Origin: a virus
Lineage: Duplodnaviria > Caudoviricetes
Virus record (IMG/VR): IMGVR_UViG_3300005527_000074
Location: 1-52,618 of that record
DNA: 52,618 nt
Direction: 5' to 3' (one strand)
Both the position numbers and the translations under genes were made by a program. The notes under the pieces are model-generated. The model saw only the letters and a program-made list of their open reading frames with translations, searched no databases and had not been told where the DNA came from. This document shows positions 1 through 52,618 of the stretch, piece after piece. The stretch's first letter is position 1. Every line of letters begins with the position of its first letter.

Positions 1-2
1 TT

Positions 3-1410
3 GGTGGCAACATAACCACTGCTGGACAAATCACTGGCACAGGCAATGTAACCAGTGCAGCCAATGTATCTGGTGGTAACATACTAACTGGCGGCATGAT
101 CAGCGCCGCAGCCAACATCACAGGTGGAAATATTACCACAGGTGGATTGATTACAGTAACTGGCAACGTCATTGGTGGCAATTTGGTCACTGCTGGACAA
201 GCCAGCGCAGGTGGTAACGTTACTGGTGGTAACATTAGAACAGCCGGACAAATAAGTGCTACTGGTGCAGTGTACGGAGACAGTTTTAGTGCAGCAAATG
301 GTGTGAGTGCCGGCACAACCGTTGCGGCAACTACAGACATCACTGCTGGTGGCACAATTTCAGCAGTAGGAACAATCACTGGTGATGGCGGCATTGTCTC
401 AACTGCCAATATTTCTGGTGCCAACGTATTGGCATCTGGCTATGTCAGTGCTGTGGGTAATGTATTTGCTGCCAATTTGGTTGTGGCAACCAACATTTAT
501 GATGCCACAGCAATGAATATCACAACTGGCACTGGCAATATAACATTGGCGCCGGCTGCTGGATCAAATGTTCAAATTTCCAGCAATGCCAACATCACAA
601 TAGCTACAAATTCTACCAGCACCACATCGGGTGCATTAAGAGTTGCTGGCGGTGCTGGCATTGTGGGCAACGTTTACATTGGTGGGTTAGAAACTGTTAC
701 AGGTAATATCACTGGCGGCAACATTCTTACAGGTGGGTTAGTTAGTGCAACAGGTAACGTCACTGGTGGTAACTTGATAGCCACCGGTTTTGGGACTAAT
801 CTGGTTCAAGGTGGGACATTGAGTGCCACAGGTAATGTCATAGGCGGCAACATACTCACAGGCGGAATTGCCAGTGCTACAGGAAACATTACTGGTGGCA
901 ATATTATCACAGGCGGAGCAGTATCAGCTACAGGTGCTGTGAGCGCTACCGGTAACGTAGTGGGCGGCAATTTAGTGTCTACAGGCGCTGTGAGCGTAGG
1001 CGGTGTAGTCAGTTCTACAGGCAATGTAATTGGTGGCAATATTACCACAGTTGGCCAGATGTCAAGCACTGGCAACATTACATCTGCTGGCAACATTGCT
1101 GGTGGTAATTTGTTGGCCACAGCTTTGATACAAGGTGCTAACGTCAGCGCCACGGCAAACATTGTGGCCACTGGCAATGTCACAGCAGCCACTTTCTTGG
1201 GCTCACAGTTGAGTTTGAGTGGCAACGTTATTAGTCAAATTGCAACTACTGGTAATGTAACTGGTGCCAACGTCAATGCCACAGCAGTGGTCAGTGCAGT
1301 GGGTAACATCATTGGTGCTAATTTAAACACAGTGGGGTTGGTGCAAGCTGCAACAGTTAGTGCAACTGGTAATATCACAGGCGGCAATATTAGCACTGCT
1401 GGTAATTTAG
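3..1410 (+). repeat. Degenerate coding repeat (ATGN[IV]TGGN[IL]xTxGxVS)
   Basis: Many recurrences of ggtaa(t/c)/ggcaa(t/c) codon pairs, with a protein-level period of about 17 aa. Confidence 0.85.
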
Positions 1411-2183
1411 CGGCTCCAACTGCGGCTCAAAATACCAATACCACAGCAGTGGCCACAACTGCTTATGTTCTTGGACAGCTAAGTTCAACAACACCTACTG
1501 CTATTGCAGCCTCAGGTGCAGTGGGCACAGGTACAACATTTGCACGTTCCGATCACACTCATTCAGGCGTAACATCAATCACTGGTACTTCTAACCAAGT
1601 CACTGCCAGTGCATCAGCAGGTGCTGTGACCTTGAGTTTGCCGCAAAGCATTGCAACCAGTTCAGCAGTACAGTTTGGTAGCTTGACAGTCACAACTGGC
1701 AACATCACACTGGGCAACATCATCAATGGTGGTGCTAACCTTGCTGGTAATATTGGATCAGCAACTGGCTATTTCAACACTGTTTTTGCCAAAGCCACAT
1801 CAGCACAGTATGCTGACTTGGCAGAAACATACAGAGCTGACGCCGAATACCTACCAGGCACTGTGGTCAGCTTTGGCGGGGAATTTGAAGTCACACTTAC
1901 TGTTGGACAAAATTGTTCTAGAGTAGCTGGTGTTATTTCAACCAATCCAGCGCATGTCATGAACGCAGGCTTAGAATTTGATAACACAGCAGTGGTGGCT
2001 CTCACTGGGCGTGTGCCAACATCAGTTGTGGGTACTGTGAGAAAAGGTGACATGATGGTATCAGCAGGCCACGGTCGAGCACAAGCTTGTGCAACACCAG
2101 CTGTGGGCACTGTGATTGGTAAATCACTGGAAAACTTTGATGGCGCAGAAGGTGTTATCGAAGTTGTGGTTGGTAGATTATAA
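3..2183 (+). CDS. Tail fibre-like protein, 5'-truncated by the window, with GN(I/V)TGGN repeats and a C-terminal chaperone-like domain
   Basis: Frame is open from position 3. G/T/N/A/S-rich ~17-aa repeats. C-terminal YADLAE...VIGKSLE...EVVVGRL block typical of phage fibre C-termini. Confidence 0.75.
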   Translation, partial: GGNITTAGQITGTGNVTSAANVSGGNILTGGMISAAANITGGNITTGGLITVTGNVIGGNLVTAGQASAGGNVTGGNIRTAGQISATGAVYGDSFSAANGVSAGTTVAATTDITAGGTISAVGTITGDGGIVSTANISGANVLASGYVSAVGNVFAANLVVATNIYDATAMNITTGTGNITLAPAAGSNVQISSNANITIATNSTSTTSGALRVAGGAGIVGNVYIGGLETVTGNITGGNILTGGLVSATGNVTGGNLIATGFGTNLVQGGTLSATGNVIGGNILTGGIASATGNITGGNIITGGAVSATGAVSATGNVVGGNLVSTGAVSVGGVVSSTGNVIGGNITTVGQMSSTGNITSAGNIAGGNLLATALIQGANVSATANIVATGNVTAATFLGSQLSLSGNVISQIATTGNVTGANVNATAVVSAVGNIIGANLNTVGLVQAATVSATGNITGGNISTAGNLAAPTAAQNTNTTAVATTAYVLGQLSSTTPTAIAASGAVGTGTTFARSDHTHSGVTSITGTSNQVTASASAGAVTLSLPQSIATSSAVQFGSLTVTTGNITLGNIINGGANLAGNIGSATGYFNTVFAKATSAQYADLAETYRADAEYLPGTVVSFGGEFEVTLTVGQNCSRVAGVISTNPAHVMNAGLEFDNTAVVALTGRVPTSVVGTVRKGDMMVSAGHGRAQACATPAVGTVIGKSLENFDGAEGVIEVVVGRL

Positions 2184-2192
2184 GGACACACA

Positions 2193-2585
2193 ATGAGTTA
2201 TGTAGGCAATTCACCTAACATTGGTCAGTACAGAAAAATAGACACGTTGATCTTTGACGGGGTAGAAACCACTTTCAATATAACTGTGGGCGGCACCAGT
2301 TTTAATCCGCCCACAGCCTATGCCATGATGGTGAGTTTGAACAATGTAATTCTCAATCCTGGTGTTGGATTCAGTATCACTGGATCCACTATAAGTTTTC
2401 CCACAGCCCCAGCGGTGCACACACCGTTTTTTGGTTTAATATTTGGCGATACACTATATACTGGCACACCAAGCGACAACACAGTTGGTACCAGCAAAAT
2501 AGTTGATGCCAGCATCACTTATGCAAAGTTTGGACAAGATACACAAGCCCGTTTGACAGCAGGTCAAATTATATTTGGAGTTTAA
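2193..2585 (+). CDS. Small virion structural protein
   Basis: AAGGA RBS, MSYVGNSP N-terminus and beta-rich sequence resembling fibre-associated proteins of aquatic phages. Confidence 0.6.
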   Translation: MSYVGNSPNIGQYRKIDTLIFDGVETTFNITVGGTSFNPPTAYAMMVSLNNVILNPGVGFSITGSTISFPTAPAVHTPFFGLIFGDTLYTGTPSDNTVGTSKIVDASITYAKFGQDTQARLTAGQIIFGV

Positions 2586-2588
2586 AAG

Positions 2589-5500
2589 ATGGCAAGAAAA
2601 AGACTATACGAGTATTCGTTTACACCTGGTACAGGTGGCCTGGGCACTGTCAAGGTTCCCGATAGGTACAATCTAGCGGATATATTGGCCATTTATGATA
2701 CAACAGTAAACGTTGCTATCTATAACTTTGCTGACAATACCATGGGCGGCACAGTGTCATGGGCTCCTGGGCCAACCGCTACTTTTCCCGCAGCGTATGC
2801 TGGTGTCACAACCATCACACTAGATCTTAATACTACCACACTCAGCGCCAATGACAAATTGGCTATCTACATCGAAGATCGTGCCTTGACAGTAGAACCC
2901 TGGGCATTTGGCGAAGATGCTATTGGTCGTAACAGAATTTCAAATCCCGAAGCTCTTATTGACGCTGACTTTGAATACGGTTTACAAAATACCAAATGGC
3001 AAAACGTCAGCACCAACAACAATATTCCTGGCTTCTATGAAGATATTGGCGGAGATATTGTTTACAACACCAATGGATATTTAAGTTTGTTGGCAGGTGA
3101 TGACCTAATTACATCCAACGTTGATACCAGTGTCAAGTTACAAAACCCTGGAACCCCGGCCTGGATTGCAAATGATTATGCTCTAGTTATCAGTCAAACT
3201 CAAGGCAATGTAACACCTTTTGTGAGTGCTTATCTCACAGCCAATGTCAACAGTTCTGCTGAAAGAACATTTACAGTTAACAGTACAACTGGTATCACTG
3301 CACTTGACAATGTGTTGATCATCAATCGCCCAATCAGTGGTGGTACCACACTGGCCACAGCCAATATTACCAGCACAGCAACAACCACAGTCAACGTGGC
3401 CAACGTTGCGGCCGCACCGTTAATTGTGGACGGCAGTTATATTATTGTAGAAACTGACACTTCGGGTGTGTATGAAACCATGGCAGTAACTAACGTAACA
3501 GCCAATACACTCACAGTTACTAGACAAACCAACAACACCAATGGTGCCGGAGCCAACATTACCATTGGAAGAAACGTTTATCCTGTAAGCACACTGGAAA
3601 TTGCTCAAGTGCAAGAAGTTACAGATAGCACCACTTTGCAACTGCAACGTGGTTGGTATAACATTCCTGCTGCCAATACTTTCTACAGCGGCAGCGTTAT
3701 TCAGCGTCTCAGTGCCAACGTAGAATTGGTCAAACAAACAGTGGTAAGCACCTTGGTCAATGGTACTCAAACCATCACTCGTGGTCAGTTTAATACCACT
3801 GCATTGACTGCAGCCGGTGCTGGATCACCGTTTGTACGCATGACTGGTATGTTCTATGCCAGCGGAAGCAATGCTCTAAGTGAAATTGGTGTCAACCAAA
3901 GTGACACTCCAGTTGTTACTGGATCATACGTCAGCAATCAAAATACAGCTTCGTCAAATGCCGAAGGTGTGTCATTGGTATCTTTGAGTGAGGACAACAA
4001 TTTCTTCTATTATCCTCGACGCACTCCTAGCCTAGCAGCTGGATACCCAATTAATCAATATGATTCTATCATACGGCAGGCCTTTCCTTACACTGGTGCA
4101 GATTTGGACATTGCGTCAATCACTAGCGATGGTGCCGATCCCAGTACTATTACTGTGACCACAGTCTATGCTCATGGTCTAGTACCAGGAACTCCAATTT
4201 TGGTAAATCTCAGTGCTGGCACCAACCAAGCCTACGGCGACGGTAGTTTTATTATTATTAGTATACCTAGCACAACAACCTTTACATATCAAGCCAAGAC
4301 AGGCGCAGCAGTTTCAGGATCGTTGGCTGGCATAATAAATGTACGGTCAAATGCAGTGTTCTTGCCAAGATCATTTGATGGTGGTGTGGTGTTAGGCCCA
4401 GGCACACCCACACGAGGCGCCAGCGCCATACGTCAGACTAAAAAATATTTCCGTTACCAGTCTGGTAAAGGTATCTTGTTCTCATCTGGTACTATGTTAA
4501 AACCAACGTTTGATATCAGTGCTTTGAGCGCAGCCGGCACAACTGTCAACAGCAATATCACAGTAACAACTGATCTAGAACACGGGCTAAACGCTGGTGC
4601 TACTATAACCATAAGTGGGGTGACCACAAGCGGATACGATGACACGGGTTACATAGTTACAACCATTGTCAGCGATACCAGCTTTGTTGTACAAGCTCAA
4701 AATGTACTGGGTAGTGCATCACCAGAATTGGGACAGCAACCTAGAATTGCAATCACAGCCTGGCATGGATCTAGTATTCGCGCTGGTATTTTTGATGATC
4801 AGAACGGCTTGTTCTGGGAATCAGATGGTATATCATTGAATGCTGTGCAACGAACCAGTACATTCCAACTTGCTGGCCTGGCCAGTGTAGGTGTGGGCTC
4901 AAACTTGGTAACTGGTGATGGTAATGGCCGATTCCAAGACCAACTCAACAACGGTGATGTAATTGTGATCAAGGGCATGACTCACAGTGTTACCAGCATA
5001 ACCAATAACAATCGCATGACTGTGGTACCAACATTCCGTGGGGTATCTAATCAAACTCGAGTTAAACTGACCTTGCGTAACGAAATTAGAGTTCGCCAGG
5101 ATGATTTCAACATTGACACCATAGATGGTACTGGACCCAGCGGATACACCATTGACACCAATAAAATGCAGATGTTGGGAATTGAGTATTCATGGTACGG
5201 TGCTGGTTATGTAACATGGATGGTGCGTGGTCAAGATGGTCGTTTTATTCACGCACATCGCAGACCCAACAACAACTTGAACAATGAAGCATACATGCGT
5301 TCTGGTAACTTGCCAGCACGATACGAAGCCATTAACGAAACTGCAACCAGCAGTTTAAATGGTTCCATTGATTCAAGTCAAACCACAATCACACTGCGTG
5401 ATGCAACTGATTACCCTGATGCGTCTGTGACTTATCCTGTGTTTGTGATGATTGACAGCGAAATTATCAAGTACAGTGGCAAAACTGGCAATGACCTAAC

Positions 5501-6551
5501 TGGTGTTACCCGGGGTGCTACCTTTACGCAATGGGTTGAAGGTGCAAGCCGCAGTTTCACATCCAGCGCAGCCACTAGCCATACAGACAACACTGGTGTA
5601 ATATTGATTAGTAATACTTGTACGCCACTGGTTAACCACTGGGGTAGTTCAGTAATCATGGATGGTAATTTTGATGGTGACGAAGGCTACCAGTTTACCT
5701 ATAATCGCACCAACTATGGTTTGCCTGCTGTGATTGGTAACAGACAAGTTGCATTTGCTATGCGCCTGGCTCCCAGCGTGAGCAATGGTATCATTGGAGA
5801 TCTGGGTGTGCGTGACTTGATCAACCGTGCTCAGTTAACACTGACCAGTTTGAATTTTCAAGTAAGTGCTGGACGATATCTAGTTGAAGGTATTTTGAAT
5901 CCCAACAACATTGACTCAGCCAACACTTCTTGGCAAGGACTCAACAACTTGGGTGGTGGATTCCAGCCTAGTTTTAGCCAGTTTTCAGTGGCACCGACAT
6001 TTACTAGTCAGGCAACTGGTGGTTTAACTGGTGCTCCGTTTAATACCACAGGTGGTCTGAGCAGAAGTGGTGTTAAAATTGCCAGCAGTAGCTCAAAAGT
6101 ATATGCAAACTTAACACCAGTCAACGTGTCAAGTTCAGGTTCGGGTGCAAACGTAACAGTGAGTTTGACTGCGGCTGGTACCACATACACCACAACTACT
6201 ACTTCTATTGCAATACAGGCATCTGGTACTGGGTATGCAGTGGGCGATACTATCAAGATTCTTGGTAATACGTTAGGCGGGTCAACCACAACCAATGACT
6301 TGACACTAACAATTCAAGCTATTACTGCTGATATTACTGGTGGTGAACGACTGTTTGCTATTCCAGTTAGTTCCACAAACCAAGGTGTGTTGGATTTGAG
6401 TTCAGTCAAACAAATTGGTACCAGTACTGTGCCTGGTACAGGAACTTACCCTAACGGGCCTGAAGTGTTGGCTGTGCAGATCACTGCACTGTCAACGGTG
6501 TCAAATCCAGTGGGAGAAATTCAGCTCAGCTTCCAAGAAAGCCAGGCTTAA
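2589..6551 (+). CDS. Large virion structural protein (1320 aa)
   Basis: T/S/G-rich beta protein with DFEYGLQxTKW, RQTKKYFRYQSGKG, YSWYGAG and YMRSGNLPARYE motifs that I recognise from aquatic myophage structural proteins. Confidence 0.7.
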   Translation: MARKRLYEYSFTPGTGGLGTVKVPDRYNLADILAIYDTTVNVAIYNFADNTMGGTVSWAPGPTATFPAAYAGVTTITLDLNTTTLSANDKLAIYIEDRALTVEPWAFGEDAIGRNRISNPEALIDADFEYGLQNTKWQNVSTNNNIPGFYEDIGGDIVYNTNGYLSLLAGDDLITSNVDTSVKLQNPGTPAWIANDYALVISQTQGNVTPFVSAYLTANVNSSAERTFTVNSTTGITALDNVLIINRPISGGTTLATANITSTATTTVNVANVAAAPLIVDGSYIIVETDTSGVYETMAVTNVTANTLTVTRQTNNTNGAGANITIGRNVYPVSTLEIAQVQEVTDSTTLQLQRGWYNIPAANTFYSGSVIQRLSANVELVKQTVVSTLVNGTQTITRGQFNTTALTAAGAGSPFVRMTGMFYASGSNALSEIGVNQSDTPVVTGSYVSNQNTASSNAEGVSLVSLSEDNNFFYYPRRTPSLAAGYPINQYDSIIRQAFPYTGADLDIASITSDGADPSTITVTTVYAHGLVPGTPILVNLSAGTNQAYGDGSFIIISIPSTTTFTYQAKTGAAVSGSLAGIINVRSNAVFLPRSFDGGVVLGPGTPTRGASAIRQTKKYFRYQSGKGILFSSGTMLKPTFDISALSAAGTTVNSNITVTTDLEHGLNAGATITISGVTTSGYDDTGYIVTTIVSDTSFVVQAQNVLGSASPELGQQPRIAITAWHGSSIRAGIFDDQNGLFWESDGISLNAVQRTSTFQLAGLASVGVGSNLVTGDGNGRFQDQLNNGDVIVIKGMTHSVTSITNNNRMTVVPTFRGVSNQTRVKLTLRNEIRVRQDDFNIDTIDGTGPSGYTIDTNKMQMLGIEYSWYGAGYVTWMVRGQDGRFIHAHRRPNNNLNNEAYMRSGNLPARYEAINETATSSLNGSIDSSQTTITLRDATDYPDASVTYPVFVMIDSEIIKYSGKTGNDLTGVTRGATFTQWVEGASRSFTSSAATSHTDNTGVILISNTCTPLVNHWGSSVIMDGNFDGDEGYQFTYNRTNYGLPAVIGNRQVAFAMRLAPSVSNGIIGDLGVRDLINRAQLTLTSLNFQVSAGRYLVEGILNPNNIDSANTSWQGLNNLGGGFQPSFSQFSVAPTFTSQATGGLTGAPFNTTGGLSRSGVKIASSSSKVYANLTPVNVSSSGSGANVTVSLTAAGTTYTTTTTSIAIQASGTGYAVGDTIKILGNTLGGSTTTNDLTLTIQAITADITGGERLFAIPVSSTNQGVLDLSSVKQIGTSTVPGTGTYPNGPEVLAVQITALSTVSNPVGEIQLSFQESQA

Positions 6552-6994
6552 CGATCAGTGCCAGCGGCAAGATACCGTTCTACGGTTTCAATCTTGCCCT
6601 GCACTGCTTCAATATTCACAGTGTTCCATAAACCTGGATGCATGGGCTTGGGCCATGTGCCAGCATCAATCCATGCATAGCCCAGGTGTTCGTGATTGAG
6701 TTCAGGACAAAATTCGTGCTCAGTGGCACACACCCATGTGTTGTATTCAAACTGTCCGTCGGCACTGGTAAACTTCTCCAATGGCACTAAACGTTGATAT
6801 TCAGGAAAAAATCCCAGTTCTTCAGTGCATTCGCGCTCCATACCACCCAGCAAAGTTTCGCCAGTTTCTACTTTGCCACCTGGCAGTCCCCAGGCACCGG
6901 GGTGTTTGTTGTCGTTACGCAAGAGATACAGGTAACGACCAGTAGTGCTGGCCCTAAACCAAACACCCACTGCTCTTACAGCACTAGAATCCAT
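6548..6994 (-). CDS. Nudix hydrolase
   Basis: Nudix box GGKVETGETLLGGMERECTEELG. Start placed at the ATG overlapping the end of the upstream gene. Confidence 0.9.
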   Translation of the reverse strand: MDSSAVRAVGVWFRASTTGRYLYLLRNDNKHPGAWGLPGGKVETGETLLGGMERECTEELGFFPEYQRLVPLEKFTSADGQFEYNTWVCATEHEFCPELNHEHLGYAWIDAGTWPKPMHPGLWNTVNIEAVQGKIETVERYLAAGTDR

Positions 6995-8370
6995 TGACCT
7001 CCAGGATAGAGGCCCTGATAACTTTTGATCCATGTTTCACCAGTCCACATATATTGTACACCAGTAGTTATGTTTGTGACATACTGAATACTAGATTGTG
7101 CGCTGGCATCAAATTTCACACGCCAATAACCATTTTGGTATTCAATTATGTCGTTGGCGCTAGCCACCAATGGCCGCCCGTTGGCTCCAACCCAGGCTTC
7201 AGCAGGCCCTTCATTGCCCAGTGCTCCAGTGCCTTCAGTAAGCAAATAGCGTTGACCATCTAGTGCACTGTCAAGTCCATTGAGAGGACCACTCAGTAGT
7301 GGGTTGACCACAGCATCTACGGGATCCAGCGTATTTTGTGGCACTGTGTCAATATCCACATCATACAACACAAATCGGTCATCGTTGGGATCTAGTGTAA
7401 TGGTACCAATTACTTCGGTATCATCAGGCTGAATCAGTCTAATCTGACTGACCCCAGGACGTAGAACGCCATACACGCCAATCACAGCAGGCCATAACAA
7501 GTTACTGTCACTCACAATGTCTGGAGGTACAAGGCTGCTGTTGGGTTGATCAACAATAGACGGATCACGCAATATTTGTATTTTGTTTCCAATCAAAACA
7601 ACTTGATAACTGTATGGAGTGAATATCTGTCGTGTGCCCAGCAACAAATCACTGTCAGTGATTGCATTGTTGGCATCACCTTGAGAATCATACACGCTGG
7701 CAATGATTCGTTCAATCACGCCCAGTTTCTTGACCTTAGCTGGTGGACTAATCCAAATTGGCAATGCAAACTTCATGGTGCAAATGTCAATGGGACTTTC
7801 TGTGCCTTGCGGAATTGTTCTAGAAGTCCACTGAGTGCTTTCTAATTCAACCACAGTCAAACTGGTCCAGTCAATGTAGTTGTCTGTGCTTTGCACTTCC
7901 AATGACGGATTGAACAAGGTCACAATCTGTTCAATCAACTGTAATTTTTGGTTGGTATTTGATGTCCAAAGATCAAGTGTGACTGTGAGTTTGTAAGGTA
8001 CAGGCATCAAGCGTTCGATAGTAAAAGCATTGCCTTGTGTGGTTTCGTATGTTTCTGTAGCTGGATCATACGTGCGTTGGCGCACAGCGATGTTGCTGAC
8101 AAAATAAGGTTCTTGCATTCTAGGACGATCATAGTCCAAGCCTGTGATGTAGAATGTCATCAACGGAGTTGACGGCAAACTGTTGCGTGAGTTGTCTTGC
8201 AATATGGTTTGGGCATTGCGACTGGCATCACCATAACGAATTGGTACTCGTAACAGTGCAGGAGTATCCGTACCTTCTTCGCGACCGTATTCCACTTGAA
8301 ATCCTGAAAAGATTCTAGTGAATTGTAGTAAGAATCTGCGTATCTGCTCGTCGTAAAAAAACTGTTGCAT
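6976..8370 (-). CDS. gp15: Tail terminator / sheath stabiliser, gp15-like, with C-terminal extension
   Basis: FFYDEQIRRFLLQF..F, RVPIRYG, MPVPY, QLIEQI..LFNP motifs; next to neck genes. Confidence 0.75.
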   Translation of the reverse strand: MQQFFYDEQIRRFLLQFTRIFSGFQVEYGREEGTDTPALLRVPIRYGDASRNAQTILQDNSRNSLPSTPLMTFYITGLDYDRPRMQEPYFVSNIAVRQRTYDPATETYETTQGNAFTIERLMPVPYKLTVTLDLWTSNTNQKLQLIEQIVTLFNPSLEVQSTDNYIDWTSLTVVELESTQWTSRTIPQGTESPIDICTMKFALPIWISPPAKVKKLGVIERIIASVYDSQGDANNAITDSDLLLGTRQIFTPYSYQVVLIGNKIQILRDPSIVDQPNSSLVPPDIVSDSNLLWPAVIGVYGVLRPGVSQIRLIQPDDTEVIGTITLDPNDDRFVLYDVDIDTVPQNTLDPVDAVVNPLLSGPLNGLDSALDGQRYLLTEGTGALGNEGPAEAWVGANGRPLVASANDIIEYQNGYWRVKFDASAQSSIQYVTNITTGVQYMWTGETWIKSYQGLYPGGQWILVL

Positions 8371-8381
8371 TAAATCTCTCT

Positions 8382-9707
8382 TTATTTGAACCCGCCGTCG
8401 TCGCCGTTGTCGGCTCGTGGTTTGAGAATTTCGCTAAGACTTTGCCGACTTGGAATGCGCCCTAGATCTGTGGTCAAAACGGTGTTAGTGTTATTTACAA
8501 AGCCTGAACGCAGGGTTTCATTTAATGGACCGTTGTTGAGATCAGTTCTAACTCGGTCTTCGATCTTGACCCAGCGAGCGCCATCATATCTAAACAAACG
8601 ATTGGGTTTGTAGTCCAGACGCAAACAGTAGTCGCCACTGACTGGATTGAGAGGAAAACTCACACTAGGAGTCACTGGCAATCCATTGGGAGCCATGCCG
8701 TCGCCCACCAAATAGCCCATGACGTAGCCAAGATCTTTGGGAGTTACTGATGCCCCACCTTGTGTGCCGTCTGTAGTGACAGTTTGATCAGCAGTAAGCG
8801 AATCAGGATTGGCAGGCTCACCGTCTTGAGTAGGCACAATGTAAAACTTGTCAATGTCATAGCCCGACAGCGGCACTTCAATATCGGCTTGTGTGAGAAT
8901 TGCATCATTGAGTTCGGTGTCTTTGGTGCGAGTGCCCTGGACGTCACTGATGGTGTTAGGAGTATACTCTCTCCAAAATGTTGTATTGGTGATTTCTGTG
9001 CCCGCTGGCACATTTCTTATGGATTGGTAGTACACATCACCAGAGTTGACCACTGACCCTGTGGGATAAAAATCGCCCGGATCCCAAATGTATTCGGCCA
9101 CAAACGGCTTGTTGGTTATTGAGTTGTACTCTTGAGCATCGGTTAAGGGCGTGGCCTTAACACGCCAGGTATGTGGTAACCAAGTCTGACTCATGCCTTC
9201 AGTGGCAAAATCAGCATCTTGTACCACATAGTATTTTGGCAAGCCACGCGGCAAGTTTGGATTGAGTGGATGAAAATCTTTAAGGTTGGGCAGTTCTAAA
9301 ACGTCGCCAGTCATGAGTTTGCGTCCAAATGTGTCTATCATGTTATTGTAGTGAAACGTGATAAACAGGGTGTCGTTGTTTAAAAACAAACCAAACTGTG
9401 TTAGATCAAAGTCAATATCTTGATGGTTGTATACTCCACGCATGATATACACGTCGGGTGCATAGATTCTATCACGGTTTTCTAGCAACAGCAAGTCCTG
9501 AATGTTCATTGGACTGAGTTCATCATAGATAGGTTGGGTGGCGTCAAAATTGCCGCTGAATGCCGAATCCTCACCTCCAGTTTCTGGGCCCAAAAACTTA
9601 TGAACATACACATCCATGCCACCCACGGTGTACATCTCAGAGATAGTGCGATCCAAAAACTGGTAATCACGGGTACGATTTGGGCGGTATAAACTTAGGC
9701 GTGGCAT
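8382..9707 (-). CDS. gp14: Neck / head-closure protein, gp14-like
   Basis: GxDVYVHK, DLLLLENRDR, LTQFGLFL and GDVLELP motifs; synteny with gp15 and gp13. Confidence 0.65.
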   Translation of the reverse strand: MPRLSLYRPNRTRDYQFLDRTISEMYTVGGMDVYVHKFLGPETGGEDSAFSGNFDATQPIYDELSPMNIQDLLLLENRDRIYAPDVYIMRGVYNHQDIDFDLTQFGLFLNNDTLFITFHYNNMIDTFGRKLMTGDVLELPNLKDFHPLNPNLPRGLPKYYVVQDADFATEGMSQTWLPHTWRVKATPLTDAQEYNSITNKPFVAEYIWDPGDFYPTGSVVNSGDVYYQSIRNVPAGTEITNTTFWREYTPNTISDVQGTRTKDTELNDAILTQADIEVPLSGYDIDKFYIVPTQDGEPANPDSLTADQTVTTDGTQGGASVTPKDLGYVMGYLVGDGMAPNGLPVTPSVSFPLNPVSGDYCLRLDYKPNRLFRYDGARWVKIEDRVRTDLNNGPLNETLRSGFVNNTNTVLTTDLGRIPSRQSLSEILKPRADNGDDGGFK

Positions 9708-9713
9708 AGTGTA

Positions 9714-9719
9714 TATTTA
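9714..9719 (-). promoter_or_regulatory. Late-type promoter TAAATA for gp14-gp15-Nudix
   Basis: Minus strand reads cataaatatacactATG; 6 nt to the start codon and no SD. Confidence 0.65.
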
Positions 9720-9727
9720 TGGGCTGG

Positions 9728-9756
9728 TTGACCAAATATTCTAAACCTGCTACAAT
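9728..9756 (+). promoter_or_regulatory. Early sigma70-type promoter
   Basis: TTGACC-N17-TACAAT with TGC extended -10; ATG 6 nt downstream. Confidence 0.8.
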
Positions 9757-9762
9757 TTGGGC

Positions 9763-10032
9763 ATGAAAGTAGTTCGACTGGATCGCAGATTCAAGCAATA
9801 CAAAAACCACGGGCATGTGATTGCTGTGCGATGTAAATCATGGCTTGAGGAAGGCGTTCCTCTTGAAAAAATATGCGATACCAAACTGGGAGCCCGAGGC
9901 TACATGCCCGACAATGACTGGCATTCATATTTTGGCAAAGTCAACGGGCGCGGCCTACGTCCGTTTTGGATCACATTCCGCCGGGAATCAGATCTTACTT
10001 TAGTACTACTTTCTGCCAACTTGACCAAATAA
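9763..10032 (+). CDS. Hypothetical early protein
   Basis: ORF directly after the promoter; ATG at 9763. Confidence 0.6.
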   Translation: MKVVRLDRRFKQYKNHGHVIAVRCKSWLEEGVPLEKICDTKLGARGYMPDNDWHSYFGKVNGRGLRPFWITFRRESDLTLVLLSANLTK

Positions 10033-10049
10033 TCACTATCTGCTATAAT
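10021..10049 (+). promoter_or_regulatory. Early sigma70-type promoter
   Basis: TTGACC-N17-TATAAT with TGC extended -10. Confidence 0.85.
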
Positions 10050-10076
10050 ACACACTTGTTCACTACAGGAGTCCGT

Positions 10077-10364
10077 ATGCAAAAGGCAGCAAATTTTGTT
10101 GCAAAGTACTCTACTGCCAACAAGTCCAAAGCAGTTGTGCCCTATGACCTAATAAAAGCCACAGAAAAATGGGTGGAATACAGCCTGGACATTGTTGACA
10201 TGAATCGTATTTTGATGAAGTCAGACTTTGACACCAAATGGCGGCTGATGGAGGCTCTTGATGTTGCAGAGCGCAAACGAAAGTACATGTACAACCACAA
10301 AAACTTCAAACTCAAACGTGCCACGGAATTGTTTGAACTGTGCCGAGATTTAACTGTAAAATAA
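10077..10364 (+). CDS. Hypothetical early protein
   Basis: AGGAG RBS before ATG 10077 (MQKAANF). The ORF-track start at 9966 lies upstream of the promoter. Confidence 0.7.
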   Translation: MQKAANFVAKYSTANKSKAVVPYDLIKATEKWVEYSLDIVDMNRILMKSDFDTKWRLMEALDVAERKRKYMYNHKNFKLKRATELFELCRDLTVK

Positions 10365-10376
10365 GTAAGGACACAC

Positions 10377-11510
10377 ATGAGCACCACATTCAAAATTAAA
10401 CTGCTAAACCCCCGCAGTTCCGACACCAACATTCTTGGGATGGAGCCAACTTGGCAAGTCCAACCCACTGAGTATCGCATCACAGCATTGAGCAAAGCGT
10501 TCACCTGGTACAATTATTTTTACGGCAAAAAAGATGCCCGTGACATGATTGTGAATTATTTGGAAACACATGGTCGAAAGGCCGATGTGCGACTGCTCAA
10601 AGGCATTCCTGACTCGGCCATCCGCTTGACCACAGGCTGGTTGTGCCGCATGACCATGCTGGGCCTGGAGTTGAACGACAGCGAACAGGCTAGATTACAA
10701 AGCCAATTGAGAGAAATACTGGACAGCAAACAAAACACAGTGGAAGAAGCCCCAGAAGAACCAGTGGCGCCCAAGATCACAATTCAAGATCGTCTGCGTG
10801 AAAAAGCCAACGAGTGCGACGGTGAGCTAGAGGGCTTGTTTGACGAGTTCTTGTTGAGTGGTGCCAAGATGACCGCAGACTTCAAGCCTGTGGTGATCAT
10901 GCGTGGATTGAACATAGCGCCACAAATGGTCAGTCAAATTTCTGACAACTGGAAACGCAAACTGTCAGAGTTTGAACGTGTGGTAGAAGGTAAGGATGCA
11001 CAACTGGTTGAGGGCTACAGTCATCTCTCCAAGATTCAAATGCGCAACGTAATCAAGTTCTGCGAAGCTGTGATCAACGACTGCGGTGCTTATGTACAGA
11101 TCAAGAAAGTGGAACGCAAGCCACGCAAGGTCAAAGCAGTGCCACCCGAAAAACGTGCGGCTAAGTTTAAGATTCTGGCAGAATTTGCTGAACTCAAATT
11201 GAAATCATTACCGGCTGCAAGCCTTGTGGACAAGAGCGAAGCTTGGTTGTATGACACTAAAAAACGCAAATTGATTCACTTGGTAGCAGATGAATATGCC
11301 AAGGCCTTCACAGTCAAGAGCAACAGCATCATTGGTTTTTCTACAGCAGAAACCCTGCAAAAAACTGTGCGCAAACCACAGGACGTGGTCAAGGCCATGC
11401 AGGCCGCGGGCAAGCCAGCGGCACGTAAGATGTTTAAAGAGCTTACTACTACAGAAACTGCATGGAATGCTCGAGGTACTGAGAATTTGATTATACTCAA
11501 GTCTTGGTAA
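10377..11510 (+). CDS. Hypothetical protein of T4-like phages (377 aa)
   Basis: AAGGA RBS; long ORF with basic C-terminus (KTVRKP...NARGTENLIILK). Confidence 0.7.
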   Translation: MSTTFKIKLLNPRSSDTNILGMEPTWQVQPTEYRITALSKAFTWYNYFYGKKDARDMIVNYLETHGRKADVRLLKGIPDSAIRLTTGWLCRMTMLGLELNDSEQARLQSQLREILDSKQNTVEEAPEEPVAPKITIQDRLREKANECDGELEGLFDEFLLSGAKMTADFKPVVIMRGLNIAPQMVSQISDNWKRKLSEFERVVEGKDAQLVEGYSHLSKIQMRNVIKFCEAVINDCGAYVQIKKVERKPRKVKAVPPEKRAAKFKILAEFAELKLKSLPAASLVDKSEAWLYDTKKRKLIHLVADEYAKAFTVKSNSIIGFSTAETLQKTVRKPQDVVKAMQAAGKPAARKMFKELTTTETAWNARGTENLIILKSW

Positions 11511-11512
11511 TT

Positions 11513-11520
11513 TATAAATA
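11513..11520 (+). promoter_or_regulatory. Late promoter TATAAATA
   Basis: Exact T4 late consensus, 4 nt before ATG 11525. Confidence 0.75.
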
Positions 11521-11524
11521 GGTA

Positions 11525-12406
11525 ATGCACGTCATTCCCAACAAGGTTGATTTTTATATCACCAATGTTTGTAATTTAACCTGCGATAATTGCAACAGAT
11601 TTAACAACTACAAATTCACTGGATGGCAACGTTGGAGCGACTATGCTGACGTTTACAAACAGTGGAGCAAACAAGTCAAGCTCACTGCTATTACTATAAT
11701 GGGCGGTGAGCCTTTTCTCAATCCCACGCTGGTAGATTGGGTACAAGGACTAAACAAGACATTTAACACTAGTGTTCAAATTCTAACCAATGGCACAAGA
11801 TTCAAACACATGCCTGAATTGTACCCCTTGTTGAAATATGTTGACAGCAACGGAGTGATGAATCACATTGGAGTTAGCTTACACAATCTTGAAGAACTTG
11901 AAACCTTAAAACAAGACATCTGTAATTTTTTACAAGGGCCAGTTAAAGAAACTTCAATAACTGATTCAGACAATTGGGACGGGTGGTCTTTTGTTGATGT
12001 AAATGGTGTAACAGTAAGAGTGTTTATCAAGGATGAGTTTGGTCCTTCAGCCCTTCGCGTAGACTATCGAAAACAATTAACTATACACCGAAGCGATCCC
12101 AATTTGGCGCATCAGGCATGCGGCTTTGTAAAGTGGAAAAGTTATCATTTTGTCAAAGGCAAACTTTACAAATGTGCCCCAGTTGCATTATTACCAGAAT
12201 TTGATAGACAACATCCGTTGCCGTTGTGGCCTGGCGAAAGAGAAATATTAGGTTCGTACAAACCACTGACTGTAGAAAACTACGATGAGTATTCTAAACA
12301 GTTTTGGGAAACACTTGATGATCCGGTGCCGCAGTGCCAATTTTGTCCAGTACATGTGACTGTTCAAAAAATATTTCCAATTAGAAAAAGATCATTCAAT
12401 GATTGA
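11525..12406 (+). CDS. Radical SAM protein with C-terminal Cys (twitch-like) cluster
   Basis: CNLTCDNC (CxxxCxxC), GGEP, TNG; C-terminal GKLYKC...CQFCP. Confidence 0.9.
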   Translation: MHVIPNKVDFYITNVCNLTCDNCNRFNNYKFTGWQRWSDYADVYKQWSKQVKLTAITIMGGEPFLNPTLVDWVQGLNKTFNTSVQILTNGTRFKHMPELYPLLKYVDSNGVMNHIGVSLHNLEELETLKQDICNFLQGPVKETSITDSDNWDGWSFVDVNGVTVRVFIKDEFGPSALRVDYRKQLTIHRSDPNLAHQACGFVKWKSYHFVKGKLYKCAPVALLPEFDRQHPLPLWPGEREILGSYKPLTVENYDEYSKQFWETLDDPVPQCQFCPVHVTVQKIFPIRKRSFND

Positions 12407-13343
12407 TGATGTGTATCAAGGCGAGGCATACATTAAATCTAGTTGCCTTCAGCGTGAGCAAAACGTTGCGGCACTGCTTCAAGACCTAATAGGCAACCTT
12501 GGGTACAAACAAATTGACGACGCTAAAGTTTGTTGGCAAGCTGGCTTGCACAATGCAGTTGTAAGATTAGGAGACGACTTTAACACCTGCTACTCAGTGT
12601 TGACATTAAAAAACTCCAACCAACGGTTTCCAGAAAACACAGTTGTTATAACTGACAACAAAGTTTTATCTACCCCTGACTGTACTGTGTGTAAGTTGCC
12701 TGACAGCTACTGGGGAATTTTTTATTATCAACCCAACGGGGAATTTCTGCCCCAAAAAAATCTTCATCTAAGTATAAACCGTGGAGATTCTCAACGTCAG
12801 GCAATTCTCAAAGAGTTTGTTAATGTTCGTGGAATCACTGAACAAGATTACCTGAACTACAATGCAGGCAGTACCAGTGACAGTCCAATTTTAAATCGCA
12901 TGGTAAGTTTTGAAACAGCAAATTTGCAGAGTTGGGTTAATCTTGTAGTTGAAACCTATGCTGGTGACGACACCATAACGTTTAGTGAAAAAACTTTTAG
13001 AGCATTGCAAACGCCAGCCCCTTGGATGTTGTATGCTTGCAGAACTACAATCAGTTACTTGAAATCGTTGGGGTTTGATGTACTAGATGATGTAATAGAT
13101 CATGGATATGAAAATACCTATCAAACAGGAGTCAACGGGGCTGATAAAATTCAAGACTGGCTAAAATATGCAGTTCAAAATTTAAGACACGCTAGATCAT
13201 ATCCCAATTTGGCTGTTCGATGCCAGCAAGCTGCCATACACAATCAACAATTACTTGCAGCCTGGCAAAAACGCTGGCCCTTGGATTTTTCTACCTGGCT
13301 GCCCTCTGCGATCAATGCGCTAAATATGCAACTACAGGATTAA
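12399..13343 (+). CDS. Putative glycosyltransferase with GT10-like C-terminus
   Basis: VVET...FSEKTFRAL..P...LKSLGF resembles the donor-binding motif of fucosyltransferase-like GT-B proteins. Confidence 0.45.
   Translation: MIDDVYQGEAYIKSSCLQREQNVAALLQDLIGNLGYKQIDDAKVCWQAGLHNAVVRLGDDFNTCYSVLTLKNSNQRFPENTVVITDNKVLSTPDCTVCKLPDSYWGIFYYQPNGEFLPQKNLHLSINRGDSQRQAILKEFVNVRGITEQDYLNYNAGSTSDSPILNRMVSFETANLQSWVNLVVETYAGDDTITFSEKTFRALQTPAPWMLYACRTTISYLKSLGFDVLDDVIDHGYENTYQTGVNGADKIQDWLKYAVQNLRHARSYPNLAVRCQQAAIHNQQLLAAWQKRWPLDFSTWLPSAINALNMQLQD
13321..13326 (+). promoter_or_regulatory. Late-type promoter TAAATA for gp13
   Basis: TAAATA 20 nt upstream of the ATG, with an AGGA RBS between. Confidence 0.55.
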
Positions 13344-13346
13344 ATC

Positions 13347-14114
13347 ATGGCAGAACAGCAAGACACATTATCTCAACTCAAGCAAAATCTCAATGAGTAT
13401 GTACAACTTCAGCTGGGTGCACAGATCATTGATCTGGAACTTGATCCCGAGCACTACGAAGCCGCGTATCAAAAAACCATTGGCACCTATCGTCAACGTG
13501 CCAATAATGCCTATGAGGAAAGTTACAGCTTCTTTTACTTGGTCAAAGACGAAAACGTTTACACACTGCCTCAAGAAGTCATCAGTGTGCGACAGTGTTT
13601 TCGTAGAACGTTTGGTGATGCCACAGGCCCATACGCAAGTAATTTTGATCCGTTCAGCCAGGCCAGCTTGAATGTTTATTTGATGAACTTCAACGTGTCT
13701 GGTGGCCTGGCCACTTACGACTTTTATTCACAGTATGTAGAACTGGCTGCTAGAATGTTTGGTGGGTACATGAACTACACCTACAATCCTGTCACAAAGA
13801 AGTTGCAGTTGATTCGTGATCCCAAAAACACCGGAGAAGCTGTGTTGCTATGGACTTACAACTTGAAACCAGAAATCAACTTGCTCAGCGATTTCCAAAT
13901 CCAACAATGGATCAAGGACTACATGGTAGCCAACTGCAAGATGATCATTGGTGAAGCACGTGAGAAGTTTGGGCAAATTGCAGGCCCACAAGGCGGCGGT
14001 ACCCTAAATGGCACTGCCATGAAAGCCGAAGCCAAAGAAGCCATGGCTGATCTCATTGGTCAATTGGTAAACTATGTGGATGCCAGCCAGCCATTAACTT
14101 GGGTAATTGGTTAA
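13347..14114 (+). CDS. gp13: Neck protein gp13-like
   Basis: QLGAQIIDLEL, WIKDY..A..K..IG..R.KF..I.GP.GG.TLNG motifs. Confidence 0.85.
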   Translation: MAEQQDTLSQLKQNLNEYVQLQLGAQIIDLELDPEHYEAAYQKTIGTYRQRANNAYEESYSFFYLVKDENVYTLPQEVISVRQCFRRTFGDATGPYASNFDPFSQASLNVYLMNFNVSGGLATYDFYSQYVELAARMFGGYMNYTYNPVTKKLQLIRDPKNTGEAVLLWTYNLKPEINLLSDFQIQQWIKDYMVANCKMIIGEAREKFGQIAGPQGGGTLNGTAMKAEAKEAMADLIGQLVNYVDASQPLTWVIG

Positions 14115-14143
14115 TTGACAACGTCACAGTGACCTGCTATAAT
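14115..14143 (+). promoter_or_regulatory. Early sigma70-type promoter
   Basis: TTGACA-N17-TATAAT with TGC; ATG 5 nt downstream. Confidence 0.85.
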
Positions 14144-14148
14144 ACAGC

Positions 14149-14670
14149 ATGGACTTGATGATTGACATGGAAGGCCTTGCTACAGGCCCTGAAACTTGTA
14201 TTCTCACTATTGCCGCACAAGGTTTTGATCCTCTTGGCGATGGCTACTACCCTGACAAGTTTTACTATGCCAGGGTTGATCTTGAAAGCCAACCCAATCG
14301 TAAAATTGAACAAGGCACCATAGAGTGGTGGGCCACACAAAAAGAAGCACAAGCAGAAGCCTTTGCTGAAGAAGGTCGTATACCTTTGGACGAGGCACTG
14401 GACGGATTAGGTAAACTGATTTGGCACTCCAAGCGTATCTGGGCCCAAGGTCCCACGTACGACATGACCATCTTGGAGCATGCTTACAAAAGCTACAACA
14501 AACCCATTCCCTGGCAGTACTACTCAGTGCGGGACAGTCGCACAGTGTTTGGGTTGTGGCCAGGCTTAGAAAAGCCCCCTACAAGCCATCATGCATTAGA
14601 AGATTGCCGCAGACAAATTGGCCTGTTGCAAGACACACTTAAATACTTCAAAATAAAGGAACTGGCATGA
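14149..14670 (+). CDS. DEDDh 3'-5' exonuclease (DexA-like)
   Basis: MIDME, WAQGPTYD, RDSRT and HHALEDC motifs. Confidence 0.85.
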   Translation: MDLMIDMEGLATGPETCILTIAAQGFDPLGDGYYPDKFYYARVDLESQPNRKIEQGTIEWWATQKEAQAEAFAEEGRIPLDEALDGLGKLIWHSKRIWAQGPTYDMTILEHAYKSYNKPIPWQYYSVRDSRTVFGLWPGLEKPPTSHHALEDCRRQIGLLQDTLKYFKIKELA

Positions 14671-15323
14671 TCATTGGCATCTGTGGATTCATTGGCTCGG
14701 GCAAGGACACCATTGCAGATTACCTAGTTAATTTGCATCACTTTCGTAGAGAAAGTTTTGCCAACAGCCTTAAAGATGCTGTAGCACAGGTGTTTGGGTG
14801 GGACAGAACCATGCTGGAAGGCCGCACCAAACAGGCCCGCGAGTGGCGTGAAGTACGTGATGAGTGGTGGAGCAATCGATTGGGCTTAAATATTACCCCG
14901 CGTTGGGTGCTACAGCAGTGGGGCACAGAAGTATGTCGTCGTGGGTTTCATGATGACATCTGGATTGCTGCACTAGAAAACAAGTTACGCAACAGTCAAG
15001 ATGATGTGGTGATCAGTGACTGCCGCTTCCCCAATGAAATTACTGCCATTAGAGCAGCCGGGGGCAAAGTCATTAGGGTAGTGCGTGGGCCTGAACCTGA
15101 TTGGTATCAAGATGCTGTGAATGTCAACGAAGGTCGGGGTAACATGAGTTGGATGATCAGTCGTGAGCGACTAAAAACTCTAAAAATTCATGCATCAGAA
15201 ACTGCTTGGGTAGGCACAAAATTTGATTTAGTATTAGACAACAATGGTACGCTGGATCACCTATACCAACAAGTCAAGCAGTTGGCTACTGGTCAGGCTC
15301 AAGATCACCCGGCAGCCAAGTAG
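14667..15323 (+). CDS. gp1: Deoxynucleoside monophosphate kinase (T4 gp1-like)
   Basis: GICGFIGSGKDT P-loop, FANSLKD, PRWVLQQWGTE, ISDCRFPNE, HASE. Confidence 0.9.
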   Translation: MIIGICGFIGSGKDTIADYLVNLHHFRRESFANSLKDAVAQVFGWDRTMLEGRTKQAREWREVRDEWWSNRLGLNITPRWVLQQWGTEVCRRGFHDDIWIAALENKLRNSQDDVVISDCRFPNEITAIRAAGGKVIRVVRGPEPDWYQDAVNVNEGRGNMSWMISRERLKTLKIHASETAWVGTKFDLVLDNNGTLDHLYQQVKQLATGQAQDHPAAK

Positions 15324-15633
15324 AGTCATATCTGTGTAGGTCAGCTACACAATTCAAACACACTGTTTTTAAGTTCCTTAACTCACAGTTGTCAAGATTA
15401 CCGTCTACATGAAACACCAATAACTGACTGTGGTGTCTTGCTTTAAACCCACATCGATCACATGTGGGTTTTTTCTTGTAGCCTGCTGCTTCCCATCTTG
15501 GCACACGCCGTTTGATTCCTTTGCCCTTGCGTAAACATGTTTCGCATCTTGATCGGTAATGCACACGATCTTCTTTGATATAATTAATAGCACACAGACG
15601 TTGGTTGCAGGCTTGACATACTGGTCTTTTCAT
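15286..15633 (-). CDS. Zn-finger HNH endonuclease-like protein
   Basis: Four CxxC pairs and HVDGNLDNCELRNLKTVCLNC; ATG 15633 follows a late promoter. Confidence 0.7.
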   Translation of the reverse strand: MKRPVCQACNQRLCAINYIKEDRVHYRSRCETCLRKGKGIKRRVPRWEAAGYKKKPTCDRCGFKARHHSQLLVFHVDGNLDNCELRNLKTVCLNCVADLHRYDSTWLPGDLEPDQ

Positions 15634-15637
15634 GCTG

Positions 15638-15645
15638 TATTTATA
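15638..15645 (-). promoter_or_regulatory. Late promoter TATAAATA for the HNH gene
   Basis: Minus strand reads tataaatacagcATG. Confidence 0.7.
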
Positions 15646-15696
15646 GTGGACCTTTGCCAAAGGGCGTCGTAAAGCACTGTTTTTGCCGGTTGCCAA

Positions 15697-15702
15697 TAAA
15701 TA
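15697..15702 (+). promoter_or_regulatory. Late-type promoter for the tail sheath gene
   Basis: aaTAAATAtt followed by an AAGGA RBS. Confidence 0.65.
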
Positions 15703-15726
15703 TTAGAACTTGAAAAGGACCCCACT

Positions 15727-18700
15727 ATGGCTCTAGTATCTCCAGGCGTAGAAGTAACAGTAATTGACGAGAGTCAATACATTCCTTCAGCTGTTAACAC
15801 AGTCCCGTATTTTGTAATTGCCACTGCTCAGAACAAAGTTTCTGGCGACGGTATTACTGTTGCTGCCGGCACCACCGCAGCCAACGCCAACAAAACATAT
15901 CTAATCACCAGTCAACGAGACTTGGTTGCCACATTTGGCGTACCATTCTTTTACAACACCACAACTGGTACACCAATCAATGGTTACGAGCTTAACGAAT
16001 ACGGTTTGTTGGCTGCATACTCAGCATTGGGTGTTACAAATCGTTGCTATGTTCAACGTGCTGACATTGATTTGACCGAACTCACCGCCAGTTTGAGTCG
16101 TCCTACTGGTGCTCCAGACGACGGCGCATATTGGATAGACACTAGTGTTTCTCAATGGGGACTGCAAGAGTGGAATCAAACTACCGGAACTTTCACTGTT
16201 AAAACACCATTGGTATTGACCAGTGCTGACGACATGACTGATTGGGACGGTGGTGATTTTACTCCAATACCAAGTCTTGGTAACATCGGCGATTATGCCA
16301 TTACTATTCCCCCATACAATCCAGCTTCTTTAACACCTGATGATTACACTCACATCAATGGTTACTATAAAAATAGTGGAAACATTTGGGTATTGTTGGG
16401 CGACGAACCCTGGCAACAATCTTGGCCCACTATTACCGGTACCAATGCACCGTCTACCGCTAGCTTGAATGCTATTGCTGGTGCTCAAATGACCATTAAT
16501 GATTCGGTTGTTACATTGCCTGCAGGTGGTGTATCAGCATTGGCATCAGCCATTAATGCTGCGGCCATTACTGGTATTACCGCAGCTGCCGTAGGCGGCA
16601 AACTGACAATCTATGCTGACCGTAATGCTACAAATGACGGTTCCTCACTGACTTACCCCATGGGCGTGGCCAGCATTGAGCCTTCTGGTGCACAAGGCGG
16701 CGCATTGTTTACTGCATTGGGATTGACATCTGGTGAATATTCAGCACCACTATTTTTATCTGCTTACAGTTATCAAGTTCCAAACTGGCGCACAACTGGA
16801 CCAAATGGCGGTTCCCCAACTGGCTCTGTATGGAATAACGAAAGCGCCGCCAACAATGGTGTTAATATTGTGGTTAAGCGATACAGTGCTACATTGGCTG
16901 ATTGGATCACACAAGATTGTCCAGTTTTTGCAAACGATGCTACAGCAAACTATATCCTTGATCCCAGTGGTGGTGGTAAAAATATTCCTGAAGGCACAAT
17001 CATTGCCCAATCCAGTGCACAATTTTACTTAACTACTCCAGTTGATAACTTCAGTTATGTAATTTTGCAACGTGCAGCTTTTGGTGCCACCATAGTTACA
17101 GGCACTGAACAAAGTCCAACGTTTACTAGTGGCAACTCATTTAGCATTTTTGCATCTGAACCTGGGTCAACCACACTCAGCGGCACATCTGGTAATGCAG
17201 TATTAGCCGGTACAACTCCAGCTGCCTTCTGCGCAGCAGTTAGTGCAGCCAATGTGCCATATGTTTCAGCATCAGTCAACAGTGCTGGTAACATTGTGAT
17301 CACACACAGTCAAGGCGGCAGTATTCTCTTGCAGAACGTTTTGGGAACACCAGTGACCTCAGCTGGCTTCACAGATGCAACACCTTTCTGCAGACCACCC
17401 AGCGGCACTACAAATGGTATTGTTCTCAGTAACTGGGTAACACAACCTGACTTTGAATACACTGCCAGCGACACAGCACCAGATCAAGATCCTGCTGATG
17501 GCCGTTTGTGGTATTACAGTTCAGTAGACGACTGTGACATCATGATCAATACTAGTTCTGGTTGGAGAGGTTACCAAAACGTCACCAATGATGTACGAGG
17601 ATTTGATCTAAGTCTCACCAACGCCAGCGGACCTATCGTGGCACCCACAGCGCCTGCCAGTCAAAACAACTCAGCTCAAAGCGCATTGGTATATGGTGAT
17701 TTGTGGATTGACTCAAGTGATTTAGAAAACTATCCTGTAATATATCGTTGGGAATCAGTTGATAACACAGATCAGTGGGTGTTGGTAGACACTACTGACC
17801 AAGTTACAGAAAATGGTGTGTTGTTTGCTGACGCACGTTGGGCTCCTAACGGAACAACTGACCCCATTGCTGATCCAATCCCAACCATTGTGAGCTTGTT
17901 GACTTCTAACTATTTGGATCTTGACGCTCCTGACTACACATTGTATCCACAAGGTATGCTGTTGTGGAATACTCGTCGCAATGGCTACAATGTCAAGAGT
18001 TTCCAAGTCAATTACTTTAACTCAACAACTTTCCCCGATGACACATTGCCCAGCGTCAAGAACACATGGCTCACTGCCAGTGGCAACAAAGACAATGGTA
18101 GCATGTACTCAGGCCGTCAAGCTCAGCGCAAGATGGTGGTAGCAGCCATGAAGAGTGGCATTGATACCAGCATTGCAGCTCGCGAAGAGCAAAATGGCTT
18201 TAACTTGGTTTCAACTCCTGCTTACCCAGAGTTGATTCCCAACATGATTGCTCTCAGCAATGAGCGTGGTAACACCTTGTTTGTAATTGGTGATACACCA
18301 ATGCGTCTTGGTGCTGACGGCAACAGCTTGGTTGAGTGGGCTACAAACAACAATGGTCTTGGTACAGCAACAGAAGATGGTCAAGTGGCAACCAGCAACT
18401 ACGCTGCAACATTCTATCCCAGCTGCCAGACTTCAGACCTCAGTGGCAACACAGTGGTAGCTCCTCCAAGTCACATGATGGTGCGCACAATCCTGCGCAG
18501 TGATGCAGTGAGTTATCCATGGTTGGCACCTGCTGGCACACGTCGCGGTGTAGTAGACAACGCTATAGCTATTGGATACATTGATTCTGCAACTGGTGAA
18601 TTCCAGTCATTGAGCGTGGGCCAAGCTGTGCGTGACATCTTGTACGAGCGTAATGTAAACCCAATTACCTTTATTCCGGGTGTGGGTATTACCAACTTTG

Positions 18701-19062
18701 GTAACAAAACATCGACCACAACTACCACAGCACTGGATCGTATCAACGTTGCACGCTTGGTTGCATTCTTGCGTGGCAGACTAGAAGAAATTGGTAAATT
18801 GTTCTTGTTTGAACCCAATGATCAAATCACACGTAATGAAATCACCAACACTGTTGACAGTTTGATGATTGACTTGATTGCTAAACGAGCAATCTATGAC
18901 TACTTGGTTGTTTGCGATTTGAGCAATAACACACCAGCACGTATTGATCGCAACGAGCTTTGGGTTGACATTGCTATTGAGCCAGTGAAAGCTGTGGAGT
19001 TTATCTACATTCCATTGCGTATTAAGAATACTGGTGAAATCTCTGGCGGAGCAGCCGGCTAA
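15727..19062 (+). CDS. gp18: Tail sheath protein
   Basis: LVSPGVEVTVIDES N-terminus; WLAPAGTRRG, NPI, ALDRINVARL, FEPND, NNTPARIDRNEL, EPVKAVEFIYI. Confidence 0.95.
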   Translation: MALVSPGVEVTVIDESQYIPSAVNTVPYFVIATAQNKVSGDGITVAAGTTAANANKTYLITSQRDLVATFGVPFFYNTTTGTPINGYELNEYGLLAAYSALGVTNRCYVQRADIDLTELTASLSRPTGAPDDGAYWIDTSVSQWGLQEWNQTTGTFTVKTPLVLTSADDMTDWDGGDFTPIPSLGNIGDYAITIPPYNPASLTPDDYTHINGYYKNSGNIWVLLGDEPWQQSWPTITGTNAPSTASLNAIAGAQMTINDSVVTLPAGGVSALASAINAAAITGITAAAVGGKLTIYADRNATNDGSSLTYPMGVASIEPSGAQGGALFTALGLTSGEYSAPLFLSAYSYQVPNWRTTGPNGGSPTGSVWNNESAANNGVNIVVKRYSATLADWITQDCPVFANDATANYILDPSGGGKNIPEGTIIAQSSAQFYLTTPVDNFSYVILQRAAFGATIVTGTEQSPTFTSGNSFSIFASEPGSTTLSGTSGNAVLAGTTPAAFCAAVSAANVPYVSASVNSAGNIVITHSQGGSILLQNVLGTPVTSAGFTDATPFCRPPSGTTNGIVLSNWVTQPDFEYTASDTAPDQDPADGRLWYYSSVDDCDIMINTSSGWRGYQNVTNDVRGFDLSLTNASGPIVAPTAPASQNNSAQSALVYGDLWIDSSDLENYPVIYRWESVDNTDQWVLVDTTDQVTENGVLFADARWAPNGTTDPIADPIPTIVSLLTSNYLDLDAPDYTLYPQGMLLWNTRRNGYNVKSFQVNYFNSTTFPDDTLPSVKNTWLTASGNKDNGSMYSGRQAQRKMVVAAMKSGIDTSIAAREEQNGFNLVSTPAYPELIPNMIALSNERGNTLFVIGDTPMRLGADGNSLVEWATNNNGLGTATEDGQVATSNYAATFYPSCQTSDLSGNTVVAPPSHMMVRTILRSDAVSYPWLAPAGTRRGVVDNAIAIGYIDSATGEFQSLSVGQAVRDILYERNVNPITFIPGVGITNFGNKTSTTTTTALDRINVARLVAFLRGRLEEIGKLFLFEPNDQITRNEITNTVDSLMIDLIAKRAIYDYLVVCDLSNNTPARIDRNELWVDIAIEPVKAVEFIYIPLRIKNTGEISGGAAG

Positions 19063-19092
19063 AAAAGGGTGGCTCAACCGGGCCATCTTTTT
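19063..19092 (+). terminator. Intrinsic terminator after gp18, possibly bidirectional
   Basis: aaaagggtggctc-aacc-gggccatcttttt hairpin with G-U pairs, flanked by A and T runs. Confidence 0.8.
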
Positions 19093-19095
19093 AGG

Positions 19096-19101
19096 TAAAT
19101 A
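19096..19101 (+). promoter_or_regulatory. Late-type promoter for the tail tube gene
   Basis: gTAAATAaac followed by an AGGAGA RBS. Confidence 0.7.
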
Positions 19102-19120
19102 AACATATAGGAGATAACAA

Positions 19121-19771
19121 ATGGCAAGTGCATCACTAAACAAAATGACAGTACCCTTGGCGAGCGACCAGAGCGCGACCTCGCAAGGCCTGTTGATGCC
19201 CAAACTCAAATATCGCTTTAGAGTGATGTTTGAAAACTTGGGAATTTCAAAGCCCACTACAGAAATGACCAAGCAGGTAATCAGTTTTACTCGACCCAAC
19301 TTGAGTTTTGAAGAAATTTCTGTGCCTGTGTACAACAGCACAGTGAAACTGGCTGGCAAGCCCACATGGGCAGATGCCACCTGTGAAATTCGCGATGATG
19401 CCAGCGGCAAAGTTGCTAGTTTGGTTGGCGAACAGTTGCAAAAGCAAATGGACTTTTTGGAAATGGCTTCAGCTGCTTCTGGTATTGACTACAAGTTCTT
19501 GACCAAAGTTGAAGTACTTGACGGCGGCAACGGCGCAGTGGCCCCTATAGTTTTGGAGACCTGGGAACTGTATGGATGCTACCTCAAGAGTGCTGATTAC
19601 GGCGCATTGAACTATGGTGAAAGTGCACCAGTCACAATTAACTTGACCATTGCTTATGACAATGCAAGCCAAGTTCCAAGTGCTACTGGACAAGCTACTG
19701 GCGTGGGCATTGCTATTGCCAACGCTTTGAGAACTGCTTCAGGTACTGTGACCGGCGCTGGCCAAAGCTAA
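19121..19771 (+). CDS. gp19: Tail tube protein
   Basis: Follows the sheath gene; PKLKYRFRV, KLAGKPTW, WELYGC, LTIAYD. Confidence 0.85.
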   Translation: MASASLNKMTVPLASDQSATSQGLLMPKLKYRFRVMFENLGISKPTTEMTKQVISFTRPNLSFEEISVPVYNSTVKLAGKPTWADATCEIRDDASGKVASLVGEQLQKQMDFLEMASAASGIDYKFLTKVEVLDGGNGAVAPIVLETWELYGCYLKSADYGALNYGESAPVTINLTIAYDNASQVPSATGQATGVGIAIANALRTASGTVTGAGQS

Positions 19772-19783
19772 TAAGGATAACTT

Positions 19784-20977
19784 ATGGCCAACGGTGGCGG
19801 CCCATTTGGTATTGGCAACCAGATACTCAAGGGCTTTATTGGCAATGATACCTTGCGTGATTACACTCACGCAAGTAAAACTTTTACCAGCAACAGTTAT
19901 GAACTCAAGCCTAGGTACAAGTTTTTATATCATGTCAGCTTTACTATCAACACCAATGAAATTCCTTATCTCCGTGGGGTGTTTGGTAATAATGAAAGTG
20001 CTAAATTAAGTCTATTGGTCAAAACCATAGACCTTCCAAAGTTTCAAATTGCAACGGAAACACTTAACCAGTACAACCGCAAACGCATTATTCAGAAGAA
20101 AATTGATTACCAACCTGTGAACCTGGTGTTCCATGATGATGGCGGCGACAATGCCCGACGTCTTTGGTACTACTACTATTCCTACTACTACAAAGATCCC
20201 ACACAACAATACTTGGCGCCAAACAACACCAACGGCAGTGTGGGTGCTAGTCAAAACCGCCAGGCTGGATTTGGATACAACACTAGAGATATCTACAGTG
20301 ATGTGATGCAAGTCAAGGACTGGGGTTACAGTGGCGAGGCCTGGCAAGATGGTACCCCGGGTGCTGGTGCAAACAACACCGGCGGCAAGCCTCCATTTTT
20401 TAGTGACATTAGAATATATGGTCTTGACCAACGCAAGTTTGCAGAGTATGTGTTGATCAATCCAGTCATACAGTCTTGGAGCCATGATACCTATGATTAC
20501 TCACAAGGTGGTGGCACCATGCAACACTCTGTGACCATTGCTTACGAAACTGTGAAGTATTACTCAGGTGCAGTGGGAGCATCTAGACCTGACACCAACG
20601 TTGAAGGATTTGCAGATCCATCACATTACGACACCACATTGAGTCCTATTTCAAGACCAGGTGGCAACTCAACTATTTTTGGCCAAGGCGGCTTGCTGGA
20701 GGCTGGTGTTGGTATTTTGGGTGATTTGCAAAGTGGCGGCCCTGGCGGTTTAATTGGTGCAGCGCAAAAGGCCATGAGAGTGGCCAACACATTCAAAGGC
20801 AAAAATCTTGCCAGCCTGGCCAAGAACGAAGCTTTGTCTTTGGGCGTTAACCAAATTATACAAGCCATACCTGGCGCCACTAGGCAAGTTATGAATCGAG
20901 CTGGTGGTGTGTTTATACCCACGCCACAGAAAACTCCGCAATCAGCATCGCCTCCGTTTAATCCTAACGAACCATGA
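19784..20977 (+). CDS. Tube-fold baseplate / tube-initiator protein (gp54/gp48-like)
   Basis: Tube-like motifs IDLPKF, YQPVNLVFHDD, LINPVI, VTIAYE; follows the tube gene. Confidence 0.55.
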   Translation: MANGGGPFGIGNQILKGFIGNDTLRDYTHASKTFTSNSYELKPRYKFLYHVSFTINTNEIPYLRGVFGNNESAKLSLLVKTIDLPKFQIATETLNQYNRKRIIQKKIDYQPVNLVFHDDGGDNARRLWYYYYSYYYKDPTQQYLAPNNTNGSVGASQNRQAGFGYNTRDIYSDVMQVKDWGYSGEAWQDGTPGAGANNTGGKPPFFSDIRIYGLDQRKFAEYVLINPVIQSWSHDTYDYSQGGGTMQHSVTIAYETVKYYSGAVGASRPDTNVEGFADPSHYDTTLSPISRPGGNSTIFGQGGLLEAGVGILGDLQSGGPGGLIGAAQKAMRVANTFKGKNLASLAKNEALSLGVNQIIQAIPGATRQVMNRAGGVFIPTPQKTPQSASPPFNPNEP

Positions 20978-21333
20978 GCACAGTAAACTACGCTAATACA
21001 AACATTGATCAAACTGTGAGAATTTTTGATCAATTCTATGAATATGATGTCAATGTACCTGCAGCCGAGTATGACATTGTAAACAGTTATTTCCGCAGTG
21101 TGATGACCACCACACAAGCAGCTGGCAACTTTACTGTGAGTTTGTTTAGAGTTGCTGAAGACACTGGAATACCTCCACTGTCTTTACTGAAAGAGTTCCA
21201 AGGTACTTCAGGGCTAAACTTAAACGTCAAGTTGGCTTACTATCTAAATCAAATTCGCAGTAGAGCCACATTGTTGGGAGTGGGCATATCAGTCACACCC
21301 AATGCCTATGCTGCTAGAAACATATTGCAATGA
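20974..21333 (+). CDS. Hypothetical (probably structural) protein
   Basis: ATGA-coupled to neighbours on both sides. Confidence 0.65.
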   Translation: MSTVNYANTNIDQTVRIFDQFYEYDVNVPAAEYDIVNSYFRSVMTTTQAAGNFTVSLFRVAEDTGIPPLSLLKEFQGTSGLNLNVKLAYYLNQIRSRATLLGVGISVTPNAYAARNILQ

Positions 21334-21761
21334 GCAAATGGGCACAGGGTTTTTATCAAATCATTAACTCAGAAAAGTACGTAGGCAACGGCGTACCCCG
21401 TTATCGCTCAGGGTGGGAACACAGCTTCATGCGTTTTTGCGATACCAATGACCACATTTTGCAGTGGGCCAGCGAAGCAGTACAAATACCCTACAGACAT
21501 CCACTAACTGGCAAGCAAACAATTTACGTGCCAGACTTTCTCATTACCTATCGCACTCGGGGCAACACAGTCAAAGCAGAGTTGATTGAAATCAAGCCCA
21601 AAAAACAAAGTGTGTTGGAAAGCAAAATGAACAGCCGAGATCGAGCTGTGGTTGCCATCAACTATGCCAAATGGGACGCTGCCATGAAGTGGTGTCGCCG
21701 TCAAGGACTCACATTCAGAGTCATAACCGAAAACGATATGTTTCACAATGGCCGTGCGTAA
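21330..21761 (+). CDS. gp4: Head completion nuclease gp4-like
   Basis: YRSGWE..FM.FCD, WASE, YVPDF, IEIKP, NYAKW.AA, FRVITE. Confidence 0.9.
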   Translation: MSKWAQGFYQIINSEKYVGNGVPRYRSGWEHSFMRFCDTNDHILQWASEAVQIPYRHPLTGKQTIYVPDFLITYRTRGNTVKAELIEIKPKKQSVLESKMNSRDRAVVAINYAKWDAAMKWCRRQGLTFRVITENDMFHNGRA

Positions 21762-21778
21762 TACCATAAATATGGTAT
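21761..21778 (+). promoter_or_regulatory. Late-type promoter TAAATA (21767-21772) inside a 7-bp inverted repeat
   Basis: ataccat-aaat-atggtat; ATG at 21777. Confidence 0.7.
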
Positions 21779-22262
21779 GACCCGCAAACTAGAAGAGCTG
21801 TTTGACTTACCTCCAACTGAACAAGAAATAGATGCTGCTGTGCCTGAATTGGCCAGCAACAGAGATACCATTGTGGCCCTTGATCAAGCCATAGACAAAA
21901 TTGATTCAGCACTGCCTGCTGTGCGTGGCCTAGACGCCACTGACTCAGAAATGGATGAACTAGCTGACTTGGCCAAAGGCAGCTACAAGGATCTCATGGA
22001 TCTTGGCATGCAGGTAGACAGCAGATTTGCTAGCGAAATATTTGGCGTGGCATCAAACATGCTAGGGCATGCAATTACAGCCAAAACAGCCAAGTTAGAC
22101 AAAAAACTCAAGATGATTGATCTACAACTGAAAAAAGCCAGGCTAGATCAATCACAACCTGATGAAAAACCCACACAGCCTGGCACAGGACATGTGTTGA
22201 GTCGTAACGAACTGTTGGAACGTATTATTGGTGCTAACAACCAAAAAGCGCAAAAAGAATAA
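21777..22262 (+). CDS. gp16: Probable terminase small subunit
   Basis: Helical ~160 aa protein with an SRFASEIF..A..ML helix and C-terminal SRNELL; lies after gp4 and upstream of gp17. Confidence 0.5.
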   Translation: MTRKLEELFDLPPTEQEIDAAVPELASNRDTIVALDQAIDKIDSALPAVRGLDATDSEMDELADLAKGSYKDLMDLGMQVDSRFASEIFGVASNMLGHAITAKTAKLDKKLKMIDLQLKKARLDQSQPDEKPTQPGTGHVLSRNELLERIIGANNQKAQKE

Positions 22263-22265
22263 ATA
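22260..22265 (+). promoter_or_regulatory. Late-type promoter TAAATA
   Basis: Overlaps the upstream stop codon; AGGA RBS follows. Confidence 0.6.
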
Positions 22266-22282
22266 TTGAACAGGAACCTGAC

Positions 22283-22891
22283 ATGAAACCATTTGCCAAA
22301 TATCTAGCAGAAAGCGAGCGCACATACGATTATCGTATCAAGATGTGCGGTCGCATTCCAGATGGCCTTGTACGTGAACTCAAACAAAAGTTGAATCAAT
22401 TTGATCCAGCCAAGTTGGGCGATGCCAAGACCACACCCATACAAAAAATTCTCACAGACTTTCCGAACAATCAGAATGATGCTGTGACAATGTTTGATGT
22501 GAGTTTTAAATATCCTGCTATTGAACCGCAGATCAAACAGTTGTTTCAAATGCTAGGTGGTGATCCCAATCTTATCGTCATGCAAACGCAAGCTCATGTT
22601 GATGGCTTGGTTGACGAAGCAGACAAGATTGAATCTGAAAACAAAGACCTGTTAGCAGACACAGACTACCCAGCACCTGATGCTGCTCAGCGAGCACTGA
22701 AAAAAGACTACTCAACTGGTCCGTATGATCATGCTGTGTTGAAAAATGCTTACCGTAGTGATTTTACCATTGCTGGAGAAAAGACTCCCCCTGCTAAAAC
22801 TACAAATGAGATTCCCCAGGGCAACAAGAGCCCCATGACCAACATCAAGCGTCAACCCAAGCCTGCTACCGGCGCCAACCCAAGAGGATAA
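22283..22891 (+). CDS. Putative internal head protein
   Basis: N-terminus MKPFAKYLAE resembles the T4 capsid-targeting sequence (MKTYQEFIAE type). Confidence 0.6.
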   Translation: MKPFAKYLAESERTYDYRIKMCGRIPDGLVRELKQKLNQFDPAKLGDAKTTPIQKILTDFPNNQNDAVTMFDVSFKYPAIEPQIKQLFQMLGGDPNLIVMQTQAHVDGLVDEADKIESENKDLLADTDYPAPDAAQRALKKDYSTGPYDHAVLKNAYRSDFTIAGEKTPPAKTTNEIPQGNKSPMTNIKRQPKPATGANPRG

Positions 22892-22896
22892 TTGAA

Positions 22897-25041
22897 ATGA
22901 CATTTTTTTACAACTTAAACAAAAAGCTGGACGAGATCCGCGCCACTCCTGAACTCACTCACAAGCAGTTAAATGAACGTGACATGAGCCGTGCGGCCAA
23001 AGGCTATGAAAAGTACGGCAAAGAAGGTATGGAAGCCTTGGCCAAAGCTGGCCGTGAAGGCAAAGCATTAGACCCAATTCGCAACAAGTACGACAAGTAT
23101 GACAACAAAGAAGTAGACGAAGGCATGGGCGACATGATGGCAACTGCTGGTGCTAAGTTAAAAGGTTTAAAAGCCAACATTACCAAGAATCCTGCTGATC
23201 GACAATCTGCGGTTGATGCTCACAGAGGGATCATGAAGAAAGAACTTTCAAAAGTTAAGCCTGGCGACCGTCCTGAACTTGGAGGCCCGTCAGAGCGTTA
23301 TCGTAATGCACAGCACAGTATGGCTACGCATAAAATTGGTCTAGATAACAACATGGAAGAAGGCATGAGAGACATGGCCAAGAAAGTTGGCGGTATGGCC
23401 AAGAAAGTTGGCGGCGCTGTGTTGAACAAACTGGGCCACGGCGACGATGCTGACATGATGCGTGACTTGCAACGCAAGATGGGTGTGCCACAAACTGGTA
23501 TGAAGCCAGGCGCCGAACCCAATCCCAAGCAAGTTAAAGAAAAAATGTCACCAACTAAGGCCAAAAGTTTTGCTGCACTTGCTGAGCCCAAAGACAAAAT
23601 TACTTTTGCTGACAAGATTGCTGGTGCCAAAAAAGAAGTTGACGAAATGCTAGGCGATGTAGCCGCAGAAGCCATGAAGGGCGCACTGCGTGGCGGTCAA
23701 AAGAAATTGGACAAAAATCACAACGGCAAACTAGACGCTAACGACTTTGCTATGTTGCGCAAAGGCGGCAAACAAGAAACTGACGAAGGCTGGGATGACA
23801 TGCTTAAAGACGTCGATCGTCGACGTGGGCAAATGAAAACTGGCGAAAAGATCAAAGGTCACAAAGGCGAAATTGAAAAGACTGCCACTGGCATTCGTCA
23901 CACACGTAGCTATGATTCCAAAACTGGTGAAACTGACACTGGTGATGATACTCCAGCATCAGGAGAAAAACGCGGTCGTGGTCGTCCCAAGAAAGCTAGC
24001 GGACCATCACAAGAACGTGTGACTGCAAAATCTCGCAAATCAGATCGTACCACATGGCAAAAGAAAACCAACGAAAGTGACAACGAAAGCGACGACGTCA
24101 AACAGGCCATGGCCGTGTTGAAAAAAGCCGGCTATAAAGTTAGCAAAGCAGCCGCAGGTGCTGAAGAGCTTGACGAAAAAGCAGTAAGCAAAGCACAACA
24201 ACGTTTTATGGGCATGGTGCATGCCACACAAAAAGGTGAAAAAGCTCCCAGCAAAGAAGTTGGCAAAGTTGCCAAGACCATGAAGAAAAAAGATGCTGAA
24301 GATTTTGCAAGTACCAAACACAAAGGTTTGCCAGAGAAGAAAAAATCTGAAGCCAAGAAAGAAAAAACCGAAGAGTCTAGCACCACAGCAGGTTCTGTAG
24401 CACCTGCCACTTCTGGTGGCAGCAAAGGTGGATTTAGTTTTGGCAAAGGCATTTATGATTCAATCAATCGTGATCTTGAGGCCATGATTGCCGAAAGCAT
24501 GAGCGTGAACATGAGTGACTCCACAGAAGGTGGCAAGAGCCTGACCATCACAGCGTCTGACGAAGATGCACTTAAATTAGGCATGCTGTTGAAAAACGCA
24601 GGTCTTGGCGGTGGCGATGACGAAGGCAGCTACATGGGCAGTAAAGTTTCTTGCCCAACCTGTGGCAGCGGCGATTGCGGCTGTGGTGACATTGAAAAAG
24701 AGATTGATGAAAACGCACCAGACTGGCCCACAGACAAAGAAGGTACAGAAGATTCTATGATGTATAGTGGTGGATTGAACGGGCCCAAGTCAACTGGTCA
24801 GACCACTGTGCCTGTGATTGCTAGCCAGGAAGAACGTCAACACACATACGAAGAAGATGAACTGGCACGTTTGCGTGAAATGGCCGGTATCAAAGAAGGC
24901 AAAAAGCCAGACTTCTTGGACATGGACAAAGATGGCGACAAAAAAGAGCCCATGAAGAAAGCTGTCAAAGACAAAGAAGACAAAAAAGTTGAAGAAAGCA
25001 TTCTTGACTTGAGTCATCTTTGGACAGCCTACAAGGGGTAA
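22897..25041 (+). CDS. Putative internal head polyprotein (714 aa, K/E/G-rich, modular)
   Basis: About 13 hydrophobic/T-x-E sites separate short modules: AT-hook, EF-hand-like loops, DUF3008-like segment, Cys knuckle. Confidence 0.6.
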   Translation: MTFFYNLNKKLDEIRATPELTHKQLNERDMSRAAKGYEKYGKEGMEALAKAGREGKALDPIRNKYDKYDNKEVDEGMGDMMATAGAKLKGLKANITKNPADRQSAVDAHRGIMKKELSKVKPGDRPELGGPSERYRNAQHSMATHKIGLDNNMEEGMRDMAKKVGGMAKKVGGAVLNKLGHGDDADMMRDLQRKMGVPQTGMKPGAEPNPKQVKEKMSPTKAKSFAALAEPKDKITFADKIAGAKKEVDEMLGDVAAEAMKGALRGGQKKLDKNHNGKLDANDFAMLRKGGKQETDEGWDDMLKDVDRRRGQMKTGEKIKGHKGEIEKTATGIRHTRSYDSKTGETDTGDDTPASGEKRGRGRPKKASGPSQERVTAKSRKSDRTTWQKKTNESDNESDDVKQAMAVLKKAGYKVSKAAAGAEELDEKAVSKAQQRFMGMVHATQKGEKAPSKEVGKVAKTMKKKDAEDFASTKHKGLPEKKKSEAKKEKTEESSTTAGSVAPATSGGSKGGFSFGKGIYDSINRDLEAMIAESMSVNMSDSTEGGKSLTITASDEDALKLGMLLKNAGLGGGDDEGSYMGSKVSCPTCGSGDCGCGDIEKEIDENAPDWPTDKEGTEDSMMYSGGLNGPKSTGQTTVPVIASQEERQHTYEEDELARLREMAGIKEGKKPDFLDMDKDGDKKEPMKKAVKDKEDKKVEESILDLSHLWTAYKG
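23374..23415 (+). repeat. 21-nt tandem duplication (MAKKVGG x2)
   Basis: atggccaagaaagttggcgg(t/c) twice in tandem. Confidence 0.95.
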
Positions 25042-25044
25042 ACT

Positions 25045-25215
25045 ATGACATACAAACCTTACAATGAAAATTTAAACACACCCACCCAGCAGAATCCTCA
25101 CAGTCCTGCTACCAGTGGGTACAAGCAACAACCAGTGGAAATTCCTGGAGTGTTGCATCAAACACGTGAGTTGTTTCAACCTGTGGTGATTCAACCCAAT
25201 CAGGATAGCAAATAA
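25045..25215 (+). CDS. Small hypothetical protein (56 aa, not in ORF track)
   Basis: AAGGGG RBS, MTYKPYNENLNT...QDSK, TAATG overlap with the next gene; fills the gap exactly. Confidence 0.7.
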   Translation: MTYKPYNENLNTPTQQNPHSPATSGYKQQPVEIPGVLHQTRELFQPVVIQPNQDSK

Positions 25216-25505
25216 TGGCCAATGTATACACATCACTGAGCAATGCCACAGTGTACACTGACAAGTTAGAAATTACCACTAACGCAGCCAATGCCTGGGT
25301 GCAAGTGTATGCAGTTGCATTGGGCACAGCCGCCGCAGTTGGTAACTTGTATAATGTGCCATTTAATATTCCAGCTAACACTGTATACCAGCTGTATGCG
25401 GGATCAGGTAACAAAGTCACTGTTGTGTGCTCAGGAACATTCACTGCACTTGAGCTTGGAACAGCCAGTTCAGCCACATCTGGAGTGATTGGTGGCGGCA
25501 GCTGA
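25215..25505 (+). CDS. Small beta-rich virion protein
   Basis: Translationally coupled within the late operon. Confidence 0.6.
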   Translation: MANVYTSLSNATVYTDKLEITTNAANAWVQVYAVALGTAAAVGNLYNVPFNIPANTVYQLYAGSGNKVTVVCSGTFTALELGTASSATSGVIGGGS

Positions 25506-25507
25506 TC

Positions 25508-25882
25508 ATGCGAGCTCGCGAATTTTTGGCAGAGAAAAAAGTTGGCGATATCAGCAATCGTCTGCGATATGCCACTCGCGGCTTGCATAAATTTCGCGAT
25601 GGTCAGTTTGCTGACCGTATCTATGAACTCAATCGTATCATGATGGCTGTGGCCAGCAATGATGGTCAAGAATTTGTAAATGAAATTGATGCCGAAAGCT
25701 GGGCTGGTAGAAACGATGTGGCAGCACCTTACACTCAAGAAGAAGCTGACATGTTGAAGTTGGCTTACAAAGCCGTGGGTAGCAAACACCATGATCTCAA
25801 CCATGGTGACATGCGCAGCCAAGAACATCCTGCTGTAAATGTTGCCAGTCCCATGCAAGCATTCAAAGGGTATCCGCGATGA
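25508..25882 (+). CDS. Putative internal protein, paralog A
   Basis: MRAREFLAE N-terminus; ends SPMQAFKGYPR. Confidence 0.7.
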   Translation: MRAREFLAEKKVGDISNRLRYATRGLHKFRDGQFADRIYELNRIMMAVASNDGQEFVNEIDAESWAGRNDVAAPYTQEEADMLKLAYKAVGSKHHDLNHGDMRSQEHPAVNVASPMQAFKGYPR

Positions 25883-26268
25883 GAGCTCGTGAATTCATTG
25901 CTGAACAAGCAGCTATTTTGCCATCAGAGCAAGCAGACCCTATGCGTTACACTTATGTAATCCCTGGACTCAGTGCCGCTGATCCCTATCGCAATTATAG
26001 ATTTGGTGTGGCCATTGCTCGAGCAAGAAGTGATCATGGAAAAGATGGTGTAAATGATCGTATGCCAGCCTGGCACGATGAAACAGCATTTGGCGAACAC
26101 GGTGTCATAGCCGGCATGGTACCCGGCGTCGACAAGGTAATTGACGCTGCATTAAAAATGACCAAAACCCCTGGCGGCAAACGACTAGTATCTACTCCCA
26201 CTAGTACAGAGCCAGACTTTGTAGACAAAACAAGCCCAATAAAAGCATTCAAAGGATATCCAAGATGA
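25879..26268 (+). CDS. Putative internal protein, paralog B
   Basis: MRAREFIAE N-terminus; ends SPIKAFKGYPR. Confidence 0.7.
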   Translation: MRAREFIAEQAAILPSEQADPMRYTYVIPGLSAADPYRNYRFGVAIARARSDHGKDGVNDRMPAWHDETAFGEHGVIAGMVPGVDKVIDAALKMTKTPGGKRLVSTPTSTEPDFVDKTSPIKAFKGYPR

Positions 26269-26621
26269 GAGCAGCAGAAATACTACGCCAAATGGCCGAC
26301 ATGATTGACGCAAAATCGCAACCACAGCAAGTAGCACATTCGCACAGCCCGCCTGGTAATTCAGATTTGGTTCCAGTGCCAACAGATGTATTCTTGCCAC
26401 CCTTGCAAGGCAAGTACGAGTTGCTGAAAAAAGCAGTAGGCGTTGAAAACGAATTTGACGAAAATGCTGCCAACATTGACAAAGATCCTGAAGCTTCAAA
26501 TCACAAAGTCACTCCCATGAGCACTGACGAAACTGATGCTTTAGAACGCATGAAAAAAGCTGCCGGAGTAAATGCATTTGTCACACACGAACTCAGCGAC
26601 GACGAACCGTTAGAAAATTAA
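26265..26621 (+). CDS. Putative internal protein
   Basis: MRAAEIL N-terminus; ELLKKAVGV and ALERMKKAAGV motifs shared with the larger head proteins. Confidence 0.6.
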   Translation: MRAAEILRQMADMIDAKSQPQQVAHSHSPPGNSDLVPVPTDVFLPPLQGKYELLKKAVGVENEFDENAANIDKDPEASNHKVTPMSTDETDALERMKKAAGVNAFVTHELSDDEPLEN

Positions 26622-26631
26622 GGAGTCTGCG

Positions 26632-28068
26632 ATGAGCTTTATCCAGAACCTTTTTACCAGCCGAGACAACAACGCCAACGCTGAGACCTATGTGGGTCAG
26701 CAAGATCGACTGTGGTGGAATCCTGATGTTAACGCATTTTACGTTAACACTGCTAATACGCCAGGCGGAACTCCTGTGAGTTTGGCCAACACTGCCAACA
26801 TTGTTTTAGATACAGCAACTATTACAGGCAATCTCACAGTGTTAGGCAACATATCCCCTGCTGCTAATAACAAAGTTGGCGGTATTGCACCTGGACCGGG
26901 TATTAACATTTCTAACATTGGTCTGCTCACAATTGACTCGGCTGGTCTGCCTGTTAGTTTTGGAGACTTTTATGCTAACGTAAATCAGTTGAGCATGGTC
27001 AATGAGAATGAAGCCATGTACTTGGTATCTAATGGTACAGGCAATATCAATCTCATTGGCGGTGTAAACTTCTACAAACCCAACGGATTTCCTCCATCTA
27101 CGGAACCTTTTTTTAGAGCCAAGAGTGACGGACAATTGAGAATTTTAGTGCCAGCCGAAGATCCCATTGAAGGTGGTATAGAAATCATTGGAAGTTCCAC
27201 AGGCAATTACATTGCCCCAGGCGCCTCTGGTGCCATGCTACAACTCACAGGAAATCCTGGGATACCGACTCGCTTTTATATAGACGGCAATGGTGAATAT
27301 TCCAGTATTGTAGGTCGTCGATACAACGGCAATGTTGCTGTGCCCACGCAGGTCCTAGCTGGACAAGATGTGTTACGAATCAACTCAACTGCGGCCACAA
27401 ATCTTGGCGGCGGCAACGTGGGCAACGTGGCCATGGCACAGATTCGTACCACAGCATTGGAAAATCAAACAGCCACAGCACAAGGTTCGTCAATCACGTT
27501 TACTGTCACAGCCATTGGATCGGCAGCAAGTGCCAGAGTAGATGTGGCCAATGTCACAGTGGCCAACGGCATCACAGCTACCAAATTTACCACTGCTGGC
27601 ACAGTATCAGCTACTGGTAACATCACTGGTGGTAACTTAACCACAGTGGGCATTACATCAACTGGATCATTGACTGCGTCAACCACAATCAGTGCTACAG
27701 GCAATATCACTGGTGGCAATGTAGCAGCCACCAACTACACTGGTTTGGTTACTCACTCAATTCGTAATGCAGGTGTTGTAACTGGCACCACGTTGACATT
27801 GAATGTTACCACAGACGACATTGTCAAATGCACTTTTTCTGATGCTTTTACAGTGGCATTCAGCAATATTGTTGCTGGCAGAGTAATTACACTTATTGCC
27901 ACCAATACCTCTGGTGCTGATACTGACATTATCACTGCAGGCATTAGCAGTGTAAACATGCAAGGTGATAATACACTTGTGGTTGCACAACAAAGCACAG
28001 CAGTAATTACCTACTACAGTCTTGACGGTGACACTGGTAACATCTATGCCTCAGCAGTTTACGCTTAA
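26632..28068 (+). CDS. Fibre-like virion protein with GNITGGN repeats
   Basis: AGGAG RBS; T/N/G-rich; two ATGNITGGN units like those in the first ORF. Confidence 0.65.
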   Translation: MSFIQNLFTSRDNNANAETYVGQQDRLWWNPDVNAFYVNTANTPGGTPVSLANTANIVLDTATITGNLTVLGNISPAANNKVGGIAPGPGINISNIGLLTIDSAGLPVSFGDFYANVNQLSMVNENEAMYLVSNGTGNINLIGGVNFYKPNGFPPSTEPFFRAKSDGQLRILVPAEDPIEGGIEIIGSSTGNYIAPGASGAMLQLTGNPGIPTRFYIDGNGEYSSIVGRRYNGNVAVPTQVLAGQDVLRINSTAATNLGGGNVGNVAMAQIRTTALENQTATAQGSSITFTVTAIGSAASARVDVANVTVANGITATKFTTAGTVSATGNITGGNLTTVGITSTGSLTASTTISATGNITGGNVAATNYTGLVTHSIRNAGVVTGTTLTLNVTTDDIVKCTFSDAFTVAFSNIVAGRVITLIATNTSGADTDIITAGISSVNMQGDNTLVVAQQSTAVITYYSLDGDTGNIYASAVYA

Positions 28069-28087
28069 AATTTTAAAGAACTAACCA

Positions 28088-28366
28088 ATGGCCAATACAC
28101 CACCACCCTACGCAGACATCACAGGCATCTCTCGTGCTGTGATGAAAGACAATGCACAAGTGACATTAGCAGGCTACAACGGTAATGCCAGACCTGGCGA
28201 ACTGGTAGTTGACCAAAGTACTGATCAGGTATACATTGGCAACAGTGCAGGCGCATTAACACAGATTGCTGCTGGTATCAGAAACGGTGGATCTAGCGGA
28301 TTGCCTGCAGGATTTTATCAAATGGCCTACAATCCTACCACGGGTGAAATTGTTTACTACACTTAA
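28088..28366 (+). CDS. Small virion/fibre-associated protein
   Basis: ARPGELVVD...VYIGN and YNPTTGEIVY motifs resemble fibre N-terminal modules. Confidence 0.55.
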   Translation: MANTPPPYADITGISRAVMKDNAQVTLAGYNGNARPGELVVDQSTDQVYIGNSAGALTQIAAGIRNGGSSGLPAGFYQMAYNPTTGEIVYYT

Positions 28367-28373
28367 TATCAAT

Positions 28374-28811
28374 ATGAAAAAACTCTTACTACTCTTGTTG
28401 ATCGTTCCTTGCTTGGCCGTTGCACAACCCAAACAACGACCTGGTGTGACCTATGACGCTGTGATCACTAGAGTCATAGACGGTGACACAGTGGCTTTTC
28501 AAGCACCCTTTCTACCAGCACCTCTCAAGCCCGAACTCTCAATCAGAGTTTTTGGTGTTGACACTCCTGAAAAAGGATTCCGCGCTCAGTGTGCTAGTGA
28601 AGCACAGCGTGGCGAAGCAGCCTCGGCCTTTACTAAAGCAGCCGTTGCTCAGGCGTCACAACGACAAGTAGTGCTCATGGACTGGGACAAGTATGGTGGC
28701 CGTGTGCTAGGAGATGTCTTGTTAAACGGACAAAGTCTACGTCAAATGCTTATTGCCAACGGGTTTGCCCGAGAATACTACGGCGAAGCTAAAACTTCTT
28801 GGTGCAACTAA
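28374..28811 (+). CDS. Thermonuclease (SNase-family) with signal peptide
   Basis: MKKLLLLLLIVPCLAVA signal; RVIDGDT, IRVFGVDTPE, DKYGGRVLG. Confidence 0.9.
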   Translation: MKKLLLLLLIVPCLAVAQPKQRPGVTYDAVITRVIDGDTVAFQAPFLPAPLKPELSIRVFGVDTPEKGFRAQCASEAQRGEAASAFTKAAVAQASQRQVVLMDWDKYGGRVLGDVLLNGQSLRQMLIANGFAREYYGEAKTSWCN

Positions 28812-28815
28812 AACG

Positions 28816-28829
28816 CCCGTAAATACGGG
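28816..28829 (+). promoter_or_regulatory. Late-type promoter TAAATA (28820-28825) inside a 5-bp inverted repeat
   Basis: cccgt-aaat-acggg immediately followed by ATG 28830. Confidence 0.65.
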
Positions 28830-29978
28830 ATGAAAGAATTTTATTGCGCTGCCCCCTGGCGTGGCCTGCATATCAATCCCCGAGGCGATGTAAAAACCTG
28901 CTGTGCTGGCAACCCCAACATGCTGGGCAACCTCAATACCCAAACCATTGAGCAAATACTTAATAGCAATCTCATGACAGAGATACGCACCAGTTTGGCC
29001 AAAGGTGAGCCACACGAATACTGTTCTAACTGTGTGCGAGCCGAACGCTTTGGTGCAGATTCTGAACGCCAGTGGCACAACAATGTGAATCCCAACTTTG
29101 ACTATACCACAGCCGGAGATCAGTATCACTATCCTGTGATTGTGGATGTGCGTTGGAATACTACATGCAACTTGAGTTGCAATTACTGCGGCGAAGCATG
29201 CAGTTCAAAATGGGCCAGCCTCAAAGGCATTCCATTCAAGTCAGGTGCCCGGCCCTATTATGATAGTGTATGCGACTTCATTGAACAGCATTATGAACAC
29301 ATACACGAAGTAGCACTGGTGGGCGGTGAGCCACTGTTGCTGCCAGAAAACAACAGACTGCTGGACGTTATACCTAAAGATGCTATAGTTACACTAATCA
29401 CAAACTTGAACGTGGACTTAGATTCAAACAAGATATTCCAAAAGTTATCAACTCGCAACCGAGTTGGTTGGAGCATGAGCTTTGACAACACAGGCGAACG
29501 AGTGGAGTATGTGCGACACGGTGCCAGTTGGGAGTTGATCAAAGAGAATCTTTCAAAGATCAAACATCTAATGACCACACAAGGACAGTGGGGCGGCATT
29601 CATGCTGTGTACAACATCTACAATGCTACACGCATCTGCGAACTACGACAGTTTGCTGAAGAAACAGGTACCACAGTGCTGTGGCAAAACTTGTTTCAGC
29701 CTGAATACCTTGATCCATTTTTGCATGGTGCAGGTGTTGCACGAGAAGCCATAGCAGAGATTGAACGATTCTATGAGATGAACATTGCTACACCCGCTGA
29801 ACGTCAGTTCTTTGACAATGCACTGACCACTTATCGCAATAGATTGAATGAAGACAAAGTCAGCAAAATTGACATGGATTTTTGGCGACACATACACGAC
29901 AATGAGTCTAAGTATCATCCAGACAAAGCTGGTGAATTTCAACGACTGTGGCCAGAATTGGCATTCCTATGCAAATAA
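28830..29978 (+). CDS. Radical SAM protein with N-terminal SPASM/twitch-like domain
   Basis: CAAPW...GDVKTCC...CSNC, then CNLSCNYC, GGEP, EYVRHGASW. Confidence 0.9.
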   Translation: MKEFYCAAPWRGLHINPRGDVKTCCAGNPNMLGNLNTQTIEQILNSNLMTEIRTSLAKGEPHEYCSNCVRAERFGADSERQWHNNVNPNFDYTTAGDQYHYPVIVDVRWNTTCNLSCNYCGEACSSKWASLKGIPFKSGARPYYDSVCDFIEQHYEHIHEVALVGGEPLLLPENNRLLDVIPKDAIVTLITNLNVDLDSNKIFQKLSTRNRVGWSMSFDNTGERVEYVRHGASWELIKENLSKIKHLMTTQGQWGGIHAVYNIYNATRICELRQFAEETGTTVLWQNLFQPEYLDPFLHGAGVAREAIAEIERFYEMNIATPAERQFFDNALTTYRNRLNEDKVSKIDMDFWRHIHDNESKYHPDKAGEFQRLWPELAFLCK

Positions 29979-30529
29979 CACCAGTTGATCAAGATCACAA
30001 TTTGTTTGCAATCATAGATTTGGTTCCGCAATCATTGGTGGACAAAATCTTAGAAACTGATTGGCTGAATATGCCTTGGCAACGTCAAGAAGGCCAAGAA
30101 TCTTGGCCCAGACGTCGGATTGACAATTGTGCGCTGTCATGGATAAGTGAATGGGATCAGTATCTTGAACAACACATAGCCGACATTGAACAAGGCATCG
30201 GCCGAAAACTCAATGGCTATCAAGGCACAGCCTGGTGGTTAGACGAGCCAGGGTTCACCTGCGCCATGCACACTGATGGTGAATTGCCAGGAGCAATGCA
30301 GCTGACTTGGATTGGAGCAGACAGTAGATTGGGCACCGCGTTCTATCACTACAAAAATGACGAGACTTTGCGGTATCAGTTTCCCATGCAACCTAACTCT
30401 GGCTATATCATGATAAACACACCAGACAGTTGCGGCACTAGGCATTTACAATGGCACGCTATGTTAACGCCAGTACCCATCAATACTTTTAGGCTGTGCA
30501 GTTACAGCTGGCTATCGGAGAAATTATGA
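29969..30529 (+). CDS. 2OG-Fe(II) oxygenase
   Basis: WLDEPGF...HTD...GT.FY...WH...R.xS, matching the HxD...H...RxS signature. Confidence 0.8.
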   Translation: MQITPVDQDHNLFAIIDLVPQSLVDKILETDWLNMPWQRQEGQESWPRRRIDNCALSWISEWDQYLEQHIADIEQGIGRKLNGYQGTAWWLDEPGFTCAMHTDGELPGAMQLTWIGADSRLGTAFYHYKNDETLRYQFPMQPNSGYIMINTPDSCGTRHLQWHAMLTPVPINTFRLCSYSWLSEKL

Positions 30530-31665
30530 TTACACAAAGTCCCACATTTTGCTCAGCACCTTGGACCAGTCTCAATATTGATCAAACTGGTCTAGTGTTT
30601 CCTTGCATGCATTCGGGTTATGAACTGGGCAACATCAAACAAAAACCCATACAAGAAATTTTGCTTGACCAACCCTTGCAGGAATTAAAAACAGCCATGG
30701 CTCAAGGCAAATGGCATCAAGCCTGCACTTGGTGCAAGCGTCTAGAAGACACTACTGGCAGCAGCGGACGTACAGTGCGTGAACTCAGTGCTAAGTCGGC
30801 TGCTGAAATTGATGCCAACATTGACTGGTTTGGTCTAGAACACATTGTGGTTAACTGGAGTAATCTTTGCAATCTTACCTGTGTGTATTGTAATCCAGAA
30901 ACGTCTACAGCCTGGCAAAGTGTCAAACGCATACCTATAAATCATGTCAAGAACGAACATCAAGATCTAATTGAACTAGCCCAAACACACGGACATACCA
31001 TACGTGGACTCAGTTTAGGCGGCGGCGAACCATTGTTGCAAAAAGGATTGTTAGAATTCTTGAAACATTTGGATTGTAACAAAGTCAATGCTATGGTAAC
31101 AACCAACCTCAGTGTAGACATAGCGTCAAACCCCATCTATCAAGAACTGCGAGAGTGGAAGAATATTAGATGGATGATCAGCTTTGACAATGCTGACAAA
31201 CAAAAATTTGAATATGTACGTAACGGTGCTGACTGGGATCAGTTTGTGCAAAATATTGCGCAACTCAAACAAGATCGTCAGTTTGTGTGGGCTCACCCTG
31301 CTTATTCAATATACTGTGCACTGGATCTTGTTGAATACTATGATTTTTGCGATCAACAGCAACTGGATATTTTTTGGTGCGAACTCAATCATCCCTGGGA
31401 ATTAGATATACGCCGCCAGCCAGCCAAGGCCAGATTAGAAGCTGTGGAAGAGATTGATAAGTGCGTGGCCAAGTATGGCCAGCGGCCAGGCATGAGCACT
31501 GACGCACTGTTGCGTTATCGTCGCACACTGTTAGATACTAGCTATCTTGAAAACATCAGATATGAGTGTCGCACACTTGACTGGCACAAAAACATCGAGC
31601 AAGAACTGAAAAAAACAGTGACCTTTCCACAACTGTGGCCCAAGCTTTCGGAGTTAATATCATGA
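30526..31665 (+). CDS. Radical SAM protein with N-terminal SPASM/twitch-like domain (paralog of 28830)
   Basis: CSAPW...GLVFPC...CTWC, then CNLTCVYC, GGGEP, EYVRNGADW; GGAG RBS. Confidence 0.9.
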   Translation: MITQSPTFCSAPWTSLNIDQTGLVFPCMHSGYELGNIKQKPIQEILLDQPLQELKTAMAQGKWHQACTWCKRLEDTTGSSGRTVRELSAKSAAEIDANIDWFGLEHIVVNWSNLCNLTCVYCNPETSTAWQSVKRIPINHVKNEHQDLIELAQTHGHTIRGLSLGGGEPLLQKGLLEFLKHLDCNKVNAMVTTNLSVDIASNPIYQELREWKNIRWMISFDNADKQKFEYVRNGADWDQFVQNIAQLKQDRQFVWAHPAYSIYCALDLVEYYDFCDQQQLDIFWCELNHPWELDIRRQPAKARLEAVEEIDKCVAKYGQRPGMSTDALLRYRRTLLDTSYLENIRYECRTLDWHKNIEQELKKTVTFPQLWPKLSELIS

Positions 31666-32423
31666 TTTTTGAACGACCACCTTGGCACCCTGGAAAAAAT
31701 TTAGCTGGTACTGAGCTTGAATGGCTGCCTACTGACACCAAAGAAAATTTTGACAAACTCATGCAAGACAGCAAGCATCGGCAGTACTTTCACGACAAAG
31801 GTTGGGATCAGCCTGGTGCCATTACCTATCGTTTTAATACTCAAGGATTTCGCTCTGAGGAATTTGTGCCCGGGGACTGGATATTGGCCATGGGTTGCAG
31901 TTACACCATGGGCATTGGTTTACCGATACAAGACTTGTGGCCAACTTTGGTGGGTCAGGCGCTGGGATTAAAAGTTGCCAATATTGCCTGGCCCGGCTCT
32001 AGTGCAGATACCTGTTTTAGATTGGCTGAGTATTGGATTAAAAGATTAAAACCCAAAGCAGTGTGTATGTTGGTGCCACCTTGGCATAGAATTGAATTGC
32101 TCATGGATCCGGCGGCCAGTATACCAGCTGAAGTGTTTATACCACACAGTTTGAGTAAATATTACAAAGACACTGATGTGTTTTTGACCAACTGGTTCAT
32201 GAATGAAGAAAATCAAAGGTTGCAAGCAAAACGAAACCGATTGGCCATTACTCAATTGGCTCAAGAACACAATGTCTGGTGTTGCATAGTAGATAGCAAT
32301 GACTATATGACTCAGTCACGTGAGGAAATTGAATATGCTAGAGATTACATGCACGGTGGCCCTCAAGCACATAAAATTATAGCGGAGAAAATATTAAATG
32401 ATTGGCATGAAAGGCACACTTGA
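31662..32423 (+). CDS. SGNH/GDSL-like protein
   Basis: GCSYTMG (block I), NIAWPGSS (block II) and C-terminal DYMH (DxxH). Confidence 0.65.
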   Translation: MIFERPPWHPGKNLAGTELEWLPTDTKENFDKLMQDSKHRQYFHDKGWDQPGAITYRFNTQGFRSEEFVPGDWILAMGCSYTMGIGLPIQDLWPTLVGQALGLKVANIAWPGSSADTCFRLAEYWIKRLKPKAVCMLVPPWHRIELLMDPAASIPAEVFIPHSLSKYYKDTDVFLTNWFMNEENQRLQAKRNRLAITQLAQEHNVWCCIVDSNDYMTQSREEIEYARDYMHGGPQAHKIIAEKILNDWHERHT

Positions 32424-33987
32424 CACTGTACTGGTCAAAGCACCACATCGCAAAGAAACTTTTACTGAGCAAGAGCTAGAAGAATTTGCAAGATGTGCGG
32501 ATCCCGTCAACGGTCCGATGTATTTTCTTGACAACTTTTTCTACATTCAACATCCTGTGCGCGGCAAGATGTTGTATCATCCGTTTGAGTATCAACGGCG
32601 GCTGATTGACAACTACCATAACAATCGTTTTTCAATCTCGTTGATGCCACGACAAACTGGCAAATCTACATCAGCAGCTGGTTACCTGCTGTGGTATGCT
32701 ATGTTTGTGCCAGACTCAACAATTCTCATTGCCGCACACAAATATCTAGGCGCACAAGAGATCATGCAACGTATAAGATATGCTTATGAGTTGTGCCCTA
32801 ACCACATACGTGCTGGCGCCACAAGTTACAACAAAGGTTCGTTAGAGTTTGACAACGGTAGTCGTATTGTCAGTCAGACCACTACTGAAAACACTGGTCG
32901 TGGTATGAGTATTACCTTGCTGTACCTGGACGAATTTGCGTTTGTGCGACCCACAATTGCCAAAGAGTTTTGGACTTCTATTACTCCTACACTAAGCACT
33001 GGTGGTAAGGCAATTATTACTTCAACCCCAAACTCAGATGAAGACCAGTTTGCGTTCATTTGGAAAGGTGCCAACAAGATTGAAGATGAGTATGGCAACC
33101 CCAGACCCAATGGCTTGGGCATCAACGGCTTCAAGGCATTTCGTGCATTCTGGCGCGAGCACCCAGACCGAGACGACAAGTGGGCCGACGAACAACGAGC
33201 ACAGCTAGGCGAAGAACGTTTTCGCAGAGAAATGGACTGCGAGTTTGTGATCAATGATGAAACTTTGATATCTCCAATTAAATTGTTGGGCCTAGAAGGC
33301 GTAGACCCCACACGCAAAACTGGACAAGTGCGCTGGTATCGTGAACCCAAAAAAGATGAAATTTATGTAGTGGCTCTAGACCCTAGCTTGGGCACCGGCG
33401 GTGACCCTGCGGCCATTCAAGTGTTCGAAGCCAGTACCACAGAGCAAATTGCCGAGTGGCGTCACAACAAAACTGACGTGCCCACACAGGTACGTATCTT
33501 GGCTGACATTGTGAAAGAACTATACAGTGTTGTGGGTGACAACAAAAAAATCTACTATTCAGTAGAAAACAACACCATTGGCGAAGCTGCACTGATTTCC
33601 ATCAACGAGTACGGTGAAGAAAACATCCCAGGGTATTTCCTCAGTGACAACACTGTGGTGGCTGGCACAGGACGTAGATTTCGCAAGGGTTTTAACACTA
33701 CCAACAAAGCCAAACTCACAGCTTGCAACAAGCTCAAAATCTTGATTGAAAGCGGGCGCATGAAAATTTACTCCAAACCCTTTATCAGCGAGCTCAAAAC
33801 GTTTGTGGCCAATGGCACCAGTTATGCCGCTAAACCTGGCGAAACTGACGATCTTGTGATGAGTAGCCTGCTGGTCACCCGCATGCTGTTGCTGTTGCAA
33901 GGCTATCATGCTGAACTAAATCAGCACCTCAAAGACCACTCTGACAACATTGTAGAGCCCTTTCCCTTTATCAGTATAATGCGATAA
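32398..33987 (+). CDS. gp17: Terminase large subunit
   Basis: PRQTGKST Walker A, LLYLDEFAF Walker B, ITSTPN, ALDPSLG, VENN, DDLVMS. Confidence 0.97.
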   Translation: MIGMKGTLDTVLVKAPHRKETFTEQELEEFARCADPVNGPMYFLDNFFYIQHPVRGKMLYHPFEYQRRLIDNYHNNRFSISLMPRQTGKSTSAAGYLLWYAMFVPDSTILIAAHKYLGAQEIMQRIRYAYELCPNHIRAGATSYNKGSLEFDNGSRIVSQTTTENTGRGMSITLLYLDEFAFVRPTIAKEFWTSITPTLSTGGKAIITSTPNSDEDQFAFIWKGANKIEDEYGNPRPNGLGINGFKAFRAFWREHPDRDDKWADEQRAQLGEERFRREMDCEFVINDETLISPIKLLGLEGVDPTRKTGQVRWYREPKKDEIYVVALDPSLGTGGDPAAIQVFEASTTEQIAEWRHNKTDVPTQVRILADIVKELYSVVGDNKKIYYSVENNTIGEAALISINEYGEENIPGYFLSDNTVVAGTGRRFRKGFNTTNKAKLTACNKLKILIESGRMKIYSKPFISELKTFVANGTSYAAKPGETDDLVMSSLLVTRMLLLLQGYHAELNQHLKDHSDNIVEPFPFISIMR

Positions 33988-33990
33988 ATA
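33985..33990 (+). promoter_or_regulatory. Late-type promoter TAAATA
   Basis: Overlaps the gp17 stop; 7 nt to ATG 33998; no SD. Confidence 0.6.
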
Positions 33991-33997
33991 AAAAACT

Positions 33998-35929
33998 ATG
34001 GCACAAGATATCAATATTGCTAACGATTTGTACGACCTTTTGGCCACGCACAACTTTGACGTGGAAGCAGCCAACAAAAGTGGCGACCCTGTTAGTCCTG
34101 AAGAAGGAAGAATTTTTAAATTTGACTGGGTATCAGCATCGGGCAAAAATTACGGCACAGCAGTGATTATAATTGGTGAAGAAGACGAGCTGATGTTGTT
34201 CTTTGGGGACAATCTTGGCAAGGGCATGGAAGAACCTGACAAGAGTGAGTGGTATGCATTTTTACAACAAATGGCCAATTTTAGCACTCGACACGGATTC
34301 CATACATTCAGCCCTAAAAATCTCAACCAACTTCGACATACCATGACTGGTCTTGCAGCCATCAAAGAAGGTCTGTTTGAAAGTTATTATGGCACACGCA
34401 GAGTCAGCTACATGGGCGAACCCACCGACGCAAGATTGGTTATAAATCACAACCGAGTGTTGGGAGAAGATGACAAGCGTTATCGTTACGTGGAAAGTTT
34501 GTTTATTGAAACTGCCGACGGTGAAAAATTCAAAATGCAATTTCGCAATCTCAGCGGTGGCCGTGCCATGCTGGAACATGTGCGCCAGGGTGGCAGACCT
34601 TACGACATTCGTGGACAACACATTAATGAGATTGTGAGCGAAATGTCTGTGCTGTCAAGATTTAATCGCGCCAGCCGTGACCGAGTGTTTGAAGGTGTCA
34701 CACAACAACTGGTAGAACAAGCACAACAGTATTATCACAGTTTACAAAATAACTTGAAACACCTTGGGTCAGCCCGTGGTTACAAACAGTATTTTGAATC
34801 ATGGAGTCCAACTGACAGCCTTGAAGGTGAAGCTTTGGTTGAAGACCTCAAAACAATGTTCGTTGAACAAACTCTAGATGCTAGAATAGAAGCAGCATTG
34901 CCTACTCTAGCCAAACTACAACAACAAGGTGAAAAAATGAAAGAAGCAGAAATTTTTGAATCATGGGCAACTCGCTTGGTTGAAGGGACCTGGGCACTGC
35001 CCGACACTCCCGAAACGCAGGCCAAACTCAATGACTTAATGAGCAAAGAACTGATCGTTGGTCCAGATGCAACCAATGCCACAGAGCAATTGTATGATGT
35101 CCTTGGTGATGATCAATTGTTTGACATCCTTGGTAACTTGGCTGCACAGGATCCTCGTGCCAATATCTGGGATGACACAGATGTGCAAGCTAGATTGCAA
35201 GAGTTAGGTGTACAACTGCCAACTCAAACACCCACACCTGACCAACAACAACCAGTGGCACCTGGTGCGGCTCAGGCTCCTGCAGCAGCGCCCGCACCAG
35301 CTCAACAGCCCCCAGTAGCCGAAAGCTCAGAACTCAATGCCATGCTCAAGTACGCAGGCGTGCCTGTAAAAGAAAGTGTGCTCACAGACTCAACTGGTCA
35401 CACCCTGGATCACATTCTCAAACGTTTCAGCAAAGAAGTTGCCAATTTTGAAGCTGGTGGCGATTTAGATGATGACCTGTATGATGCACTGTACGATTAC
35501 TACTTTGATGATATGCCATATGGAGTTAAAAAAGCTCGCACTGGTGACCCATACGAGTGGGTGAGTGAACGACTGGCAGACGAATTGGGAGTAAATGAAG
35601 GCATGTTAGGAACATTAGGCGGTGCAGCAGCAGGTATGGCACTGGGCGGCCCTATTGGGGCAGCAGCAGGGGCAGTCGGCGGACAAGAATTAACCAAAGG
35701 CGGCTCAAGCATAATCGAAGGCTCATGTAATGCAACTATGGAAGGCGAATACTGCCCAGAACATGGACTAGCAGAGTGCGCAATGGAATCAACTACCGCA
35801 GGCTCTATAGCACCTGTTATGGGTGAGGGCAACAATGATGACCCAATCAACTACAATGCAGCCATCACAGGCAGCTACTATGAAAGTGATGAATTGGCAA
35901 GAATAAAATCATTGGCTTTGCTCAAATGA
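33998..35929 (+). CDS. Putative internal head protein with modular C-terminus (643 aa)
   Basis: Multiple hydrophobic-x-E sites, a glycine zipper, a Cys/His cluster, and ESTTAGSIAP and ELARIKSLA motifs shared with 22897..25041. Confidence 0.6.
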   Translation: MAQDINIANDLYDLLATHNFDVEAANKSGDPVSPEEGRIFKFDWVSASGKNYGTAVIIIGEEDELMLFFGDNLGKGMEEPDKSEWYAFLQQMANFSTRHGFHTFSPKNLNQLRHTMTGLAAIKEGLFESYYGTRRVSYMGEPTDARLVINHNRVLGEDDKRYRYVESLFIETADGEKFKMQFRNLSGGRAMLEHVRQGGRPYDIRGQHINEIVSEMSVLSRFNRASRDRVFEGVTQQLVEQAQQYYHSLQNNLKHLGSARGYKQYFESWSPTDSLEGEALVEDLKTMFVEQTLDARIEAALPTLAKLQQQGEKMKEAEIFESWATRLVEGTWALPDTPETQAKLNDLMSKELIVGPDATNATEQLYDVLGDDQLFDILGNLAAQDPRANIWDDTDVQARLQELGVQLPTQTPTPDQQQPVAPGAAQAPAAAPAPAQQPPVAESSELNAMLKYAGVPVKESVLTDSTGHTLDHILKRFSKEVANFEAGGDLDDDLYDALYDYYFDDMPYGVKKARTGDPYEWVSERLADELGVNEGMLGTLGGAAAGMALGGPIGAAAGAVGGQELTKGGSSIIEGSCNATMEGEYCPEHGLAECAMESTTAGSIAPVMGEGNNDDPINYNAAITGSYYESDELARIKSLALLK

Positions 35930-35931
35930 CA

Positions 35932-35969
35932 TAAATAACATTGACACAGTAGACAAAAGCGCATATACT
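35932..35969 (+). promoter_or_regulatory. Tandem late (TAAATA 35932) and sigma70 (TTGACA-N17-TATACT, 35941-35969) promoters for gp32
   Basis: Both motifs are visible with exact 17-nt spacing for the sigma70 promoter. Confidence 0.75.
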
Positions 35970-36002
35970 ACTACAGTGTTTGCGCTTTTTCTTTTGTGGC
36001 AC

Positions 36003-36051
36003 AGGCAACAATTGATCTAAGTAATTTAGATAGGCAACATACATAGGCAAC
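36003..36051 (+). repeat. Three AGGCAAC direct repeats and a small hairpin in the gp32 leader
   Basis: AGGCAAC at 36003, 36032 and 36045; atctaa-gtaat-ttagat between the first two. Confidence 0.85.
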
Positions 36052-36069
36052 TTATTAAGGAGAAAAACT

Positions 36070-37068
36070 ATGGCATCTTTAGCAGAAATTCGAGCACGAC
36101 TACAGGCAGCTGAAAACAAACAAGGTGGGCAATCCACCGGTGGGGATAACAGCATTTATCCACATTGGAACATGGAAGAAGGTCAATCAGCAACAGTCCG
36201 TTTTCTTCCAGACGGCAACAACAAAAACACATTTTTCTGGGTCGAACGTGCAATGATCCGACTGCCTTTCAACGGCGTCAAAGGGGAAATGGAATCAAAA
36301 CAGGTTATGGTACAGGTGCCCTGTGTTGAGATGTGGGGCGAAGCTTGCCCAATCTTGGCAGAAGTACGTACATGGTTCAAGGACAAGAGCCTTGAAGACA
36401 TGGGTCGCAAGTACTGGAAGAAACGCAGTTACCTCTTCCAAGGCTTTGTGCGTGAAAACCCACTTAGCGACGACAAGTCGCCTGAGAATCCAATTCGTAG
36501 ATTCATCATTGGCCCGCAAATCTTTACAACTATCAAAGGAGCCTTGATGGATCCTGAGTTGGAAGAATTGCCAACTGACTTGGTGCGTGGCTTAGACTTC
36601 CGCATTAGCAAGGGCAGCAAAGGCGGCTTTGCTGACTACAACGGTTCTAAGTGGGCTCGTAAAGAATCTGCATTGACCGAAGCTGAACAGGCTGCAATTG
36701 AAAAGCATGGCTTGTATGACTTGGCAACATTCTTGCCCAAGAAGCCCACAGACGTTGAGCTCAAGGTCATCAAAGAGATGTTTGAAGCAAGTGTAGATGG
36801 ACAACCATACGACACTGAGCGTTGGGGTCAGTACTTCCGTCCAGCTGGTGTACAAGCACCTGCAGGCACCGCAGCCACTGTTGACGGTCATGGTGATGTG
36901 CTCGAAGCACCAGCAAAGGCAGCACCAGCACCAGCACCAGCAGCTAGCCAACCCTGGGACGAGGATGAGGCAGCGTCACCAACTGCACCTGTGCAAGCAG
37001 CCAAACCCACAGCCGGTAATGCTCAAGACATCTTGGCCATGATCCGCGCTAGACAAAACAAGCAATGA
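36070..37068 (+). CDS. gp32: Single-stranded DNA-binding protein
   Basis: ATVRFLP, PC..MWGE.CP, YWKKRSY, GLDFRI.K..KGGFADY..SKW; low-complexity tail; AAGGAG RBS. Confidence 0.9.
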   Translation: MASLAEIRARLQAAENKQGGQSTGGDNSIYPHWNMEEGQSATVRFLPDGNNKNTFFWVERAMIRLPFNGVKGEMESKQVMVQVPCVEMWGEACPILAEVRTWFKDKSLEDMGRKYWKKRSYLFQGFVRENPLSDDKSPENPIRRFIIGPQIFTTIKGALMDPELEELPTDLVRGLDFRISKGSKGGFADYNGSKWARKESALTEAEQAAIEKHGLYDLATFLPKKPTDVELKVIKEMFEASVDGQPYDTERWGQYFRPAGVQAPAGTAATVDGHGDVLEAPAKAAPAPAPAASQPWDEDEAASPTAPVQAAKPTAGNAQDILAMIRARQNKQ

Positions 37069-37069
37069 T

Positions 37070-37096
37070 AACAGGGCCGTCGGGCCCTGTTGGTTT
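37070..37096 (+). terminator. Hairpin / terminator after gp32
   Basis: aacagggcc-gtcg-ggccctgtt perfect 9-bp stem with a weak U tract. Confidence 0.7.
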
Positions 37097-37098
37097 GT

Positions 37099-37875
37099 AT
37101 GGCTCAATTGATTTGGTCTATAACAGGAGACACCATACCTCTTGATCCGGTTGACTGTGACGTCTATAACTATTTTGTTGCTGAACTTGGTCGCAACAAT
37201 TTAAATCGTTACACAATGCCAGATCTAGGGGCAGGGTCTCTCTGTGCAGAATTGCAAATCAACGTTCGACTGGTAAACAACTTATTGCAATCCAAGTTAA
37301 GAATTTCAGCTTTTGATTTTGATCTTGATCCTACCAATCAAGCACACTTGAACACTCTGCACCGACAATGGGTAAAAGTGCATCAACAGTTTCCACAAAT
37401 TAGTAAACTAGTTGACACGCAGATTCCAGGCGTACTTGACAGAATCAACAAAGTTATTCATGCTATAGAAGACTTAACTGCAACTTTTGAAATTACAACC
37501 GAACAACCAAATTATATGATTGCCAATCCTTTTAGATCTGAAATTTTACGATATGGTGTTTACAACGTGTCAATATCGTACCATAATTTGGGTAGTCTAA
37601 GTTTTGAAAAATGGTTGCATGGCGATCCTGTACACGACACAGATACAAACAATTTTTCTGAGTTTTACACTACCTTGAAGATTAACGTTTTGCCAACAAT
37701 CAATCAATCTGCACCAATAGAATATCAACAGTGGTGCAAACGTTACCAAATGCCTTGTCAAGGTAACCGAATGCCTTTGGCAAATTTTGACAATCTTGAA
37801 AACAATATGCTAAAATACAAACAACTGTTTCACAAAAATTCATTGGTAACAAACAACTTTATTATACTGGAGTAA
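37099..37875 (+). CDS. Hypothetical protein, LNxLH / NxxxHxxE family (paralog of 50484)
   Basis: Fills the gp32-uvsX gap; shares motifs with 50484..51341. Confidence 0.7.
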   Translation: MAQLIWSITGDTIPLDPVDCDVYNYFVAELGRNNLNRYTMPDLGAGSLCAELQINVRLVNNLLQSKLRISAFDFDLDPTNQAHLNTLHRQWVKVHQQFPQISKLVDTQIPGVLDRINKVIHAIEDLTATFEITTEQPNYMIANPFRSEILRYGVYNVSISYHNLGSLSFEKWLHGDPVHDTDTNNFSEFYTTLKINVLPTINQSAPIEYQQWCKRYQMPCQGNRMPLANFDNLENNMLKYKQLFHKNSLVTNNFIILE

Positions 37876-37877
37876 AC

Positions 37878-38933
37878 ATGGGAAAACCATTTGACGTAAG
37901 CAAGTTCCGCAAGGAAATCACTAAGAGCATTGACGGATTGTCAATTGGCTTTAACGATCCCACAGACTGGATCAGTACCGGCAACTATGCCTTGAACTAT
38001 TTGATCTCAGGAGATTTCAATCGAGGCATTCCCTTGGGCAAGGTCACTGTGTTTGCTGGCGAATCTGGAGCAGGCAAAAGCTACATCTGCTCTGGCAACA
38101 TTATCAAGAATGCACAAGAGCAAGGTATCTTTGTGGTGTTGATTGACAGTGAAAACGCTCTTGATGAAGACTGGCTCAAAGCACTCGGTGTTGATACTAA
38201 TGAAAGCAAACTGCTCAAACTATCAATGGCCATGATTGATGACGTGGCTAAAACTATCTCCACGTTCATGAGTGACTACAAGGCTTTAGCTGATGGCGAG
38301 CGGCCCAAGGTCATGTTTGTGATTGACTCACTGGGCATGTTGTTAACACCCACTGACGTAAACCAGTTTGATGCAGGCGAAATGAAGGGTGATCTAGGAC
38401 GTAAACCCAAAGCTCTCACCGCCTTGGTGCGTAACTGTGTGAACATGTTTGGTTCATACAATGTGGGGTTGGTTTGTACCAATCACACATACGCAAGCCA
38501 GGATATGTTTGACCCAGACGACAAAATTAGTGGCGGTCAAGGTTTCATTTACGCCTCATCAATTGTTGTGGCCATGAAAAAACTCAAACTCAAAGAGGAC
38601 GAAGATGGCAACAAAGTCACTGATGTTATGGGCATTCGTTCAGCTTGTAAAGTCATGAAAACTCGCTATGCCAAACCCTTTGAAGGTGTGCAAGTTAAGA
38701 TTCCTTATGAAACAGGTATGAATCCTTATTCGGGTCTCACAGACTTGGCTGAGAAAAAAGGCTTCCTCAAGAAGGACGGCAATCGTCTTGCATACACCAC
38801 ACTGGATGGCGAAATCATCAAGTACTTCCGCAAAGGTTGGGAAAGCAATGAAGATGGTTGTCTGGATGTTGTGATGGCTGAATTTGGAAAACGGAAGGAA
38901 GAGGTAAGTACCATCGAGGAGGAAACTGAATGA
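37878..38933 (+). CDS. uvsX: RecA-like recombinase
   Basis: GESGAGKS, IDSENA, VIDSLG, NHTY, SGG.G..YASS. Confidence 0.95.
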   Translation: MGKPFDVSKFRKEITKSIDGLSIGFNDPTDWISTGNYALNYLISGDFNRGIPLGKVTVFAGESGAGKSYICSGNIIKNAQEQGIFVVLIDSENALDEDWLKALGVDTNESKLLKLSMAMIDDVAKTISTFMSDYKALADGERPKVMFVIDSLGMLLTPTDVNQFDAGEMKGDLGRKPKALTALVRNCVNMFGSYNVGLVCTNHTYASQDMFDPDDKISGGQGFIYASSIVVAMKKLKLKEDEDGNKVTDVMGIRSACKVMKTRYAKPFEGVQVKIPYETGMNPYSGLTDLAEKKGFLKKDGNRLAYTTLDGEIIKYFRKGWESNEDGCLDVVMAEFGKRKEEVSTIEEETE

Positions 38934-39193
38934 GTGAACATGTAGCAGCAGAAATTTGGGGCGAACTCAAACGTTTTGTAAACACAGTTGACCGCAACGA
39001 AGCAGCAGAAACTGTGGTTCAAATTCTAATGGACAATGATTGTGATGCCGAAGATATCCGTGACGCATTCAAAGGCGATAGTGATATCAAACGAGCACTT
39101 ACTGTATATCTTGACAATGACAAGGACTACTCAGAAGATGAAGAAGAGGATCCTGAAGAAGAGGACTACAACGAAGACGACTGGGAAAACTGA
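38930..39193 (+). CDS. Small acidic hypothetical protein
   Basis: Coupled between uvsX and uvsY; D/E-rich tail. Confidence 0.7.
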   Translation: MSEHVAAEIWGELKRFVNTVDRNEAAETVVQILMDNDCDAEDIRDAFKGDSDIKRALTVYLDNDKDYSEDEEEDPEEEDYNEDDWEN

Positions 39194-39645
39194 TGTGGTA
39201 TAGTCGAGTAGTTGCCAGTCTTGGTGCTATTCCAGACTTCATTGCTCACTACGAGCGTGAGCTTGAGGATGCCAAAAAAGATTGTCGTATTGGCGGCTTG
39301 GTGGAAAAAAACATCACAGCATTGCCTGGTATCACTGAATTTAGATACAACCAGCTTCAAGAAATTGAAGCTGTGTTGAACTATCTCAACATCCAACTGC
39401 GCAAGATACGTAGAAAGCACTTTCAAAAGTACCTAGAAGGCTATGCTCGTGCGCTCACAAGTCGTGACGCAGAAAAGTATGTGGATGGCGAGGACGAAGT
39501 TATTGACTACGAAACCATAATCAACGAAGTAGCATACCTACGCAATCGTTGGCTGGGTATTATGAAAGGGTTGGATACCAAACAGTGGCAAATGGGACAT
39601 ATTGTGCGCCTAAGAACTGCTGGCATGGAGGACATACAGGTGTAA
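39193..39645 (+). CDS. uvsY: Recombination mediator UvsY-like
   Basis: Helical 150 aa; KYVDGEDE and KQWQMGHIVRLRTAG; downstream of uvsX. Confidence 0.75.
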   Translation: MWYSRVVASLGAIPDFIAHYERELEDAKKDCRIGGLVEKNITALPGITEFRYNQLQEIEAVLNYLNIQLRKIRRKHFQKYLEGYARALTSRDAEKYVDGEDEVIDYETIINEVAYLRNRWLGIMKGLDTKQWQMGHIVRLRTAGMEDIQV

Positions 39646-39656
39646 ATACCTGCATG
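39633..39656 (+). promoter_or_regulatory. Late-type promoter TAAATA (39643-39648) inside a hairpin that covers the ATG
   Basis: cat-a-caggt-gtaaat-acctg-c-ATG. Confidence 0.65.
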
Positions 39657-40421
39657 AAAAAACTTGTTATAGTGACTGGTGGGTTTGACCCACTACATTC
39701 TGGACACATTGCCTACTTACAGGCAGCTCGCAAACTGGGAGACAAGCTTGTGGTAGGACTCAACAGCGACTCTTGGCTTGCTCGTAAAAAAGGCAAGCCT
39801 TTTATGCCTTATGCTGAACGATACGCAGTGCTAACCGAACTGGTCTGCGTTGACCGTGTGTTGGATTTTGATGACTTTGATGGATCTGCCAAGGCATTGA
39901 TACAACACATGCTGGACACAACTGATAATGATGTCAATTTGATATTTGCCAACGGTGGTGATAGAACCGACAAGAATATTCCAGAGATGGATATTGAAAA
40001 CAGCAGACTAAGTTTTGCATTTGGTGTTGGTGGCTTTAACAAAACCAATAGTTCAAGTTGGATTCTTGAAGAGTGGAAAAAGCCCAAGACAGATCGCTCC
40101 TGGGGGTACTACCGTGTGCTACATGAAGTTGGTACACACACCAAACTCAAAGAACTCACTGTCACACCCAAAACTTGTTTGAGCATGCAACGACACGACA
40201 AGCGAGCAGAGTTTTGGTTTGTGGCCGAAGGTGCTGCCACAGTATACACACTGGATTCCAGCACTGATAGAGATGTCAAAGACCACATGACTATACATGA
40301 GTCTTGTTGGATCAATCGTAACGAATGGCATCAGCTGTGCAATGAAACTGATCAGCCACTCAAACTGATTGAAATACAGTTTGGGGAAAACTGTGTAGAA
40401 GAAGATATTGAACGCCGATGA
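39654..40421 (+). CDS. Cytidylyltransferase-family nucleotidyltransferase fused to a mannose-6-phosphate-isomerase-type cupin
   Basis: TGGFDPLHSGH, VGLNSD, FANGGDR, SSS; then RSWGYY, LSMQRH..RAEFW, WHQL.N, IEIQFG...EEDIER. Confidence 0.88.
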   Translation: MKKLVIVTGGFDPLHSGHIAYLQAARKLGDKLVVGLNSDSWLARKKGKPFMPYAERYAVLTELVCVDRVLDFDDFDGSAKALIQHMLDTTDNDVNLIFANGGDRTDKNIPEMDIENSRLSFAFGVGGFNKTNSSSWILEEWKKPKTDRSWGYYRVLHEVGTHTKLKELTVTPKTCLSMQRHDKRAEFWFVAEGAATVYTLDSSTDRDVKDHMTIHESCWINRNEWHQLCNETDQPLKLIEIQFGENCVEEDIERR

Positions 40422-41104
40422 AAGACATTATACCAGTATTTGTAGGATACGATCCTAGAGAAGCAATTGCATATCACACTTGCGTAAATTCTATCATTCG
40501 AAATTCAAGCAGACCTGTTGCAATCATTCCGGTTGCACTTAACTTGTTCAAGGACTACAGCGAAACACACACTGATGGTAGCAATCAATTTATCTACACA
40601 AGATTTTTAGTGCCTTACCTAATGCAATTTACAGGCTGGGCAATCTTTATTGATGGTGATATGGTAGTACGTGGGGACATTGCTGAATTGTGGGGTTTGC
40701 GAAATGCCTATGCAGATGTAATGGTAGTCAAGCACAACTACAAAACCAAAATGACTGAAAAGTATCTTGGGTCAAAGAATGAGGACTATCCACGTAAGAA
40801 CTGGTCAAGTGTTATACTTTGGAACTGTGGCAGTTTCCCCAATCGTAAACTAATGCCAGAATTTGTGCAAAAGGCCACTGGCGCCGAATTGCATAGATTT
40901 ACCTGGCTAGATGATACTCGTATAGGCGAACTGCCGCCTGAATGGAATTGGTTGCCTGATGAATACGGGCCAAACCCCGACGCCAAGCTCTTGCACTATA
41001 CCTTGGGCACTCCATGCTTTCACGAGTTTGCTGACACTCCACAATGTGAAGATTGGCACCGAGAACGCATACTAACAGAATACTGCCAACAGAGAAACAT
41101 ATGA
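40418..41104 (+). CDS. GT-A glycosyltransferase (GT8-like)
   Basis: VFVGYDPRE, FIYTRFLVP, FIDGD (DxD), YPRKNWSS, HYTLGTP. Confidence 0.8.
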   Translation: MKDIIPVFVGYDPREAIAYHTCVNSIIRNSSRPVAIIPVALNLFKDYSETHTDGSNQFIYTRFLVPYLMQFTGWAIFIDGDMVVRGDIAELWGLRNAYADVMVVKHNYKTKMTEKYLGSKNEDYPRKNWSSVILWNCGSFPNRKLMPEFVQKATGAELHRFTWLDDTRIGELPPEWNWLPDEYGPNPDAKLLHYTLGTPCFHEFADTPQCEDWHRERILTEYCQQRNI

Positions 41105-42081
41105 GCGAAGAAACTGATGAACAGTTAGCACCATTGACTCAACATGTTTTAGACATGGTGCCTCCTGAAATACATCAATTGTTTAGAGACATCTTGAAGT
41201 ATCGAGTTGATGCTGCTGGCGAATACTATGGTGTCACATTTGAAGCTATAATGCAAACTGTGCGTGATCTTGAAAAACACACAGTTGCAGCCATTGCCAC
41301 AGAACCTGGAGATTTCAAGTATAAGGAAAAAGGACACATGTACGATCCCATACTACAAAGTTTTGTACAAGGAGCTGGTGGAAGAATTAGTTCTTGGTCG
41401 AAAGAAGAAAACAACATGACTCCAGTGGTGCTACGCGGTATTACCAAACGCAAAGAGATGGCAGTGTGCAAACAGCAAGGTAGAGATTTTTACTACCTTG
41501 ACACTGGCTATTTTGGCAACGGTAAGAAAAAAACATTTCATCGTGTTACCAAAAATGATGTGCAAAATTTTGGCCCCATAATTGACAGACCAGGAGACCG
41601 AGTTGCCAAGTGCAATCTCCAACTTACCAAATTTAGGCAAGACGGCGGCAAAATTTTATTGGCCCCGCCTAGCCAAAAATTGTTAAACTTGTATGACATT
41701 GATCTTGAGCAGTGGATGGATCAAACCATTGCTACCTTAAAACAGCACACTGACCGAGAAATCGTAACACGTTTAAAACAAGGTCGATCAGTACGACAAA
41801 CCACTGATACCATGCAAATGGCTCTACAACAAGATATCTGGTGTCTAGTCACTTACTCAAGCATTGCCGCTGGCGAAGCACTGTTGTGTGGTAAACCTGC
41901 TATTACTTTAGGGCCCAATGCTGCAGGAATGCTGTGTAGTCAGCGACTTGAAGAAATAGAAAATCCACGTATACCTACTCTAGACGAAGTAGAGGCCTGG
42001 ACCAGGCACATTGCCTACTGCCAGTTTACTGAGCCAGAAATGCGAGATGGCACTGCTTGGCGAATTCTCAATGACTCTTGA
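41101..42081 (+). CDS. KpsC/KpsS-like capsule-polysaccharide-type transferase
   Basis: YLDTGYFG, TDREIVTR.K, VTYSSIAAGEALLCGKP. Confidence 0.55.
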   Translation: MSEETDEQLAPLTQHVLDMVPPEIHQLFRDILKYRVDAAGEYYGVTFEAIMQTVRDLEKHTVAAIATEPGDFKYKEKGHMYDPILQSFVQGAGGRISSWSKEENNMTPVVLRGITKRKEMAVCKQQGRDFYYLDTGYFGNGKKKTFHRVTKNDVQNFGPIIDRPGDRVAKCNLQLTKFRQDGGKILLAPPSQKLLNLYDIDLEQWMDQTIATLKQHTDREIVTRLKQGRSVRQTTDTMQMALQQDIWCLVTYSSIAAGEALLCGKPAITLGPNAAGMLCSQRLEEIENPRIPTLDEVEAWTRHIAYCQFTEPEMRDGTAWRILNDS

Positions 42082-43006
42082 TTGTGTTACCTACGTATCC
42101 AGTGTGGCCAATCCCAAAAAGCATTCACGAAAGATTGAGTGCTTGGAATCTTTTGCCGCCGGGGTAGTGTCACAGGGTCGCACTGGCATAATTGAATGGA
42201 ATCATCAATACACTCCCAGCAAGCTGGCAGTGATCTTGGGTTGGGCCACAACCAATACAGGTGGTCGTAACATTGCCTTACGCAAAAATGTCATTGCTGA
42301 ACAGCAACGTCGTGGATTTCAAACCATGTGCATTGATGCTAGTTGTTTTAAGTACCTTGACAACTATGGCACCTATCTAAGATACAGTCTGGGTGGGCCG
42401 TTTTATGATCGAGCGCAATATGCTAACCGTAACAGTGGACCAGAAAAATGGAATGAAATACAGTCAGCATTAAATCTTACCATGCAACCACCTCGCCTAA
42501 AACGCACTGGTTATATTTTGATATGTATGCAACGTGATGGTGGTTTTGCTATGAAAACTCTAGATCCCATAACTTGGTTGCAAGAAAAAATACAGCAAAT
42601 TAGAAATGTAACTATGCGTGACATTTATATAAGGCCGCACCCAGGTCAATACAACATGGCAGATTTTGCTGCTTACGTTGGCAGTCGCGGCCGAAAGTGG
42701 CGATGCACCGTACTTGAGCCTACTCAAAGCCGACTTATTGATAATCTTCAATCAGCACATTCTGCTGTGTTTTTCAACAGTTCTGCCAGTGTGGCTGCGG
42801 TACTGGCTGGTGTACCAATCTTTGTAGACGACGGCAGTTGTGTCTCTTGGACAGTGGCCAACAAAGATATTTCACAAATTGAAAACCCAGCATTAATTGA
42901 TGCTGAACGCACTCCGTGGATTCAAGATCTCAGCGCCGCTCACTGGAGCGACAATGATGCCCGCGCTGGCCGCATTTGGCAGAAGTTTATGCCTTTTCTA
43001 CAATGA
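42071..43006 (+). CDS. KpsC/KpsS-like transferase
   Basis: ILICMQ, IRPHP, FNSSASVAAVLAGVP. Confidence 0.55.
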   Translation: MTLDCVTYVSSVANPKKHSRKIECLESFAAGVVSQGRTGIIEWNHQYTPSKLAVILGWATTNTGGRNIALRKNVIAEQQRRGFQTMCIDASCFKYLDNYGTYLRYSLGGPFYDRAQYANRNSGPEKWNEIQSALNLTMQPPRLKRTGYILICMQRDGGFAMKTLDPITWLQEKIQQIRNVTMRDIYIRPHPGQYNMADFAAYVGSRGRKWRCTVLEPTQSRLIDNLQSAHSAVFFNSSASVAAVLAGVPIFVDDGSCVSWTVANKDISQIENPALIDAERTPWIQDLSAAHWSDNDARAGRIWQKFMPFLQ

Positions 43007-43547
43007 CATCATACACGTGGCCTTTGACCCAGGCCCACTTGTTTGACTTGTCCATCACTGACACTTGCTCGCTTATGATGCGGACTCCCATGACGTCAAT
43101 AAGTTTGCTGCGCCACCAATCAGGTTCTTTGACCACAAGGTGTGCATTTCTGCCATCTGGCAAATGTTTTTTGGCTGGATAACAAGCAATCCTAAAACAG
43201 CCACAGCGTTGCATCAGTTGTCCAATTGTGCGCAAAGTTTGGTCAAGATGTTCAGGCTCAATGTGTTCAATGGCGTCAGTACTGACCACAGCATCAAACT
43301 GCCCGGAAGGTAAATTTTTATATTGTTCACTGCCGGGATCGTATCCGGCCAGTGCAATTGTGGGATGTAGGCTATGTATTACTCCTATCAGTGCACCATG
43401 TCCGCAACCAAAATCTAACACACTGACGGGTTGGTACTGTTTGATAAAATGTTCAACAACTTTGTAGGCCTTGGCACCGTGGTTGAACTTGCCGTTGCTG
43501 TGCATGGTTGCTAGTTGCTGTTGATAATCTTTGTCAATTAATGTCAT
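42987..43547 (-). CDS. Class I SAM-dependent methyltransferase
   Basis: VLDFGCGHG, GYDP, DAIEHI. Confidence 0.85.
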   Translation of the reverse strand: MTLIDKDYQQQLATMHSNGKFNHGAKAYKVVEHFIKQYQPVSVLDFGCGHGALIGVIHSLHPTIALAGYDPGSEQYKNLPSGQFDAVVSTDAIEHIEPEHLDQTLRTIGQLMQRCGCFRIACYPAKKHLPDGRNAHLVVKEPDWWRSKLIDVMGVRIISEQVSVMDKSNKWAWVKGHVYDVIVEKA

Positions 43548-44121
43548 TATTCATCCAATCAGGATTGTAAGGTTGATCTCGGAACCACCAGTGTAATTGG
43601 GAACCTTGCCAGTCACTGAAAAATTCTTTGTACCATTGTTGACTGCGTTCAGCAGAAAAATGTTCTTTGTTATATATTTGTTTTTTGGCCTTGGGAGGCT
43701 GGGAGTGCATGCCAATAAAACACACAATACCAGTAAGCTTCATTAGTCGTTGTTTTACCCAGACTAAATCAGCATCAGGTATGTATGGCAACACTTGATT
43801 GCATATAACCAAATCGTATTGTTGATCTGGTGGCTCAACAGCAAATTCTGCAACACAAGGGTCGTACTGGAACACACTGTTGACATTGAGATAGTCAACA
43901 AACTTCATTACTGTAGTGTCGGGCCAAAATGCTGTAGTTTCTGCCCACTGGCGTCCTTTGCCGCATCCGTAATCAAACACAGTTTTGCAATTGTAATGGT
44001 GTGCCACATCTCGTATTTGTCTATGATATGAAAATGTATCTTTGCCGTCCCAGCTTTTATTCTGTTGCTGAAATTGAGTGCCCAGTGCAACTGACTCTTG
44101 ATAATACGAACTTACGACCAT
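43534..44121 (-). CDS. Class I SAM-dependent methyltransferase
   Basis: FDYGCGKG, YDP, DLVICNQVL; start uncertain (44121 or 44133). Confidence 0.8.
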   Translation of the reverse strand: MVVSSYYQESVALGTQFQQQNKSWDGKDTFSYHRQIRDVAHHYNCKTVFDYGCGKGRQWAETTAFWPDTTVMKFVDYLNVNSVFQYDPCVAEFAVEPPDQQYDLVICNQVLPYIPDADLVWVKQRLMKLTGIVCFIGMHSQPPKAKKQIYNKEHFSAERSQQWYKEFFSDWQGSQLHWWFRDQPYNPDWMNNDIN

Positions 44122-44762
44122 CCCATAATCCAATCATCTTTGACTTGGTCAAGTCGGACCATGCCCCACGATTGCAAAAGTTCAATGGCAGCAAATTGAC
44201 TGTATTGATCACTGTATGCATCATGTGGCTTCTGTTCAAGAACCACAATGGGGCGATTTTGTTTGATAGTATATACGGCTCCCAACAATACTTTGTACTC
44301 AAATCCTTCACAATCTAGTTTGATGTAATCTAAGTTTTGATATTCAAAGCTGTCCAATGTGCACACTATGGTATCGCCTTGTCCTATGCTGGTGGGATCA
44401 ATGTGAGTATGACCAGTATTGCCTTCGGTAATGTTCATGCGAGCTGTGGTATTGATGTCGCCTAAGGCCACAGTTTGCACTAACAAGTTTGGCGCAGTTA
44501 CATTTCGCGACAAGCACTCTCTAAACATAGCCACTGGTTCAAACGCTATTACCTGTTGAAATTCACGCACCAAGCTACGAGTCCACAGGCCAACATTAGC
44601 ACCTACATCTATAGCCAGTCGACGTTGTTGACAAAAAGCCACACTGCGATTCCTTACAATGTGTTGATACTCTGACGGACCGCCTTTGTCTACACTTTTT
44701 TTCAACATACGTGGAAAGTGTGATTCAGTTTCTGGGAACCACCACCCATAATCATTACGCAT
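44112..44762 (-). CDS. FkbM-family methyltransferase
   Basis: IDVGANVGLW, AFEP, IKLDCEGFE..VL.GA. Confidence 0.9.
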   Translation of the reverse strand: MRNDYGWWFPETESHFPRMLKKSVDKGGPSEYQHIVRNRSVAFCQQRRLAIDVGANVGLWTRSLVREFQQVIAFEPVAMFRECLSRNVTAPNLLVQTVALGDINTTARMNITEGNTGHTHIDPTSIGQGDTIVCTLDSFEYQNLDYIKLDCEGFEYKVLLGAVYTIKQNRPIVVLEQKPHDAYSDQYSQFAAIELLQSWGMVRLDQVKDDWIMGWS

Positions 44763-45555
44763 CAGCGTACTCCTCTAAAATTTTATGTGCTTGACCATTG
44801 CCTAGTTCGCTGATATGGAATTGACCATATGCCAAGTGGCAAGCCCAGGCGTAGATCATGTCATGATCGGGAAACCAAGGGTTGTCAATTTTGGTTAGAT
44901 CACGATTAGACACAGGATCGGCTGCATTGCTGGGTGCTGTAACAAACGCTGGCACACCTCCCAACACCGCTTCAGTGGCAGCAATACTGTTGTACACTAC
45001 AACAGCATGAGCAGTATCAAGCAAACTTGTAAAGGGCGCTGACTCTCGAACTTGCCTATTTTTATTGCGCTCTCTTATCACAACAGGCCTATCAGTATTT
45101 GCTTTGATAGTGTCTATAGTTTGTTGCAACCATTCAGCAACAGTGGTACCATAAACAATGCAAGGCTTTTCTTCAGGCATCACAATGTAGATGTTTTGAC
45201 CATATCGTCGTGGTTGAATGTCAAGACCAAGCTGTTTCCATCTATCATCAGGACATTTGCGAATCTTGTTGTGCTGCAAATCATTGTCAACAATTCGATG
45301 CCACAATTTCCAACCATGTGGGTTACGCATACTTGATCGGTTGCCAAAGTAGCCGGTATCCATGTAACGAAACCTTCGTTGATCTTGCCAACACTGTTTG
45401 AAAATTTTGTGTTTCATAATACCACGAATCACAAGCGGATCAGTGCTGTCACTGTAGTTCCATGTTTCTAGTACAGTGGATCGAGAATTGGCTCCCTGGG
45501 CAAACGCATTCATGTAGCCGTCAGTGCCGTGTTTGCTGAGATAGATCCAGTTCAT
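44755..45555 (-). CDS. KpsC/KpsS-like transferase (paralog of 41101)
   Basis: VIRGI, YMDTGYFG, TDRPVVIR, YNSIAATEAVLGGVP; ATGA overlap with the upstream gene. Confidence 0.55.
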   Translation of the reverse strand: MNWIYLSKHGTDGYMNAFAQGANSRSTVLETWNYSDSTDPLVIRGIMKHKIFKQCWQDQRRFRYMDTGYFGNRSSMRNPHGWKLWHRIVDNDLQHNKIRKCPDDRWKQLGLDIQPRRYGQNIYIVMPEEKPCIVYGTTVAEWLQQTIDTIKANTDRPVVIRERNKNRQVRESAPFTSLLDTAHAVVVYNSIAATEAVLGGVPAFVTAPSNAADPVSNRDLTKIDNPWFPDHDMIYAWACHLAYGQFHISELGNGQAHKILEEYADA

Positions 45556-46349
45556 TGCCAATATGCCTCTGTTCGTTGTACTTTTAAATCTGTAGCAGGA
45601 CTGCGCCCTGTGGTCTTGCGTTTGCCTTTGAGATGATCTAGGTAGGCACCCCAGTCTGAATTAATTAGCGGATGACCTTCACCAGTGATCAAGTGACTGC
45701 TCCAATCTAACTCGTTTAATTTTACTTTTTGTCGAACGGCATCAAAAACAAAACTATCGTGCCATTCGGCTAGGTCAAAGATACCTTGCTCTGCATGGTC
45801 ATACATCTGTTGAAATTTTTGGAGAAACAACTGTGTGGCAGGGCTACGCAAATTCATGGCATACAATCCGCATTCACTAAACTTACCACGCCGCCCTAAA
45901 AAGCAAAGATCTGTTGTACCAGGGCACAATCTTTCTAAATCTTCTGTAGTTATAGGACTGTGGCACACTGTGTCTGCGTCCATCCAAATCAACCAATCAG
46001 TGTCAGTGTGTTTGGCACAATGGAAAATGCTGTAGACTTTGTGAGCAAATCTCACAGCGTCCCATTTGAATCCTTTGCCTGCGTCTCGGCGTCGAGATCT
46101 AATGGGGTCAGCACTGACATCACCATTGGCTTCGGGTACACCACGCCACTGAGTTTTGAATGCTACCAGTTCAGGACTGACTTGTTCAAGATTGTGCACG
46201 GCCAGGTGTGGTGACGATTCGGTCACTGTGCACCCTTCTGCATAGACTACCAAATCAACAGGCCAGTTTTGCAAAAAAGTTTGGATCATGCGCCGGCCAT
46301 AATTCTCGTATCCGTCGGCGTTGAAAGTGGTACATACTGTGTATTTCAT
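45552..46349 (-). CDS. GT-A glycosyltransferase
   Basis: RFAHKV, WMDAD (DxD), WHDSFVFD, HLKG.RK. Confidence 0.7.
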   Translation of the reverse strand: MKYTVCTTFNADGYENYGRRMIQTFLQNWPVDLVVYAEGCTVTESSPHLAVHNLEQVSPELVAFKTQWRGVPEANGDVSADPIRSRRRDAGKGFKWDAVRFAHKVYSIFHCAKHTDTDWLIWMDADTVCHSPITTEDLERLCPGTTDLCFLGRRGKFSECGLYAMNLRSPATQLFLQKFQQMYDHAEQGIFDLAEWHDSFVFDAVRQKVKLNELDWSSHLITGEGHPLINSDWGAYLDHLKGKRKTTGRSPATDLKVQRTEAYWQ

Positions 46350-46355
46350 GTGAGA

Positions 46356-46361
46356 TATTTA
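46356..46361 (-). promoter_or_regulatory. Late-type promoter TAAATA for the minus-strand glycan operon
   Basis: Minus strand reads actaaatatctcacATG; 6 nt to the start codon. Confidence 0.6.
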
Positions 46362-47204
46362 GTGATCAAAAACATAGCCTATTTTCCTTCTTACACCGCC
46401 TTGAATTCCAAACCAGTGTATCACACTGTGTTGGACACGTTTCAAGCCGCCGGAATCCAAACGCAAGAAAACAGCATGAACAGCGATGCCGCAGTGATTT
46501 GGTCAGTGCTGTGGCACGGTCGCATGCGCGGTAATCGTGCAGTGTTTGATCACTATCGCAAGCAAAATAAACCAGTGGTCATAATTGAAATAGGTGCACT
46601 GTATCGTGGCGACACCTGGAAGATTTCTGTAAACCACATCACAGCCGATGGTTATTATGGACACAAAGAAAATCTTAATTGGGATCGTCCTGCTCGCCTT
46701 GGTATAAGCTTGGCCACACTGTATGAACCAAGGCCTGAAATACTGCTGGCACTACAACATAGAAACAGCCAACAGGTAGCAGACATACCAAACATGGAAC
46801 ACTGGGTATTAGAAACCATGGCCAAAATACGTGCACACACTGATCGGCCCATTGTGGTTAGACCGCATCCAAGATCGTCCATCGCTTTGCCACCTGGGGT
46901 GACTATAGAAAAACCTCGTCCATTGCCCAACACTTATGATTCATTTGACATGCACTTTGATTGTCATGCTGTGGTAAATTACAATTCAGGACCAGGAATT
47001 CAAGCTGCCATTGCTGGATGTAGGCCCATAGTTGATCGCACAAGTCTAGCGTTTCCGGTGTCGGTTGATTTTGCTGATATTGAGAGTCCATACGACATGG
47101 ACCGACAGCAGTGGCTCGTGGAAATTTGCCACACTGAACATACTTTAACAGAAATAAAACAAGGATTATGGCTAAAAAGAATAGAACCAGCACTGACCCT
47201 GTGA
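46362..47204 (+). CDS. KpsC/KpsS-like transferase (paralog of 42071)
   Basis: ILLALQ, VRPHPR, NYNSGPGIQAAIAG; GTG start at 46362 avoids overlap with the divergent gene. Confidence 0.55.
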   Translation: MIKNIAYFPSYTALNSKPVYHTVLDTFQAAGIQTQENSMNSDAAVIWSVLWHGRMRGNRAVFDHYRKQNKPVVIIEIGALYRGDTWKISVNHITADGYYGHKENLNWDRPARLGISLATLYEPRPEILLALQHRNSQQVADIPNMEHWVLETMAKIRAHTDRPIVVRPHPRSSIALPPGVTIEKPRPLPNTYDSFDMHFDCHAVVNYNSGPGIQAAIAGCRPIVDRTSLAFPVSVDFADIESPYDMDRQQWLVEICHTEHTLTEIKQGLWLKRIEPALTL

Positions 47205-47908
47205 CCGACTGTGCCTGTGTAATACACGGCGAAACATACAGTTGGGACTATGTAGAAAAATTATACCGCATGTTGTCGCGGCACTTGCCCAATGGTATAC
47301 GTTTGCATGTGTACACCGAAGCGCATAGAACTGTGCCCGGCCACATGATCAAGCATGAACTCATGGAATGGCCAGGTGTGAATGGTCCCAAACGATCATG
47401 GTGGTACAAGATGCAGTTGTTTGACAATGCACATTTTTCTGGGCCGCTGTTGTACCTGGATCTTGATGTGGTGGTCTACAACAATTTGAATTGGGTACGT
47501 GAAGCGCATCTTGACTGCTTTTGGACCATTAGAGATTTTAAATATTTGCAAAGGCCTGGCTACGACAAAATGAACAGCAGTTTGATGTACTGGGACACAA
47601 CCAAATTTGGTTGGGTGTGGGATAAGTTTTGTGAAGAAGACATTTCCAAAGTTGTCACACGCTGGCCCGGCGATCAAGACTATATCAATCAAGTCATCCA
47701 ACCCAGCCAACGCAGATACTTTGATGATCAGCATTTCCAAAGCTTTAGATGGCAAGCACTGGATGGGGGCATGAACTTTAGAGCCAGGAAAGCCAACCAG
47801 CCTGGCGGAGGTGTAAGACTCAGTCCCGATGCCAGTGTGCTGGTATTCCATGGCAAGCCCAAGCCACACGAAGTCACTCACCCTCAAATTCAACAACTGT
47901 GGAACTAA
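47168..47908 (+). CDS. GT-A glycosyltransferase
   Basis: WWYKMQLF, LYLDLDVV (DxD), NSSLM.W, GDQDYI, VFHGKPKP. Confidence 0.8.
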   Translation: MAKKNRTSTDPVTDCACVIHGETYSWDYVEKLYRMLSRHLPNGIRLHVYTEAHRTVPGHMIKHELMEWPGVNGPKRSWWYKMQLFDNAHFSGPLLYLDLDVVVYNNLNWVREAHLDCFWTIRDFKYLQRPGYDKMNSSLMYWDTTKFGWVWDKFCEEDISKVVTRWPGDQDYINQVIQPSQRRYFDDQHFQSFRWQALDGGMNFRARKANQPGGGVRLSPDASVLVFHGKPKPHEVTHPQIQQLWN

Positions 47909-47922
47909 CACTTTTGTAGTAC

Positions 47923-47951
47923 TTGACCAATTATGAGCTTTTTGCTATAAT
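47923..47951 (+). promoter_or_regulatory. Early sigma70-type promoter
   Basis: TTGACC-N17-TATAAT with TGC; ATG 6 nt downstream. Confidence 0.85.
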
Positions 47952-47957
47952 TGATCT

Positions 47958-48383
47958 ATGCTATATTTTGCCTATGGAATGAACACCAACTCACAAGGAA
48001 TGGCCCGACGTTGTCCGGCCGCTGTGAGTCACGGTCGTGCTGTGTTGCTGGATCATGTGTTTCGCTTTGCCGGTCCCGCTGACGTTGTAAAATGTCCTGA
48101 CAGCTATGTGGACGGAGTGCTGTGGAGTATCACACCCCAGTGTCTCAATGCCCTGGATATCCTAGAAGGATATCCTTATTACTACAATCGCAGGTTCAAA
48201 AAAGTGTTGTTCCAAGGCCGTGTGTGCCAGGCCATGACCTACTACATGCAACCTGGGCACCTTGACAGCGAGCCCAGTGCAGGCTACTTTGACATGGTTG
48301 TAGAGGGCTATCGTGAGCATGGTGTGCCCACAGAACAGCTCTATAATTCTGTATACTTTAGTACTACCTTAGAACCCTACTAA
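47958..48383 (+). CDS. Gamma-glutamylcyclotransferase-family protein
   Basis: LYFAYGMN, GVLW, LDILEGYP..Y. Confidence 0.85.
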   Translation: MLYFAYGMNTNSQGMARRCPAAVSHGRAVLLDHVFRFAGPADVVKCPDSYVDGVLWSITPQCLNALDILEGYPYYYNRRFKKVLFQGRVCQAMTYYMQPGHLDSEPSAGYFDMVVEGYREHGVPTEQLYNSVYFSTTLEPY

Positions 48384-48401
48384 ACCCTAGGGTTTTTTGG
48401 T

Positions 48402-48430
48402 TTGACCAATATTTCCCAATTTGCTATAAT
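48402..48430 (+). promoter_or_regulatory. Early sigma70-type promoter
   Basis: TTGACC-N17-TATAAT with TGC. Confidence 0.9.
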
Positions 48431-48460
48431 ATGGGTATAGTGAGCAACAAGGAGCCAGCA

Positions 48461-48667
48461 ATGGGTTACAAGGTTATTGAAGTTGACAACATGCGTGACA
48501 AATACGGTGCTCGCCCAGGCCTAGAAGGCCCGTTCAACTTCTCGGGCCGAGTGTTGTATTATGACAACAAAGAAGGCGCATACTATGACCCCCGTACTGA
48601 TTTCTATGTAGGCCAGGACGAAATGGACGCAATTAACCAACATTTTTACGAAATTCTTAAAAAGTAG
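48461..48667 (+). CDS. Small hypothetical early protein (68 aa)
   Basis: AAGGAGCCA RBS; MGYKVIE...GLEGPF...YYDNKEGAYYDP. Confidence 0.8.
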   Translation: MGYKVIEVDNMRDKYGARPGLEGPFNFSGRVLYYDNKEGAYYDPRTDFYVGQDEMDAINQHFYEILKK

Positions 48668-48690
48668 TACTTTTTAGTACTATTTTTTGG

Positions 48691-48719
48691 TTGACCAAAT
48701 ATTCCCATTTTGCTATAAT
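48691..48719 (+). promoter_or_regulatory. Early sigma70-type promoter
   Basis: TTGACC-N17-TATAAT with TGC. Confidence 0.9.
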
Positions 48720-48749
48720 AGAAGCATAGTAAGAAACAAGGAGCCACTA

Positions 48750-48926
48750 ATGAACTTTGAACAAGCCATGCAAGTTGTCCAGCAATACCAAAAAGATTGG
48801 GCCATTAAAGGTCTATTAGAAACCCTGGAACAAATGCAAGATTCCCAAGAAGATCTAACATTCAACGAAGCCCGTGCTTATCGTGTGGTTTTCAGCGAAA
48901 TGGGCAAGCTCTTTGCCCCGGCCTAA
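48750..48926 (+). CDS. Small hypothetical early protein (58 aa)
   Basis: AAGGAGCCA RBS; MNFEQAMQ. Confidence 0.75.
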   Translation: MNFEQAMQVVQQYQKDWAIKGLLETLEQMQDSQEDLTFNEARAYRVVFSEMGKLFAPA

Positions 48927-48930
48927 GCGG

Positions 48931-48959
48931 TTGACCAATAAATCCCAATCTGCTATAAT
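48931..48959 (+). promoter_or_regulatory. Early sigma70-type promoter
   Basis: TTGACC-N17-TATAAT with TGC. Confidence 0.9.
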
Positions 48960-48989
48960 ACAATTTTAACGCACAAAAAGGAGCCAACT

Positions 48990-50009
48990 ATGAGTGCAAT
49001 TCGTGTAATTAACGGTGTTTATCGCAACAAGCCCGTTCGCAATGTTACCTTTAACCTGGTGAAAGGTTACAGCGAAGGTAGCAAAGGCGGGTTTGTTACT
49101 GTACAATCTGATGGCTATTTTGGCCCGGAGTTTGATGTGGTGCGTATCCGTGTTGACGGCATTCGCGATTTTGAATATGTAAATGGGGTAGAAGCTGTGA
49201 AAGAAAACACCGTGAAGTTTGAGAAGACTGTAGAGACTGATGAGCAAGCCATGGATCGTATCCGTGAGCGTTTTGACATCCTGCATGAGATGACCAAGGC
49301 CTGTGTCGGCGGCGACATCCGTGCCATGATCGTGTCGGGCCCTCCTGGCGTTGGCAAGAGCTTTGGTGTGGAGCAAGAGATTGACAAGGCTACTTTGTTT
49401 GACAAGCTGGCTGGCAAACGTCTTAAGGCCGAGGTTGTTAAAGGCTCAGCCAGTCCTATCGGCCTGTACAAAACTCTGTACAAATACTCAGATGCCAATT
49501 GTGTGTTGGTGTTTGATGACTGTGACAGCATCTTGCTGGACGACGTTGCTCTTAACTTGCTGAAGGGTGCTCTGGACTCCGGCAAGAAGCGTAAGATTTC
49601 CTGGTTGAGCGAGAGCCGTGTATTGAGCCATGAGGGTATTCCAGACAGTTTTGAGTTCAAGGGTTCGGTAATTTTTATTACCAACTTGAAGTTTGACACC
49701 ATGCGTTCGCAGAAATTGCGGGACCACTTGGATGCACTGCAAAGCCGATGCCACTACTTGGACTTGACACTTGACACCATGCGTGACAAGGTCCTGCGTA
49801 TCAAGCAGATTGCCAAGGATGGTATATTGTTTGCAGACTACGATTTTGAAGAGTGTGTGCATGACGACATTATCAACTTCATGGACGAGAATCAGAATCG
49901 TTTGCGTGAGATGAGTTTGCGTATGGCGTTGAAGATTGCCGACTTGCGCAAGATGTCAGTGTTGAACTGGAAGCGTCTTGCAGAGACCACTTGCATGAAG
50001 GCAGCCTAA
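48990..50009 (+). CDS. AAA+ / P-loop ATPase
   Basis: GPPGVGKS Walker A, VLVFDD Walker B, IFITN sensor, ALQSR arginine finger; AAGGAGCCA RBS. Confidence 0.9.
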   Translation: MSAIRVINGVYRNKPVRNVTFNLVKGYSEGSKGGFVTVQSDGYFGPEFDVVRIRVDGIRDFEYVNGVEAVKENTVKFEKTVETDEQAMDRIRERFDILHEMTKACVGGDIRAMIVSGPPGVGKSFGVEQEIDKATLFDKLAGKRLKAEVVKGSASPIGLYKTLYKYSDANCVLVFDDCDSILLDDVALNLLKGALDSGKKRKISWLSESRVLSHEGIPDSFEFKGSVIFITNLKFDTMRSQKLRDHLDALQSRCHYLDLTLDTMRDKVLRIKQIAKDGILFADYDFEECVHDDIINFMDENQNRLREMSLRMALKIADLRKMSVLNWKRLAETTCMKAA

Positions 50010-50010
50010 C

Positions 50011-50127
50011 ATGTATGAAATATGGGATGGCGACCTGTATTTGTACTCGGTGGATACCGAGTACGAAGCAGATGAACAGCGTGAAGCAGGCTTCACAGTC
50101 AAATGTCTAGAGTATTACGGAGCATGA
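50011..50127 (+). CDS. Small acidic protein (38 aa, not in ORF track)
   Basis: MYEIWDGDLYLYSVDTEYEADEQREAGFTVKCLEYYGA; 1-nt gaps to both neighbours. Confidence 0.6.
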   Translation: MYEIWDGDLYLYSVDTEYEADEQREAGFTVKCLEYYGA

Positions 50128-50128
50128 T

Positions 50129-50311
50129 ATGAGTTGGGTACTGATTTTGTTTGTGCATGCTGGCATGCTGAGTGAAAAGGATAGCATGGCTATCACTACT
50201 GTTTCGGGCTTTAAGTCCGAAACAGTGTGCATGACAGCTGGTAAACAGAGTGAGGCTCTGGTCAAACGCACAACCAAAGAAGTGCGGTTTGTTTGTGTCA
50301 AACAAGACTGA
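50129..50311 (+). CDS. Small protein with hydrophobic N-terminus (60 aa)
   Basis: MSWVLILFV...F.SETVC..AG...CVKQ; tightly packed in the operon. Confidence 0.65.
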   Translation: MSWVLILFVHAGMLSEKDSMAITTVSGFKSETVCMTAGKQSEALVKRTTKEVRFVCVKQD

Positions 50312-50312
50312 C

Positions 50313-50381
50313 ATGGATAGTGATAAGGCTTTCTTTGGCACCATACTGGCATTGATTATTTTTGCAATAGCGATGGTTTAG
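50313..50381 (+). CDS. 22-aa transmembrane peptide (not in ORF track)
   Basis: MDSDKAFFGTILALIIFAIAMV; 1 nt after the upstream stop. Confidence 0.45.
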   Translation: MDSDKAFFGTILALIIFAIAMV

Positions 50382-50385
50382 TTTT

Positions 50386-50450
50386 CCTGGGCATACAAAC
50401 GGTTGGCTCCGGCCCAGGCTTTACACAGGGACTTCGGTCCCTGTTTTTTT
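50386..50450 (+). ncRNA. Candidate structured RNA with an anti-RBS loop
   Basis: Stem cctgggc/gcccagg encloses GTTGGCTCC, complementary to GGAGCCAAC; a terminator hairpin follows. Confidence 0.45.
50425..50450 (+). terminator. Intrinsic terminator with cUUCGg tetraloop
   Basis: acagggac-ttcg-gtccctgt followed by a T run. Confidence 0.92.
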
Positions 50451-50477
50451 GACTTTTTCTAGCGGTAAGTATATACT
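50449..50477 (+). promoter_or_regulatory. Sigma70-type promoter overlapping the terminator T tract
   Basis: TTGACT-N17-TATACT; ATG 6 nt downstream. Confidence 0.75.
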
Positions 50478-50483
50478 GTTACA

Positions 50484-51341
50484 ATGCCGCAACATCTGCT
50501 GATACATCTAAGCCACGGACTAGAACTAAAATTCCAAATACGATCAACCCCGCTTGCTGAGTTATGGGTTGAACGTATGCAAGCCCGCGGCAGTTATCCC
50601 TTGGATCATCCAGATAGATTTTACGGCTTTGGCTCCAAATTGGAAGAGCGTATTCGCGCCGAAATCATGATCCAACAATGTATCACGACAATCAACCAAC
50701 ATAAAGCCATTATTGAACGTGGGTTTGATTGGAGCCAGGACTGTCTCAATTACTTGCACAACATTTTTGAACGCTACCATGGACTGCTAGATCAACAGAC
50801 ATCAGAATACTGGCAACAGGCACCAGTTGCTGTGAGACAGGCACTGTCAGAATTGAACCTGGCAGTACATAGATGTGAGACTGTGCTTGAAGGTGTGAAA
50901 CCAAGATTTGTTTGCACTTGGTTTGGTATGCCCAAGACAAAGAAACTTAATCCTGTGCAGTTAGCGCAATGGGGCGAAACGCAAATACAATTTGGAACTG
51001 TGTATCTCAATTATTGTGAAATTGGAAAAACAGTTGAGGACCTAGCACACGACAATGATGAGTATATAGGTGAGGATGCATTCCGACCTTTTGGTCACTA
51101 CAGTGCCGATTTTCATGTGGTATTTTTCAATCACGATTTAAGCTTCAAAGAGCCAGGTATGCAACAGTACATTGATCAACACCAAGATTTTTTTCTTGCC
51201 CATGGCATCACAAGTGTGTATAATGCAATAGCACAACCCTTGCGTTTTCCTGTGGCAGATTTGCAGTATGCCGGACAACCACAACAACTCATACAAGAAA
51301 TAGCACGCCAACAACGTGTGCTTGAAGTTGATATACAATGA
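50484..51341 (+). CDS. Hypothetical protein, LNxLH / NxxxHxxE family (paralog of 37099)
   Basis: QDCLNYLH, LNLAVHRCE, GTVYLNYCEIGK; ATGA-coupled to uvsW. Confidence 0.7.
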   Translation: MPQHLLIHLSHGLELKFQIRSTPLAELWVERMQARGSYPLDHPDRFYGFGSKLEERIRAEIMIQQCITTINQHKAIIERGFDWSQDCLNYLHNIFERYHGLLDQQTSEYWQQAPVAVRQALSELNLAVHRCETVLEGVKPRFVCTWFGMPKTKKLNPVQLAQWGETQIQFGTVYLNYCEIGKTVEDLAHDNDEYIGEDAFRPFGHYSADFHVVFFNHDLSFKEPGMQQYIDQHQDFFLAHGITSVYNAIAQPLRFPVADLQYAGQPQQLIQEIARQQRVLEVDIQ

Positions 51342-52618
51342 AACGATGCACCATACAAATTCGAGATGAAGTTAACATCAAGTTAGAAGGCCTAGACCTT
51401 GACATGCGTCGCCGCTTGGTCACAGCATTCAAGTATGATGTGCCTTATGCTAGATATCTACCCGCAGTGAGACTGGGCAGGTGGGATGGAAAAGTCAGCT
51501 ACTTCCAATTGGGTGGATCAACCTACACCAATCTCTTGCCAGAGATCTTGCCCATACTGGAACAGTATAACTGGGATGTTGAGCTAGACGATCAACGCGA
51601 CTACTCAACTACATTTGAGTTTGATCAAGTTACAGAACAAACATTTGCACACAAGACTTGGCCCAAAGGACATCCTGCAGAAGGTGAACCTATCATGTTG
51701 CGTGATTATCAGGTAGAGATTGTGAACAACTTCTTGACCAACCCACAATGCATACAGGAAGTGGCCACAGGCGCAGGCAAGACTATAATGACAGCTACCT
51801 TGAGTGCCGCAGTAGAGCCACACGGTCGAAGTATTGTAATTGTGCCTAACAAGAGTCTTGTTACACAAACAGAAAAAGACTATCGCAATGTTGGCTTGGA
51901 TGTGGGTGTTTACTTTGGCGACAGAAAAGAACATGGACGCACACATACCATCTGCACTTGGCAAAGTCTAAATGTTTTGTTAAAGAATACCAAGGCTGGA
52001 GTAGGTGAAGTGACCATACAAGACTTTATTGAGGATGTGGTGTGTGTGATGGTAGACGAAGTACACATGGCCAAAGCAGATGCACTCAAAACCCTGCTCA
52101 CAAGCGTGATGGCAAGAGTGCCAATTCGCTGGGGTTTGACTGGAACCATCCCCAAAGAAAAGTTTGAAAGCCAAGCCTTGTTGGTGAGCCTGGGACCAGT
52201 GATAGGCCGTCTCAGTGCCAATGAGCTGCAACAACAAGGGGTGTTAGCGCAGTGTCATGTGAACATTGTGCAGTTGCAGGACCATGTGGAGTACTCCAAC
52301 TACCAAAGCGAGCTTAAATACCTGTTGGAAGAGTCAGGCAGACTAGATGCCATGAGTGAACTCATACGCCATGTAAATGAAACAGGCAACACCCTAGTAC
52401 TGGTGGATCGCACCGAATGCGGCCGACAGTTGGTTGAACGACTGGGCGAACGTGCTGTGTTTGTGTCAGGTGCAACCAAAGCAAAAGATAGACAAGATGA
52501 ATATGACGAAGTGGCGGACAGCACTGATAAGATTATTGTGGCTACCTATGGTGTTGCCGCTGTGGGTATTAATATCCCTAGGATTTTTAATTTGGTTCTT
52601 GTGGAACCCGGGAAAAGT
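51338..52618 (+). CDS. uvsW: SF2 DNA helicase UvsW-like, 3'-truncated by the window
   Basis: Translated by hand: GRWDGK, LRDYQ, ATGAGKT, DEVH, GLTGT, ATYGVAAVGINIPR; no stop before the window end. Confidence 0.92.
   Translation, partial: MKRCTIQIRDEVNIKLEGLDLDMRRRLVTAFKYDVPYARYLPAVRLGRWDGKVSYFQLGGSTYTNLLPEILPILEQYNWDVELDDQRDYSTTFEFDQVTEQTFAHKTWPKGHPAEGEPIMLRDYQVEIVNNFLTNPQCIQEVATGAGKTIMTATLSAAVEPHGRSIVIVPNKSLVTQTEKDYRNVGLDVGVYFGDRKEHGRTHTICTWQSLNVLLKNTKAGVGEVTIQDFIEDVVCVMVDEVHMAKADALKTLLTSVMARVPIRWGLTGTIPKEKFESQALLVSLGPVIGRLSANELQQQGVLAQCHVNIVQLQDHVEYSNYQSELKYLLEESGRLDAMSELIRHVNETGNTLVLVDRTECGRQLVERLGERAVFVSGATKAKDRQDEYDEVADSTDKIIVATYGVAAVGINIPRIFNLVLVEPGKS

Follow-up and report, generated by a model that had tools for sequence, protein, structure and literature searches.

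In an uncultured phage, an early operon ends in a hairpin and a terminator, and the loop of the hairpin carries a word complementary to the ribosome-binding site (RBS) of the operon's ATPase gene. This arrangement raises the question of whether the two ends of the mRNA are adapted to pair with each other and, if so, which mRNAs such pairing would control. The locus lies in a 52,618-nucleotide stretch of DNA (hereafter, the window; IMG/VR virus record IMGVR_UViG_3300005527_000074, positions 1 to 52,618). An original prediction, made from the letters of the window, proposed a phage riboregulator acting either in trans as a 3′-derived small RNA (sRNA) or by 3′-to-5′ pairing within the same operon mRNA, which would shut off translation of an early-gene regulon marked by GGAGCCA. 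Comparison with relatives leads us to regard the element as real, conserved and previously undescribed; judging from where the pairing falls, translational shut-off is its likely function.

The window record is a virus fragment with an estimated completeness of 15%, and it encodes a tail sheath, a terminase and virion proteins. Relatives reach 349 kb at 97% completeness, which indicates that the window is part of a large freshwater myophage. The carrier is a large, T4-like, virulent-type myophage of an uncultured, abundant freshwater group; a search for DNA similarity between the window and deposited phages found none.

Methods

Relatives were collected in four scans of IMG/VR, in three of which the best 80 of at least 600 stretches were taken. 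The first set comprised the best 80 loci listed, encoding the ATPase at 75-94% identity; three later scans were seeded with the ATPases of odd loci and brought the collection to 279 loci plus the window. Among these are 164 unique ATPase-plus-RBS sequences, 162 of which have at least 150 nt downstream. The sampling is partial and query-biased owing to the limit of the best 80 per scan and the choice of query proteins.

A terminator was detected after the ATPase gene in 156 of the 162 unique loci. Complementarity was measured as the longest Watson-Crick match that the RBS region (-22 to +3) makes with the 45 nt preceding the terminator. A covariance model built from the canonical set (loci with the same RBS/loop pair as the window) located the homologous terminator region in 12 odd loci. 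Typing of loci by RBS 16-mers or by single linkage of 5′ UTR 8-mers was rejected because shared A-rich stretches mixed the types, and the final typing grouped loci by the matched word. The ATPase tree was computed with FastTree from 162 rows and carries local supports only; switch counts read from this quick tree are therefore approximate.

The ATPase operon and its 3′ hairpin

The features of the locus are listed in Table 1. The paired RBS word (48980-48988) ends 1 nt before the ATPase start codon at 48990, and the terminator at 50425-50450 forms the 3′ end of the ATPase transcription unit. The ATPase is 30-43% identical to proteins in 1,307 phage records, where it is often labelled "thioredoxin" or hypothetical, and its nearest solved structures are weak matches to Lon AAA+ proteins only. 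Between the ATPase gene and the element, the small open reading frames (ORFs) differ in number and identity among relatives; the TTGAC of the promoter that follows the element is conserved in most aligned relatives.

Table 1. Coordinates of the features of the ATPase operon and its surroundings in the window
Feature	Positions	Strand	Details
Promoter cassette 1 and RBS of first small gene	48402-48459	+	RBS 48451-48459
A/U-rich terminator-like hairpin after first small gene	48657-48690	+	-13.9 kcal/mol, z = -4.0; 0 of 200 shuffles as stable
Promoter cassette 2 and RBS of second small gene	48691-48746	+	RBS 48740-48746; ATG 48750
ATPase promoter, sigma-70-type early	48931-48959	+	TTGACC, 17 nt, TATAAT; TG upstream of -10; 11 of 12 consensus matches
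Target site: ATPase Shine-Dalgarno and spacer	48979-48989	+	48980-48988 complementary to 50402-50410
AAA ATPase, 339 aa	48990-50009	+	T4/T6 NrdC.10 homologue, phrog_1250 (function unknown)
Three small ORFs	50011-50381	+	38 aa, 60 aa and a 22-aa hydrophobic ORF (50313-50381)
Candidate anti-RBS hairpin	50386-50418	+	7-bp outer stem (50386-50392/50412-50418), 19-nt loop
Seed in hairpin loop	50401-50410	+	50402-50410 is the reverse complement of 48980-48988
Intrinsic terminator	50425-50450	+	8-bp stem 50425/6-50443/4, TTCG loop, run of 7 T
Next promoter	50449-50477	+	TTGACT, 17 nt, TATACT; -35 box overlaps terminator T run

Upstream of the ATPase gene, three near-identical promoter cassettes (beginning at 48402, 48691 and 48931) precede the three RBSs of two small genes and the ATPase gene, and three further promoters of the same type (9728, 10021 and 47923) are followed by different RBSs. 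For the first small gene, the most likely start is the ATG at 48461 rather than position 48431, which the ORF finder chose; the -10 box of the promoter extends to 48430, and the RBS occupies 48450-48459. If the hairpin at 48657-48690 works as a terminator, this gene would form a separate transcript. The loop had been said to pair with the RBSs of both small genes, and the letters allow this: 9 bp can form with 48451-48459, including one G-U pair, and 7 bp with 48740-48746. The three RBSs also have in common the CCA on which the predicted regulon was founded, and the repetition of PeSL-type promoter/Shine-Dalgarno (SD) cassettes partly explains this.

At the 3′ end, the GC-rich 7-bp stem followed by a UUCG terminator was confirmed in coordinates and letters, as was the exact reverse complementarity of 50402-50410 to 48980-48988; a possible wobble pair between U48989 and G50401 would extend the duplex to 10 bp. 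Both hairpins are predicted by folding (minimum free energy -29.8 kcal/mol, z = -3.0), and 2 of 200 shuffled sequences were equally stable. An optional inner 3-bp stem, which the original prediction read as possibly presenting a kissing loop, could occupy the two G and two C of the seed; this cgg/ccg stem is uninformative either way, as two of its three pairs never vary among relatives. The element is present in one copy in the window and in one copy per genome in all five records of 115-349 kb. No Rfam family matched the window at the gathering thresholds, and at relaxed thresholds two weak matches (22 bits versus 60, and 21.8 versus 55) covered the terminator hairpin only.

The expectation that a specified 9-mer occurs once per about 260 kb does not survive in this repetitive genome. 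The 9-mer and its complement together occur five times in the window, and 320 distinct 9-mers are each present at least five times, so that the expectation is invalid here. The evidence from the window by itself is weak; the case against chance rests on the relatives.

Calculated duplex energies with the loop were -19.4 kcal/mol for the ATPase RBS, -18.4 kcal/mol for 48451-48459 and -14.7 kcal/mol for 48740-48746, and opening of the inner stem is predicted to cost about 3 kcal/mol. In cofolding, the ATPase RBS gave a ddG of -6.2 kcal/mol compared with a mean of -0.9 and a best value of -5.4 for seed-shuffled controls, a predicted net gain that is modest after hairpin opening. The values for the other two targets (-4.8 and -2.9 kcal/mol, versus control means of -3.7 and -3.6) were no better than those of seed-shuffled controls. 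When the element was run against all start regions with duplexfold, the ATPase start ranked ninth of 118, in a comparison where spurious long-range pairings dominate the long-window energies. Six metatranscriptome runs contain small parts of the window; the contigs compared, from four of them, are assembled and thus blind to RNA ends, strand and level. All are short, three being identical 151-nt pieces that cover 50058-50403, and none extends past 50403.

Covariation of the hairpin and the terminator

In the best-80 set, the 9-nt loop word of the window recurs in 66 loci, where it lies past the ATPase gene within a hairpin that precedes a terminator. Of these 66 loci, 65 extend far enough to include their RBS, and all 65 have the 7-nt RBS core. 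Neither the core nor the loop word is present in 12 loci, and the sequence of 2 more breaks off within 100 nt of the end of the ATPase gene. The 9-nt word is invariant in the 56 unique canonical sequences by construction, since it was used for their selection.

Around this word, the structure covaries. Paired cells make up 97.6% in the 56 unique canonical sequences versus 88.8% in shuffles, and changes on both sides were found in 10 of 18 pairs. Changes on both sides affect four of the five modelled pairs in the outer stem and six of the ten pairs in the terminator stem. None of 500 shuffles reached the observed covariation values, and controls in which the structure was slid along the alignment were at most 60% paired. 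The alignment of relatives thus revealed stem covariation and, as described below, co-variation of loop and RBS, both of which had been proposed as signs of a functional element.

Joint switching of the RBS and the element

The relatives outside the canonical set were the most informative. Most of the 12 odd loci carry, 5′ of the terminator, a word that differs from the canonical one and is complementary to their own, different ATPase RBS. Among the matches listed, 137 of 156 loci have a longest complement of 8 nt or more to their own RBS; 29 loci have 11 nt, 39 have 10 nt, 60 have 9 nt, 9 have 8 nt, 8 have 7 nt and 11 have 6 nt or less. In 4 of these 11, another terminator had been picked, and the proper one has a 9-10-nt match. 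Shuffled elements reached at least 8 nt in 159 of 11,000 trials and at least 9 nt in 34, and same-sense matches were 6 nt or shorter in all 55 representatives. Loci with a complement of 6 nt, essentially the SD alone, are L066/069/170, L169/173, L166, L044 and L217. Separately, complementarity is ambiguous in L038, L199 and L278.

The RBS/loop pair of the window is the commonest type among the matches listed. At least ten further RBS/element pairs have different letters and are complementary over 7-11 nt; they are represented by L063/82/83/141, L204/207/208, L118, L230 and L240/241/244, and by L076/103/137/140, L048/043/211/213/215/216, L080/162-165/195, L188/191/197/203 and L198. Between the L063 and L204 groups, a single RBS position differs, and with it the corresponding position of the element. 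On the ATPase tree, variant types lie inside the canonical clade beside canonical sisters (L204/207/208 beside L205, L063/082/083/141 beside L053 and L068, L118 beside L047, L230 beside L237, and L240/241/244 beside L233), which indicates that the RBS and the 3′ element were switched together repeatedly. Close relatives with an ATPase identity of 92-93% carry unrelated pairs.

The association holds when the loci are simply counted. In 156 rows, the canonical RBS core and the canonical anti-core are both present in 104 and both absent in 49, and the RBS core occurs without the anti-core in 3, of which one (L058) is an artefact of terminator picking. Loss of the loop where the GGAGCCA RBS is kept would have spoken against the original prediction; the loop is present in 104 of the 107 unique relatives with that RBS. 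Among the non-canonical rows, 44 of 49 are complementary to their own RBS over 7 nt or more. Core and anti-core each changed 12 times on the ATPase tree, and in 10 independent pairs differing in the RBS core, the element differed in the same way in 7-8, in the opposite way in none and was unchanged in 2-3 (sign test, p about 0.008). A conservative permutation at the level of 12 types gave P ≤ 3e-5; the observed sum was 93 compared with a mean of 70.5 (sd 4.5), and a few permutations were higher, up to 97. Among cultured homologues, neither the nrdC.10 locus of T6 (longest complement 7 nt) nor the corresponding locus of a PA5oct-like Pseudomonas phage (8 nt) has a comparable element, and in both the longest complement does not adjoin a terminator.

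From these sequence comparisons, we conclude that selection acts on RNA-RNA pairing of the operon's 3′ end with the ATPase initiation region. The letters that deviate from perfect complementarity point in the same direction. U at RBS position 10, which would wobble with G, is found in 16 of 75 unique ATPase RBSs, and G at position 8, which would wobble with U, in 42 of 85 upstream-gene RBSs; because the deviations lean toward G-U-compatible letters, recognition at the level of RNA is favoured over recognition of duplex DNA.

Position of the element in the transcription unit

Across types, the element is always on the coding strand, and the terminator closing the ATPase unit follows it directly. 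Spacing from the ATPase stop codon varies between 3 and about 2,090 nt, and the interval holds anything from no ORF to several small ones. Of 149 loci, 147 are free of promoter-like sites from the ATPase stop codon to the element, and the terminator beside the element is the first one reached; element and target are thus co-transcribed almost universally. In L063 and L082, the element is separated from the ATPase gene by a terminator-like hairpin, a promoter and a 152-aa gene, and pairing in these two loci would need read-through or action in trans.

The presentation of the seed varies. In the canonical, L063 and L080 types, among others, it lies in a large loop closed by a stem of 7-10 bp, and the letters of the closing stem differ between types. 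The L048 type has no enclosing stem, and its seed is single-stranded, 5′ of a small hairpin and the terminator. Which part of the initiation region is paired also shifts from type to type, over a range that begins upstream of the SD and reaches the spacer.

Alternative explanations

A regulator with wider reach deserves the most weight among the alternatives. A 3′ fragment of about 65-70 nt might repress all early mRNAs with a matching tag, including those of co-infecting relatives, and the repeated seed/RBS swaps would then reflect selection for new specificities; we regard this as possible, if rather doubtful. In the 105 canonical loci among the matches listed, the 7-nt tag stands at 202 RBSs (105 of the ATPase, 96 upstream and 1 past the terminator), and 196 of the 202 lie within 75 nt of a TTGAC-N-TAnnnT promoter. 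The genome scan proposed with the original prediction found enrichment behind promoters in the 349-kb, 97%-complete relative G001, with the tag at 8 of 20 promoter-proximal GGAG sites versus 4 of 94 others. CCA is the commonest trinucleotide after GGAG in this genome (12 of 114 RBS-like sites), and 4 of the 8 promoter-proximal tagged sites are remote from the element, near 4, 118, 193 and 234 kb. The dispersed tagged sites have no pairing beyond 7 nt. Three variant-type records totalling 315 kb contain no tagged RBS, versus 19, 9 and 8 in canonical records. Such dispersed promoter-proximal tags in canonical genomes fit a trans regulator better than pure feedback. So do the terminator-like hairpin that the first small gene of the window has to itself, the terminator and promoter separating target from element in L063 and L082, and the upstream genes of some variant types (L188/L203 and L240/241/244), which carry the tag of their own type. 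Unrelated pairs at 92-93% ATPase identity are likewise explained more easily by selection for new specificity than by drift. However, duplication of PeSL promoter/SD cassettes can pass shared tags along, and the ATPase RBS is the only clear target in most variant types. The 338-kb, 97%-complete variant genome G008 has no promoter-proximal set for its own seed, in an assay where the promoter pattern matched none and the start-site classifier was permissive. The proposed GGAGCCA regulon is possible and partly supported: only the ATPase RBS co-varies everywhere, and the other two targets behave approximately as shuffled controls. A further step would be to read the seed/RBS pair as a switchable address whose swaps record conflict of phage against phage, that is, a hetero-immunity of large virulent phages exerted through translation. 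We consider this step unlikely; if true, the family would constitute a natural set of at least ten orthogonal riboregulator pairs.

The remaining explanations accept less of the comparative record. The ATPase is a homologue of a T4-type gene, and T4 RegB cuts GGAG in early initiation regions, where RNA secondary structure protects (PMC3014915, as far as the available part of that article goes); the element could accordingly shield the ATPase GGAG from a RegB-like SD-cutting endonuclease, or from decay, and prolong expression. We find this improbable, given that a paired SD would be equally closed to ribosomes and that GGAG is missing from the paired segment of the L063 and L204 types, whose complementarity is nevertheless 10 nt. 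Matches to the RegB and RegA families were absent from the window, a record of about 15% of the genome, and the control genomes likewise gave no match. Complementarity within one strand is also an inverted repeat in duplex DNA, and covariation by itself would fit 9-11-bp sites of a DNA-binding protein or of a recombinase mediating looping or inversion. For recombinase sites, the repeats here are short. One word always falls on the SD and spacer, and the other in a loop or single-stranded stretch 5′ of a terminator on the same strand; moreover, the enclosing stem covaries, the paired segment slides between types, deviations are enriched for G-U-compatible changes, and a DNA-binding protein would be a third partner obliged to switch at every change. 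Recognition as DNA is thus very improbable. Tandem 3′ hairpins are common, and the match in the window is in itself unremarkable, with the 9-mer family present five times amid many repeated 9-mers, so that the hairpin might merely stabilize the 3′ end or help the terminator, with the RBS match a coincidence frozen by descent. This would leave the repeated joint switches and the failure of permuted pairings unexplained, and we hold it to be the least probable of the explanations considered.

Discussion

The comparison of relatives suggests that the hairpin at 50386-50418 is probably a 3′-UTR anti-RBS element that shuts off translation of the ATPase. That a 3′ element pairs with the RBS, the core of the original prediction, is strongly supported by the relatives, and the shut-off that it attached to this pairing is what we infer from the paired position. 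Host RNA polymerase would start at the promoter at 48931 and end at the terminator at 50425-50450, so that the element would be made last, on the same RNA as its target. The loop (50401-50410) could then pair with the ATPase SD and spacer (48980-48989), and the duplex would compete with the 30S subunit, turning off new initiation on finished transcripts. The outcome may be negative feedback or a limited burst of ATPase per transcript. Repression of this kind is the simplest function, and the calculated energies are compatible with it. Pairing might be intramolecular, 3′ to 5′, might occur between copies of the operon mRNA or might proceed via a cleaved 3′ fragment. Structure, complementarity, joint evolution and co-transcription are read directly from the sequences, whereas pairing and repression in vivo, whether in cis or in trans, are what we infer; the near-universal co-transcription, together with the ATPase RBS as the sole universal target and the weak cofolding of the other two targets, supports action on the element's own transcript.

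Related systems are known, and the likenesses and differences given here refer to the available portions of the papers cited. The icaR mRNA of Staphylococcus aureus has in its 3′ UTR an anti-SD motif, and pairing of this motif with the SD region of that mRNA blocks formation of the initiation complex (PMC3868564). The phage element resembles it in having a 3′-UTR anti-SD sequence complementary to the SD of its own mRNA. The icaR interaction forms a substrate for RNase III and involves a UCCCCUG motif in a long 3′ UTR (PMC3868564); unlike it, the phage duplex has 7-11 bp, the seed lies in a hairpin loop adjoining the terminator of a polycistronic operon, and it has often been exchanged. The sRNAs OppZ and CarZ of Vibrio cholerae derive from 3′ UTRs, pair with their own operon transcript and inhibit translation in negative feedback (PMC7398697). 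Similarly, the phage element is located at the 3′ end of an operon, uses the operon's intrinsic terminator and, by its sequence, would pair with the initiation region of its own operon. OppZ and CarZ are released by RNase E, act with Hfq according to the keywords of the paper, and OppZ also triggers Rho-dependent termination (PMC7398697); the phage element differs from both in being phage-borne and in having the RBS of the first gene as its target.

Among phages, T4-type genomes contain PeSL cassettes composed of a terminator stem-loop, an early promoter and an SD, which have been linked to shuffling and regulation (PMC2839356, PMC4122927). This layout recurs in the window at the junctions 48371-48430, 48657-48719 and 50425-50477 and in the repeated promoter/SD modules. 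The anti-RBS hairpin is outside the description of PeSLs, and words beginning with "complementar" or the word "antisense" do not occur in the available text of those two articles (PMC2839356, PMC4122927). T4 also turns off early mRNAs through the GGAG-cutting endonuclease RegB and RegA, a repressor with an A/U-rich operator (PMC3014915). These two act as proteins, whereas the specificity of the phage element lies in RNA sequence.

The c4 antisense RNA lies upstream of its targets in the immunity operon of a temperate phage, and its specificity differs between P1 and P7. Unlike c4, the present element belongs to a large virulent-type myophage and lies 3′-terminally in an early operon. In P1, c4 is processed from a transcript and represses protein synthesis from the same operon (PMC8546580), and by analogy this processed RNA may be taken as the nearest phage precedent. 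Our search of the literature on phage 3′-UTR and anti-SD sRNAs, which covered few subscription journals, found no such element for lytic phages. In hok-type mRNAs, the start region of a gene for a small toxic peptide is kept closed by the 3′ end until processing occurs. A fold-back of this type was considered and rejected for the window, because the paired RBS belongs to the 339-aa ATPase gene and not to the hydrophobic ORFs at 50129-50381.

Few cases of control through the 3′ end of bacterial mRNAs are known, and the element would add a phage example with unusually clear comparative evidence. It is a candidate for a new RNA family, and its natural variants provide a ready series of matched and mismatched seed/RBS pairs that could be used as orthogonal translational switches. 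For the phages themselves, the element would add a functional layer to the PeSL cassettes of the T4 type and would offer a testable handle on the conserved T4-type NrdC.10-like ATPase, a protein of unknown function.

Surroundings of the element in the window and its relatives

In the window, two small ORFs separate the gene for the AAA ATPase, a homologue of T4 NrdC.10, from the element, that is, the hairpin and the seed complementary to the ATPase RBS; no family matches were found for either of these ORFs, and both the count and the identity of the small ORFs in this position differ between relatives. In two of the related IMG/VR loci, L063 (at 4634-4700) and L082 (at the same place), the element is set apart from the ATPase gene by an inserted cassette in which a 152-aa gene is accompanied by a terminator-like hairpin and a promoter; the 5' UTR of this cassette is similar to that of the ATPase gene. 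In L005, L009-L015, L020, L023 and other loci, an extra small hairpin lies approximately 10-25 nt 5' of the element's stem; the stem letters vary by locus, and in many of these loci the loop contains CUCC, an anti-SD-like motif.

A small clade comprising L185, L187 and L192 shows another arrangement, in which a hairpin is located 3' of the anti-SD word, approximately 20-60 nt past the ATPase stop codon. Within the loop of this hairpin, 7-9 nt are complementary to the region around the ATPase start codon, with the start coordinates used here for these loci being off by a few codons. The complement of the anti-SD word and that of the loop are not collinear, and a single continuous duplex is therefore impossible.

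Terminator/promoter junctions and copies of the RBS word

At three places in the window, a terminator hairpin is immediately followed by a TTGAC-type early promoter, the same layout as in the PeSL cassettes (terminator stem-loop, early promoter and SD) of T4-type phages. The start that the ORF finder assigned to the gene at 48431-48667 falls within a promoter -10 region; ATG 48461, which is in the same frame, lies 1 nt past the RBS and yields a product of 68 aa, is likely the true start.

The 9-nt word spanning the ATPase Shine-Dalgarno sequence and spacer occurs three more times in the window within large ORFs, always in mRNA-sense orientation. Virion/tail PHROG matches were obtained for two of the three genes holding these copies; the remaining gene, at 10377-11510, was not annotated. 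Repeated 9-mers are abundant in the window, with 320 distinct words occurring at least five times.

Coordinates of the features in the window
Feature	Position	Remark
Two small ORFs	50129-50381	60 aa and 22 aa; the latter with a hydrophobic stretch
Terminator hairpin and TTGAC-type early promoter	48371-48430	
Terminator hairpin and TTGAC-type early promoter	48657-48719	
Terminator hairpin and TTGAC-type early promoter	50425-50477	T run overlapped by -35 box
RBS word copy inside large ORF	3549	
RBS word copy inside large ORF	7180	minus-strand gene
RBS word copy inside large ORF	10442	

Database labels and the source phage

In many GenBank phage genomes, homologues of the ATPase are named 'thioredoxin', 'clamp loader' or 'integrase/recombinase', labels that look like carry-over from adjacent genes or automatic transfer. 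The window's record (1-52618) is a linear fragment, and its end open frames give no in-frame join between the two termini. Because its completeness is estimated at 15% and the records that carry relatives of the ATPase locus are 250-349 kb long, including one that is 97% complete, the source is probably a jumbo myophage of approximately 350 kb.
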